The notes: generated by a model from the sequence alone, not told the origin. 64,000 nt of DNA from Parasitella parasitica NRRL 2501 (GCA_025201805.1 MU619252.1:288153-352152), one strand, 5' to 3'. Shown: positions 1 through 64,000, counted from the stretch's first letter. A program made the numbers and translations.

Positions 1-830
1 TAAATAAAGCAGAAACTTTGACATCTCGCCTTCGTGGGTTAGACATTCTGAGACCTTGTGGGACAGTTGCATTAATAAAGAACTAGGCTCAAGGTAAATA
101 TTACCTTTGTGCCAAAAGTTTATTAATTCATCCCAATTTTATTTTCAACGAAAGAATGCCTTTTAGTAATATAGCTTTTTGACAGTTTGCAATCAATTAT
201 TGTAAAAATTTCAAAGAGGTCGGAATTAGGTGTAGATGAATACGTTACTCAGGTGGTGTGCTACGGAAAGTCAAACTTGCTATTTATAAATGCAAGGATG
301 TGCCGACTGAGACAATCATATGGATTATCTAGTTAACGCAATTGCTAAGCTTCCGGAGAAAATATATTACATTCTCCATCATATTGATAAGCCAGCGACT
401 CTCTATAAAGCCTTATATTTACAATTTACATTAATAACTAACCCTGTACAATAGACTGTGATGGTAGCTTTGTAATGTGGGCAAATGCTCCATCAGTCTG
501 CTGTGAAGAAGAGAACGCATTGCAAACTGGGTTTGATTCGGACAGGTGAGTGAAAGGAATGCAAACAAAGAAAAGAAGAGCAAAATTATAACGTGACCAA
601 GCCGTTTTTCCAACATCTACGAGAGGCTATATATGAATGTGTTTATGTACATTAGTTATATTTAGGTGAGAATCCACTTAACACAACCTTTATCAAGTGG
701 TTCATGATTGAATGGTAAAGTGACGTAATTTCAAGATGTTGAGAAAAGGAGTTTGTAAAATGCATGTACAAAATCAAATCGTCCGTTTGCCTTCTTATTA
801 TCTTCTTTTTCTTTATCTAAAACACAAATA

Positions 831-2212
831 ATGTCTGCAGCTGATAACGACGAAGTCAATAACATTGACAAGATTCCCACCGAGCAAAAGGGTGCCTTCC
901 ATCAATTCTTAAAATCACTGGCCTCCTTCTCTGGCGACCTTTCCTCGTTAACATGTCCTGCTTTTCTCCTCGCTCCTGTTTCTTTGATCGAATACTCGTA
1001 AGTAAAATAACGTATACAAGTGGGAGGGTTACTAGTGTATGTGTGCGCGCGCTTGTTTGCATGGAAAAAATGGACTGGAACGGGGCGATGGCAGCAACAT
1101 TCTAACCGTTCCCTTAGTGAGTATTGGACACAACAACCAGACCTCTTTACAGATATTACAAAATCTGATGACGAGGTTGAGCGCATGATTGCATTCGTAA
1201 AGTGGTTCATTTCCTCATTAAATGCTTCATATTCTCGTCGCGTGCCCAAGGGAGAATGGGAAAAGAAGCCATACAATCCTGTTTTGGGCGAGCAGTTCAA
1301 GATGCAATGGGGCGACTTGCAAGATTCAGGTGAAACTGATGTCCTAGTTGAGCAAGTGTCTCATCATCCCCCCATTACCGGGTTCCATATCATAAACGAG
1401 AAGCATGGTATAACACTGAACGGTCATACTGGTCAAAAGACTCGCTTCTCGAGCACCTCTTTGATTGTAGACCAAGTTGGCCAGAGCGTGGTTACGCTGA
1501 AAAATCGCAACGATGAACACTACTTATACTCATGTCCCTCCATCACCGTGAACGGTATTTGGTATGCTGGTAATGTCTTTGTTGGCGCTGTTTTTCTGCT
1601 GTGGATATGCATTAACCGTTTGTTTACATCTGCTTGTGTGTACATATAGCCCCTTACGTCGAGTTGCTCGGTACGTCTTATATTCAATCATCAACCGGTT
1701 TGTATTGTTCGATCGAGTATACCACACGTGGTTGGATTACTGGCAAAAGAAACCAATTTAAATGCTACCTTCGCCGAAACGCAGGCAATTCAAAAGAATA
1801 CATTTGCAAGATGGAGGGTCAGTGGAGTGGGAAATCTACGCTTACCAAGTTTGGATCAAAGACATCCGAGCCCTTTTTGGATGTCACCGCATTGACACCT
1901 GCTCCTATGCACGTAAAGGATATCGAAGAGCAAGATGAAATGGAAAGTCGCAAGATCTGGCAAAAGGTGTCCGCTGCCATCCGTGCTAACGATACAGCCT
2001 TGGCTGGCGTTGAAAAGAACAAGATTGAGACGCAAAAGAGAGAAGAAAAAGCAGCGCGCGAAGAAGCCGACAAAAAATGGGAGCCGAAATATTTCAAATG
2101 GGAAGACGACGAGCCAACTGTTATCACGCTGCAGCGTATGTTATCAAACACCGTCAATGGCAAATATGCACCTGCCACTAACGGCAACTGGGTATACAAG
2201 GATAATAATTAG
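831..2212 (+). CDS. Oxysterol-binding protein (Kes1/Osh4-like short ORP), 3 exons
   Basis: ATG at 831 (MSAADNDEV..FSGDLSSLTCPAFLLAPVSLIEY). The spliced ORF contains KKPYNPVLGEQF and the OSBP signature EQVSHHPP. GT-AG introns at ~998-1117 and ~1570-1649. Confidence 0.93.
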
Positions 2213-2685
2213 TAGACAATTTTCCACTGTTTTTTGTTTTAATTATGCACGTTTTCGAGTCAAATCAATAAACTATCAAATGTTCATACTGTAGATAGTT
2301 GTGTGTATGTAAAGAAGCAAAAAAGTAGTATGTAAATATTATGGTAGCGATTTGAAGCCTCAATCGAATGGCCATACTCAGCATCGCCTAATCGATGTAT
2401 TGCAGCTACTTTTTTCCAGCCTCAATATATTAGAATAATGAGGTCAAATTACGTTCCCAGCACAAATCGAAAGCATGACTACACATTGGTATCTTTGATA
2501 ACGGCTTTTTATGGATATGAAATACAACATTTTTCATTAATTGGCCAAGATAAAATCCGTGTTTTCCAAAAGAAAATCCATTCGGATGTTTGAAATGCAA
2601 TTATAAATATGCGCCTCGTTTGTTTTTTTTTTGTTTATTTTGTCTCTTCTTTTTTCCTCATCTTTTTTCCAGCTCTCTATTCAAT

Positions 2686-4230
2686 ATGTCCCAACCTCGC
2701 AGATCTTTCTCGTCTGGTCCTACGACCGGCACTGACGCTCAAATTGAAGCCGTTGATGAACTGAGGCATCATTTTAAGCTATCTACCGAAGAGCTAAAGC
2801 AATTCCGCGATGACTTGCGTCGCGAAATGGACATTGGCTTGAAGTCTGATAAAGCCAATATGGCCATGCTGCCTTCTTGGATTTTCAAGCATCCTACCGG
2901 CCAAGAAACTGGCGAATATCTCGGTCTGGAGTTGAGTGGTAAGCCGTTAATAAGTATTACTGCTTTGTTGTGGCGATTGACGTAGTGCATGTGTAACGAT
3001 GATTAGGGTCCAACATCCGCATCTATCTTGTCACCTTGCACGGCCAAGGTCGCATTAGCACTCGCCAACAAAAGTTTGTCATTAGCGAACATCTCAAGAA
3101 GGGCTCTATCAATTCAATGATCGACTTTTTGGTCGAAAGCGTAGACAACTTTTTATCGTTTGTTGGCAAATACGAACTCAAGCAAGCATTGAGCCTCGGC
3201 TTTGTCCTGTCTTTCCCTCTTGAACAACATGCTTTGAACAAAGCTGTCGTAATCCAATGGACCAAGGACTTTGAAATTACGGGTGCTGACGGTAAGAACA
3301 TTGCCGAGCTTTTGCAGATTGGTTTCAGACGTCGTCATATCAATATCAATGTCGAGGCTGTTATTAATGGTGCTGTTGGCTGCCTTTTGGCACACAGTTA
3401 TCGAAGCTTGGATACCTTGGTTGCCTGTACCATCAGTACCGGCACCAATGCTGCTTATTGGGAAAAGGTTGAAGCTATTGCCAAGTACAAGAAGGAACTA
3501 CCCCCCAAAGCTGATGGCGATATGATCATCAACACTGAATGGGGATCTTTTGGTGATAAGAATCCTGGCCTCTTGCCTCGCACTTTCTACGATAACCGTG
3601 TCAATCGTCAATCAGTCAATCCTGGCGTTCATGTTTTCGAAAAGATGGTTTCTGGTCTTTATCTTGGCGAAATTGCTCGTATTATTATGGTTGATTTCCT
3701 TGATCGTCGTCTTCTTTTCGAAGGCCAATACACTCCCGAATTGAACACTCCCTACCTCTTTGAGGCTTCTTACATAAGTGCAATAGGCTCTGACGATACT
3801 CCTGATTTAGAAGCTACCAAGCATATTCTGGAATCCATTATGAATTTACCCTCTACCACCCTCTCTGATCGCCAAATCGTTAGAACTATCTGCGAGCTTG
3901 TCTCCCAGCGTGCTGCTCGTTTGGTTGCTGCCGCCATGAGCGCTATCATTGACAAGAGAAATGCTCTTGAGGAAGGTTTGACAATCAGTAAGTATCGGAT
4001 GTGATTTTGTGTAATTTGAATAAGATGCTCATCAATTTTCATCAATGATTGCAGGTATGGAGGGCGCTGTTTATGAGCATTTCCCCAACTTCCCTAGACG
4101 TGTCAATGATGCCTTGAGAGGCATTTACGGCGAATGTGTTGATCACATTAATGTTGGTATCACTCGTGACGGCAACGGCATTGGTGCTGCCCTGGCTGCA
4201 ATGATTGCTATCACTCAAAAGCAAGCATAA
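2686..4230 (+). CDS. Hexokinase-family protein with degenerate catalytic motifs (probable non-catalytic hexokinase-like protein), 3 exons
   Basis: MAMLPSWI..PTGQETGEYLGLEL, WTKDF, INTEWGSFG, FEKMVSGLYLGE and DGNGIGAAL match the hexokinase fold. The canonical INDT is INGA. Confidence 0.9.
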
Positions 4231-4576
4231 GCATTGTGTACCCTTCCTACACATAAATTAATGTTACATAATACAATTCCCTTTTTTTTTTTCTCGCATA
4301 ATAAAAAACCTCAGTGTATTATTATTTCCAGCGTCCTACCAGATGGATTTTGAAACGAAAAAAATTTATACATCAAAATGCAGACCCTTACAATATCTTA
4401 TAAATCAGCTCACTATTATCACCAGCCCCTGAAGCTCCAACTTTTTTCCTCGCCTAAAACGATGCCGTGTCTTGTATACAGCATAGCAATTGAAGAAAAA
4501 TGGTGTTTACTAATATTTACTACATTGGAATATAATCGCATTATTGTTGAGTTGTAATAGAACAAGGGTATAATAG

Positions 4577-6273
4577 TTATTCTGCCATCCAGTTTTTGAC
4601 AGAGAGACGGTCATCATAGGAAGCTGACATGGATATCTTGCTCATATCATCTCTTGTGGCACAATTGCTCGCCGCTGCGTCTGTATTGCTGCTGTTCTCT
4701 GTGTTACTGTCGGCATTTCGAGTTGTGGGTAAAGAAGCAGAAGATTTCAACGGTTTTTTTGAGCCCTTGGGCTGGGATTGGAGTGTCTGCTGCTGCTGCT
4801 GCTGCCTTTTCTTCTTTTGTTGTCTGGCGTTCTTTGACGACGATGCCACAGATGAAGCCGAAGATTCGAACAAAGATTGAGAGGGTGAAATGGAATAATT
4901 GAAAGGTACTTTGACTATAGGTTGTTGCATATCTTGAAGTGTTTTTTCCAGATTTTGCAGCTTGAGGTTTTCGTATCGAAGGCTAAGATCGACATAATCC
5001 TTGATAGACTTTTTTAAATCTCTGCTTTTTTGCTTTTCAAAGACCTTGATCTCCTTTTTCACTTTATCCTGGTACTCGTCAAAGTCCTTTCTGTTCCTTT
5101 CTAGCTCTTCCGAAGCCTGGCAGAAGCCTGTTAGTATACAAAATCTGGTGCTAATCTTTGATTTTTTTTTATTATTATTATCATTATTATTACCTCAATC
5201 TCTTCCTCGATCACTTGACGAACTTCTGGATGATTGATTCCTAGTCTAAGCTTTAGCTTATCTGATCTGTCTCGTTTCTTGTTGCGGAATTTAAGCTGGT
5301 CAACATAATCCATCAGTTTGACAGTGCGCGAGTTGAGGATGACCTTTAACGGATCAAGCGAGTTTTTGTATTCGATCATCACATCTACAAACTTCATAGA
5401 CTCCTCCTTTCCTTGTCGTGTAAATACAAAGCCTAGTTCGTCCATCAGCAGCCCCATCATTTGCATTTTTCTGTCTAAATTCCTCTGTGAGTCTCTCAGC
5501 TCTAGCTTCAATCCTTGTCCGAGTCTGTATTTGCTTTGCGTTGTTTCGATGATCAAATCTCCCATATGCGTCATTGCATCTCCCAGGCCCTCTCTCGTCT
5601 GGATAAGTTGATTTAACGATTCTGCTATAAATCCATAGTATGACTCTTGTAATAAAATGTAAATCTGGTGCTTGTGAAATACGTCTTGGTCATTTCCTTC
5701 GATAATCTCAGAAGGTTTGAATGATTTGAAGCCTCTGTCTGTATTTGGTTTGATGACTCGGTTGAACCTCAAGAAGGACAATACTCCAGTATTCGAAGGC
5801 CCAACCTCAGTAGGAGACTACATGTGTATATCGTGTTATAATTATGCTGCTTGATTAATTTGCGATAATATACATTTACCATGTCAGCAGACAAGAAATG
5901 TATGAAATCAGCATCTTCTACCAATTCAGAGCGACCCATGATTTTGTCGAAAAAGCGCTCGATTTGAAGTCTCTTTCGCTCCACATAATCCTGGTCATCA
6001 ATAAGTGAGGAGCTGGGCTGATCGGGTAGTGGAGGGAGCACAACTACTGGAAATCTTTTCTTCAATTTATGAAATATCCAACTTATTTGTTGAAAAGTAC
6101 GAAATGAAGTAGGCAGAACCGTTTCAAATTTGCCCTGGAACTGTGATTTGCTGTTTCAGTGACAAGTGAAATAGCGGTTATAGATAATTACTTACATTTC
6201 CTTCCAAAACCAGTTTAAATTGTATTGTATCTGGTGTAGCTGCTGCTTCGGGAACTGTTAAGGTAATATTCAT
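4577..6273 (-). CDS. PX-BAR sorting nexin (Vps5/Snx4-like), multi-exon
   Basis: PX motif RFPVVVLPPLP...VERKRLQIERF...FIHFL, followed by a helical BAR-like region (FEKQKSRDLKKSIKDY). ATG at 6273 with a short first exon. Confidence 0.75.
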
Positions 6274-6798
6274 AATTGTGGTTTATGTTAAAAAAAAAGG
6301 GGGGGGGGGGAAGGAGGGGAAAGAAAAAGTAAAGCAGAATGTTAAAGCAAAGATACAAAATTATATTGTGTGTCCACCGCGTACACTGACACAACAGCAG
6401 CAATGAAACGGTTAAAATATTAACCGTGAATCATTAAAATGCAGTGAATCATTTGGACGTTTTTGAAGCATTAGCAACAGTTGTCATTTAAGTGAAGGGA
6501 TCAAATATACACATAGATATAAACAATTTGTACTTTAAAAGGCTTTTTATTATACAGAAAAAGGAGATTTCAAATCAAACATTACACTTTGAAGGGGATA
6601 TTTTATAATTGTAAAAAGAGCTCCCTAAAAAAATTTGCTTTTTGTGTCAATCGTGTGTTGCATGTTCTCCAGACTCATATTTATATATATACTTGATTTG
6701 CTCCTTTATATTCTTTATTTTCATATAAATACTCGCTTATTTTTGTCAATTGGGTATTTCTTTTCTCTTACATCCATCCTGTACATCAAGAATCCAAA

Positions 6799-8595
6799 AT
6801 GAGTTTATATGAAATGCATTATGTGTCGAATACGTCCGAGAAAGCTCGAGTCAAAGAGCAGCAAGCAATTATACAGAAAGCCCTGCAAGAGTTATCCATC
6901 AAAAGCAAATTGGAGCAGCAGCAAGAGCATGAAAAATTACTCTCGAAGCACCATTTAAAGTCCTCGCCTGTGAACTTTGATCTATGGCTCCATTCAACCA
7001 AATATAGCGTAGTAACCAACGAGTGCAGACCTTATTCGCCTTACTTCAGCGGAAACGCTGCCATGTCAGATACTGCTTCTACTTGCACTCGTCTAAATAG
7101 ACAAAGAACTCCTTCGATGGTGTCAGCTTCATCATCTTATATGTCAGAAACTACAACAACTACTACATCTAATAGCGTTTGCAGCAGAGAAGACGATGCC
7201 TGTTTTGCCAATCCCACTGAAACAATATCTGAAAGGTATACACATATAGCCACCAGGCACAGCCAATAAACGTCCATCCAGACACATAACTCACGCATTT
7301 ACTTTTTTTTCGCCCATGTAGAGACATGTACGGTTTCAAAAGGCCATTTCAATGGGTCAATAAATCTAAGCTGATAGAGTTTGAACAACGTTATAAATTG
7401 GTACAGAAAAAACAAGCTAGAGGCTGGAAAAAATTGATTGTCAATAGCGATCAGCAATGGCCTGCCTTGTGTCCACAGCGTGAGTACTCCTTGTCATTTT
7501 CTACCCGTAATAAACTGACGAATACCCCTTCTCGACTGGTAGTGAGCCGGTATGTCAGAAAGGGAATTCCGCATGCTATGAGAGCCAAGGTCTGGATGCA
7601 TTACAGCGGCGCAAACAAGAAGCTGCAAGAAAACCCAGGACAATATTTGCGATTACTGGAAACAGATGCAAAAAGTGAGCATGCCGAAGCTATTCAAAAA
7701 GACCTTCACCGTACATTTCCCGATAACTTGCATTTCTCTTGCGATGTGCAACACAAAGATGGGTCTACCACCGTGGCGCCTGAATCGAACCAGAAGATCC
7801 AGCAATTGCGCCGAGTTTTGCTTGCTTTCAGCGTCCATTCGCCTAGTATTGGATACTGTCAGTCTCTCAACTTTTTGGCGGGATTCTTGCTGTTGATTTT
7901 GAGCGAAGAGGAGGCATTTTGGATGCTGGTCACCATTGTGCACGACATATTCCCTCAAAACGTGTTTGACACTACTATGGAAGGCGCTAATATTGAACAG
8001 ACAGTACTCATGATGATGCTGTATGAAAAGATGCCTGGTATCTGGACTAAAATGGCAAGCAAAAAATGCTTCTGGGAATGCGAGCAGAAGGAAGAGTTAC
8101 CCCCTATCACACTCTTGACAAGCCATTGGTTTCTCACTCTCTTCATAAACATTCTGCCTGTGGAAACTGTCTTGCGGATTTGGGATTGTTTCTTTGTGTA
8201 AGTTGAACATATACATCACACTCATATATAACACTGACTCCTGTATTTGCTATTCGTGTAGTGGCGAGGGTTGCAAAGTGCTGTACCAAGTCGCATTGAC
8301 CATCTTCAAACTAAATGAGCAACGTATTCGAAACGCAACAGATTCAACCGAAACATTTCAAATCCTTCAAAACATGCCGAAAAGAATGATTGATTGCGAC
8401 CAATTTATGAAGGTAGGTGTATACTTGGAGAGCGAAAAAAAAATAAAAATAGTGCACTAATATATTTTCTTTGTTTAGTGTGTTTTCTCTCCTGAAAACG
8501 ATGTTGCACAGGTATCTAACAAGGATATCAATAGCAAAAGAGACTTGTTCAAAAGCCGTAAACTACAAAGAAGAATGAGCCGCAATACGAATTAA
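6799..8595 (+). CDS. TBC-domain Rab GTPase-activating protein, multi-exon
   Basis: RKGIPHAMRAKVW, R-finger IQKDLHRTFP, Q-finger GYCQSLNF, EEEAFWML and VLRIWDCFF. The last exon ends at TAA 8593-8595. Confidence 0.92.
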
Positions 8596-9087
8596 CAGAG
8601 TATTGAATACTCTGTCGAGCCAAGCTATAGTAAATTTCATTGTAAAAGTCTACCCACCATCGTTTCCTCCTTTATATATACGCTAATATTACTAAAAGTT
8701 CACATATACTATTAAAATACATAATTATTAATTGCGATTAATCCTTAATAAACCCATGAGCATGTTACAAATATTGTCAAAATTTGTTGCAAGAGAATTC
8801 AGGAACAAGATTCATGCGATTTTAATCTTTGCCTATATTCATACCATCCTCATGGTCATGCATTAAATTTATTGATTATACGTTTAGAAAATTAGCCTGA
8901 AAGGATCAATATCGGCTCACTTTTTTTTTTTTTTTTTTTTGCGGTCATTATGCAAATTTTCGACATACTTTCACTAAAGCATTTCTACAGTCTCAGAGAA
9001 ATGAAAAAATTAGTTTCTTATTAAATATACACAATACTTAAAGGCCGAGAAAAGCTTATATATGGATTCAATAATGACAAAATTTTA

Positions 9088-12000
9088 TTATAGTTTTCCT
9101 TGAAGAATGTATTCAATGCTCGTATTAATGTAATCTTTTTTAAAATTCATATCAAAACCCAAGATATTAGATAATTGTTCACGAACTACAAAAATATATG
9201 CAAATCGGATTAGCTATTGTTCTTTGAACCACCCCACCGCCCTAGTTGCTATATTTTTACCTTGTTTTTTGGTTATGCTCATCAAATTAGCCGTAGCCAA
9301 AATTGCTTTGATTTCATTCACAATGTCATCGTCCGAAGGGAAACCAGCTGGAATCATTGAAGAAACTGATACCTGACTGACATTACCCATGGGTATATCC
9401 AATTCACTCTGTGAATGTCCAAATAGTTGAAACCCACCTGATACATCAAAGGTGGAGTTGCTTCGAGGGCGAATGTTGAATGCTGACGGTGGAGTGGCAT
9501 CCCCTATCTCATTTACTGTGGGGGAGCCAAAGTTCCCTGGAGACATGAGAGGCATTTGTGGATTATAGAAACCCGTACTCTGCATATCGTGGAGTTGCTG
9601 CTGGTTTGAATCCATCATGATAGGTTGCATTGGCGGCATTGGCATGGGCTGCATTTGACTCGTGAAATCAGGATACACAGAACTTGCAAAAGACATGTGT
9701 CTCATAGGCATACCAGGAGGAGGGGGAGTAGTCATTATACTGCGACTGTAATCTGGCATAGGAATCATTCCGCCAGGAGTAGGTGCACGGCCGTATTCAG
9801 AGCCTGCAACAGACCCGGGTGTAGTGAAAACATGAGATTGTCGGCTCCTGGGCTTCTCGTTGACTTTGGTGTCGCGATAATAATCAAACTCACCGCCAGC
9901 AGGGTTACTCACTCCACTATAAACACTGCGTTCATACCCTGGAGGGACCATACCATAGCTATTGTACGTGTTTCCAGTCAGGCCAGACTCTCCGGACCCG
10001 CGAGTTTGCATCTCCCACTGTTCCTGTTCGTAAATGCTCCATTTCTTCATGGGAATCATCTTTTCATCAAACTTTTCTTCGTCTGTAACAATGATTTTTC
10101 TTTGGCTGTCACCAACGACCACACGAGTATTGCCCCACGAGAAATCGTCGAAATGCCAAAAAGAATATATAGGCAAAGCAAAAGAGTACACAGGCAAAGC
10201 AAGCAGATAAAAAACCATCCAACCAATATGTTGCCACTGGCGCTTCAGAATAAAGATTATGACTTGAAGAGCGTATAAACCAGCCAACATGCCAATAGCC
10301 AAGGTAGGGAAGGGGCCAGCTTTAGCTGCCATGACGTAAATCAAGTATACAAAGTAGCCAAACGAGACGGGTAGCGTCAAGGTACCGATCAGATCTACCA
10401 AAACAACAAAGCGCATAGAGAAACAGCAGAAACCGCAAAGATCAGGAAGCAAGAATACTTCCATCAGGTTGTGAACAGTAGAATTAATCCATCGGCGACG
10501 TTGAGAAAGCAGGATCTTCCACTTGTCAGGAGCAACAGTGCGACACATGGCGTAAGGAGTGAACTTCATTTTATATTTAGGAAAGTGCTTCATCATTAAC
10601 GTAGTCAGGTAGCGATCTTCGCCGAGAGACAAAAGATTCTTTTTGTGCAGTGTGTCGACGTGATTTTCGGCATAGTCGTGGACAACAGAAGGCGCAATTA
10701 TAAGAGGCTCGTTTTTAACAGGCGTACGGATACGATACATACAGAAACAACCAGGCAAACATGTGACAGAACCAAACAGAGATTCGAAAGCCTTTGCTAG
10801 ATAATGAGAGATGTAGTATTCATACACCTGAATCATAGTTGTCCATGATTGTTTCTCGTTGGCTAGAGCAGTCTCTCCACAAATACCCATAATGCGAGCG
10901 TCATGGAGCATCGCCGAGATCAAGTAGTTTAACGAGTAATCCATAACTTCAGTATCAGAATCCACCATGAGGATGTATTCATAAAATGAGGGGTTGACAC
11001 CAATGACATTCTTGATTTGGTGGTACATTTCGAGTTCCATAGGTGTCATTTCGCTGTCAAAATGAACGCGGTTCAAGAAATTCATTGCAATCATTTGAGA
11101 ATCACGCTTACCACGGTTACCAGGCTTAGCGCGTTCAGAGGCCTTTCCAACCTTGGCTACAACAAGATAAGGCACGACATGGCCCTCGCATTCGTATAGA
11201 CCAGAGTAAATTTTACCGTAATTGAGTTGCTTTGCGCCTTCGCCCACGGATTTAAACATGAGAGGCTCAGGATCCATTTTCGCATCATAGCCCAGGATAT
11301 CCAGTACAATACGAGGTGTAGGACGATCATTACCGCTGCCCATCACCATACCATCGGCAATGATAAAAAGCAGTTTTCGTTTATCGTCATACTTCATCAC
11401 AGTGAGAGAGTCTATCGTCTTTTTGAGAGACTCTTCGTCTTCAGTGTAGCAAGGAATTTGACAAATGACAAACTTATCGTGATCTTCAGGCGTAGGTGCA
11501 CTGCCAAATTGAAGGGCGGCGAGGAATTTGACTAGTATGACCAAGCACATGAGACAAGCACAGGCTAGCAATAGGTAGTTGGAAAACATGCAGCGAGCTG
11601 TCTCACGAGGATCCACATAGCCAATTAAAAAGTAGTTATTCAAGCAGTTCATGTTCATTTCTTGCTCTTCAACGCTCATCTTGCCCTTGTATTGCTCCCA
11701 TTTAGCAGTGGCATCGGTTCCCTTAAACAGACTGAACAAGTCTTCCACAGTGCCAGACAAAAAGCTATAGTTACTGCTCGACGTACCGTATGTGTCGACA
11801 GTAGTAAAGTAGTCATTCAGATCGTAGACATTGTTGTTGATTGCCAATGCATATCGGCCCCAGCCTTCAGCGTCAGCCTTCAAATCTTTGATAAGATGCA
11901 CTAGAGTGCCCTTTTTATAATCTTGAATAGTAGGCAGAAACGCTTTCCAATACCAGTAAGGGTCAGTTGTATCGTTTGAAGATGTAATCTGCGCTTGGTC

Positions 12001-15000
12001 GCCTGAATAATGGATGAACGAAGCCTGTGGGTTTACAGTTGTATTGGCAAGGATTTTGACATTACTGTCTGCAACAAGGCCCGAGCAAGCTATAGTCAAG
12101 GGAGGAGGGACGGAAGAGGAGACATCCCTTCCAGCCAAAGCGTCCATAGCGTCCTGAGTTGCCTCGTACGCTGCAGTGCCGTGGGTAGCCTTTGAAAATT
12201 GCGTCATGTCGTAAACTGTGCCTCGCACGCTCATATAGTTGTCGTTTGCTGAATTATGGTTTCCAACAGTGGCTGTCGAGTACATGGTAGTGGTATTTGG
12301 ACACATTACTTCTCCAAGGCCCACAATAAAGAACATGATGATGGCAGAAAACCAAAAGATGATCAGGCACAGTGTCACTTTTTCACGCCATGCCATTTGG
12401 ATATCTGAGCGCTTCATTTTGCCCAGTTTACTCAGTAAAAAAGACGGGATCCAAAAGGTATTCAGCCAGACAAAACGAACCCACCATCGACGCAGTGAGG
12501 TGATGGGCACTTCTTCGATATTTTCAACCTTGGGCGCTTGAGTATCTTCAATCATTTTACTCATATCCATGTTTGGACCAAAGCTAAAATTCAATAGTTA
12601 GTTATACATGCTTTATTGCGCAAAGGTTGATATTCACCCTTCCGCAAGACCATTGATGCCCCATTCGGATTCGTCGCCCCACTGACTTTCATCTGCTTGT
12701 TTCCCTTCGCTATAGGCAAAACTACCATTATCAACATGGTCATATTCAGGAGAACACGCATACTGTTGGCCGATGCTCTCCTCATACTTGTATGGATTTC
12801 TCAAAAGATGATCATTTTGGTTTCCGGTGTATTTTGCATCCAGACCTTTCTCTTGTTCAAAAACAGGTTGCCTCCTAGTAGCAGTAGCATTCTGCGGTTC
12901 TATTTTGGCCTGTTTTCTTTCTTCCTTTTCGGCTGCTCGTAAGCCATCTTCAAGTTCCTTCCATACATTGTAGTTGAGCCAGACCATCTCTTGACCAACA
13001 AACACAGACTGATGACTCCACTTCATGACTGTACACGCAAGCTCAATGCGCTCTCTGTCAGATCCGCTTTCTTCCAATTGCAAGGTGTACAGGAATTCTT
13101 CATAACGATCCACGAATTCCTCAAATGTATAATAGTTTGCAAAATCAAAGTGGTGGCGTATTATTAGATCAGGAATCAAAAAGGCACGGATCTGTGATCT
13201 GATTCTATTGTGGTCGAATTCTGGTGCCTGAATGTCGTTCGGTCTCAAGTGAATAATGTTGTAAATTCTAGTGTCTGACATGGAGAAGGTGATATCCCGC
13301 AAAGTAATGTAAAGCTGGTCAGTTACTGTCATTTCTTGCATGTCTTCATAGGCTTCCTCGGCTTGTCTGATCTTCTTGTCAAGTTCCATCTCATCCGGTG
13401 CTGTGGGATTTTCATCAGCAAGGCGGCCATCATCAGCTGCCCTTTCAGGTCTACGCCTAATGGTTGTTCCCCTTCTTCTCATTGTGGGGGCACGCGTAGG
13501 CTTACTAGAAAGCTGAGCTTTGACAATTGTGCCGGCATCTTTAGGGTGGGATTCCGTAGCAATGGCTGTGTCTTGAAACAAATTGGATAAAAATGCATTG
13601 GAGCTGCTTTCTCTCAGCATGTTGACAAAATCAGCCGAAAGGTCATCCATGTTCTTTTCAATAAACATGTCCACAGAGTAATGAACAGTGCCAGAAAAGT
13701 GATTTATACCAAAAGAGTACGTTTGGGAGCTCCGGGACAAGGAGGGGTGGCTGGTGAACTGTCGCTGCAAGGTGGCCAAAAAGTTGGCATTGGTGGCATC
13801 CGTAGCTCCCATTTGTAGCCGAGCAGTGTCTCTGTCCATTAACCCAGTGATACCACCCAATCCCAGCGATGAAGATTTGCTCAATACTTGTTTTTTACTG
13901 TGAGCGTCTTCAATGAGCTGCCTTTTATCTTTCCCTAACAATAACTCCAAACAAGCTGAATTATCAGCAACTTTCACCAGAGGCAAAGGAATGCCATCTT
14001 GCACCATAATGGCATTTAAGCCGTAGTCATTACTGAAATGCTCATTGACTAAAAAGTAGTGCATTCGTTCGTTTGCCAGGTTGACGCAGAACTCGTGGAA
14101 GCCATTTGTCTGAAAGTTTTGAAAGCCAAATTGATCCATGATGCCAACCACGTTGCATGGCTCTTGAGCACCAGAATAGCAAATTTCCCTGTTCACCGAT
14201 TCGATAATCCACATAAACAGGACATTGTACAATGCACAGGCAAGCTCATCGCGCTGTTCAGTTGCAGACTGGGGGTTCAAAAAGATGGTGCACATTTCTT
14301 TGCCGATAAGCTTGAGTTTGTACGTCAAACACGTCTCTAATTTGGCGGGGGATACGCCCAGCATGACAGCCACAATGTCGAGGACCTCTCTATTCTTCAC
14401 TATGCATGCTTCTTGCGCCAATGCGTCTGTGTTTTCTTGGAACTGCAAGTTTCCAATGTGTAACATGGTGGCTAGCAGCTGAAATATCTGAGTCACTGTT
14501 TTTGCCTTGAATCCGCACTCTTTCAAAGCGCTCTTGAGGTCGCTAAACTGGATATCATCGTTCCAATCTGCTGTCGAGATGCAGCCGGACTGGCCCAGGT
14601 AATTGAAATACTCTGGCTTAAAGTTGATGTGTAGGGCAGTTTTTTCCTCGACGGTGGTTCCGGCCAGAAGCGAATAAAATACGTGGTATGTGCGTTCATT
14701 TGGTGGTACTTGAGTAACCCTAGATTTGTCAAGTTGAAAGGTTAGTGTCTTTGCGCCCAGAATACGGCCCCGTTCATTAAATTGGATTTCCTGAAACATG
14801 CCAAACTTGGACGCCGAGACATTTTGTGTAGTACGGGCATGCCCAAAAGCTTCAATTACGATGAGAGCATTCTGAATTTGAGAGCCTAATTTGGTTTCTC
14901 GCCTCTTGTGTGCCGAGAGCTGCAAAAGCTCACACAGGAAGTGTGTTCTGGTTATGCTTTTGCCAGATCCTGTGATACCGCTTGGACACCGTGCGTTAGT

Positions 15001-15357
15001 TTGGCATTTACTGATATCCAGAGTAGCTTACCTGAGAATGATGCTTTGGTCCTGTCCTGTGCGTCTCATATTGAAATACACTCTTGTGGCTAATGCATAG
15101 ACATGAGGTTGTAAGGCAGGCTGCGTTGCAGACAAATCTCTGTATCCAATTTCAGCATAAGATTGCAATGTCGTATTGTTGAGTAATTCAAGTTGTTGAT
15201 ATGGATTGATGACCACAAGGTTGGAGTAACCGAGCTGGGTATATGTCAGGTTTCTTTTGTATCTGCTTGCCAGGAAATTCGAAATCGTTTCTTCAGAGGG
15301 CGGTTGCCCGCCTGTCTGATACAGGGATACAAGGTCTGTGCTAGAGTCTTGCTGCAT
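9088..15357 (-). CDS. Chitin synthase with N-terminal myosin motor (class V, myosin-17 type), cyt-b5-like domain and C-terminal DEK_C
   Basis: Spliced P-loop SGITGSGKS, EAFGHARTTQN and DQFGFQNF (myosin). GKRDSQ, VTCLPGCF, GEDRYLT and QRRRWINS (chitin synthase). Last exon VREQLSNILGFDMNFKKDYINTSIEYILQGKL* (DEK_C). Confidence 0.95.
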
Positions 15358-16587
15358 TGAAAGTTGAGCAAGAAGAAAAAGAAGAAAAAGACAGAAGATA
15401 TGTTAGTATATGATATCTGTCATTTAGGAGTGTGAATGCTATTTTTATACATGTGTATGCTTTTTTAATTCAACATTCTGGGTTCATGGCATGGCCATTC
15501 ATATCGCGGTTGGTGCATACAGTGCTTCCCACTCTGAATTTAGCGATTTTTGAAAGTCCGGATGCCTTTTTCGAAAAAAATGACCAATAGCATTAAGCTA
15601 AATTGACCCTCTTCATCTAAAATGTCTGACCGTCTATTCGAGAATAAATTAACCACTATATACTTCTTACATATAAACTGACCAATATTTTGGTCAAATT
15701 GATTACAAAGGCTCTTTATTTAAGTATTTAGGAAAACAATTGACAGAATTCTGCACGAAATTCATGTTTAAAGACGTCCGAATAAAAGGTTAAAAAGTGG
15801 TCATTTATTTGTAAGTGAGAAGTGGTTCAAACATTTGGGTCAATTTAGCCTCAATCTTTTTCAAAAATCATTAAAACATACCAAGAAGAAATGGAGTTAA
15901 CAAATGCTTTGGTGGGATGATTTTCGAGAAGTCGGCTTTAGGCCAAGCACATCTCATTTTCAGAAGCTAATCAAAAATACGTAAGCATTTCAGAAAATTA
16001 TAAGAAAAATATGTGCGTATGAAGCAAAGCATGGAATAAATGATCGTGTCATTTTCATTTAAAATAAAAGCTCTCTAAACAGAGTAAATAATGTTGACAG
16101 TCTGGCGAAAAAGCTTGAGACTCTCGCAATAGGATATGGTCTAACTAAAAAAGGCGATTTTTTAAGTTGTACGCCCTGCTCTATTTAAGCAAAGTATAAT
16201 AAACTATCATAAGTTAATTGTCGTGAAATTCTACAAAGAGCAATTTATTAAACTTCCAAATGCTAAAGCAAATAATAAAAATTTGACGCTCTACAAGCAT
16301 AAGATTTTGATTTTCAAAAAGTCCGACCACAGCTGTGGGTCCTTCGTTTGGTCTCGGTAGCAATGTTCACAAGTGGGTCCTCTAATCCAATCATAATCTC
16401 TATTTTTACAGGTTACTGGGTTTAAATACTGTTTTAAGCCAATAAAATAGAGCAATTTATTTCAAATGACCAATGGAAATGCTCAGAACGAGGTTATTGG
16501 GTTTCAAATACAATGTTTCTACTTTAAATTCAGACGATGTTAATTTTTTCTGGACGAATTGAAAGTAGAAAAACTGTACATCAATAG

Positions 16588-17344
16588 AAGAACCAGTGTT
16601 GGACAGATTAGACCGACGTACCTTTAACACCCTGAAGCGAGAATTCCTCCAGGATACTTATGCCACTCTCTGCAATGGTCCGAATAGCCAAATGATTTCC
16701 ACTTGCCGTCCAACTTTGGTGGTTGATCCTATTCTATGGCTGCCAATGACACGTATGGAGCGTAGTCAGGTACTTCGATGGCGTCTTGGCTGGCTTCCAG
16801 GAGGCAAACCACGCCCTTGCCCTTTCCACCCGACAACNNNNNNNNNNNNNNNNNNNNNNNNNNNNNNNNNNNNNNNNNNNNNNNNNNNNNNNNNNNNNNN
16901 NNNNNNNNNNNNNNNNNNNNNNNNNNNNNNNNNNNNNNNNNNNNNNNNNNNNNNNNNNNNNNNNNNNNNNNNNNNNNNNNNNNNNNNNNNNNNNNNNNNN
17001 NNNNNNNNNNNNNNNNNNNNNNNNNNNNNNNNNNNNNNNNNNNNNNNNNNNNNNNNNNNNNNNNNNNNNNNNNNNNNNNNNNNNNNNNNNNNNNNNNNNN
17101 NNNNNNNNNNNNNNNNNNNNNNNNNNNNNNNNNNNNNNNNNNNNNNNNNNNNNNNNNNNNNNNNNNNNNNNNNNNNNNNNNNNNNNNNNNNNNNNNNNNN
17201 NNNNNNNNNNNNNNNNNNNNNNNNNNNNNNNNNNNNNNNNNNNNNNNNNNNNAACTGGTCCGGGCAATGCAGTTATTCCAACTATTGTGCTCATTATGAC
17301 CATTTTTATTTTCCTTTTTATTTAATAAAATTTCTCATTTAACC
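16588..17344 (+). mobile_element. 5'-truncated non-LTR retrotransposon (LINE 3' end), spans an assembly gap
   Basis: DPILWLPMTRMERSQVLRWRLGWLPGGKPRPCP is homologous to the ORF2 C-terminus of the LINE at 26567 (DPILYLPLGRTARSRLVRWRLG). Flanked by the 12-bp direct repeat GTACATCAATAG at 16576-16587 and 17345-17356. AATAAA lies near the 3' end. Confidence 0.82.
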
Positions 17345-17515
17345 GTACATCAATAGTCAATTATGATGCGCTATCCCAAAACCCATGAAACGAGGAGCAC
17401 ACAAAGTGTATAAGATAAGCCTTAGTTCGGTTTATTACTGTCTCGCTTGAAGAGATTTAAAATATACATAGATTTTGCATGAAACGCTTTAATCAATAAA
17501 TTTACAAAATCTACA

Positions 17516-19390
17516 GGTAAAGGTCGTGACCGCCTTGCAGGCTCTAAAAATAAACCAAAAAAAAGATGCATCGCGAAAAAAAAATGGATGATTACATTCA
17601 CAAGTATTAGTGAATCTTCAACTATGTCTACGTTTTCTCCAGAGGTAGGTAAACGTTATGTAGACAATCAAAAAGTATCAAAGCTCTCATACATTCCAGT
17701 AAAGAAAAACTCAATTGCAGGTAATGCATATTTCTTATCCTCAAGGAGCCAAGAAGAAAATGGCGCCTTTGAACCTCTGAACTACAAGGAAAACAATAAT
17801 AACCGAGAGGACGATGGTGACCTTTACATTGATCGTGCCTCTATTGAAAGAGAAGAAGAAGAATTTATTCAATAGTTGAAGGTAGCCCTGTTGATGAATT
17901 GACTAAAACAATTCTTCAAAGACTTGGAAGATCTGCCAACCGTGGCGAACCTCCATCAGAATATACATTTGGCAGGACCTTCTGGGTGTCCAGTGCATGT
18001 CCAAGTTTTGCTCTACAAGGGAATCAACCACCAAAACCTAAGGATCTATATACATCTAGAATGTTTTTGTGGTTTCCACAATATTTGACGGGCAATGGAA
18101 AAAAGTTACTTTGTAGTGTACTTGAATGCAACGAACATCTCATTGTGAAATGCTTTACACCTAAAGCTTGTCGAGTGATTGACATCAAAGAGTAATTATA
18201 TTTATGCTAGCTAAAATATTAACGCATTAATTGTATTGTCTAGCTCTTTTTACATGCTGACATCTCGTTTTGTTTGCTCAAAATCTGCCCAGCATAACTT
18301 TACGGGTTATGACAATAATATCATTCGCCAGTTGCCTCTTCGAGTGCAAAATGATTTCCCAGCTCTGCTTACATTGAAGTCTGGTCTATCTTCCTCTTTA
18401 GTCAATTTAATACGTCCATTGATGCAAAACTCTGCTGGTCCTGGAAGAATTCATAAGATTCTGAGGGAAATCCATCGCTTACGATATGACAATCTCCAAT
18501 TTCAATATCTTGATGCCGCGCTTGAGTACAAAGACTCGTCTTCTGGTATAGTAACATATAAAGCAGCTGATTTTTTAGAGTTCGAAGATTGAAAGGGATG
18601 CTCTGGCCGTGTGCCTTCAGCTGTGTATATTGGTTATGTGTATACTTTGTATATGGAAAATCTGAAGGCAAAAATTGATTCAGAAATGATGAAGCTTGGC
18701 CGTGTTGTGTTAAAAGGAGATCACACCTTCAACATTATTAAAAAAAAAAAAATAGCAAAACTTAAAGGTGTATCCATATTCACGGCTCTTTACACCGTTT
18801 GTAACGAATTTGAGGAGATTCGTATGATGATTCTTGCTCCAACAAAGTCCCTACTGCATTTGGAAAAACGCTTTCAGGGATGATGAAGACTTACTCGAAA
18901 AATGAGGAAGAAAACCTTTGATTTTCTACACTGATAATGTGGTGGCTGATCAGCCGAGTCTGAAACGATGGATTCCATCATTAAAAGAAAAGGTCCAGCA
19001 TACCAACGAGGAAAATGGGGTCAGTTCAAACCTTCCAACTTATACAATTCCTGATGATGTCTCTATTCTATACCTGCAATCTGCTGTGCAAATTAATACC
19101 ATGGCCCCAAGATTAATTGATTGCTTGCATGCAGATACCAGAGGTCGCATTATACCAATACACGTATGCTTTGATTGCGAGTGGACAACAGAGTATATCA
19201 ACAAAGCTTCGTTTAGGCAGAAAATATCCTTGATATAAATTGCATTCAAAAAATCTGTATACCTATTTCATCTTGATAATACCTTTCTAATGCCTGGTAA
19301 ACTGAAGCTTTTGATTGAAGATACTGATATAATTAAAGTGGGCCGTTGTGTCAAACGAAATTTGTAGAAACTTTAAGCTGATTATAATCG
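17516..19390 (+). pseudogene. Decayed Dada-like DDE transposase with inserted DEDDy/WRN-type 3'-5' exonuclease
   Basis: Fragments in order: AT-hook-like GRDRLAGSKNKPKK; DUF6729-like block (FLWFP..C..C..RVIDI..FYML..RFVC..H..QLPLRVQNDFPALLT.KSG); LKGDHTF (D1); TVCNEFEEIR; FYTDN (D2); VCFDCEW..SLI.IA..VYLFHL..LLIEDTDIIKVG (exonuclease). Multiple stops and frameshifts; truncated before the DxxH and final E motifs. Confidence 0.7.
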
Positions 19391-19982
19391 CTTTGTTTCA
19401 AGCAAAGTGGTCTTTGAAGCACCCACGCTATGAGCCAACATTGTCGCATGCTTGCAATTTAAATCGATTCAGGGATTCTATTTAAGGGTAACGGTAGTCA
19501 ATTATCTTCTTTTTCGTAAATTATTAAGGATTATCTTGGCATGCTGATAATGGCAATGGGCCCAAAATTCAAATTGCGTATAAACCAGCGTTAATGAGGC
19601 CACTTTGACTTCAATATATACACTTCTATTTTGCATAGTGATAACCATTTACTAATTTGCCTTAAAAATATATTTACAACTTTGTTGGCTCTAACTTGAC
19701 TTGAAAAATGGCATCATCTGGGAATTAAAGAGGAAGCATCAAGCCAAAAGTCATCGTTCCAAATTATATATGGAATCGCTTGTTCTACAATATCGATATT
19801 TGGGCTTTTGTTATGCTATTTTAGATACTACTTGAGCAGAAAATGAAATTTGACCTGGTTTGAATTGCCACAACATTCATCAACCTTTCGCTTCAATATA
19901 GGAAAGGCCCCTACTAGATAACAACAATCATTAGATTTATTATGGCATAGTCGTTTATTCTTTATATACAAAAACAAATGAT

Positions 19983-21687
19983 TTAATTTTCATCATCTTC
20001 ACTATCCTCAATTAAAAAATCTTTAATTTGACTTAATAGTCTACCATCTCTACTTTGATCACAAACAGATTCAGTGACATAGGGTGGCAGCGACTCAATA
20101 GAGGTCTCGCTGTAATCCTTGAGGTTGACCTGACAGCTATAGCAGAAGAATTTGTTCATGTCTATTTGCGGTTCTTTCTTGCTATCGTTGCTCCCGCTAC
20201 CACAACATCCACCAGCAGGGTTAGCGCAATCTCCACAGCTATCCTTAGTTTTTACTGTTGGCTCATCGGCATCCAATACATCTGAGACAGTAATGTGTTT
20301 TCTCCATTCACCAATGTCGGCCTCGAAAGGCATCAAACAAATAGCACAAGTCTTGGTGAAATCCATGTTGGCGGAAGGGGTTAATTTCATGATAGTGCGA
20401 CAGATTGTGCTGACGGTAGATGGGAATCCACGTTCAATGCTTACAATAAAATCTTCAGTCAATCGATCAATTGATGTCTTTGCAGGCATCATAGTGCTGT
20501 AGTTATAGGGTAAGGTTTCGTATTGAGTGATGCTGGAAAAATGGTTATAAAAGCCAATTTCTTTGGAGAGCATATCTTTCATGGGACGCATGATGCTGAG
20601 GTCTTTCAAACTCTGATTGTTATCTACGCCAACGTCTAACGGCAAACTATATCCACGGCCCTTGCTGGTCATGGCAATCATCTTGATGGCCTGACGAGTC
20701 GCAGAATCAGCAATGAAAATGTATGCACAACTATACAACAGACATTAATACAAAATTTTGGACATCTAGCTTTAAATAATCGGCTTACCCCTCGCGTCTT
20801 GCAACAGTTACAAGCATTTCCATCTTCATGTTCCATAGCAAATCCTCTTTGGCAGTTGTTTTTTTTATGCTGTTGAATAATTGCTTTAATTGTTGCGCTT
20901 GCGTTTTGTTTGAGTTGCTTTGCACACAATTGACATAATGCTCTACAAAACGAGAAGTATTTGAATATTGGCTATATTGAAACTACCACTAAGCCCATCT
21001 TACCGTAATCTTTATTTTCAATACCTCCAGAGGTGGATTTCAAAATCTTGTCAAATGCGCCATTCTTTGTAAATTCAGGACCAAAAATTTCCTCCAAGCG
21101 ATGGCTGAAGTAATTGAATTTAGAAAAATTCTGCCTGAGATCTTGAGCTAATTTCTCGGTAGACTTTGCCTAATGATTATATGCATATTATTTAGTTTCT
21201 TTTTTCAGCATGAGTAAAGCAAATGATACCTACTGTTGCATCAAAGAGAGTGCTCTCGTCGATATGACAGATAATTGCTTCAGATATAAGTTGTATTTTT
21301 TTGAGTTCGGTTGGTTCTACATGCATAAAGCTCTTGGTTAAATTAACCATTGCACTTTAAATATCATGGTGGCATTAGTCAGATAAATCGTTATTTTACT
21401 TTTTTTAAGTTATCTTACATTGAGGAAGGGCCACCTGAACACGCCAACAAAACCTTTCCCTTCTTTCTATCAGTGGGTTTCAAACGATTTAAAATTGATC
21501 TGTATTTGCCCACAACTGTAAACATGAAGCAAGCCCTGCAGTAGCAAGATTAATTTGGTTTTTTTTATCAAATAAATCTACGAAAGACCTACTGGCAATA
21601 GGAGGCGAGACGGATTAATACTGTTGCCTTTTCAGTTTTACATTTGCAGCATTGCTTCGCAGACATTTTTGTAGTATTATGAACCAT
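19983..21687 (-). CDS. CTU2: Cytoplasmic tRNA 2-thiolation protein 2 (Ctu2/Ncs2), multi-exon
   Basis: N-terminal CCKCK..ATVLIR..YC, KVLLACSGGPSS, ADSATRQAIKMIAMTSKGRGYSLP, RPMKDML.KEI, FPSTVSTICRT, CAIC and FCYSC. The start could be 21687 or 21666. Confidence 0.9.
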
Positions 21688-23027
21688 TGTAACGGTGGAT
21701 GAAAGAGCTGCACAGTAGCAATTTTTTCCTGATTTCCTGGATATTTGCTCTCAGTCCTAAAAGCCACAGCAGTTTGAAGCGGATGTAAGATACTATTGCT
21801 GGTGTAGTATCTTATACATGATGAAATTGATATCCTCCATTATACGACAATTTTTTTCTTTTAGGTATTCAGTAAGTAATTACAATGCTTTACCTTTTTA
21901 ATATATATGATGGACAATAAATCATTTTCATAGTGTAAAGAAAATGAGAACAACTTGAGCACATTCGAAAATGATTTATATGAAATTGCATGCATATTCA
22001 CTTTGTTCAACGGCTATATTTATCTCTTTTCTTCAATCGTAAAATTCGTTACGAAATGAATCAGCTTGAAAATGAAATAAACAAACCCATCCTACTGCTA
22101 AAAAAATTTGCTTGGAGTGTTCAAAAATTTTAAGTTACAAGATATTTCAAACAAAGACAAAGCCAAGCCCATGAAGATACCTTTTGTAAGGGATTATTCT
22201 ACTATAGATCAATTTCAACCAGTAGATATACAAGATAAAGTGCTTGAAATAAATTATCAGATCACATATCTACAAACTCGGCACTGCCAAATGTTTGTAT
22301 TACTAAAAAAAAAGCATGCAATGGTCTTGTCGGCTTATACGCAACTAGTGTATGGAGGTTCTGTACCACTCTGAGCAATTACGGCATTGAAGAAAACAAC
22401 ATTGAACAAGTTGGAATAACTCATTTGCAAAGCTGGGACACGTCATATACTATTTAGTGCAAGTATCACTTGATATCTTAGAATTATACACCATCAAAAT
22501 CGTAATGAATTATGTAGAAGGGTCGTATATTTTTAACTTTGAGAAAATCTTGTCAAATACTATGTTCGGGTCATTTTTCGTATTCCTGATAAATCAAAAA
22601 TTCCAAACTTCGAGCAACTATTAAGCAAAAACACCCGTATAGCACATGTAGATGCTCATATGGCGTACATGTTTATCGCTTGTAATTTCATTAACAACAG
22701 TACGATGGAAGTAGCCATCAAGTTCCAGACTATGCTGGAAAAAATACTTTCTTGATCTAATTGCTTTTTGTGCCCAAAGTGGGAGAAGATTTCAAGTAGA
22801 TGATTCGAAAAGTGCCAGCCCAAAAGCGATCAGAGAAAACTTTCATTTTGCTCCTCATCAGCATTTAACCTAAAATAAACAGGATAGGTTTCAAATACCT
22901 GCAAAAATCTCCACAGGGAGTTTTCCATCATTCGTGAGATGTGTCTCTTTAAGAAAGATCCCGATTTGCCAGTTCCTTTCCTCAACCATTTTTCCCTCTA
23001 TTTCACAGTTATTACTATAAATGAATT

Positions 23028-24149
23028 ATGGGCGATGAAATCCAAAGAAAGACCCTGAAAGAAATAGTTAGGCATTTCACGCCATCGTGGTTTAGTATCA
23101 TTATGGGTACAGGTATTCTTTCGATTCTGCTACAAGTTTTTCCTTTCCAATTCCGAGGACTACAGACAATCGCGCTGGTTATCTTCATCATGAACGTAGT
23201 CATGTTTTGCGTATTCCTCATCATCACAATTGCAAGATACGCTATTTGGCCGTCGATTATCATACTTGTGTTGGAGCATTCGAATCAAAGTCTGTTTTTA
23301 GGAACAATGCCAATGGGATTAACGACGATCACAAACTTCATCACTCTCGCGCTGATAGATAAATTTCCCTGGGGTCAAAATCTAGCGTTTGTGCTGTGGA
23401 TCATTGAATATGTGCTGACAATCTTGACTGTTTTGGTGGTACCCTATTTTGTAATTGTACATCACAACCATGCACTGGATACCATGAATGGTACTTGGTT
23501 GCTGCCTATCGTTCCATGCGTGGTTGCTTCCGCCTCTGGTGGTTTATTAGCTCAGCATTTAGATCAAGGCCGTGCTCTAGTTATCTTGATCATATCTATT
23601 ATTACAATGGGAATGGGTCTATTATTAGCCTTATCCGTTATTGCTATATACTTTCATCGATTGGTCGTACACAAACTACCACCTAGAGAGGTCATCATCA
23701 GTTCCTTTTTACCGCTTGGTCCGCTTGGCCAAGGCGCTTACGGCTTAATTCAATTAGGAATTGCAAGCAAAACTATTTTGGGTGATCGATATATTCTTGG
23801 CCTGGGAGATGTGGCTCATTCCGTGGGCTTCTTGGCAGCTTTGTTCCTTTGGGGATATGGCGTATGGTATTTAGTTGTAGCCACTTTTTCTGTATGCATA
23901 ACAACAAGACAAGGTATTCCTTTTAATATGGGCTGGTGGGCTTTGACGTTCCCCCTTGGCGTCTTCACTACTGCGACTTTAAGTATCGGAGCAACACTTG
24001 ATTCGATGTTTTTCTTAGTCCTAGGCGCAATCTTTACATGCATGTTGGTTTTATTATGGTTATCAGTCATGGCCAAAACACTAAAAGGGATTTTTACTGG
24101 CGAAATGTTTTATGCTCCCTGTTTATCGCCTGTAGTCTTGAACGTATAA
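23028..24149 (+). CDS. TDT/SLAC1-family anion channel (Ssu1 sulfite efflux / Mae1 malate transporter-like), intronless
   Basis: HFTPSWFSIIMGTG, WLLPIVPCVVASASGG, SSFLPLGPLGQG and FNMGWWALTFPLGV; about 10 hydrophobic segments. Confidence 0.92.
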   Translation: MGDEIQRKTLKEIVRHFTPSWFSIIMGTGILSILLQVFPFQFRGLQTIALVIFIMNVVMFCVFLIITIARYAIWPSIIILVLEHSNQSLFLGTMPMGLTTITNFITLALIDKFPWGQNLAFVLWIIEYVLTILTVLVVPYFVIVHHNHALDTMNGTWLLPIVPCVVASASGGLLAQHLDQGRALVILIISIITMGMGLLLALSVIAIYFHRLVVHKLPPREVIISSFLPLGPLGQGAYGLIQLGIASKTILGDRYILGLGDVAHSVGFLAALFLWGYGVWYLVVATFSVCITTRQGIPFNMGWWALTFPLGVFTTATLSIGATLDSMFFLVLGAIFTCMLVLLWLSVMAKTLKGIFTGEMFYAPCLSPVVLNV

Positions 24150-24191
24150 CCACGTATTTATTAGATAATAAAAAAAAAAGTGTAGAACACA

Positions 24192-25170
24192 TTAACAGCA
24201 TCCGCCACCTGCAGCGTTTTCTTGAGCACTGTTACCGCCACTTCTTGATAATCCACCTCCTGCAGATTGATCTTGACTTGCTGTAGGGGGTGAAAGTTTA
24301 ATTGTATTTTGACCAGGAGCATTTACATTGTTATCATCTGCAGTTTTGACTGATTTTGGCATGTTTTCGTAAATGCGTTCAAATACGGTTTTAAATGCGG
24401 AATCAACATTGGTTGAGTCTAAAGCACTAGTTTCGAAAAACAGCATCTCTGAATCCTCTGCATATTGAATTGCTTCTTCTGTGCTTACTGCACGCGAATC
24501 TTTTAAATCCACCTTGTTTCCAACCAACATCAGCGATATTTTATCATCAGAATGATCACGAAGTTCCTTTAACCAATGATCTATATTTTGGAATGATGTT
24601 TGACGAGTGATATCTGGATCATTATTGTCATGAGTAAAAGATTGTCTTTCTTATTATCCTATTGTACCATAAACCAATAGAGCACCTACAGCACCGCGAT
24701 AATAACTACGAGCAAATAACGTTTTTAAGTATACCATTAGCCATTTAAAACACTAAATACTTTACGCTCCAGTGATTGCTCTATAACGTTCTTGTCCACT
24801 CGTGTCCCAAATTTGTGCTTTGATAGTGTGCTCGTTCTTTATATTTTTGATTAAAACGCATATCTCAGTATATGCTGTCCATTACTTACAATTTTGATAT
24901 TCTTCGTCGCAAATTCCACACCTAATGTGTTGTCACTATCGGATGCATATGCCATGTTTTGAATTCATATACACTTACCGATAGTACTTTTTGACTCGAG
25001 ATTAAACTCGTCATTCTATTGTTTTTGTTTACATACTTTTCAAAAATCATATTTCACTTAACACGGAAAAGAAAACTTACAGTGAAGCGAGACAACAAAT
25101 TGGATTTTCCTACACTTGAGTCGCCTATAATCACAATCTTGAATAAATAATCGTAATCGTCTTCAGACAT
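24192..25170 (-). CDS. RAB11: Rab11/Ypt3-family small GTPase, multi-exon
   Basis: [78 protein letters not shown] and a C-terminal CC prenylation motif. Confidence 0.92.
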
Positions 25171-26277
25171 ATTTTTTTCTTCTTTTTTGTCGAATGTATA
25201 TAGATATAAATGAGAGAAAAAGCAAAAAGCACAAAACGGGCCTATGAAGTTGAATTTATATACTGATTGAGAAGAGGTCCAATTTGCGTAACCATTGAAT
25301 TGCAATACCTGAAAGAAACTTTTTTTTATTCGTTAAATAAGATCGCGAGTTGTGTTTTATACTTTACAAGAATTATGATATTTCATTATGAGAAACTTGA
25401 ATGGCCAAATGCCACAAAATACTTCACCGTGAAAAGTCTCAATCATTTCTAGCACATGCCTTTTTCCTCCTGGTGTTTTTTGAGATTGGACCAAACTAAT
25501 TAGCAATAACGCGGTTTATTGCTGAAGATCCAGGTCATCTAGACTTTTTTTCAGAGAAAATTCGTTGTTTGCTTGTTTTAATTGTCTTTAAACTAAAATA
25601 GGTTTAAATATTACTATACTTCAGATGTTGCAGATTATAGTCTTATTAATTTCATAATTGTTTCGATTTTTACGTGGTTTTAAACATTTCTTAAAGCTGG
25701 GTAATAAAACATTTTCATTATTTTGCTGAAATACCTTCAGAATAATTTCTCATATGCATTGCTCAATTTTAAGATGCTTTTGTATGTCAAAATAAGTCAG
25801 TGAAATGAATCTGCCAATTGATACTTTTAAAAACATCACGTAACCATTTTCTTTTTGAGAATTAGCAAATTGTAAATGTAGAAAATATGCAAACATTAAT
25901 ACTGATGATACTCTGGGGTGGTGCTGTTTTGTGAATAAAATTGGGTTGTTTGGAATTTCTTGTAGTAAAAACAGATCAATCCCGAGACTAATTCAACTGT
26001 TTTGCTGTTGTTTAAGTGTATATTATGTCATATAACTAGGATGGTATGGTATCTCTGCAATAGAATAGCAATTGAGAATATAAGACAGAATTTAGACGTA
26101 AGAAAGTTCGATTCATTTCAAATATACAGTATAATTCAAGATACATCCAAGGCGAGACGTTTCCAGTTTTCAACATCAGATTCAGGAACATGGCTTCTAT
26201 TGGCTCAAAATTCAATCACGTGAGAATAATTAACTAAAGTAACAAAATTTATTTTACGCTCACAATAAATCAAGCAA

Positions 26278-26292
26278 AGCCGGGCTAGCTCA
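26278..26292 (+). repeat. Left target-site duplication (orphan tRNA-Lys nt -1..+14)
   Basis: AGCCGGGCTAGCTCA, identical to 31197-31211. Confidence 0.93.
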
Positions 26293-26566
26293 GTTTAAAG
26301 ATTGTTTTTTTATTTAAAGAATTTAGTGGGCACTCGATATGAGCATAGCCTAATTCCAAGTACTAATGTTGAGGACTAAAAAACCCCTGCAGAGCACTAT
26401 CAGCAAAGAGAAAAAATGGAGTGACAAGTGAATGCAGCACAGTGGGACTAGTGGTGCTACCATTGAGGATCTCGAGGGTCAACCAACGGATGGGAACTTT
26501 GATTTGACTTACCACCGTGGAGCCGCACGTAGAAAGCAACAATGGAGCATGTTCATCTCTGTCAGA

Positions 26567-29500
26567 TCAACCAGGACGGTACCAAAGAGACGCTGGATCT
26601 GGATCCGGAGCGATAATAGCCAGAGGATGCACAAGGCAATCAATGGCGTAGAGCAGATGCATAAGAGCAGACCAGTAGACAGGAGGACCATCAGAGGCTT
26701 TGGTAGGCAGACTGTTGAGAACATGGTCAATAGGATGCATACCAATTGGAGCAGGAGGCAAGGCATCAAGCAACGCAGGATCCAGGGCACGGCAGGACAG
26801 AAAGTGATCACGAGAGATGAAAACACCCTCAGGCGAAACACACGGACACTCTTCACGCATATTGGTGAAACGACCAAGGCGCCAACGAACCAGACGACTA
26901 CGAGCAGTACGACCCAGAGGCAGATACAGTATTGGGTCAGGTCTTGTAGTGTCAGGGCGACAGGCGCGAAGCAAGGTGTAACGGCCAGTGACAGCAGCAG
27001 CAGAGAGTTGACGATCGACTTGATCTTGCCAGTAGTCATCAAAGATGGTACGCAAGCCAGCAGACGAGGGCACAGCAGCAGGCAGAGACGTATACAGAGG
27101 GTTATCACATATAAAACGATCCAACCGTGTATAGTGCAAGTGTTGACGAAGCAGGACCAAAAGACTATCCGGAGGCAGAGTATCAGCGCGCAGAGCAAAA
27201 CGAGTAGCCAGGACATTGTAGCGATGCTTCATACTGGGAAGAGAGGTAATGTGCTTTGCAACATTAACCCAAGTACTACCCACAAACATGCCAACAAGTC
27301 GGTTTTGCAGAGCATCAAGATTGGTGAAATCACGAGCAGAGAGGTGCGAGATGGCCAGACCATACTCCAGCTTGGGACGAATGAAAGTCTTGTACAAGCG
27401 AGAGGAGAGCAGCAGAGAGAAACCAATGCGGTTGACACCCACAGAGTTCAACAGAGCCATAGTCTTGACAGCGCCAGCAGACCTCAGAGACAGAATACCA
27501 GGAGCATACAGACCTTGATACCTGAAAGGCATACCCAGATAGACAAACTCCTCCACAACGGGCAAAGCTTCGCCATACAGAGTGAGAGGAGCACCGGCAA
27601 GAGCAGCAGCAGTACCTAGCACAGCACACTTGGAGGGTTTCCACCGATAGCCAAGAGAGACCGAGTGACCAGCAGCAACATCCAGCATACGCTGCACCTC
27701 AGCTTTGGATCCAAAGACAGCAACATCGTCAGCAAACAGGAGACTATTAATAGCAATAGGAGCATCAGATCCAGGCACAGGCAGCATAGTAGCACCAGTT
27801 GCACCAGAACGCAAAAGACTCGGTAAAGAGTTGATATACAACGAGTACAGATGTGGACTGAGCACTGAGCCCTGCAGAACACCAGTGGTAGGAGAGAAAG
27901 CAGCCGAGTTGTGATTTGCAATCAACACCGAGACAGACACATCGTCAAACATATTGATCAGCAGCCCCAGGACAGCACGAGGAAGAGTAGAAGCAGCCAA
28001 AGCAGACCAGATAACACGTCGATCAACAGTGTCATATGCTGACTTGATATCTAAGAAAGCGACAACAGGACGACGACGGTGCGCAACAAAGTAATCATGC
28101 ATCAAGTCATGCAAGCAGAGGGCTTGGTCCAGGGGACTACGCTGAGGGCGGAAACCACCTTGGGCCACATCAAGAGCAGGGGAGTGTTCATCCAGAGCCG
28201 GCATGAGACAGAACTCAAACAACTTACGCACCACCGAAGTGAGCGATATTGGCCGATAGTTACCAGGATCCGAAGCATCTCCCTTCTTAAAGATGGGAAA
28301 CACCTGAGCTTGACGCCACAAAGCAGGAGTGGAAGACCATTGATAGCACAGAGTGAACAACAGAGACAGTACCGGGGCGACCTCAGAGACCAAAGCCTTG
28401 AGCATCTCAGCTTTGATGTGATCAGGACCAGGCGCTTTATGCGTTGGAAGCCGCTGAATAGAAGAGACAATAGTTTCAACATCAAACAGTGACAAATCCT
28501 CAGGCACACAAAAAGGCAGGGCAGAGTCAAAAGCAGGAGGAGCAGCAGGACGGCTAGCAGCAGCAAGCAGAGAACCATCATACACCGAAGCCAAATGAGA
28601 ACCCATAGTAGAGGCAGAAGCAGCAGGACCATCAGGGTGACTGTACGTAGCAGAGGACTCTTTATTACGCTTGATGCGCTTGATAGCAGCAGTAGCCTTT
28701 GAGAAATCACTCTCGAGAACAGTACAGAACTTTTTCCAAGACCTTCGCTTTGCAGCTTGCACCAGAGACCGAAACTTGCGATGCGCAACTTTGTACAGAT
28801 GCCATTTCTCGACTTTGCCAATCCCAAAGGCATGGCGCCATTGACTGTAGAGACAATCACGGTAAGAGGCAGCATCTTGAATTTCCTGAGTCCAGTATTT
28901 CTTCCAGTGGCCAGGACGACCAGACTTCACACCAATAGAACTATCCAGACAGTCATACAGACATTGATTCAAAGAATCGTTGAGCGCATTTATGTCGGGA
29001 CAAACCCCAGGGGGAGCAGACACCAAACCAGACAGAGTACCAACCAAAGGAGCCACTGAAGATCGAAAGGATTCACGAAGCAAGCCCAAAGGCTGCTCTT
29101 TCGTCAATTTCGAGAGCTTCCACTGACGCCGAGGAGCCAAACCAGTATCACCAGGAGCCACAGGGTCACCAACATCTGCCACATATTCGAAAGTAAGTGT
29201 CATCAGTCGATGGTCAGAGCCAAGAGACAGATCAGACTCAACCACCAGCTGGGCATCCAAGAAAGCAGACTCTCCAATATTTGTCAGAAACAGGTCAATG
29301 ATACTACGCATTTCGTTGCCACCACGAAAAGCAGAGTAGGTGTTCACACCAAAGGCCAAAGACGCATTGAGCACAGACAAGCTATGTTCATCAAACCAAG
29401 GTTTGAGAGCATTTCCACGAGCATTGGAGATAGAATCCCCAGTCAAAGGACCCAACCTAGCATTAAAGTCGCCACACAGAACAGTATCTCGAGTCAGAGG

Positions 29501-29926
29501 CAGAGAGTTAAGAGTCGAGAGCACCCTATCAGATGATAGGGGTGGTGGTAGGTAAACACAATGAACCGTAAGGGTGCCAACCTTGAGGGACAGAGTGTGC
29601 GGGTTGTAGGACGGAAGCTGGGACACAGGAAAAGGACAGAAAGGAGAGACTAAAGCAGAAACACCACCAGAACCACGGTTAAAAGCACCAGGTACTTTCG
29701 AACCATACAAGTGGAACTGGGACCAGTCTATTGGATAGGAGCCAGAGGTGAGCCAAGTTTCAGTAACAAACAGAACATGAGTATTCAAAACATGGGAGAT
29801 AACATCATGAACTGTAGTTTGGGTAAGACCATTAGCATTCCAGAGAGAGAGAGAGACAAAAACCGGGGGGACAAGCACATTACAATTATTTACAGCCAGT
29901 ATAGGGGAATCAGAGATAGAACTCAT
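26567..29926 (-). CDS. LINE ORF2: AP endonuclease + reverse transcriptase + C-terminal Cys/His motif (1119 aa, uninterrupted)
   Basis: APE: LWNANG, VTETW, VYLPP, GDFNA, SIID, SDH. RT: KAPGPD, NYRPISLTS, QGGFR, FLDIKSAYD, GVLQGSVLSP, LLFADD, YLG. C-terminus: ECPC..RDHFLSC. Confidence 0.96.
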   Translation of the reverse strand: MSSISDSPILAVNNCNVLVPPVFVSLSLWNANGLTQTTVHDVISHVLNTHVLFVTETWLTSGSYPIDWSQFHLYGSKVPGAFNRGSGGVSALVSPFCPFPVSQLPSYNPHTLSLKVGTLTVHCVYLPPPLSSDRVLSTLNSLPLTRDTVLCGDFNARLGPLTGDSISNARGNALKPWFDEHSLSVLNASLAFGVNTYSAFRGGNEMRSIIDLFLTNIGESAFLDAQLVVESDLSLGSDHRLMTLTFEYVADVGDPVAPGDTGLAPRRQWKLSKLTKEQPLGLLRESFRSSVAPLVGTLSGLVSAPPGVCPDINALNDSLNQCLYDCLDSSIGVKSGRPGHWKKYWTQEIQDAASYRDCLYSQWRHAFGIGKVEKWHLYKVAHRKFRSLVQAAKRRSWKKFCTVLESDFSKATAAIKRIKRNKESSATYSHPDGPAASASTMGSHLASVYDGSLLAAASRPAAPPAFDSALPFCVPEDLSLFDVETIVSSIQRLPTHKAPGPDHIKAEMLKALVSEVAPVLSLLFTLCYQWSSTPALWRQAQVFPIFKKGDASDPGNYRPISLTSVVRKLFEFCLMPALDEHSPALDVAQGGFRPQRSPLDQALCLHDLMHDYFVAHRRRPVVAFLDIKSAYDTVDRRVIWSALAASTLPRAVLGLLINMFDDVSVSVLIANHNSAAFSPTTGVLQGSVLSPHLYSLYINSLPSLLRSGATGATMLPVPGSDAPIAINSLLFADDVAVFGSKAEVQRMLDVAAGHSVSLGYRWKPSKCAVLGTAAALAGAPLTLYGEALPVVEEFVYLGMPFRYQGLYAPGILSLRSAGAVKTMALLNSVGVNRIGFSLLLSSRLYKTFIRPKLEYGLAISHLSARDFTNLDALQNRLVGMFVGSTWVNVAKHITSLPSMKHRYNVLATRFALRADTLPPDSLLVLLRQHLHYTRLDRFICDNPLYTSLPAAVPSSAGLRTIFDDYWQDQVDRQLSAAAVTGRYTLLRACRPDTTRPDPILYLPLGRTARSRLVRWRLGRFTNMREECPCVSPEGVFISRDHFLSCRALDPALLDALPPAPIGMHPIDHVLNSLPTKASDGPPVYWSALMHLLYAIDCLVHPLAIIAPDPDPASLWYRPG

Positions 29927-31005
29927 TAATTCTCCAGATCAGACATATCACTGTCAGAGGCAACCGGTTTTCCATGGTCCAGCTTGCGACGGAACATAAA
30001 AGCAGCCTTCTTGGGCTCTTTCTCGGCCAGACGGTCCATAGCAGCAGCAACAGCACAAGAGAGATCAGCAGAATCGATCCAGCCTTCCTCAACAAAGTAC
30101 TTACCAACACCACTGACATTAAGAGGACGCAGGAAAGACAGAGTCTGGAGGCAACGGGCTTCAGTNNNNNNNNNNNNNNNNNNNNNNNNNNNNNNNNNNN
30201 NNNNNNNNNNNNNNNNNNNNNNNNNNNNNNNNNNNNNNNNNNNNNNNNNNNNNNNNNNNNNNNNNNNNNNNNNNNNNNNNNNNNNNNNNNNNNNNNNNNN
30301 NNNNNNNNNNNNNNNNNNNNNNNNNNNNNNNNNNNNNNNNNNNNNNNNNNNNNNNNNNNNNNNNNNNNNNNNNNNNNNNNNNNNNNNNNNNNNNNNNNNN
30401 NNNNNNNNNNNNNNNNNNNNNNNNNNNNNNNNNNNNNNNNNNNNNNNNNNNNNNNNNNNNNNNNNNNNNNNNNNNNNNNNNNNNNNNNNNNNNNNNNNNN
30501 NNNNNNNNNNNNNNNNNNNNNNNNNNNNNNNNNNNNNNNNNNNNNNNNNNNNNNNNNNNNNNNNNNNNNNNNNNNNNNNNNNNNNNNNNNNNNNNNNNNN
30601 NNNNNNNNNNNNNNNNNNNNNNNNNNNNNNNNNNNNNNNNNNNNNNNNNNNNNNNNNNNNNNNNNNNNNNNNNNNNNNNNNNNNNNNNNNNNNNNNNNNN
30701 NNNNNNNNNNNNNNNNNNNNNNNNNNNNNNNNNNNNNNNNNNNNNNNNNNNNNNNNNNNNNNNNNNNNNNNNNNNNNNNNNNNNNNNNNNNNNNNNNNNN
30801 NNNNNNNNNNNNNNNNNNNNNNNNNNNNNNNNNNNNNNNNNNNNNNNNNNNNNNNNNNNNNNNNNNNNNNNNNNNNNNNNNNNNNNNNNNNNNNNACCAA
30901 AGTAAGTTGTTGTTGAATTTGTTGCAGTATAACTGGAAACTGATTCATATCCAGGGCTTGTAGGCTGGTGTCCATGGCGGTGAATACTTTTTGAAATTTC
31001 GACAA
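29926..31005 (-). CDS. LINE ORF1 (only the N- and C-terminal ends are visible; the middle is in the gap)
   Basis: The C-terminal part ends ..SDSDMSDLEN-TAA, overlapping the ORF2 ATG. The Q-rich N-terminal part MDTSLQALDMNQFPVILQQIQQQL lies beyond the gap and may belong to a different copy. Confidence 0.6.
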   Translation of the reverse strand: MSKFQKVFTAMDTSLQALDMNQFPVILQQIQQQLTLXXXXXXXXXXXXXXXXXXXXXXXXXXXXXXXXXXXXXXXXXXXXXXXXXXXXXXXXXXXXXXXXXXXXXXXXXXXXXXXXXXXXXXXXXXXXXXXXXXXXXXXXXXXXXXXXXXXXXXXXXXXXXXXXXXXXXXXXXXXXXXXXXXXXXXXXXXXXXXXXXXXXXXXXXXXXXXXXXXXXXXXXXXXXXXXXXXXXXXXXXXXXXXXXXXXXXXXXXXXXXXXXXXXXXXXXXXXXXXXXXXXXTEARCLQTLSFLRPLNVSGVGKYFVEEGWIDSADLSCAVAAAMDRLAEKEPKKAAFMFRRKLDHGKPVASDSDMSDLEN

Positions 31006-31197
31006 TCTGAAAAAGTATGAAGCAGGTGTACGACAAGTCTGAAACTATAACACAATAAACTGTTGATGATAACAAGTATACTGGTGCAATTCCAAGGTGG
31101 TTGGCGTACTGGTTGATAGGTTTTTTACGTTATTTGTTGTTTGGCAAAACTTTTTTCCGAAACTGGAGAAAAAAGTGATGAATAACGGGAAGAGATA

Positions 31198-31270
31198 GCC
31201 GGGCTAGCTCAATCGGTAGAGCGTGAGACTCTTAATCTCAAGGTTGGGGGTTCGACCCCCCCGTTCGGCT
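31198..31270 (+). tRNA. tRNA-Lys, anticodon CTT, intronless
   Basis: GCCGGGC/GTTCGGC acceptor stem, D-arm GCTCAATCGGTAGAGC, anticodon arm TGAGA-CTCTTAA-TCTCA, T-arm GGGGG-TTCGACC-CCCCC with one G-C-rich stem. 73 nt. Confidence 0.96.
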
Positions 31271-31272
31271 AA

Positions 31273-31280
31273 TTTTTTTT
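31273..31280 (+). terminator. RNA polymerase III terminator (T8) of tRNA-Lys
   Basis: Run of 8 T starting 2 nt after the tRNA 3' end. Confidence 0.85.
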
Positions 31281-31983
31281 AAAAAACGAGAATATCGTAG
31301 GACGTTTGAATTTTTTTTTGTTATTATGTCGTGATAATTGTAAATTCAATAAGGCAAATATATGTATCAGTTAAAAGATGAGGTTTATTCAATTTGACAT
31401 AAGATCTACTATTCATATTGTTTTGAGTTGAGTGTCAAAACTAATGTACGACAATTATGTCGTGTGCAGAGATGTGTTAGTTTTGTGCTGCTTTATTAAG
31501 TGTATATAAAATATGAGTAAGAGATGAAAGATCGATCTTTATTCTTTTGTATTCAATTGATATTTATAATAACTAAAAGTGTTACACACAAAGTCTGTGT
31601 GTACCTGACAATTATTCAAGTAGTTTAACTTTAATTCAATTATATAGGTTATGTACATAGGAGGTAAAATAATCATTATTTAGTTACATGGTATTTGGCG
31701 TTCACAAAAATTCGAAGCTACACTTAAAATCTATGTAAACACCATTGTTATAACCAGTGTTTACATGTGACATCACCAGTAATATCACTCAAGAAACTTT
31801 AAAAGATTACAAAGTGGATATCGATACTAATATGTAGAGATTAGGTATAACTTGTATACTCTAATTTTTTTGAAATAGCACCATCAAAGAATTAACAACA
31901 TTATGGATAAAAGTAAAGATTACGTCTAGGATTATTAACTAAATTCTATATCTTGTATTTTGATGATATACAAGTTGATTCTT

Positions 31984-34971
31984 TTATTGACATTTTGATC
32001 TAATATAACCCAACCATTGAAAATAACTCATTCCTGAGCTTACATTTTGTTGGTTTGCACCGGCTGTCGTTGGGCCTGTAGGTTGGCGATCTTCTAAAAG
32101 ATAACTCAAGAATCGGTTACGAAGCATTGGGTTGTCATCTTCTCTGATAATATAGATGGTGGGATAATATGTCACCAATCGATTCTTTTGCAAATGTTGA
32201 ATTATCTTTCCAATTCTTTCTGAAATGGGGGATTTTACATGCGGCAACATAGGAACTTGTCCAGATGTCACTTGGTTGATCGACGATACATCCAGCAGAT
32301 CTTTACAAAGTTGAGGTACAGCTTGCTTCCCGATCCAAATATAAATGTTTTGCCCATTTTCCAACATATAGCAGCCATGTGCTTCAATTCTTTCACTGGA
32401 TAAGTGATTAGAAGGTGGCATAATGCATTGTCCTGTACTGGCGTCTAAGGTGCCAGCTAGTTGGGGCATGTTGTGAAGTGAGTAGAAATTGGGGTGCACA
32501 AGATGCAGCCAAGCTGTGGTAAGTAATGTGCGGAGCATAATGGCAGATTGGGATCGCACATCGGCAGGAACAGGACTATCCTGGAAAGCAGGAGACTTCA
32601 AAATACCCAATATCAAAAGTGGTAAAAGGCTCATTGGGCGACAAACACTTAATTGAGCATTAGCAGAACTAATGCCCAACACTTCCTTACCGTAAGCAGC
32701 ACAAACATCAATGGCTTGCTTAGACAAATGGTCTCTACCATCGCGCAGCTTGCCATTGGCGCCCTTGTCAATAGCTAAAACACAATGTTAACGATAAACA
32801 AGACACCCACATACCTATGGGAACCTACCTTGGTGGCATAAAAGCCTTGCCATTGCTACTTGATCTATTGACGCAAATAATTCCGAAATACTCTTGGTTA
32901 CAGGAAGACACAAATTCATGACACGAATACGACGTTCACCAAAGCATGTGGTATACAGCAACGCTGTTTGGAAATGCACAAACTGTGTCTTGATTTCTTC
33001 CTCGATAGCCAATTCTATACAGTAACATTGATCGCGAGGGACATTGGGTAATGCCATGATGTCAGGAACACGAACCGAACAATTGCCAAAGAAGGCGTGG
33101 CAGACGATGCCTTGGGAACAGCGTGTACGCATGACAGCTTCTAAACCAATCTCCTCTGATAAAAGTGAAATGATCTCTTCCTTCAGTCGCAAACATTCGG
33201 CAGGCTTTGTGGCTGCATTGAATTCGGGGAAAACATGTGTTTGTCCACCAGTGAAGCGAGGAATAACATTCAGCGTCGCTACATCCACAGCATCGCCCAA
33301 AATAAACATATCGGCGCATACTTGCGATTTTGTACATTCGGCACTAAAATTCTTGTAGAATGGAACAGATGCTGACATGAGTGGCGACTCCAGAGCAGAC
33401 TTGTTGTTACTGTCTGGCTTTGATTTGATAGCTCCATCGCCAACATTTGGCAAACTAGCTTGGAAACACACAATCTTTCCACCTGTAGGAGACTGATTTT
33501 CTTATTAGTGAGTCTACTTAATTACATGACTCCCCACCCCCCACCCAAAACAAAACTTACCAACAGTTTACGAGCAGCTTGCAATGCCGAGCCTAGACAA
33601 TTAGCGGGAGTATGTGTATTTGCATACATGGTCTTCATTTTCTGCAGTAAATCATCCACAGCGGCTCTACTCTCGACCAAATTGACCATCAATTCCGATG
33701 CGGAACGAGGTAAATACATGTCTGTCAAATCCCCCACTACCAAAATCTCGGCCTCGTTACCTGACAAAGTGTGAAATCCAACAGCATTGTCAGCTGTGAT
33801 AAAAGCTACCTTGGTGCGACCATCCTCATTGGGTATTCTGTCCAGTGAGGCATGAATTGCGTCAGCTACAACAGCCAACATACCTGTTTGGACTGATTGA
33901 TAAGACGTATCCAAAACGAACACGTATACAGGCGGTTGAGGTGGGCGAACAGTGTATTCTGCAGGAGCTACAAAATCCACACATCCATGGTTGAGTTCAG
34001 GTCGACTGTAGCGATCAGCATGCTGTTGACTGCTAACGTCCCAGTCAAACGCTTGGGGAACATCGTTTTCCACGCCGCACATGTTGCATTTCCACTGCAG
34101 AGCACCGGCTGTAAATTGTACAAAGGGGTTAATATATGTCATGCAACGAGAGCAACGTGAAACAACAGTATCTTGAACAACGGGAACCTCTGCCTGAATA
34201 CAAGTAATCGAATTAGGATCTGTTTCGGATGGTAGCAAGATTAGACCTTTGCTTTTTTCTTTTTTTTTTACCTTGTTACTGAGATAGGGTTGCAAGATTA
34301 GACCCAATGATAATTTGGATTTCTTTAAAAGTGCGTTATTAAAGGGAAATGCGTTGACTGTGGAGCGATTAAAGCAGCTATTGACTTGAGCGTTAGATGA
34401 GCCAGTTGCTGTATACTATAAACGTCATCATATTAGTTGTCAAGGATGTTGCTACAGTTACTATTAGAATTACATTAGGAGGAATCTCGGGTGTGTTTGT
34501 TTCATGTCGCAAATCTTCAATCAGGGCAGGCTGACCCACAAGAGGGATGTCTTGCCTTGGTGGTTGCTGACTGAGTGACATAGTAGCCAAGCCATTTAGA
34601 GTCTGATCGTAGCTACCGGGATACTCATTAGTCTGAGGTGGTGGTGTGGACGAAGCATAAGCATGTGGTTGTTGAAATTGTTGGAATTGTTGGGGCTGGT
34701 GATATTGCTGAGGTTGTTGATGGTGAAGCTGCTGCTGCTGCTGCTGCTGAAATGGAGTCGATGTTCCAGACTGAGGCTGCTGCTGTTGTGGATAGTTTGT
34801 GATAGGAACATCCTGTGCTTGAATGCGAGGATAATGTCTCTTTTGTTTTCTTGCTTCGAACTGAGGAGAAGACAAAGCTTGCTGCTGCTGAGTGGTATCC
34901 AATGGAGATGCGACACGGGTTTGTTGTTGCTGATACTGAGGCGTACCATTAGCAGGTAAATTATTGCTCAT
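31984..34971 (-). CDS. SEC24: COPII cargo adaptor Sec24, multi-exon
   Basis: Q/P-rich N-terminus, Zn finger RCSRCMTYINPF..WKCNMC, EYTVRPPQPPVYVFVLD trunk, EAVMRTRCS, QTALLYTTCFGERRIRV and a gelsolin-like C-terminus. Confidence 0.95.
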
Positions 34972-35652
34972 TATTTTTCAATACCAAGACAAAAGAAAGA
35001 GCGAGAAAAGAGAAACGATCAAGAAAATCGCGGGTTTTCTTTTGGTTCTCAGAGGGATACAAAACGAGATCGCCGTTATACTTGAACCAACTTGCAATGG
35101 AGCAGAGTTCAATTGAATTGTTCATTTGTCCAGGAACATTGATAGCACTCAACCTTTGCTCCTCCTTCATATTTTGCTACCTCTGTTTCCTACTGACTTA
35201 TCACACTGCAAGGTTTAATTGAGAGGCGAGTCAAAATCAAGTTGGATAAGAAACAGCAGCGAATCAATCTGGCCACTTCTACATACGATGTTTTACAACA
35301 GGCAGAATACAGCAAATGTGTTAATGTCTTCTTCCAAGTAGCTGTGCCTTATCACAAAAAACACACCGGAAATGAGATTTCGTTATATTTGTCAATGCGT
35401 TTATTCCTATTGAGATCAACGCTGAACCTCGGATAGCAAAATGAAGACAAACAAGAACTCGATCTCCAGACGATTCCAAAAGAACGGGACGCATATATTT
35501 TCAACGCTAACAAGCAAGGCATATATACCAAAATATGCCAAATTATGAGGGCAGCTAAAGAAGCTTCAAAACCTGTAGGTTTGTTGATAAATTTTTTGAT
35601 TTTTTTGATTTTGTGCGAGAGCCTACAAAACCAATGTAAAGTGTGATGGGTA

Positions 35653-35849
35653 ATCTCGCTTTTGTACCCTTCTGAGAACCAAAAACAAACCCCCATGGTT
35701 TCTCTTTTCTCGTTCTTTTCTTTTGTCTTTGTCTTGGAAAAATAATGAACGATAATTCAGCTGTTAATGATACACCACAGTATCAGCAGCAACAAACCAG
35801 TGTCGCATCTCCATTGGATACTACTCAGCAGCAGCAAGCTTTTTCTCCT
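35653..35849 (+). repeat. Inverted, diverged duplicate of the SEC24 5' UTR and first ~35 codons (partner 34864-35070)
   Basis: Shared blocks CTGAGAACCAAAA, TTTCTCTTTTCTCG, GAAAAATAATGA, CAGTATCAGCA, GTGTCGCATCTCCATTGGATAC and ACTCAGCAGCAGCAAGCTTT, in inverted orientation. Confidence 0.92.
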
Positions 35850-36763
35850 GCAACAAACAGTCCATACGGCAGTGAAGTAGATGAGCTGATTGATGAGGAT
35901 GATGACGATGACAGCGAGTACCAAGACGAAAATGAAGATAAAGATAGAGTAGCCAAGATAGCACTATCATATCGAATCGAGCCCACAGGTAATGATCGTA
36001 TCTCCCGTAGTCGTGTTACAGATGCACAGCCTACTGCCCGTGAATTGACCGCCGAGGAGGCGGATTTCGCAGATTCCATGGATTCACGTATGTAATAGTA
36101 ACCTCTAATTAAACGTACATGTGCTCATTTTGCTTAACCAAACAACTCAAAAAAGCCAAATATTCAAAAAGACAAAGCCCGCGCATGTCCAGCAAGAGCA
36201 ACCAAGCGCTACCTACAAAGGTTGAATCACCTTCCAGATCAACGCTACAGAACCACTCTTCCACTGCATCAATCGCTGCTCGCAATGACCAATCCACTTC
36301 TCAAACCAGGAGTGCTGACAATGCATCCACTGCTAATTCCAAGGGTGGTGCACCTTCACCTATTCAAACCTCAATAAACAACAGTGCAGGACCTTCCGGC
36401 TCACCAACAGAGAGAGAGGAAAGTGGCACGGAAGACGAGGTGCCTGAAGGCTATTATATCGTTGAAAAAACACAGACAAAAAGAAAGATCGCAAAAACTA
36501 GAGTAAGAACATTGCGTTGGACAGCCGAGGAAGTTGAAGCATTGGAAGATGGTTTATACAAAGAAAGGAAGAGGGCATGGGCGTCTATTTTAAGTCGGCA
36601 TAGATCAAGATTGGGGGCACATACCCAGACTCAGCTAAAAGACAAAGCAGTAAACGAAGTGAAGAGAAGAAAGAAGCTCAAACTTCCATTAGGTGGATTT
36701 TACTATGTTGAGCACCCTATGCTTGACGAGGACGATTACAATGGTGATCATGCTTCAAGCTAA
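35745..36763 (+). CDS. Protein with C-terminal TRF/telobox-like Myb domain and SEC24-derived N-terminus, 2 exons
   Basis: RWTAEEVEALEDGL..WASIL...TQTQLKDKAVN. Intron 36088-36155 (GTATGT...AAG) joins the two ORFs in frame. Confidence 0.78.
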
Positions 36764-37123
36764 AGTTAGTAGTATGCCGACAAAATTTACGAAATTTACG
36801 AATAAACAATTGTAATTTCGATTTTTGTCTTTGAACATTTATCGACACAATACATGGAAAAAAAAAAAAAAAAAAAAAAAGACTCTATAAAGAAAATGGT
36901 TGATTGTAATATTTGGTTAAGCTATCTGAAGTTTTGTGAACCTGACAAGATTCCTTTGATTGCTAACACTGCATCCTGGTATTATTCAGAATGCTAGGTT
37001 CAGGTAAACCATAGACCAGATTACTTGTTTAGTGAGGCGCGTTTATAAATTGCCCGGAACGCTGGAATAGTCCAACTGCCCTCTCTTTCCTTTCAAGATT
37101 TTTTTGTCCTCATATAGCAACGC

Positions 37124-39672
37124 ATGGAAATTTGCCCTGTAAACACCTTTGTATGTTTGGTTAAACCGCATGCTCCACTTGATCAAAGCAATAGCCAACA
37201 AATAACACTAAATCCCAGTGATAAAGAGCTCAAACTGATACTGGATGGTAACCTAGTTGATTTCGACCTTTTTTTTTTTTTTTATTAATGTGTGTGTTTT
37301 GATTTATGATAGATCCTGAACAAGAGTAAGCACTTGTTTTAATCCTAATGATGAGTACGACGGTTAATTTAAAATAGACGTTCATGGGACGTATCATATA
37401 ACAACTCACCAGAAAACAAAGACGCTTTCATTGCAGAAACAAAACAGTTGACAGATCTAGTTCTTAAAGGTAGGCAACACTGCACAATAGAGCAGAAAAC
37501 GACAGTATAAATTAATGCAATAAAAACAAGGATACAACGTTTCTACGCTTTCAATGAGTCAAGGGTAAGTTTCTTTCCCACTTCAACAAGACATGCAGAC
37601 ATGTACTGATCCATACGCGCCACACACATTTATTTCACGTAGAGAACGCAAAAGTACACATTATGAGCGTCAAAAAGATTTACAAACGACAATCGGTCTA
37701 TTGAAAGAAGCAGTTAAAAAATCAAAAATGTCAGTTCGATACGAGTTTGCATATGTAGGACTAGACGATGCCTTCACCTTTGATTTTTTGGAAGGAAAAG
37801 AGCGACCGAGTAAAGTAGCAAAATTGTAGCGCTTGGAAAATCAGGCATTGATCGTACTTTAATACAGATGAAGAGATAATCGAGTCAGGGCTGGAGTCGC
37901 TTATGAAAGAAGCAAATGATTTAAATTGCGTTTGGGATGCAACAAAGGGAGGATCCAAGATACCCTACGTTTTGAGTATCAAGATAACAGATCTGAATAC
38001 CTTAAAACAGGGTCGTTTTCAATTGATTGATTTAATTATTCCTCCCTTTTCTTTTCGTTCGCTAAAGACGGGCGAAACCTTATATCAATCACTGCACGAT
38101 CTTGGTATGGAAAAAAAAAAAAGACCCACCTGGCGAGTTTACTGGATCTTTATGCTAACTTACACAAAAAAAAAAAAAAAAAAACTAGTAAGCTTGGTCA
38201 AGACGTTGTCAGAACCTTATCGCGGACACTTGCCGTCTGATGCGAATGTCCTCACTAATATATTATCACATGGCATATGCGGTCATGAAAAGCTCAATGT
38301 ATTTTTGTATCTCAATGTAAGTAAAGAGCATTTCATGTTGATCAACCTAGTAATTGAAGCAATCATCTAGGACCGTATAATGCATCAAAAATGCCAAGAT
38401 ACAGTAGCACTTTTAGACTTTGCAGCAACGCTAAAGCATATACCTGTCCACACATTACCTAGTATTTCCGTATTCCAAGCAAAAGAGTACAAAAGACTTG
38501 CACGTGAGGTAAACGAAATGTATACATTTTGAGAGAGAAAAAAAAAAAAAAAAAGACGCTTATATGGCATCCTATTTAGGCTCATGAACTATCAACATCC
38601 TTCGAGTCTGAATTGATCAGGAAAAATAAAGAAGTTGACTTTTTGATAGGTCTTCGGAAAGTGAGAGAAAAGCAGATAGCGTATCTGGAAGCCGCCCACG
38701 ATGAACTAAGAAATGGACCCAACTTGGAACTTGATAAACTTCAATATGCATTAGATTTACAAAAAAACGAATACAAAGATCTGTTATTTCAGCACCGTCT
38801 TTTGGAAGTCGAATGCGAGAGATACATGGAAAGCGAAAAACCAAGGCTTGAGGACGCCTTGAAGGTGTCGCATTTAAAGATAAATACCTTGCAGCAAGAA
38901 ATAAGCCAGTCCGAGCACACCCTGCAAGAATCAGATCAAAGAGTCAAACAATTGGAACAAGCTTTAGAAGAATCAGATCAAAAATGTCGACAACTGCAAC
39001 AAGCCTTGGATAGATCGAGCAGCAGATCTCGAGAATTGGAACAACTATCCGAAGAATCGAAAAAAAGACTTGAGCAACTGGAAAAAGACAAGAATGAGCC
39101 TAGTGAGGGACCTCAGCATCTGCAACAGGCTTTAGATGAATCGGATCGACAATGCAAGCAGCTTGCCGCTCAGATTCAGAGACTGGAAGAACAAAATGAG
39201 AGGGATTTGGAAGAGCGAGTGAAAATTGCTACCAAAGAACTGGAGAAGGATATACAAGCAAGGCTAAAGAAGGAGTACGATTCCAAGAAGGACCGCAAAT
39301 ATCAAGTTCTTTTTACTGATTACAAGTCAAAGCTGGAGAGCATTAAAAAGTCTTACAAAGACAAGATCGAAATGATGAAACAGCACCATCAAAACGACAT
39401 GGAGCTTATTAGGGTAAACAGGATGTGTGCTCTAGTTACGTAGATTTAACTTTTGCTGTGGATAGGAAGTAGAGCAGGCAAATCAAGCAAAAGAGACTGA
39501 GCAACTTCGGTTAGACTTGGAAGGATTCAAAGAAAAATCCATAGAATTAACAGTGAGTACATACAACCGGGCTTGTAAATGTGCAGTTCCTTTCTTACTA
39601 ATCAACTAATGATAGAAAACTGTGCGCGAACTTAAAGTGTCGCTGAAAAAGCGAAAAACAGCTCAGGATTGA
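37124..39672 (+). CDS. Kinesin-like protein with degenerate motor domain plus long coiled coil, multi-exon
   Basis: Kinesin-fold remnants in the expected order: GYNVSTLSMSQGERKST, GRFQLIDL, YQSLHDL, VLTNILSHGICGHEK and DTVALLDFAATLKHI. Heptad-rich region at 38613-39670. Confidence 0.65.
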
Positions 39673-40131
39673 ACTAGGACATACAACCCACCCTAATACA
39701 TTAAAGCAGTATAGAATATTTTTAGCTGTTTGTGTTTAGTCTTGTTTCTACATCCATCAAGCCAATAATCACCAAATAAACGCCAAAGCAGTGTTGATGA
39801 AAAAGTGGGGTTTGCTGCTGTTGATGTTCATGTTGTTGCTATTAATGTAATTACTGTGGAAATTGCAGCTCGTCTTGTCGTTGTAGTGCTTGTTGCTGCA
39901 TTACAGATTTTTCTAATCTTGACAAAAAAGCTTTGTACGGTATAAATAACATTAAGCCATTTTCAATGCAGTATGGCACCCTTTACGATTGATAAGCTTG
40001 ATTTTATTTTATGAAATATAAACATCGCCGAGAAAAATAAAGAGTGAAAAAGAAACTATATTACAGCTTTCATGCTTTAAGAAAAAAAAAAAAAAAAAAA
40101 GGTATAACTCAAGGGTTAGCTTGCTGTTTGC

Positions 40132-42474
40132 TTAATTTTGATTGATGGACCTGTGATAGAATGAAAGATTAGTTAAATCAATTGGTCGGGTATTTTTGAT
40201 TACTATTTACCTAGAAACACTTTCAAACAAACGTTCAATGTCTGTCGCGCAGCGAGTGAAGGAGTGGCTCCAGAAGCTATAACGCGGGTTCTTGATCAAT
40301 TCAATAAAAGTAATTAGCAATCCCCAAGGATGAGGTCTATTTACGATTAAGCGCTCTAAGAGTACGCGAGTGATTTGTTCCTTGGCAATTTCCTTTTTGC
40401 TTTCAACAAAAAGGTACAGCAGCACACAGCTGAAATAATGAGTATGGCTATTAGGATAACGCAACTGGTTTGCAATGGCACTCAAGAACAAGTAGCGACC
40501 TAGTGATTGTAACAGAGGTTGTTATTTCTTTCATCTTGTTATAATTTACACATCATTTACCTTCTGAATCTAATTCAGACAACAAGTGTTGGTAGATTTC
40601 TATTGCAGGGCCCTGATGAAAAGTGGTCTTTTTCGATATTGTCTCAGTGCCCAAATAGAATACTACAGCGTTTACCAGAGGGGCGTTATAACTGTTGTTG
40701 TGTTTCAAGAGTCGCATAGGAAGCTCGTCCAAGAAACGGCTTGAAGGTGCTTTTGAAGTTTCCAAGAATTCATCCAAGTCTTTCTTGAGTCCCACATCCT
40801 GAATAATAGCTGTAAAGTCGGATAACACACGAGGGGATTGCTGAATTTCAGTCAATAAATCAATCTTGAGATTAGGTGTGAAAGGGTCAGGCAAGCGCAT
40901 GTTACGAGGGAAAGCGCTAAGAATTAAATTGCGCATCTGAATGCATGTTGGAGGAATCACATTGCAGAAACTGTAGTGATAATCGCAAAGAAACTCGGGA
41001 AAATCATGCAATAAAACAAGCAATACTCGCAGAGTGCCTCTATACAGTAGGCGGGTGGTATCATGAAGTTCTACATTACGTAAATATGGTACAAGGAAGC
41101 AGAATAAGCAAACCAAGAGTCTTTGAAAGGTAGGCCATCCCTATATAAAAAAAAAATCATTGAATCAAATGTAATTTCAATTTTTAGCACGTTGTATGCT
41201 TACCTTCTGGTTTTCAGCCAGTAAAAGCTGAGGCATGAAAAATCTATGAGAAACAAGTTGGAGCCAGGCAAATGTGAAGCCTGTATAATGTGCTGGTTGC
41301 AGAGTGTACAAGGTATTGCTGAATGCAGTTAACAGCGGGATGTATAAAGATTGAATGTGCTGCTCGGCAGAATGGAGGTCTGACAAGAGGCTGGTGAATA
41401 ATCGAAGGAAAGGACGTTGATCGAAATGCTGGCCACGGACTTCATGATGCTGCGATATATAAAGCACAGCGACAGACAGCGCATTTGTAAGGTATGCCAG
41501 CGGATCAGTTGGGACGCCATCAGAGGGAGGAATGCGGATGAAACACGACACCAATCTAGAAAATGCATCGATTGGCTGGTATGCTAAGCTAGATGGTTGC
41601 CCAGGCAACATTTTGGATTTGATGGCATGCTCCACCGATACCTCGATACAGACACGGTAAAACAAAAAGAGCATGTTATCAATCTTGAATATGTTTTGCT
41701 GCGCTAATTGTGTTGCAAATGCAATCATAGTCTTTTCAGTTGTTGCGGGATGTTGATACTGTCTTACCCATTCAGCGAAAAAAAATTGAAACTGTTCGTA
41801 AAGTGCTGCGTCTTTGCTGTTTTCCAGAGGCTGGTTTTCCTGCATGTGTTGCTGACGAGGTCCAGGTGGTTGTTGTATGTCTTCCATTAAGGCTAAAACA
41901 GACTCTGAAAGCTGATGGCTATTCAAGTTGCCCAATGCTTCCAACGAGGATATGAATTCATGACGACCCGCCAAAGGATATTCGCCAAACAGACAAGCAC
42001 TAATCAATTTTGCAGTAAATTCAATCGCACTTGCGCGTCCATTGTTGATCAAAACAGACAGTTCCTGGTCTTGCTCTGGGAGATTGATCAGTCCAGCTTT
42101 AATGAGTGCAACTGTCACAGGCACATTATATTTGCGTTCATCATCTGCGTGCGTGAGCCAGGATGTGACCAAAGTGCCAACATTGGGAGACACCTCGCAT
42201 AAATGTTCCAAAATGACAACGTATGCCTCAATCGTCAGCTGCCTTTCACTCTTGTACAGTAACTGTACAATCCTTTGGGCAAATGTCCTTGCGGCGTCGG
42301 CTTTATCAAAGCTGGAGAGAGCAAGCATGGGCACCTGTCGCATTAATGTGCGGATATCACTGTGTTGTGGAAGTGCATTTACGGTATTGACATTAGTTTG
42401 ACTAGTCATCTTTTCAAGTTCAGTGATGCAATGAGCAAATCGCTCCAAAATGGCATGTGCGCCAGTTTGAGGTA

Positions 42475-42512
<38 letters not shown>

Positions 42513-45103
42513 GCTGGATTGCTCATTAAATTATTGTCGAAGGCAGTAGAGATTGAGGAGGAGGAATCACTGATGCCATAACTATCATAAGTAAGGCTGG
42601 GGTCTAGACGCGTTAAAGTACGATCCGTCATAGGCGTAGTAGGAGCGGGAGCGGGAGGAGGAGTAGGAGTAGGAATCGGCATGGTTGAAGGCGCTACTCG
42701 TGGAATCCGCATAAAGTCTTCATAAACACTTTGTTGAGAAGGCTGTAACCCACCTGGTTTGGGGCGAAGAAGCGGAGGAAGCGTATTTGGGAACCCAGAC
42801 ATTTGGTATGTATCCATGTCGACATACGGCTGATTTGGTCGCATTTCTCGATGTTTCTTACGATTTGCAAACGCCATGGACAAAACCTCATCTATCTCCA
42901 CTGTAGCCCTTTCCATGGCAGCCTTTTCAATTACTGCACACATTAGCTCTAAATTGTCTGCTACTGTTAGGATGATAGCCTGCTCAGCCACGCCCTGTTT
43001 TTATATTTATTAGTGAATGCATCTATTGTAATAACCCCCCCCCCCTCCTCCTCCTCCTCCTCCCCATCTTCTCCTCCACTTACTTCATTCATGCCATGTG
43101 CTAAAAAGACGGTTCTCAAGTTGGCAATGATGCTTAGTCTCAAGGGCTCTTTACTGGTAACCATGGCCAAACTTGCAGCCAAGTTTTGAGACATCATATG
43201 AGCAGCCTTTCTCATTTTATTTTCATCCGTTTCCATGACAAAATCTTTTGATACGAGGTCGCGAGTGGATACTACAGCAATGGCGACAGCGCGTTCGACT
43301 ACAGGGCCCATAATTTCGCGTATGGACTCTGTGAACGCTTGAAGCACCAAGCGTCTTGCAGCAGGTTGGCTGGTGTACAGCGCAATTTGAGGGTTGAATG
43401 CGATATAGGGGGCAAGGTTAGGAACAGGAATAGAGATTTCTGGCACGTCAGGCTGTTCTTCAACATCAGCATTTTGCAGTAGAGGATTTCCTCCAGCAGC
43501 AGCTCTTCCCGGATATCCGGCGCCATAAGGCACAAATGTGTTTCTTGATGGCTGATTTTGAGGTTGTCTACGTTTCAATACTGAAGTGGGCGTAATGTCT
43601 ATTGAGAAAGGAAAGTATATGGGCACTCCCATTCTCTTCTCGAGGGGGGGGGGGTTGTTGTTGTCTTACCTTTCAAGTCCAAGGATAGGCTTTTGCATAA
43701 AACTTCGATTTCAAACTTCAAATTGAGTTTAAGCTCTGCAAACTCGTATAATTCTACCAATAATTTGAGAATAGCAGTTAACCATGGATTGGGAGGTTTA
43801 AAAACCTTGCTGCGACTACATTGCTCGAGCACTTTGCACACGAATGGAATGACAACTATCAATCGTTGCGTATCATAGCCTTCCAATAAAAGATCCTAGC
43901 TCATAGCGATTAAAAACCTAGTCCATTCTGCCTCTCTCTCTTTCCCGTCAACCAACCTTGAATGCAATGTGTTTATGTAAGATGGGCTTATTCTTTGCCA
44001 ATGTCATTTTACCTAGCCAAGAACCTAGATTCTTCAACAATGATCGCTCTGACGAATTGGACACAGTTTTTTCCGAATTCAACAGAATGGAGATATTGAC
44101 ACAAGTTTCACAGAGGACATGTTCATCGAGAAGCTTTGAGTTTACGGAATCCAGAACCATAACATAGAGGTCGTGGTAATTGGGCTCTGATGAGATTCTC
44201 TTGACCACCAAGTAATTACTGAACCATTTAAACGAAGGAGGTTTCAAGATCTGCACTAAATCCGCAACTTTGCTATCGATATTGTTCTGTGCAACATTAT
44301 TGATGATGAACAGAATCTTGTCTTGCACTGTGTCAGCAGGCTCGGCATACACAAGGTCGGCGGTATTTGCAACATGGGGCACATGGATGCTGCCAAAAGG
44401 CTCAAGTATGGCCTTGTCACTGTTGTTGTTTGCGTTCGGGTCCAAATCCTCACCTGGCTTTACTTGGGCTCCTTGTTGATTTGATGCAGACTGAATAAAT
44501 GCGACCAGATCAGGCTGCGATTGCATCAGATCAGGGACTTGTAGCAGGTGAGAGCAGTATTGCGGCCATTCTTTCAACCGATTTTGAAATTGTCGTAACG
44601 CTTGCACGCCAAAGTTGAACATCTTGGACCCCATTGGGTTGCGAAGTGCGTCCAAAACGTAGCGCAAAGCAACGCCCAAAGGAACAAACGACACCAGTCG
44701 ATGCTGAATCAGAGAGCCAAACAGAATGCTAGTGATGGACAGTTCCTTGTCTGGGTATTTGGGAAAGAAAGAATACTCATCAAACAAGTTGTGGATCATG
44801 CAGGCAAAGACATCCTGGTCTCGAGGTTGTTTAGAGACACAGAGTCTCTTGAGCAGTTCAATCACCGCGTCAGTCGTAAGCTCTCCATTGTATACTCGTT
44901 CATAGTACAGGTTCGCTTCTTCCTCGACGTCTTGTTTGAATGAGACTTCAGATCCAGTTGATCCAGGAGCTGCCAGAGTGCGGACGTTCATCAGTTTGGG
45001 AAATGCCTGAAGACAGCGGTTCTGCATTTCCTTTGTCCTGTTGATCAATGTGGGAGATATGGGACTATCAGCTGTGTTTAGTACTAGCGCATAAACAGTG
45101 CTC

Positions 45104-45173
<70 letters not shown>

Positions 45174-46510
45174 TACCTTTCTGACAGCACTCTGAGAAAC
45201 GTACTCATGGCTTCCAAAGACAAACGGATGGGCAAATGCTGCTGTGACATGTCTTGGCCTTGCGCATCAATCAACACTTTTTGGTTCAGGTAGAGTAGAC
45301 ATTGGTTTGCAAAAACTTCCTTCTGCTCCAGGTTCTGCAATTTTTCCTGCAACCAGGATTCCAAATTCATCAATTTCTGATTGTCGGCTAGTGATGCCAA
45401 ATCCAAAGCTAAATAAGGTGGAAGCGAATCTAGGATATTCGGCAGACCCTATTTAGAAACTTTATCAGTATCACGAACCCTGCCGGGAAAAAAAAAAAAA
45501 TCATGCTAAAATGGTTTACGTCTATTTCTTTTGTCAGTTCTAAAATTTGTGCGACAGAGGCAGGATTGTTGTTGTACATTTCGATTATGCTTTGCTTGAA
45601 CTGCAGATCATCGTCACTACCAAGTCTTGTGCCATTTTTCATCTTTCGATCGACCAGTCTCTGCAGCTGGTCTACCATTGATTTCTCAGAGGCTTTGTCT
45701 GAAGCAGCTGCGATGAGGCGCTGAAGCTTTTCATAGTCAAACTGATATGAATCGTCGCTCAATGCACGAGAAATCGAGTCAACAAGGTACTGCACTGCTT
45801 TGTCAGGTATCGAGTCAATTTTCGCAAGTTGAGATATCGCATTCTGTAGATTGGCAGTGAACATGGGTTTAGCTATGGTTTTATGGAGGGGGGGGGGTAG
45901 GGAGCATTAGTATCCTTTATTGCCGTATTCGTTCAATCGCTCACCTTGCTCACTGACTTCAGCCTTCACACCGGAGAATAGACGCAATGTGAAGAACATT
46001 TTGTCGAATGCGTCGAGTTCAAGGAGGTCGAACAGACGGCAAAGATCAATTTGCGAGGCAACGTCTGATTTTGAAAACTGCTCCAAGGCTGCACTGAAAC
46101 TGAGCATCGTCTCTAGTTGCTTGCTGCCACTGGCAGAAAAGGTTGCATTTTCTTTCAACAGCCGGAAATGAGAGCTTTCGTTGTTGATCAAGTCCAGTTT
46201 GTAAATATCGGAAAGGAGGTAACGAAACAAGTGCTCGCGAATGTCTTCTCCATGCGTTTCGATCAGCTAGTTTCAGCAGAGTCAATAACAATAAGGTTAT
46301 ATAAAAAAAAAAGAAAAGTACAGTATCTGTGAATCTTACATTATGGATTTCTGTAGATTTTCGGGTAAAATTGTCGTTGTTGAGGTTGGATATGAGTAAG
46401 GTTACTTGTGCTTTGACTATGCGAGTCAGGCTTGCTTTCTGAAATTTCGTAGTGGCCCGTTGCTTGAGATTCGGTGTTGAAGCGTTGGATGATTCTGGTT
46501 CGCTGCTCAT
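40132..46510 (-). CDS. NOT1: CCR4-NOT scaffold subunit Not1, multi-exon
   Basis: [92 protein letters not shown] and [11 protein letters not shown]. Confidence 0.96.
45105..45172 (+). repeat. Poly(T)68 homopolymer (poly(A) on the NOT1 sense strand) inside a NOT1 intron
   Basis: Directly visible. The true length may be affected by sequencing or assembly error. Confidence 0.85.
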
Positions 46511-48004
46511 GCTTTAAAACTGATAAGCATGCTGTTGTGCAAGACAAGAAAAGTGTTTGTAATGTATTGAGTGTATCAAACTTTTTATGAAAAGAGGCGT
46601 GTGTTGGTAGTATACAAGTTTTGCCTATTGAATACTAAGGAAAGAAAAAAAAAAATAATAAAAAAGTAATGTATCGAATTAAAATATAGACGGGAGAAAA
46701 AAAGAGAATAGTAGCAGTATGTATAAAGAAGAAGGCTTGCTTAAAGAAAAGAGAATGAGGAAGGGAGAGAATTTCCTAAAAGGAGATATTATGCCTACCC
46801 AGATAGAAGAAAAAACGCGTTCAAAAACGTCATCATAGGGCAAACCCCGATGCACATTGGAACGTACAAGGAAGTTGGAGAGTTGCCCAATATGCTGCCA
46901 TGTACAGTGCTGTAGAGGACGATGCTGCCAACTTTGATTGGGATGTTGTCTATATCGACTTTTTTTCATAATTTTTTTTTGCTGTTATCGTCAGATATAA
47001 AGGTTAAGTAAATTGAGCATCTAATTAATTGGATTTTTCTCTTTTGTTCATTCTCTCTATCCATCAAACTGCCATCGCCAGATTCCAATATTGAAAACAT
47101 CTCAACTTTCAGTCTACTTCAGCTTAAGCCGGACCTTAAATTTATTCGGATTTATTTTCCCAAAATCAACCAAAATCCAGAAAAGAGATTAATGTTGCCC
47201 ATCTTTTGGGGATTTCCAACTTGTTTTATCAACAATTACAAAGTTACAAAATACTTTCTAATAGAATGGGTTGCGCTCTGTATTTTGGTGCAACTTGTAT
47301 CTATCAAAATAATGATTTGATTGAATAAAAACTCTTTAATGGAAAAATGGTTTTTTTTGCTTTTAGTCATATACTTTTATATTCGACATCTTTATTTAAA
47401 GCTTTATAACAATTTATGTTGTCCTTAGATTGTTTTTTACTCGCACATAGTTGGTGTTTAAAGGTAGTCTTTGACATGAAAAACCGAATTTTCGCAAAAT
47501 CATCGATTTTCATGAGGGTCTGTAAGGGCTTAAGACGGCCGGGAAATTGCCAATAAAAAAAAGCTGAATTTTAATATATTTGCTGCTTGAACCAATAAAA
47601 TTTGGAGGGTTTCGTCAAAAAAAAAAAGTTTACAAATCATCAAATCCATTATGAGAGAAGCATACGACAATAATAAAGTGTTGAGTATCTTTCTCAAAAT
47701 GTGTGCGGCAGTAGATTTTTCCTACATACCTTTTGTTGATTTTGAGCATAAAATCAAATGTGCTCCTCCACAGTCAGGATGTGCACTATACCCCCAATCT
47801 ATCCTGTTATACTTCATCTATCCACAAGTCAAAACCAATCCAGCTAACTATAGTCGTTTTCTTTTTCAGAACTATATGCCGAATCCTGTTTCATACCATC
47901 TTTATATACTCTTTTTGTTTATTTTTTTTTGCTTTACAAATCAAGTTATGTTCCTTGTCAGTTCAAGTTATAGTCGAAGAGGCATCAAAGCAGGTTACTT
48001 GGCT

Positions 48005-48669
48005 TTACAGATTGCTACTGTTATTTTCGGCATTATGATTAGTGTCAAAATTTAAACTTGAAGATGGAAACATCAAAGGTTGATCGTAGCCTTCAGGAAT
48101 TCGGAAGACATTGTTTACATTGGCAAACTCCAATTCAAGCTGTGAAGCCACTCTGTCAAGATCAGGTGTGTCAATCGACATGGCAGCACTGTAATAGGGC
48201 AATGTCCAGTCAGCAAGACCATTTGTTGTTGCGGGTAATCCTGTTTGTAGGTTTGCAAACTGTTGCGTTTGAAAATGCTGCAAATGCTGTTGTTGCTGTT
48301 GCTGTTGTTGCTGTTGTTGCTGTTGTTGCTGTTGCTGTTGTTGTTGCTGCTGCTGCTGCTGCTGCTGATGCTGATGCTGTTGCAGCTTTTGCATTTGTTG
48401 CTGCATTTGCTGTTCTTGCTGTTCTTGCTGTTCTTGCTGTGATTGCAGCTGCTGTTGATGTTGCTGAATTTGCTGCTGCATTTGCTGCTGCTTTTGATTC
48501 AGTTGGGACGAATTGTTTGCGGCCTTTTTATCTTCTAGTTGCCGTCTCAGGACATTGGTGTGGATGGCATATAAATCACGAATCATAAAGTACAATTTGT
48601 CTGCCATGGCCCATAAATTACGAGCAGCCTACAATGTGTACTGTCAGAACAACGCATTCATGCATCGAC

Positions 48670-48706
<37 letters not shown>

Positions 48707-50837
48707 AGATTTTTTTTTTTTTTTTTTTTTTACCAATAAAAGTTGGAAATAAACACCTAATGCTTGCTTGGCCTTGTCTGCCTCGTGTGGAGAAGATGAA
48801 AAAGAGGTGCTTACTACGACAGTAGCAACGGTATAGGCAAGATAAGTGATAAAAGGCGGCATTAGCTCCTTGTATTTGCCGATTTGCTTGAGCAAGAGCG
48901 TAACATTATCCACTGCAGTCATGCATTTTTGTACACTTTCTTGCACAAATGCCTTTATCTCGGGCTGCACAGCATTTTGGTCAATGCTGTCAGCAATTAC
49001 CAACGAAGGCCTGTGTAACAATACTATCAAAGTATTATACAGGACATGTAACTAAAGGCGTTTGTATACACACATATATAATATATACATATTTAAATCA
49101 CATTGCCAAAGCACAAATCATAGGTTTTTTTTGTTTTTTTTTTGTTTCAGCAACTTACCAGTATAAACTGTCTGCTATTCTTATGATGGCTCACTTCTTT
49201 ATACTTTTCAAAGTTTGCTGGAGTGTTTTTAAGGTGCATTGGCAGTTGCTCGTACCATTCAGCAATGGCACGATCCAGCTTGGAAAATTCAGAGTCTGGG
49301 TGGCACGGAGGTACAAGGTTGTGTTGATCTTTGGCCTTGGAGTTTATAAACGCAGTAACTCTGCCAAGCAAACTTGTAGCACGGATTAGATAGGCAAAAC
49401 AGTTTAAAGGAGGTCTGGTACGACAGCCGCGCGTAAGACCAGGAGAGGAGGGCGATGATGTCGATAAAAACGAACGAGGATCATCATCATTCGTGCTATT
49501 ACAGCCACTCAGCAGAGTAGAATCCAGCAGTTGACTTTCCTTCAATCCATTGATGTTCAAGAGAACGAAACGGTTATTATCCAAGGTTTCCGTGTAGTAC
49601 TGATCGCTGCTCAAATCGTCCATTTTGGCAGGCAAGAAGGCTGTGCAGAACGCATCTTGCAAGCTAGATGGCCGCCCGGTAGCAGCACTAGAGAATTTAT
49701 CGATGGAGTAGATGGTCCAGAATAGTCTACGACGAGTTTCCTGCTGTATTAATTTCTCCAGTGTGTGGTTATCATTACCGTTTTCATCCTCATCCAAATC
49801 TTCATGGAGACCCAACTCCATGGCCATGCGGATAGCCATGCCTCCATACATCCAACTCCTTGGTCCTCTACCGCAGCCATATTCATGAAGACAGAGTAAG
49901 GTCAGTCCCTGGAGACTGGATATAGACGGGTCGTCGACGGCCTTCAAAATCAACCCTCTGGCTTTCTCAGCGTACTTTTCGCCAGCATGCCAAGCAGGAG
50001 TTTCTTTTATATCAGGGCGGTCAGAAAACCTTTTTTTTTTTGGGGGGGGGGAGGGAGAAGCAAAGCGATTAATAAGTTTGCAATGAGGGATGACATCCGT
50101 AAAATAGGTACCTAGCACAAGCAGCAAACAATGACAATAGCAAGAAATCCGAGCATTTACGATCTCTAATGTCGGTTCGCAAGGTGATTTCGTCAAAGAT
50201 GGGGGTGCCCGAGAAAAGATACTTGAAATAAAGGTCGACCATATGCTCAATGACATCCATGGGTAACGTATCGTTGCAATTGTCTTGGGTTAAAGACTGT
50301 GGATAAAGTCGGGATTGAGGCTGTTGAGGTTGAGGCTGATGTTGGTGCTGCTGATGCTGGTAATGATTCAACATATGTGCAGGAGGAGAAGGGAAATTAG
50401 ACGAAATGCTCGAGAAAGAAGTTGGAGATGCAGCGTCGTGGAGCGTATCCTCACTCGAGCGTTTGCTGGCACATTTATTCCGCATGCTGTTAGTATTGTT
50501 GGGTATGTTTTTACTGACTTCCTCGACCAAGTCTTCCTCAGGCTTTACATCTGCTACTTGCTCATTCTCTTCGCCGTCCGATGATGTCGTCGTGGAAACC
50601 AGATTTTCTGTCTTTCTAGAATCAGACAGTAAAATTTGCTCCATCTTGGCAAGTCGTTGCTCAAGCATCTCGATATACCCTTGACGAGGGCCTCGCTTCT
50701 TGCTACTCGAGCTGTATATACATGTGTTGTTCAGCCTTGTGCAGTTGCCACATGTCGGTTTGCCGCCATCGCATTTTATCTACATGATAGCATCAAGGTG
50801 TATTAGAGAAAAATTGCTGCGGTAACGNNNNNNNNNN

Positions 50838-50868
<31 letters not shown>

Positions 50869-50963
50869 AGACAATGTACTTTTTTCCTTCGACATAGCTC
50901 ACAAGCTTGGGTTAACCGCTTTCTTTTGTTTTCATTTTCCCGGGTGTTATTTGTCGAAGCCAT
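48005..50963 (-). CDS. Zn(II)2Cys6 fungal transcription factor with Fungal_trans domain and C-terminal polyQ
   Basis: KRKRLTQACELCRRKK|IKCDGGKPTCGNCTRLNNTCIY, SWMYGGMAIRMAMELGLH and ETRRRLFWTIYSID. PolyQ at ~48287-48490. Confidence 0.92.
48287..48490 (-). repeat. CAA/CAG polyglutamine-coding repeat
   Basis: (TGC/TGT/TTG)n on the + strand, encoding a run of more than 20 uninterrupted Q plus Q-rich flanks. Confidence 0.9.
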
Positions 50964-51102
50964 CTAAATTATATGATCATAAAACGGTAAATTTGCTCAG
51001 CGCATAATTTACAGGAGAAAGAGCTTTATTATACAATAGGTATCTGTTGCGATCTTCTATCATCACTTTTATGTAGTACATCTCCTTTGAACCAGCGAGT
51101 CA

Positions 51103-52787
51103 CTATTCCTGTCTCACGGCACGGTATGATTGAGCTGCCGGCTCCCGAGACTCGTTCATGTGTATTCTGCAACCAAACAAACAGATGGTCTCGAAATCAC
51201 TGATTGAAAAGCGCTCATTTGCAGAACCTTCAATCTCTACGCGGTGTGGTTTATCGAGTCTCGAGATACCATCAATTAGGCCAACGCCGCAATGGAAATT
51301 ATGAAGACGCACTTGTTTTATCCTTGTTAAGCAAGAAAAATACTCTGATATGGCAGCTTCACTGTCGTCGATGATTCGTGCTGTATCAGTTGAGAGGCTT
51401 TGTTGTGGTGGTGGTGGTTCCTGTTGGCCAGCCTCAGGTCGTCCCGTCAGCGATAAGTATTCTAATTGAGAACCGCATGGTATCAAGCATTCTCGCCATA
51501 CTCGCGATGTGAAGGAACTGACCCTCCCCAAAGTCAAAGATTTGAGGTTCTGTAGAGATGCCAGCATGCTGTATTTCTGCACCAAGGCATCTTCTAGAGC
51601 CATCCAGCGGATGGCAATGGAACGATCCCAATCCACACTACTGCGACTGTCGGCAAGCCTTTTCATGATGATTTGCTCTCTATCGTAAATATCGTGCAGC
51701 GAGAAATTTTCTAATGTTTTTGGCAAAATTGATTTTTTGGGGGAGTTGCCAGAGAGGTCAAAGCGCATAAAGTTGTATGACAAGTTCAGTGTCTCTGCAA
51801 AACTCAGCCGCAGGCTTTTGAGCTGCTGCAATTCGGAAAGCCTGCTCAAATTCGCACCGACTATTGCCGAGCAGTGGGTATCTTTGCAATGTAAACTCTC
51901 GATATTCTTCATCCAATCTATGATAAACTTGACGTCGGCGATGTTCATAGCTAACGTACGCACATGCCGTAGTTGCGCCAATGGTTTATGGTCAATTCTA
52001 TCGATTTCTGGGTTCATCAAGGCCTTCTTTGTGGTGCCAATTATCGTCAACGTTGTGATGTAGTCTGAATAGGGTAGCAGACACTTTGAGGTGATGGCTG
52101 CCTTTAAATTTAACCACTGGATACTGATGTCTTCCCACTGCAGCATGTGTCAGATGCATTCCAAGAAAAGGAAAAAAAAAAGCACTTACCAAAGGTGTCG
52201 CATCCATGAAACGTCGCCATGTCTTGCAAACGAAAAAGATTTCAAGGTAATCCTCATAGGTGGAACAGTATTTCAGTATTTTTAGCATGATTTCTAACGG
52301 TAGGCCGAAAATGGGCGTATCAGTCGTTATGAACATTTCTTGTCCTCTATAGTTTTTGAAGCAGCTGGGCAGAGCGTGAAGCAATTTTGGTTCGTACATC
52401 CTTTGCTTGCGTGCTGGTTCTATCTTCTTTTGCTTTTGTTCAAGATCAAACCGTTCTCGTTGAAGTAGCTCATGGGAATTCTTTTGCTGCTTCATTGATT
52501 TAGGATGCAGAGGTGAGGGTGCATCATTTTCGCTGTGTGATGATGGGAGGGAGCTGGAGGAAGAAGAGCTGCTCTTTTTGGTATTGGGCCTCCCATTAGT
52601 AAATCACCGAGGCCTAGCAAACATTACATTACAAACTTACAGTAGTCGATCGTGGTCTTGTCTGTCTTTTGTGCCCTCGTTCAAGTAGGTCATTGCAATC
52701 CAGTCGACGGTGAAAATGCAATAGGTTCTGATTGGGGTCTTTGTAGTTTAAGGGTATCTTGATTGTGGGTGTTTTTGGCAATGTCAT
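51103..52787 (-). CDS. F-box protein with LRR-like C-terminal region, 3 exons
   Basis: F-box PIFGLPLEIMLKILKYC..YLEIFFVCKTWR and repeated LxxLxL motifs. Probable start MTLPKTP at 52787, next to a gap. Confidence 0.75.
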
Positions 52788-53025
52788 GTCTNNNNNNNNN
52801 NNNNNNNNNNNNNNNNNNNNNNNNNNNNNNNNNNNNNNNNNNNNNNNNNNNNNNNNNNNNNNNNNNAAAAAAAAAAAAAAAAAAAGAAAAACAAAAGAGG
52901 TAGCAATCCAGGGCTTGCTTGATTCAAAGTGACGTTGACAAACGCGCTCTGCTCTTAATATATAAAGCCAAATTTTTTTTGCTGTTTCCTTCCTTTTTCT
53001 CTCTCTCTTCTTAAAGGCCAGCATC

Positions 53026-56000
53026 ATGATAATGGAGATAAACGAGCAATCATATGGTGCTCTACAGCAATCTTTGGTGCAGACATTGAATCCTGCAGCA
53101 CACAAACAAGGTAATGTTCTTGGAATTGGGATGTCGCTTTCATATCAGCAAAACTGACACATTTTGCACAAGCTACTGACTATTTGGCGCAAGTCGAGGT
53201 CCAGCAAGGCTTTCCCATCCTCTTGTTGAAGCTGATTGGCGACAACGCTGTTGACGATACAATCCGCATGACAGGTGCTATCTACTTGAAAAACTACATC
53301 AAGCGCCACTGGGTAGTTGTAAGTTGGATGCATTTGCTCGAGACACTGTACTAAGCATTCAAATAGGACAATGCAGAGGATGTCGATAAGATTTCCGCTT
53401 TAGACCGTGAAGAAATCAAGAAACAGATTGTCCAGCTGATGATCTCTGTCCCTGACAAACTTCAATTGCAAGTTAGCGAGGCCGTCAGCTTGATTGCTCA
53501 ATCAGACTTCCCTGACAACTGGGAAAACTTATTGCCCGTAAGTTGTATTGTGTTGGCCCATGTGCTCAAATTCTGAAGGGCGTTTGTGTAGGAGCTGATC
53601 AGTAAACTGAGCCCAACTGAGTATAGAGTGAACAATGGCATTCTTGAAACTGCCCACTCTATCTTCAAAAGGTAGGGATGTTATTTTGGAGGCTACTGAG
53701 GAATAGATGTTCATCGTTGTGTCATAGATGGAGATCTGTATTTAGAACAGACGACCTCTTTTCAGACATCAAATACGTGTTGGACATGTTTTGTGAACCT
53801 TATAAGCAATTATTCCAGGTAGGCATCAACTGCAAGCAAAGGAGTGTTTGAAAATTGACGGAACAGCACAGATTACAGATAAATTGATCCAGGAAAACAG
53901 CAACAACCCTGAGGCTCTTGTTGTCTTGGCCCGCTCATTGAATCTTTTGATCCAGGTTTACTATGATTTGAATTGCCAAGATTTTCCAGAATTCTTTGAG
54001 GATAATTTGGCAACATTCATGGACCTGTTTCAAAAGTATCTCGAATATCAGAGCCCCTCTTTGGCTTCTGATGATGCAGACGAAGAGGGCCCTCTTGAAC
54101 AAATCAAAACCGGCATTTGCCTTATTTTGGAATTGTATGCGTCCCGTTATCAAGACGCTGTTCCTCAACTAGGCTCATTCGTGCCTGTTGTCATTAATTT
54201 GATGAAAAATGCCAACGATGATGCTAAATACGATACAGTAAGTAGTATATTCAGCCTTGAAAAAAAATATGCAGCTTACCTGTATCATTAGATGGTTTGC
54301 AGTGCCTTTGCGGTTTTAACTGCCATCTCCAAGATTCCGTCCTACGCTCAGTCCTTTTTGGACGAAAATACATTGAAACCCGTGTGCGAAACCATCATTT
54401 TTCCCAATATCTCTATGAGAAGTAAGTCAACAATTCAGCGCTATGGCCTTGAACTCATTCTTGTTAGCTGTTGACGAGGAACTATTTGAGGACAACCCGA
54501 TTGAATATATTCGCAGAGATCTTGAAGGCTCAGACACTGATACCCGCCGTCGTGCTGCGGCCGATTTCATCCGTGCTCTAATGGAGCGTGGTGAAGCACA
54601 GGTCACCAAAATTATAGCAGAACATATCAATCATCATCTGTACACTTACAGCATCAATCCCAAGAACAACTGGAAAGACAAGAACACCGCCATTTTCTTG
54701 ATGGTGGCTATTGCCAGTCGAGCCTCCAACAGCCAACAAGGTGTCACCAAAACCAACGAGCTCGTCAATGTTGTTGATTTCTTTTCCAAGAATGTGCTGT
54801 GTGATTTGCAGTCTGATGTTCGTACAGACATCCCAATTTTAAAGGTGGACGCCATCAAGTACGTTTATACCTTTAGAACTCAATTGACCAAGGAGCAGCT
54901 GCTTGTTGTATTCCCTTTGCTGGTCAAACATCTTGAATCCAGCGATTACGTCGTTTATTCATATGCTGCTATTGCTATTGAGCGCATTCTTTTTATCCGC
55001 CACAACAAAACAATGCTGTTCACTTCAGCTGATATCAAACCTTATGCCGAGACTCTCTTGTCCCAGCTGTTTAGACTGATTGAATCAGGCGATACTCCCG
55101 AAAAGCTGTCCGAAAACGACTACTTAATGAGAACTGTAATGCGTGTCATTATTATCAGCCGTCAAGATATGGTCCTATATGTGAATGTAATCATGGGTAA
55201 GCTGACAAACATCCTGTCCATTGTAAGCAAGAACCCCAGTAATCCCAAGTTCAACCATTATGTCTTTGAGAGCATTGGCGCCTTGATTCGATTCATTTGC
55301 CCTATTTCTGAAGCTGCCTTGACCGAGTTTGAAAATATGTGCTTTGGCCCATTCCAAGCGATCCTCTCTCAGCAAGTGCAGGAGTTTTCTCCATACGTTT
55401 TCCAGTTGCTAGCTCAATTATTAGAACATCACAAGGGTACGGAATTGACTCCCGCGTATGTCGATCTTCTGACGCTTGTCTTGAACCCTGCTCTTTGGGA
55501 GCACGGTAATATCCCTGCCCTTGTTCGTTTAATACAAGCCTACCTGAACAAGGGCGTCAGTTCTATCTTGGCCCACAATCAGTTGGAGCAAATTCTCGGT
55601 ATCTTTCAACAAAAGCTGGTTTCCTCTCGAAAGTTTGAGCACTATGGTATGATCTTACTGGATACTATTTCACTAAAAGTGCCATCGTAAGTGCTTTGTG
55701 TATGATAAAAAAAAAAAAAAGTACAATTGCAGAAAAACTAATCTTGTTGGACAACTAGCAATGTTTTGGTCAATTATCTTCCTGCTCTGCTTTCAGCTGT
55801 ACTGAAGAGACTTCAAAGCAAAAAGAAGGGGGATTCCATTCTGTTTGATAGATTTACTCGTAACTTTACATTGTGGATGAACCATTGCTTCCTGCTCGAA
55901 TCCTTGGGGGGTCCTGACACCATCATCAAAGTATACGAACAGCTGCAACCTGGGCTGTTTGGACAAATCATGACATTGTTTGTGCTTCCTGACTTGACCA

Positions 56001-56425
56001 AATTGAGCAAACCTGCCGATCGCAAGCTTGGAGGTTGTGGCATGGTGCGTCTTTTAACAGGATCCGACCTTATGCTTCAGGCGCCTTATGTCGATCAGTT
56101 TTGGAGACAATCTCTGTTGGCTGTATTGGCCTTGTTTGAATTACCTGTTGCAATAGAGGCTGACGGCCCTGATGAATTGTACACTCTTGACATCGAAGAT
56201 GGTGGATATCAAACAGCATACGCCAAGTTGGCTACCAGTAGCCCTGTACCCCACAATCCGACTAGCGGCTTACCCACCCCTCCTGTTTATTTTGTCCAGC
56301 AAATTATGGCAATGCCTGCTGACAAACGCGGAATCGTTAAATCTCTAACATCACAGTCTCCTGAAGCGACAGAGTGTTTAGCGAAATATTTCCAACAAGC
56401 CAATATTTCTTTGAATCAATTGTAA
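53026..56425 (+). CDS. CSE1: Importin-alpha export receptor Cse1/exportin-2, multi-exon
   Basis: IBN_N (AIYLKNYIKRHW), SDFPDNW, YYDLNCQDFPEFFEDN, ELFEDNPIEYIRRDLEGSDTDTRRRAA, ENDYLMRTVMRV and KNPSNPKFNHY. The start could be 53026 or 53032. Confidence 0.96.
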
Positions 56426-56584
56426 GAGTTGCTTGAATATATCTTAATAAATTAGTGTCATGAATAGATTTTAATCCTATCACCTTTGTACTCGAAAACA
56501 CATGAATACTCTGCTCCTGCCGCTACATGTAGAGCACGACTTACTACCCCAAAATCGCCAGTGGTTTAGTAGATCACTTTAACT

Positions 56585-56631
56585 CCCCCCCCCCTCCGCC
56601 TCCCCTCCCCTCCCCTCCCCTTTCCCTCCCC
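56585..56631 (-). repeat. G-rich (GGGGA)n tract with G-quadruplex potential, between CSE1 and CAC2
   Basis: The + strand reads C10 TCCGCC (TCCCC)4 TTTCCCTCCCC. Confidence 0.6.
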
Positions 56632-57035
56632 TCTCGCGATGCATGAGCTTTGTATGCTTGGAAAATTGTTACATGCAACCAAAGAGAGATACTATTCAAC
56701 TGGGCTATACGCCAGCTTAAAATCCATCATGTAGGGTACATTTAGACAATCTCTACTTTAAAAAAATGGGTGAGCAAAGACAGCTTCTAGAGCAGCTTTT
56801 ACAGCACGGGATTTCTGCAACATCTTTGTTTTGATAGCTGTTGTCAGCGACTTGTATAGAAGCTATCATTTTACTGTCTTGCGCGTTGAGGCGCTCAACT
56901 ATGCGTCGGGTGCTCGATGATAAGGGTTTTGGATGTTAGATCTTACTACGTGACCGTGTTGATATGCGATGATGTGCCTCGATGAGAGACGCGTTTGTTT
57001 AAATGTTTGTATTCTCTTCCAACCACCTTAAAGAG

Positions 57036-58947
57036 ATGCTTGCCAAAACCCTCGAGATCAATTGGCACGACGGCCAGGCCATCTACTCGGTTGACTTTTC
57101 GCCTGATGGTTCGCGATATGCGACGGCAGGGGCTGATAATTCAGTCAGAGTAAAATGACCGAATGACAACATGAGATCCAACATTAACCAGCTGCTTTTA
57201 GATCTGGAGCATCCATAAACGATCAGACGGCTCAACTTCGAGCAACTCCAATGTCGTCATTGAGGACAGAAAGCAGCAGCAGCAGCATCCGAGTAAGCAG
57301 CTGGTAGACTCTCTTCCTGTCAATATAGACTTTTTGTCCGAATTAAAGCGACATTCATCCCCTGTAAACGCTGTCCGCTTCTCTCCCAAAGGGGATTTGA
57401 TAGCTTCAGCAGGAGACGGTAAGTTGACCTTTGCAAGCGATACATGGGTTACAGGCTAAGTCCCTTTTTTGTTTTCTGTGTCCAGACGCTTGTATTATTG
57501 TTTGGAGGTTGTCGCCTGTCAAAGAGACGACATTTGGAGGCGATAATAACGATTACGAAAAGGAAAGCTGGTCAGTTGTAAATATGTTCTAGTAAGTTGG
57601 ATTGTATGTGTGCGGTATGGAGTCTCAACCATTGCGTCTACTAGTGGCCATAATAAAGAAATCTACGACCTTGCCTGGTCTCCCTGTGGAAACTATTTTA
57701 TTACAGCTTCTATTGACAATACAGCTCGGGTGTGGAGTCTGGCAGAAAGTAAGGCATCATTGCCATAGCGCTTCCATTTTCTAACAGTGGGAACTTGTGT
57801 AAATGTAGAGACCTGCATCCATGTTTTTGCTGACCATACGCATTATGTCCAAGGCGTTACATGGGACCCGTTAGGCCAGTATGTAGCCACACAATCCAGT
57901 GATCGGTCCATGGCCATTTATAAATATAGAAAAGCAGCTACTGGAAAACTTTTGTTTGGATCAGTGTCCAAGAAGTTTTCAAAAATCGACAAGGGCAAGA
58001 TTGCCTCGAACAATACATGCATAGAAGACTTGGCAGCAGCGGCAACAGGGTCATTTCGACTGTACCATGACGAAAACCTGGTGTCGTTTTTTAGAAGATT
58101 GTCATTTAGTCCTGACGGGGCGTTACTGATCACACCAGCAGGGCTAAATAAGCCAGTTGATCTAAACTCTGGCACCCAAAGCACTACTACAACAGAAATG
58201 GACGAGAATGGAGAAGAGCTACTGAACTGTGCCTACATCTACCCGAGAAATACCATGTTAAAGTGAGTTGTGGAGGAAGCGCCATGATTACATTGGTACT
58301 AAAAATGGGATAGACACCCTGTTGCTTTCATAGGCAACCACCCAAAGCCCTCTATTGCCATTCGTTGGTGTCCCATGCTGCTCCAAAAGCGAAAAGACGT
58401 TTCTTCGGCATTTGCGTTGCCGTACCGCATGCTCTACGCTACAGCTACCCAAGATTCAGTTTATATCTATGATACCCAGCAATGCCGTCCTATTTGTGCC
58501 ATATCAGGAATGCATTTTGCTCCTATTACTGACCTTGCTTGGTAAGGCTTGTAAGGATATCATACCGTAGGCCATATATAATTAATGCAACAGCATAGGT
58601 CTCCTGATGGTTCTATCCTCATGTTCTCTTCTGCTGACGGCTACTGCTCTGCAGCTGTGTTTGCTGATGGCGAATTGGGCTCAAAATACGAGCAGCTGCC
58701 AGAAAATAACGCTGCCGAGTGCGATGTTGAAATGATGGACATCCCAGACACCAATGCAACCACTACTAACACCATGCCACAAAAGCGCAGAGTACCAACA
58801 AACATGCTGAATCAACAAACAGTGACGCCTTCCTCTGCCGCATTTTTAACTCCTGATAAGGTCGAAAAGGCTAAAAAAAGAAGAATAACGCCAATTTTGA
58901 TCAGTACTCCTTTAGACCCCCCACTCCCTCCTGCTGCAAACAATTAA
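57036..58947 (+). CDS. CAC2: Chromatin assembly factor 1 subunit B (WD40), multi-exon
   Basis: MLAKTLEINWHDGQAIYSVDF, ATAGADNSVRIW, HTHYVQGVTWDPLGQYVATQSSDRS, SFFRRLSFSPDG, FALPYRMLYA and a C-terminal B-domain-like KKRRITP. Confidence 0.94.
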
Positions 58948-59050
58948 AAGCAAACTATTTATCTATATTAGGTTATTTTATTTACATTGTTACGTACTTG
59001 TGCTTTAGCACTAAAATGATTAAATTATGTAAGAAATGGGTAATAAATGC

Positions 59051-60071
59051 TTAAACTTTAATGGTATCCTCCTTTTTGACAAAAATACCGCAATGAAGAT
59101 TTGTTTGAAAATAACGTTTGTCGTCGATTTTGCCATCCGTGTTCCCGACTACATATAATTTTGGAAATGTTAATACATATGCATTTCATTGAAATTCTAA
59201 ATGCAGTACCTCGGCTGTCTAATTCGATTCCTAACCATTCTCCTGTATCAAAATGCACTTTGCCAATATACTTGACTGTGCCAATGATGGGCAAGGGTCT
59301 CTTGAACAGCTTGACTTTGGACCCAATGATGATATCAGTTTGAACATCGCTGTTGTTATCTGGCGTGAAGCAATCGTCGTCACTGCCGCTGCTGCTGCTC
59401 TCATTGTGATATATTAACTGATTGTTTTTTGCTTCCTCTTGCTGCTGCTGCTTGATTAGTCGTCCCCATTTTGACAAGCGATTGATAGAGCTCTTTTTCT
59501 TGGCCATGGCATCTGCTTGCTGCTGCGTGGTATCTTCTGGCAAGGACCAGCGTCTATGTCTAGACGTTTGGAATGTCTTTGGATCTGGTGATCGTGATCT
59601 CGGTGGAGTAACCGGGATGTCGAACTTAAGCATGGAGGGCCTTTTCGTGGTAATGTTCAAGTTGATTTCTTGCTGCTTTCTTTCCTTTTCCTCTTGGACG
59701 TCCATGCGTGCCTGGGTCTCTAGCGAGAGCAGCAAATCCATATCGCAGGCTGTAATGTCTCTTAATTTGGCTGCCAACATCTGGTCATCTTGGTTGTCAT
59801 CATCATTTTCCATCACTGTAGCCAAGACAATGTCTGACTGCGATGGTGGTGTGCGACGTCTTTTCTGATCTGAGGTTGTACCGCTGCTGCCGCTGGTACG
59901 TAGAATGCTGACAGTTGCAGGTTTTTCAGCCGAGGGAGAAAAATGATGTCGCTTGACAATGACAATTGAATTTTCAATATTTCCTGTGGATTGTGTCTTT
60001 CTCAATCCCAGAGAACTGAAAGAGGGCGAGGGGACCTTTTTTCTTGCATTCTTCAAGCCAAAGAACGGCAT
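59051..60071 (-). CDS. Protein with C-terminal CAP-Gly domain, 2 exons
   Basis: IGTVKYIGKVHFDTGEWLGIELDSR|VGNTDGKIDDKRYFQTNLHCGIFVK. Probable start MPFFGLK at 60071. Confidence 0.85.
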
Positions 60072-60375
60072 TTTTTTTTTTTTTTTAAGGGGATCGAAAG
60101 TTTTTGTGGAGGGTGTGTGATAATAGAAAGAGTAGGGAGAGGAAGAAGAGCGAAAGAAGGAAGAAAGATGATTTAAAGACAAAAAATGGCAATTTTATAC
60201 GCACAAAAATATTTTCTCACCATACATTTTTCATCAACAAGAAATACTACTGTGCATGGTGATTGTTTTGCACGTGGAGGGGATTCCTGCTTCTTTATTA
60301 TTTTCCCTTGACATCATTGCAATTGAACTACTGCTACTACTAGAGTTTGCATAACATGTATGAAAATTGTCTTGC

Positions 60376-60811
60376 TTATTTGACTTTGACGTTGGCGGGC
60401 TGTGCTGTTGACGGCTGCTCTGCTTCTCTTCTTGCTGCGTCCTGCAAAAGATGTGTATCGACGGCTTCTGCGGGAAGCTGCACATAGCGAACAACTGAAC
60501 CACGAATAAAGCAATTTTTCACTGAGACCTAGATTTGATTATTCTTATTATTGTCTTACGCCTTCTGTCTCTTTAATTCAGATTATTACCATGTGGGGAT
60601 ATCTCTCTTCGTCAACCACCTGTATGTCATCTAGTTTGATATTTAAAAATTGGTCTACTGATTTCAATACACCTGTGATCGCAAGATCGTTCTTAAGTTC
60701 CACTGTAACTCGTTGGTCTACCAATGTTTTAAAAAAGGAATAAAACAACTATAAGCAAAAGCTGTTAGCCAATGCCAATTCAAACTTATAATACTTTGTC
60801 ATAAATACCAT
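60376..60811 (-). CDS. LSM2: U6 snRNA-associated Sm-like protein Lsm2 (104 aa). Exons 60811-60809 (ATG only), 60748-60590 and 60528-60376
   Basis: Manual splice: M|LFYSFFKTLVDQRVTVELKNDLAITGVLKSVDQFLNIKLDDIQVVDEERYPHM|VSVKNCFIRGSVVRYVQLPAEAVDTHLLQDAARREAEQPSTAQPANVKVK*. Both introns are GT-AG. Confidence 0.96.
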
Positions 60812-63800
60812 TATATTAGTTTTTCGAGAAGAAGAAAAAAAGACCAACTACAAACTTTCCAACGCGAGACAACCTCTTCAACTCGGTGACTGGTTTGGCC
60901 TTCCATTACCCGTTGTACAAAGGTGGATGTAGACCATAAGGAAATGATGTGGAGTCGAAGTTGAGAGCCTCTCGTTTGCCAGACGAGACATCGCTGGTTC
61001 GATCTAGGGATGTCGCTTTATTCCCAGGTTTACGTAGCGCATACTGTGTTTCCAGCTTGGTTTCTCTATAATAATCATTCCCAATGTAATTTAGTTCATC
61101 ATCGTCTCGGATGCATTTAGGCGGATCTTTGCTTACCCTTGCTACAACATACTTTGATCCGTAACTATCTGATAGATCCAATCTATTAAAACACTGTAAG
61201 ATCTCAACAGAAAGGAACACATAATTTATTGCCACTTGTCCGTTCATTTAGACATTGAAAACCACTGCTCTCAACTTCAAGCCGCTATAAGCGTTCGTTT
61301 TATAAAATTGAGATGATTTTTACAAAATAATTTGCATTTATAGGCAAATGTTAACATACTCAAGGGACAAGCTTTGCTCATAGGAAAGAATTATATGAAA
61401 TGAATTTGCGGATAAGGTTGGATACTTCTTAAATAAATCCGTGAGTACCAGTTACTCTTGTAAAAGATGAGAAATGAAATAATCAAAAAACATCTGAACA
61501 ATGATAAAGAAACAAATGCTAATATAATGGCCTTTATTAAAAGCTTCAAGACAAGCTGTAAAAGTAGTTTTTTTTTTGTTTTTTTTTTGTTTTTTTTAGA
61601 GAAATCAAGGCTCATATGGAAAATTTCTGTTTCCAAACATGTGTATTTAATGACCATATATACCTAATAAGATTTCTCCTCAATCAATCACACTTTTTAA
61701 ACCGGGTATGGGTAAGCAGACAATGCTTGACGAAAACATTAGAGAAGACAATGGCAATTCTTTTTGACTGAATACAATAGACAATTAATAAATCAAATAA
61801 CTGTATATAATTTTTATTGCATATTTATTGGGAAATTAGTTATACTAAAAGCAGGTAGCACCGTTATTTTCAGAAGCATATCAGAATATAATTTACGGCT
61901 TCATTTAACTATTTCTAATGCTCAAAGCAATTCTAAAGCTCTACAAACATCTCAGCATCTTAAACTTGTATGTCTTTTTTTTTAAAAAAAAAAAATTGCT
62001 CTTCTATTTATTCTTATCTACTCTTTTATAGATCCTTTCGAAAGCTACTTTTGATAAATTATAATGAACTTCAATTAGCAAAAAGATGTGCTGAAGCTCA
62101 ATTTTGTTGATATCTCCAGCAAGCATTGCATCAGCATAAAATATAGTTATAAAAATAATTGTGTAATAGTTTATGAAGCATATTTTGGTATAATGCTTGC
62201 TTTTTTATTAAATATCGTTGATCTTTCTCTATGTTTATTAGAAATTACAACAAAATTTTTGTCAATTATGAAAATCAAAAATGATTTTGTACATAACTGC
62301 AATGAAATAATACCTTTTATTATCATATTATCACCTATCCACGCTGAAATATATCTCATGATTTAATAAATGTTCTACTTCACAGATGAGTTTGATATCT
62401 GGTTTTACGATTGATAATGATCGATAGTAATAATCCACGCCTTACAACCTCAGATTCATTATATAGTATAACTTTTAGGATTTAAGGTTTATGCCAGTCT
62501 TGGGATGAATAGTTGTTGTTATTGTTACTGTTATGATGGTAGGCTAAACATATAAAAGCATTTGCACAACACCACTGATAGTGCCAATGTCATATTGTAA
62601 GCAATGTCTTGAGCCGTTTACAAAATGAGCAAGCAGTTTACAAAGACCACAAGAATCACACTAAAAAAGAGTTTGTTAATTTGGCTAACAACATTAAAAA
62701 TTAAGAGCGCAATGGAATGGGCTAAAAGTGTTGAAACTGATCCAAGCCCAGAGCATTACACCCGCAAGGAAGGACTCAGTACACCTTTTAAGAAGGCGAT
62801 GCCTTCCAAAGGTCCACAGACACTGGTAATCTGTAACTGGGTGTAGTAAAAAAGTGTAAAAACAACAATAGATACAATTTAATTCCTTCTTTATTTTGAA
62901 ATAGGATAACGTGCAAAGGTTAGACATTTCTGTTGTGCCAGGTCTTGAAAATGAGCACAGCAGGTGATTGTTTGTGATATAAAAATATAAGAATGTAATA
63001 AAGACTTAGTTTACCAGATACAAAACTATTGATTTATTGATTGACAAGAAGCTGTCTATTTATATTAGAATAAATCTATCTAAATCAATCTATAAAATAC
63101 AATCAGGTCATGTTTGACATTTAATTGTCAAACAAGATTATAACACAGTAGTAGTCAGAGCAAGACCTATTTCTATATTTAATCAGCTAATCGTTATGAA
63201 TGTGGATCATTCATCGATAAGTTGAGCTTCGCAATTTAGAATAAGTAGAACCCAAATATATGGTTTCTTATACAAGACATTCTATTGAATACTTCTATTT
63301 ACTAGATAGAATAATCGATGCCATTTAACCTTAGATCCGATCAGGAACGGTTGCCATGACAACTGAGTTGAAATAGTGGTAACCATGGTATTCTATGGAT
63401 ACAACAATTTCTACTCTATTTATATTCGTTGTTGTAAACGGTCTGTCTGTCAGTTACGCCGTAACTGTTAGTCAAGTTTTTCTGTATTTTATTTTACATA
63501 ATCAAGTACGGAATTCTAATATCGATGTTTCTGACACATTTGTAAATGACATGCATGGACCAGTCCTTATATTGGTCTATGCGTTCCAAATGTGGTTTAT
63601 GGTTCGATTTCTTTTACAAATGCTTCGCGGTTTCACGGTTATATATTTAGGTAATTTGTTCATTAATTTGATTTGGAATCTCTAAGGTAGCTCCGTAAGA
63701 GATGACATTCAATTACTTTTTTGTGGGAAGTTCTATCACTTCAGCACACTGGGTATTCAATACTATTGGCGCCAGTAACATAAACATCCCTATATTTCAT

Positions 63801-64000
63801 AATACAAACACATATATCACACAGCTACACTTATCTTAAATGGCTTACTTGCTTGAATCAAACAAAGAGAAATTTGAGTCAGCAATTTTTTTTTTTCGTA
63901 AAAAAAAATATTCCTAGGCATTAATTGTTGTGCCAGTGTCAAAGGGCGCAGCTTAATGTTGTTGGATCAAAAAGATAATAAAAAAACCAAAGGTTAACGA

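Follow-up and report, generated by a model that had tools for sequence, protein, structure and literature searches.

A sequence-specific LINE family inserted inside tRNA genes of Parasitella parasitica

Results

Structure of the locus

The DNA analyzed, here called the window, is a 64,000-nucleotide stretch of the Parasitella parasitica genome. It contains a 4.8-kb LINE encoding an apurinic-like endonuclease (APE) and a reverse transcriptase (RT), which lies antisense to a complete tRNA-Lys(CUU) gene (Table 1). The sequence AGCCGGGCTAGCTCA occurs exactly twice in the window, once on each side of the element (chance expectation 0.01), and a count of two was reached by no shuffle. ARAGORN calls a tRNA-Lys(CTT) at 31197-31271 and Rfam a tRNA at 31198-31270 (65.6 bits). 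Given these coordinates, the 15-base repeat is base -1 plus tRNA bases 1-14. The left copy is accompanied by neither a B box nor a tRNA 3' half. The two ends of the element are unlike each other (ATCTCTT... and ...TTAAAC), and there are no terminal repeats.

An AATAAA is located 16 nt from the end of the 3' UTR, and a conserved box, ATGCTCATATCGAGTGCCCA, about 50 nt from the same end; nothing unusual was predicted for the fold of this UTR (z +0.9). The 5' UTR is predicted to be structured (z -3.5), and its first ~27 nt are the best conserved across subfamilies and genera (column identity 0.90 vs. 0.62-0.70). An Rfam scan of the UTRs for ribozymes or known RNAs found the tRNA alone. The stop codon of ORF1 overlaps the ATG of ORF2 (29926-29924) as TAATG. 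A first-pass annotation, made from the sequence alone, had described a 15-mer flanking an APE- and RT-encoding LINE antisense to a complete tRNA-Lys(CUU), with ORF2 intact. The first claim is borne out by the exact repeat, the tRNA calls and the ORF2 domains, and the second by the unbroken reading frame.

Table 1. Features of the element and its tRNA target, in window coordinates.
Feature	Position	Strand	Remarks
Left target-site duplication copy; orphan tRNA-Lys(CUU) stub, base -1 to 14	26278..26292	+	Element 3' end directly after
LINE 3' UTR, 274 nt	26293..26566	-	Terminus ...TTTAAAC, no poly(A) tract
ORF2, 1119 aa (codons), uninterrupted	26567..29926	-	Pfam Exo_endo_phos and RVT_1
ORF1, C-terminal 79 codons	29926..30165	-	Stop TAA at 29928-29926
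Assembly gap, 730 N, middle of ORF1	30166..30895	.	True length most likely 640 bases (paralogue C173 and read contigs)
ORF1, N-terminal 26 codons	30896..30975	-	ATG 30975-30973
5' UTR, 221 nt	30976..31196	-	Begins ATCTCTTCC, directly adjoining the tRNA
Right target-site duplication copy	31197..31211	+	Continuous with the complete tRNA
Complete tRNA-Lys(CUU) gene	31198..31270	+	73 nt identical to the unoccupied copy on contig C9
Eight-T run	31273..31280	+	Usual Pol III terminator

A paralogue on contig C173, 97-99% identical, spans the gap stretch with 640 bases and no N, and in each of two public runs (X1 and X2) a single contig connects 30165 to 30896 through 640 letters. With 640 bases in the gap, ORF1 is 957 bases long and in frame. 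The gap, across which the first-pass annotation had allowed for a mis-scaffold that would refute it, is bridged at the level of the family; for this copy, only the scaffold connects the left junction to this tRNA, and their pairing is not shown. An empty allele, for which the annotation had suggested a search, was not seen: none of four public runs mapped on 25700-31650 contained the empty-site joint (26292 to 31212). Two of these runs (X7 and X8) lack the flanks altogether and are therefore from other genomes, with only the element in common.

Proteins encoded by the element

The element is an APE-type non-LTR retrotransposon, with an N-terminal apurinic-like endonuclease followed by RT within one ORF. 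Other features of APE LINEs are also present (target-site duplication, 5'-truncated copies, absence of terminal repeats). In ORF2, the endonuclease occupies approximately residues 25-240 (PF03372/PF14529 at 29-242) and RT, with the motif FADD, residues 547-800 (PF00078). The C-terminal 319 aa have no Pfam match even at E 10, though a Cys/His motif (CPC-x12-H-x3-C) is visible. All family-invariant APE residues are present in the ORF2 of the window. The APE family profile reached human L1 EN (7e-8, the closest) and TRAS1 EN (7e-5); the domain searched as a single sequence against the PDB had no match, and L1 EN was reached by the family profile only. RT matches L1 ORF2p at 7e-15 and R2 at 5e-14, a pair that does not discriminate. 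Evidence bearing on membership of the L1 group (L1/Tx1 clades), many of whose members have zf-RVT as a C-terminal Cys/His motif, comes from these domain comparisons only, without an RT tree including named reference LINEs; the Atlas and cluster names gave no information on the clade, and the nearest relatives outside the family are unnamed.

ORF1 in the C173 copy is 320 aa in length. It is predicted to start with a long helix and a linker, followed by an RRM-like domain; its C-terminal part is predicted to be helical. Its AF2 model has a 60-residue helix and an RRM-like fold, with a best Z of 6.0 to Prp24 and other RRMs. No significant Pfam match was identified for ORF1, and a Foldseek structure search returned nothing at E <= 0.001. 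In the L1 group, ORF1 has a coiled coil, an RRM and a C-terminal domain; the AF2 model gave no match to L1 ORF1p, and the VIA search with the whole model returned coiled coils throughout. The window copy is full-length and probably still active, the activity being inferred from the sequence without RNA data for expression of the element.

Insertion junctions across the genome

All eleven element 3' ends found by homology (11/11) abut the reverse complement of tRNA bases 1-14. All eleven 5' ends found in this way (11/11) are preceded by a whole tRNA or by a 14-base stub, and orientation is uniform in both sets. A 13-base junction pattern occurs 22 times and a second junction pattern 13 times, in each case vs. 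0 in the control; tRNA-like stubs follow 22/22 pattern matches. The stubs match the local tRNA and not the element subfamily (window, C3, C128, C131, C269 and C274). Also present are head-to-tail arrays of different subfamilies, in which the separating 14-base stubs match the adjacent tRNA. These arrays show repeated use of the rebuilt target; unequal recombination could account for part. In one public run a 14-base Lys stub stands at a head-to-tail joint, and in another the same element 5' end reads into tRNA-Thr.

These counts bear on several claims of the first-pass annotation. The proposed refutation, that other copies would sit at unrelated sites, failed, given that all of the 3' and 5' ends are at tRNA. 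The antisense orientation held in all junctions surveyed, and regeneration of the target for re-use fits the tandem arrays. Two claims held in part. The duplication, given as 15 bases, is usually 14, and is longer in the window because base -1 is included; tRNA-Lys, given as the target, is only one of many tRNA species hit.

Contig C3 carries a 75-nt, 5'-truncated copy. A non-autonomous 'mini-element' of ~75 nt was considered and rejected: the same 3' UTR extends upstream in other copies, and the C3 copy is thus a 5'-truncated insertion.

Choice of target genes

Among sampled tRNA genes, 16/24 of those with GCTCA at bases 10-14 are occupied, vs. 0/38 of the others (Fisher p = 2.7e-9). Within this sample, hits are confined to genes with the motif. 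Motif-bearing genes without an element are one Cys, two Lys(UUU), two Lys(CUU) and three Thr(AGU); the occupied tRNA-Lys genes have the same sequence as an unoccupied one. For tRNA-Phe(GAA), 5/5 detected loci abut an element, and all are intact and have different 3' flanks (five in total). The family is sequence-specific, every copy being located at the same base of its tRNA targets, which include many tRNA species.

The bare 7-mer TAGCTCA is found eight times in the window, which is the chance frequency, and the six sites that are not tRNA are all empty. This 7-mer is ~4000 times more frequent than tRNA genes. Only true tRNA 5' ends are hit despite its abundance, and something beyond the 7-mer must therefore mark the site. 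In all likelihood the nuclease reads more than the 7-mer; what it reads beyond GCTCA was not identified.

Occurrence outside Parasitella

The same junction was identified in Mucor velutinosus, Rhizopus stolonifer, Cokeromyces recurvatus and Dichotomocladium elegans, as well as in one JGI genome and one metagenome contig. In a Rhizopus delemar relative the spacer is 8-9 bases, not 14. Wider relatives include one lineage that is likely 5S rRNA-specific and two that appear to be telomere-repeat-specific. No 5S rRNA was found in the Parasitella genome with the Rfam model, and two 30-nt pieces on L172, of interest for the 5S question, received no Rfam call. The type B elements of the Parasitella genome are too gapped for ORF2 to be read.

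Discussion

Alternative explanations

Chance insertion of an ordinary LINE beside a tRNA is all but excluded. It has no support beyond the single locus, and is ruled out by the junction census, the target-choice counts and the presence of the same junction in other genera. It is also very unlikely that the stub is carried by the element, as a 3' transduction of flanking sequence, rather than being a target-site duplication. Read-through transcripts are plausible, with AATAAA only 13-17 nt from the end, but one type of 3' UTR precedes at least seven different stubs and, wherever both sides were assembled, the stub is the same as the first 14 bases of the tRNA on the opposite side. A further possibility is that the window halves were mis-scaffolded, the left flank, stub and 3' part coming from one copy and the 5' UTR and tRNA-Lys from another. 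A candidate partner exists, as a second tRNA-Lys(CTT) locus, on contig C99, has an identical element 5' end. The gap sits within the element, and C99 and the sequence to the right of the gap begin at one and the same position of the element, with 100% identity over 300 bases. Read contigs are unable to assign the flanks because they stop at the element boundary. We consider this explanation unlikely, however: the extra A between the element and the right tRNA matches base -1 in the left flank, consistent with a 15-base duplication for this pairing, and the sole 3' end of the window's subfamily with a Lys(CUU) stub is the window's own. The same 14 bases are present in either candidate partner, each of them a tRNA-Lys(CUU) gene, and thus the finding stands even if the halves were wrongly joined.

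Targeting could also be set by the Pol III complex (TFIIIC/TFIIIB on the tRNA gene), as for TRE5-A of Dictyostelium or Ty3 of yeast, rather than by an endonuclease reading DNA. All stubs are genuine tRNA 5' ends despite the common 7-mer, and one relative is apparently within a 5S rRNA gene, another Pol III gene. Against this, insertion occurs at one exact base, and occupancy is strictly GCTCA-dependent, with 0/38 for tRNAs with other D arms that are equally TFIIIC-bound. In addition, tethered elements insert at variable distances outside the gene (discussed in PMC3706591). We therefore regard recognition by the complex alone as unlikely, although a mixed mode involving both sequence and factor is possible and cannot be excluded.

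Comparison with known systems

In the open-access literature searched (Repbase and subscription journals were outside its scope), we found no tRNA-internal LINE of Mucorales and no APE-type LINE inside tRNA bodies. Within that literature, nothing contradicts the first-pass annotation's suggestion that such insertion is undescribed for Mucorales LINEs. NeSL-clade LINEs specific for tRNA genes are known: NeSL-1_TV in tRNA-Pro, LIN15_SM in tRNA-Arg and LIN25_SM in tRNA-Glu (Kojima and Jurka 2015, PMC4640811). Like these, the Parasitella element is a non-LTR element that occupies a fixed position within tRNA genes and so makes its home in an RNA gene of many copies. Unlike these, which have a restriction-like endonuclease and use one tRNA species each, it targets many tRNAs that share GCTCA. 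NeSL members have a restriction-like endonuclease C-terminal to RT and no APE, whereas the Parasitella element has APE at the N terminus. Its long duplication rebuilds the gene; no such statement was found for NeSL insertions in the literature searched. Tx1-clade LINEs, whose targets include U2 snRNA (Keno), 5S rRNA (Mutsu) and a tRNA-Leu spacer (Dewa), and which also include Tx1L (PMC4494074, PMC3706591), resemble the element in being APE-type and in inserting with base precision into small RNA genes present in many copies. Descriptions of the Tx1 clade are from animals, however, and no member has been reported inside a tRNA body.

Like TRE5-A, TRE3 and Ty3, the element finds a safe haven at tRNA genes, can hit one gene repeatedly and leaves the tRNA gene preserved. 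Contacts with Pol III factors direct those elements to positions some distance outside the gene (PMC5391098, PMC5006619, PMC3706591), whereas the Parasitella element is inside the coding sequence. It depends on D-arm sequence and uses a fixed base, each copy having entered between bases 14 and 15 of the tRNA. Dada DNA transposons likewise have a fixed insertion site inside tRNA or snRNA genes, but they use a DDE transposase, make 6-7-bp duplications and split the target gene rather than rebuilding it (PMC3706591, PMC8869645). Grem-LINE1 of Mucoromycotina (10.1101/706580) is similarly a Mucorales LINE with two ORFs, APE and RT. It differs in being pericentromeric, with zinc knuckles in ORF1 (PF00098/PF16588) and zf-RVT in ORF2 (PF13966), neither of which was found in the Parasitella element; the Grem-LINE1 papers do not mention tRNA. 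Some prokaryotic integrative elements that enter tRNA genes carry an attachment site from which the gene is restored. They too leave a complete gene, but through site-specific recombinases, in the tRNA 3' half and with an element-borne restoring sequence, rather than through target-site duplication of the 5' end.

Proposed mechanism

We consider it very likely that this is a site-specific APE and RT non-LTR family inserting inside tRNA genes, including the mechanism proposed here and the function of the rebuilt genes. The element is always antisense to the tRNA, with its 3' end at base 14 and its 5' end at base 1 (base -1 in the window). Bases 1-14 are present on both sides, in an intact tRNA (A box, B box, terminator) at the element 5' side and in a dead 14-base stub at the 3' side. 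The endonuclease would make its nick within the A box, between A14 and base 15 of the tRNA sense strand; a nick at this point was claimed by the first-pass annotation, and fits the data, but remains inferred. The freed 3' OH would prime reverse transcription from the exact RNA 3' end, with no poly(A) copied. The AATAAA 13-17 nt before the end may let transcripts finish in the downstream stub, allowing pairing with the nicked target. The second strand would be cut 14-15 nt away, at the first base of the tRNA, and fill-in would make the duplication. Repair of the gene by duplication is possible only with an internal promoter, as tRNA genes have. The rebuilt genes are inferred to remain functional, with the conserved 5' terminus of the element standing in for the native upstream region.

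The earlier suggestion that the host keeps a transcribable tRNA, and the element a 'harmless' lifestyle, is supported in that the gene is intact. Transcription is still inferred, as no RNA run covers the stretch. The inference is a strong one because all five detected tRNA-Phe genes are rebuilt ones.

Significance

A bolder reading, which we offer only as a possibility, is of an ancient, Mucorales-wide APE LINE lineage that is near-commensal with Pol III genes. Its staggered cut would rebuild the tRNA, and its conserved 5' terminus would replace the native upstream region. Because the element and the tRNA start head-to-head, only a few bases apart, the permanently open, TFIIIC-bound tRNA gene may act as an upstream promoter or insulator for the element. 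Whole isoacceptor families, including all Parasitella tRNA-Phe genes, would be expressed from LINE-derived upstream sequence, and sister lineages would have taken 5S rRNA genes and telomere repeats as new targets. Given relatives apparently at both of these sites, target switching could be studied within one clade. The APE nuclease, with a long defined target and base-precise insertion at a seemingly harmless multicopy site, is a possible tool of the kind discussed for targeted gene delivery (PMC3706591).

In Mucorales assemblies, this family is the cause of many contig breaks and many tandem LINE arrays. Site-specific LINEs known so far split the gene they enter, and the known tRNA-associated retroelements spare theirs by landing outside. 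The Parasitella element represents a third mode of life at tRNA genes, in which the element lands inside and repairs the gene by the duplication that it makes. With about two thirds of suitable sampled tRNA genes occupied, and every detected tRNA-Phe, these insertions constitute a natural test of the weight of the upstream region for Pol III genes in early-diverging fungi.

Insertion site and element structure

A LINE with apurinic endonuclease-like (APE) and reverse transcriptase (RT) domains is flanked by the window's only two copies of the 15-mer AGCCGGGCTAGCTCA (chance expectation 0.01). This 15-mer corresponds to base -1 plus bases 1-14 of tRNA-Lys in standard tRNA numbering and ends at A14, within the A box. 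Unrelated sequence begins immediately after the left copy. The first-pass annotation, made from sequence alone, had claimed this repeat as tRNA positions -1 to +14, an orphan 5' stub on the left, a complete tRNA with eight T on the right, and an intact ORF2 antisense to the tRNA. All of this held, based on the two-copy count, the tRNA calls and the open ORF2 on the minus strand. The usual target-site duplication across the LINE family is 14 bases, with A14 as the last.

Features of the LINE insertion and the rebuilt tRNA gene, in window positions
Feature	Position	Length	Strand	Remarks
Left 15-mer copy	26278-26292			
3' UTR		274 nt	-	ends ...TTTAAAC; AATAAA 16 nt before end
ORF2	26567-29926	1119 codons	-	open; APE and RT domains
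Assembly gap	30166-30895			inside ORF1
5' UTR		221 nt	-	starts ATCTCTTCC, adjoining tRNA
Right 15-mer copy	31197-31211		+	continuous with complete tRNA-Lys(CTT)
tRNA-Lys(CTT)	31197-31271 (ARAGORN); 31198-31270 (Rfam, 65.6 bits)		+	
Eight T	31273-31280		+	after tRNA-Lys(CTT)

The sense strand of the element is the minus strand of the window, and its 5' UTR is predicted to be structured (z -3.5). Structure models of ORF1 (pLDDT 75 and 88) predict a ~60-residue N-terminal helix that a disordered linker joins to an RRM-like domain, followed by a helical C-terminal part, and the best structural matches are RRMs (Z 5-6). The ORF1 stop and ORF2 start overlap as TAATG. ORF2 retains every residue that is invariant in a 16-member alignment of the family APE domain. 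AATAAA lies 13-17 nt ahead of the element end in every subfamily, and the 3' UTR of the window element does not end in a poly(A) tract. The best conserved non-coding part is the first ~27 nt, which come to lie at -1 to -27 relative to the rebuilt tRNA, with element and tRNA starts head-to-head. This stretch may serve the element, the tRNA, or both; we favor none of these.

The flank left of the stub (within 25783-26330) is itself repetitive. Over about 500 bases on this side of the stub, read-derived contigs have many loose ends and very uneven depth.

Junctions across the Parasitella genome

A BLAST survey with both element ends, blind to flanks, recovered 3' and 5' ends, 11 distinct ones of each. 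At all 11 3' ends, TGAGCTA and the seven bases that follow are the reverse complement of tRNA bases 1-14; all 11 5' ends are preceded by a 14-base stub or a whole tRNA, in reverse complement. Copies at unrelated sites, which would have indicated chance insertion, did not appear: every surveyed end adjoins tRNA sequence. The string TTAAAC+TGAGCTA occurs 22 times (0 for the reversed control) and a stub followed by ATCTCTTYC 13 times (0 for the control). All 22 stubs are acceptor-stem/D-arm starts, including Lys(CUU), Lys(UUU), Phe, Ile, an Ala-like type and others, and each is followed either by unique DNA or by a further element's 5' end.

One 3' UTR type precedes at least seven different stubs. 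Where both sides are assembled (the window and contigs C3, C128, C131, C269 and C274), the stub is the same as either the first 14 bases of that array's tRNA or the array's other stubs. The stub thus derives from the target, not the element. Arrays contain mixed subfamilies, which argues for serial insertion rather than tandem duplication.

A second family (5' end ACCTTTCTTTC...AACCAATTTTTT), with an ORF1 35% identical to that of the window LINE family, occupies the same tRNA site at C27:130591, C162:35495, C23:284116, C131:3343 and C222:12960. These copies are full of assembly gaps; the 5' start also occurs in Rhizopus stolonifer. Two junctions are odd. At C9:230459-230500 (L148), tRNA-Gly(UCC), a gene without the GCTCA motif, has a type-B 5' end 19 nt upstream of it, and at C267:1540-1552 (L132) merely 13 nt of an element's 5' end remain before tRNA-Met.

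Target choice and state of the rebuilt genes

We scored 63 tRNA genes with the Rfam model and inspected their upstream flanks. Of the genes that could be assessed, 24 have GCTCA at bases 10-14 (with T8, and A or G at 9), and an element 5' end adjoins 16 of these, one of them with a 13-nt remnant only. None of the 38 genes whose D-arm sequence differs, even by a single base as in GCTTA, adjoins one (Fisher p = 2.7e-9). The bare 7-mer TAGCTCA is at chance frequency in the window (8 versus 8.7 expected). Its six non-tRNA sites there carry no element, and thus more than the 7-mer is read. Two proposals of the first-pass annotation bear on this. tRNA-Lys as the target held but was too narrow, as many tRNA species with GCTCA at 10-14 are used; regeneration and re-use of the target held, given arrays of elements split by stubs.

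Over 73 nt, the occupied tRNA-Lys genes do not differ from an unoccupied copy. The five tRNA-Phe(GAA) genes that two independent patterns pick up all adjoin an element, yet are intact, with five different 3' flanks with T runs. GAA is the sole Phe anticodon in eukaryotes. Since all detected Phe genes are rebuilt, we infer that rebuilt genes are functional, unless the 450-contig assembly misses further Phe genes. The earlier suggestion that the host keeps a transcribable tRNA is thus confirmed for gene completeness; transcription is an inference, albeit a strong one, from these five genes, without transcription data.

Unrelated tRNA genes without a LINE (Thr-UGU, Gly-UCC, Asn) have a ~330-nt repeat, ending ...CCCGTAACA, 9-12 nt upstream of them at C38:231183, C136:75317, C179:46485 and other sites (loci L166-L171; flanks L107, L126, L150). 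The repeat appears to be the LTR of a Ty3-like element targeting the upstream side of tRNA genes. The left flank of the window element, 26240-26277, resembles a degenerate copy.

Relatives in other genomes

ORF2 relatives (45-94% identity) were identified in Mucor, Rhizopus, Cokeromyces and Dichotomocladium. The junction described above recurs in Rhizopus stolonifer (an array with two stubs), Dichotomocladium elegans (four stubs), Mucor velutinosus (three Phe stubs), Cokeromyces recurvatus (a whole tRNA-Ala(AGC) and two matching stubs), one JGI genome and one metagenome contig. Contigs derived from reads of public run X7 include a head-to-tail joint with a Lys stub; in those of run X2, the window element's 5' end continues into tRNA-Thr(AGU).

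In Rhizopus delemar CH476735 (L157:2420-2450, 7440-7470), tandem elements are only 8-9 bases apart, and the spacer CAAGAAGC matches the reverse complement of tRNA bases 1-8, not 1-14. A different cut site or a deletion at the junction might explain this. A relative with a 39% identical ORF2 on a Logan contig (L172:1-60 and 4540-4579) has ATCCCGTCCGATC on both sides, a 13-base duplication, in sense orientation within sequence resembling a fungal 5S rRNA gene. The 5S assignment of the flanks rests on likeness to the yeast gene; Rfam made no 5S call on these short pieces. This could be a 5S-specific sister lineage. Two other Logan contigs (L175:4990-5026, L176:4930-4963; ORF2 31-32% identical) have TTAGGG repeats directly after the 3' ends and may represent telomere-repeat-specific lineages of the same wider clade. 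Another relative (35% identity) ends in an A-rich tail. These distant relatives suggest a wider clade whose members are target-specific.

Alternative explanations

The first-pass annotation had recognized that mis-scaffolding across the gap would undermine the reading. On contig C173, a paralogue with 97-99% identity to either side spans the gap with 640 bases and no N, and has an open ORF1 of 320 codons. Single read-derived contigs of the public runs X1 (possibly the source sample) and X2 (another study and label) connect 30165 to 30896, also with 640 letters between. At this length, the window ORF1 is 957 bases, therefore in frame, and the element is 4814 bases, not 4904. The bridging contigs cannot assign flanks because they end at the element boundary, 31196, and flank pairing still rests on the scaffold. 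Contig C99 starts at the same element position as the sequence right of the gap, matches it at 100% identity for 300 bases, and continues into a second tRNA-Lys(CTT) gene whose 3' flank is different. Thus, the left junction may pair with either locus, and it is possible that it belongs with that of C99. Against this, the left flank has at base -1 the same A that appears as an extra base at 31197; this tips the balance slightly toward the scaffold as built. Whichever locus is the partner, it has the same 14 bases.

In X7, which is labelled as another organism, the unique flanks of the window are missing, yet pieces of the element (26377-31160) are covered very deeply, at up to 100% identity. 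As Parasitella parasitizes other Mucorales by fusion, both horizontal transfer and a mixed culture are possible; a close relative is the plain alternative.

Proposed mechanism

The junctions are fixed, the orientation is antisense, bases 1-14 are duplicated, insertion depends on GCTCA and the target is re-used. Target-primed reverse transcription is established for LINEs. By inference from it, the APE would nick the tRNA sense strand after A14, and the nicked end would prime cDNA synthesis from a precise RNA 3' end. A second nick at the first base of the tRNA, with fill-in, would duplicate bases 1-14. The nicks initially proposed, after A14 in the A box and about 15 nt upstream, fit the data, with 14 bases as the rule; both remain inferred. 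Because AATAAA is only 13-17 nt before the end in every subfamily, transcripts may finish within the downstream stub and then pair with the nicked target, which would explain the base-precise, poly(A)-free junction.

Comparison with known elements

Members of the NeSL clade are reported to insert inside tRNA genes (PMC4640811), but these LINEs have a restriction-like nuclease and target one tRNA species each, whereas the window family has an APE and uses many isoacceptors. Tx1-clade elements are likewise APE-type, but their targets, in animals, are U2, 5S and a tRNA-Leu spacer (PMC4494074, PMC3706591) rather than the tRNA body. Dada DNA transposons make 6-7-bp duplications and leave the tRNA gene split (PMC3706591), whereas the 14-base duplication here rebuilds the gene. 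TRE5/TRE3 and Ty3 land outside the gene via Pol III factors (PMC5006619, PMC5391098), unlike this family, which inserts within the tRNA body. Grem-LINE1, the described Mucorales LINE, has domains absent from the window LINE, and the Grem-LINE1 papers do not mention tRNA. The family APE profile is closest to the human L1 endonuclease, a profile match only that gives no clade placement. We found no description of the family in the literature searched, which did not cover Repbase, consistent with the initial impression that none existed for Mucorales LINEs.

Site-specific LINEs, and tRNA genes as a target, are already known. We have little doubt that the tRNA-inserting LINE is real and that its interpretation holds. 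What is probably undescribed is the entry of an APE-type element into the tRNA body, at a D-arm motif common to many isoacceptors, with the gene rebuilt by the element's own duplication.
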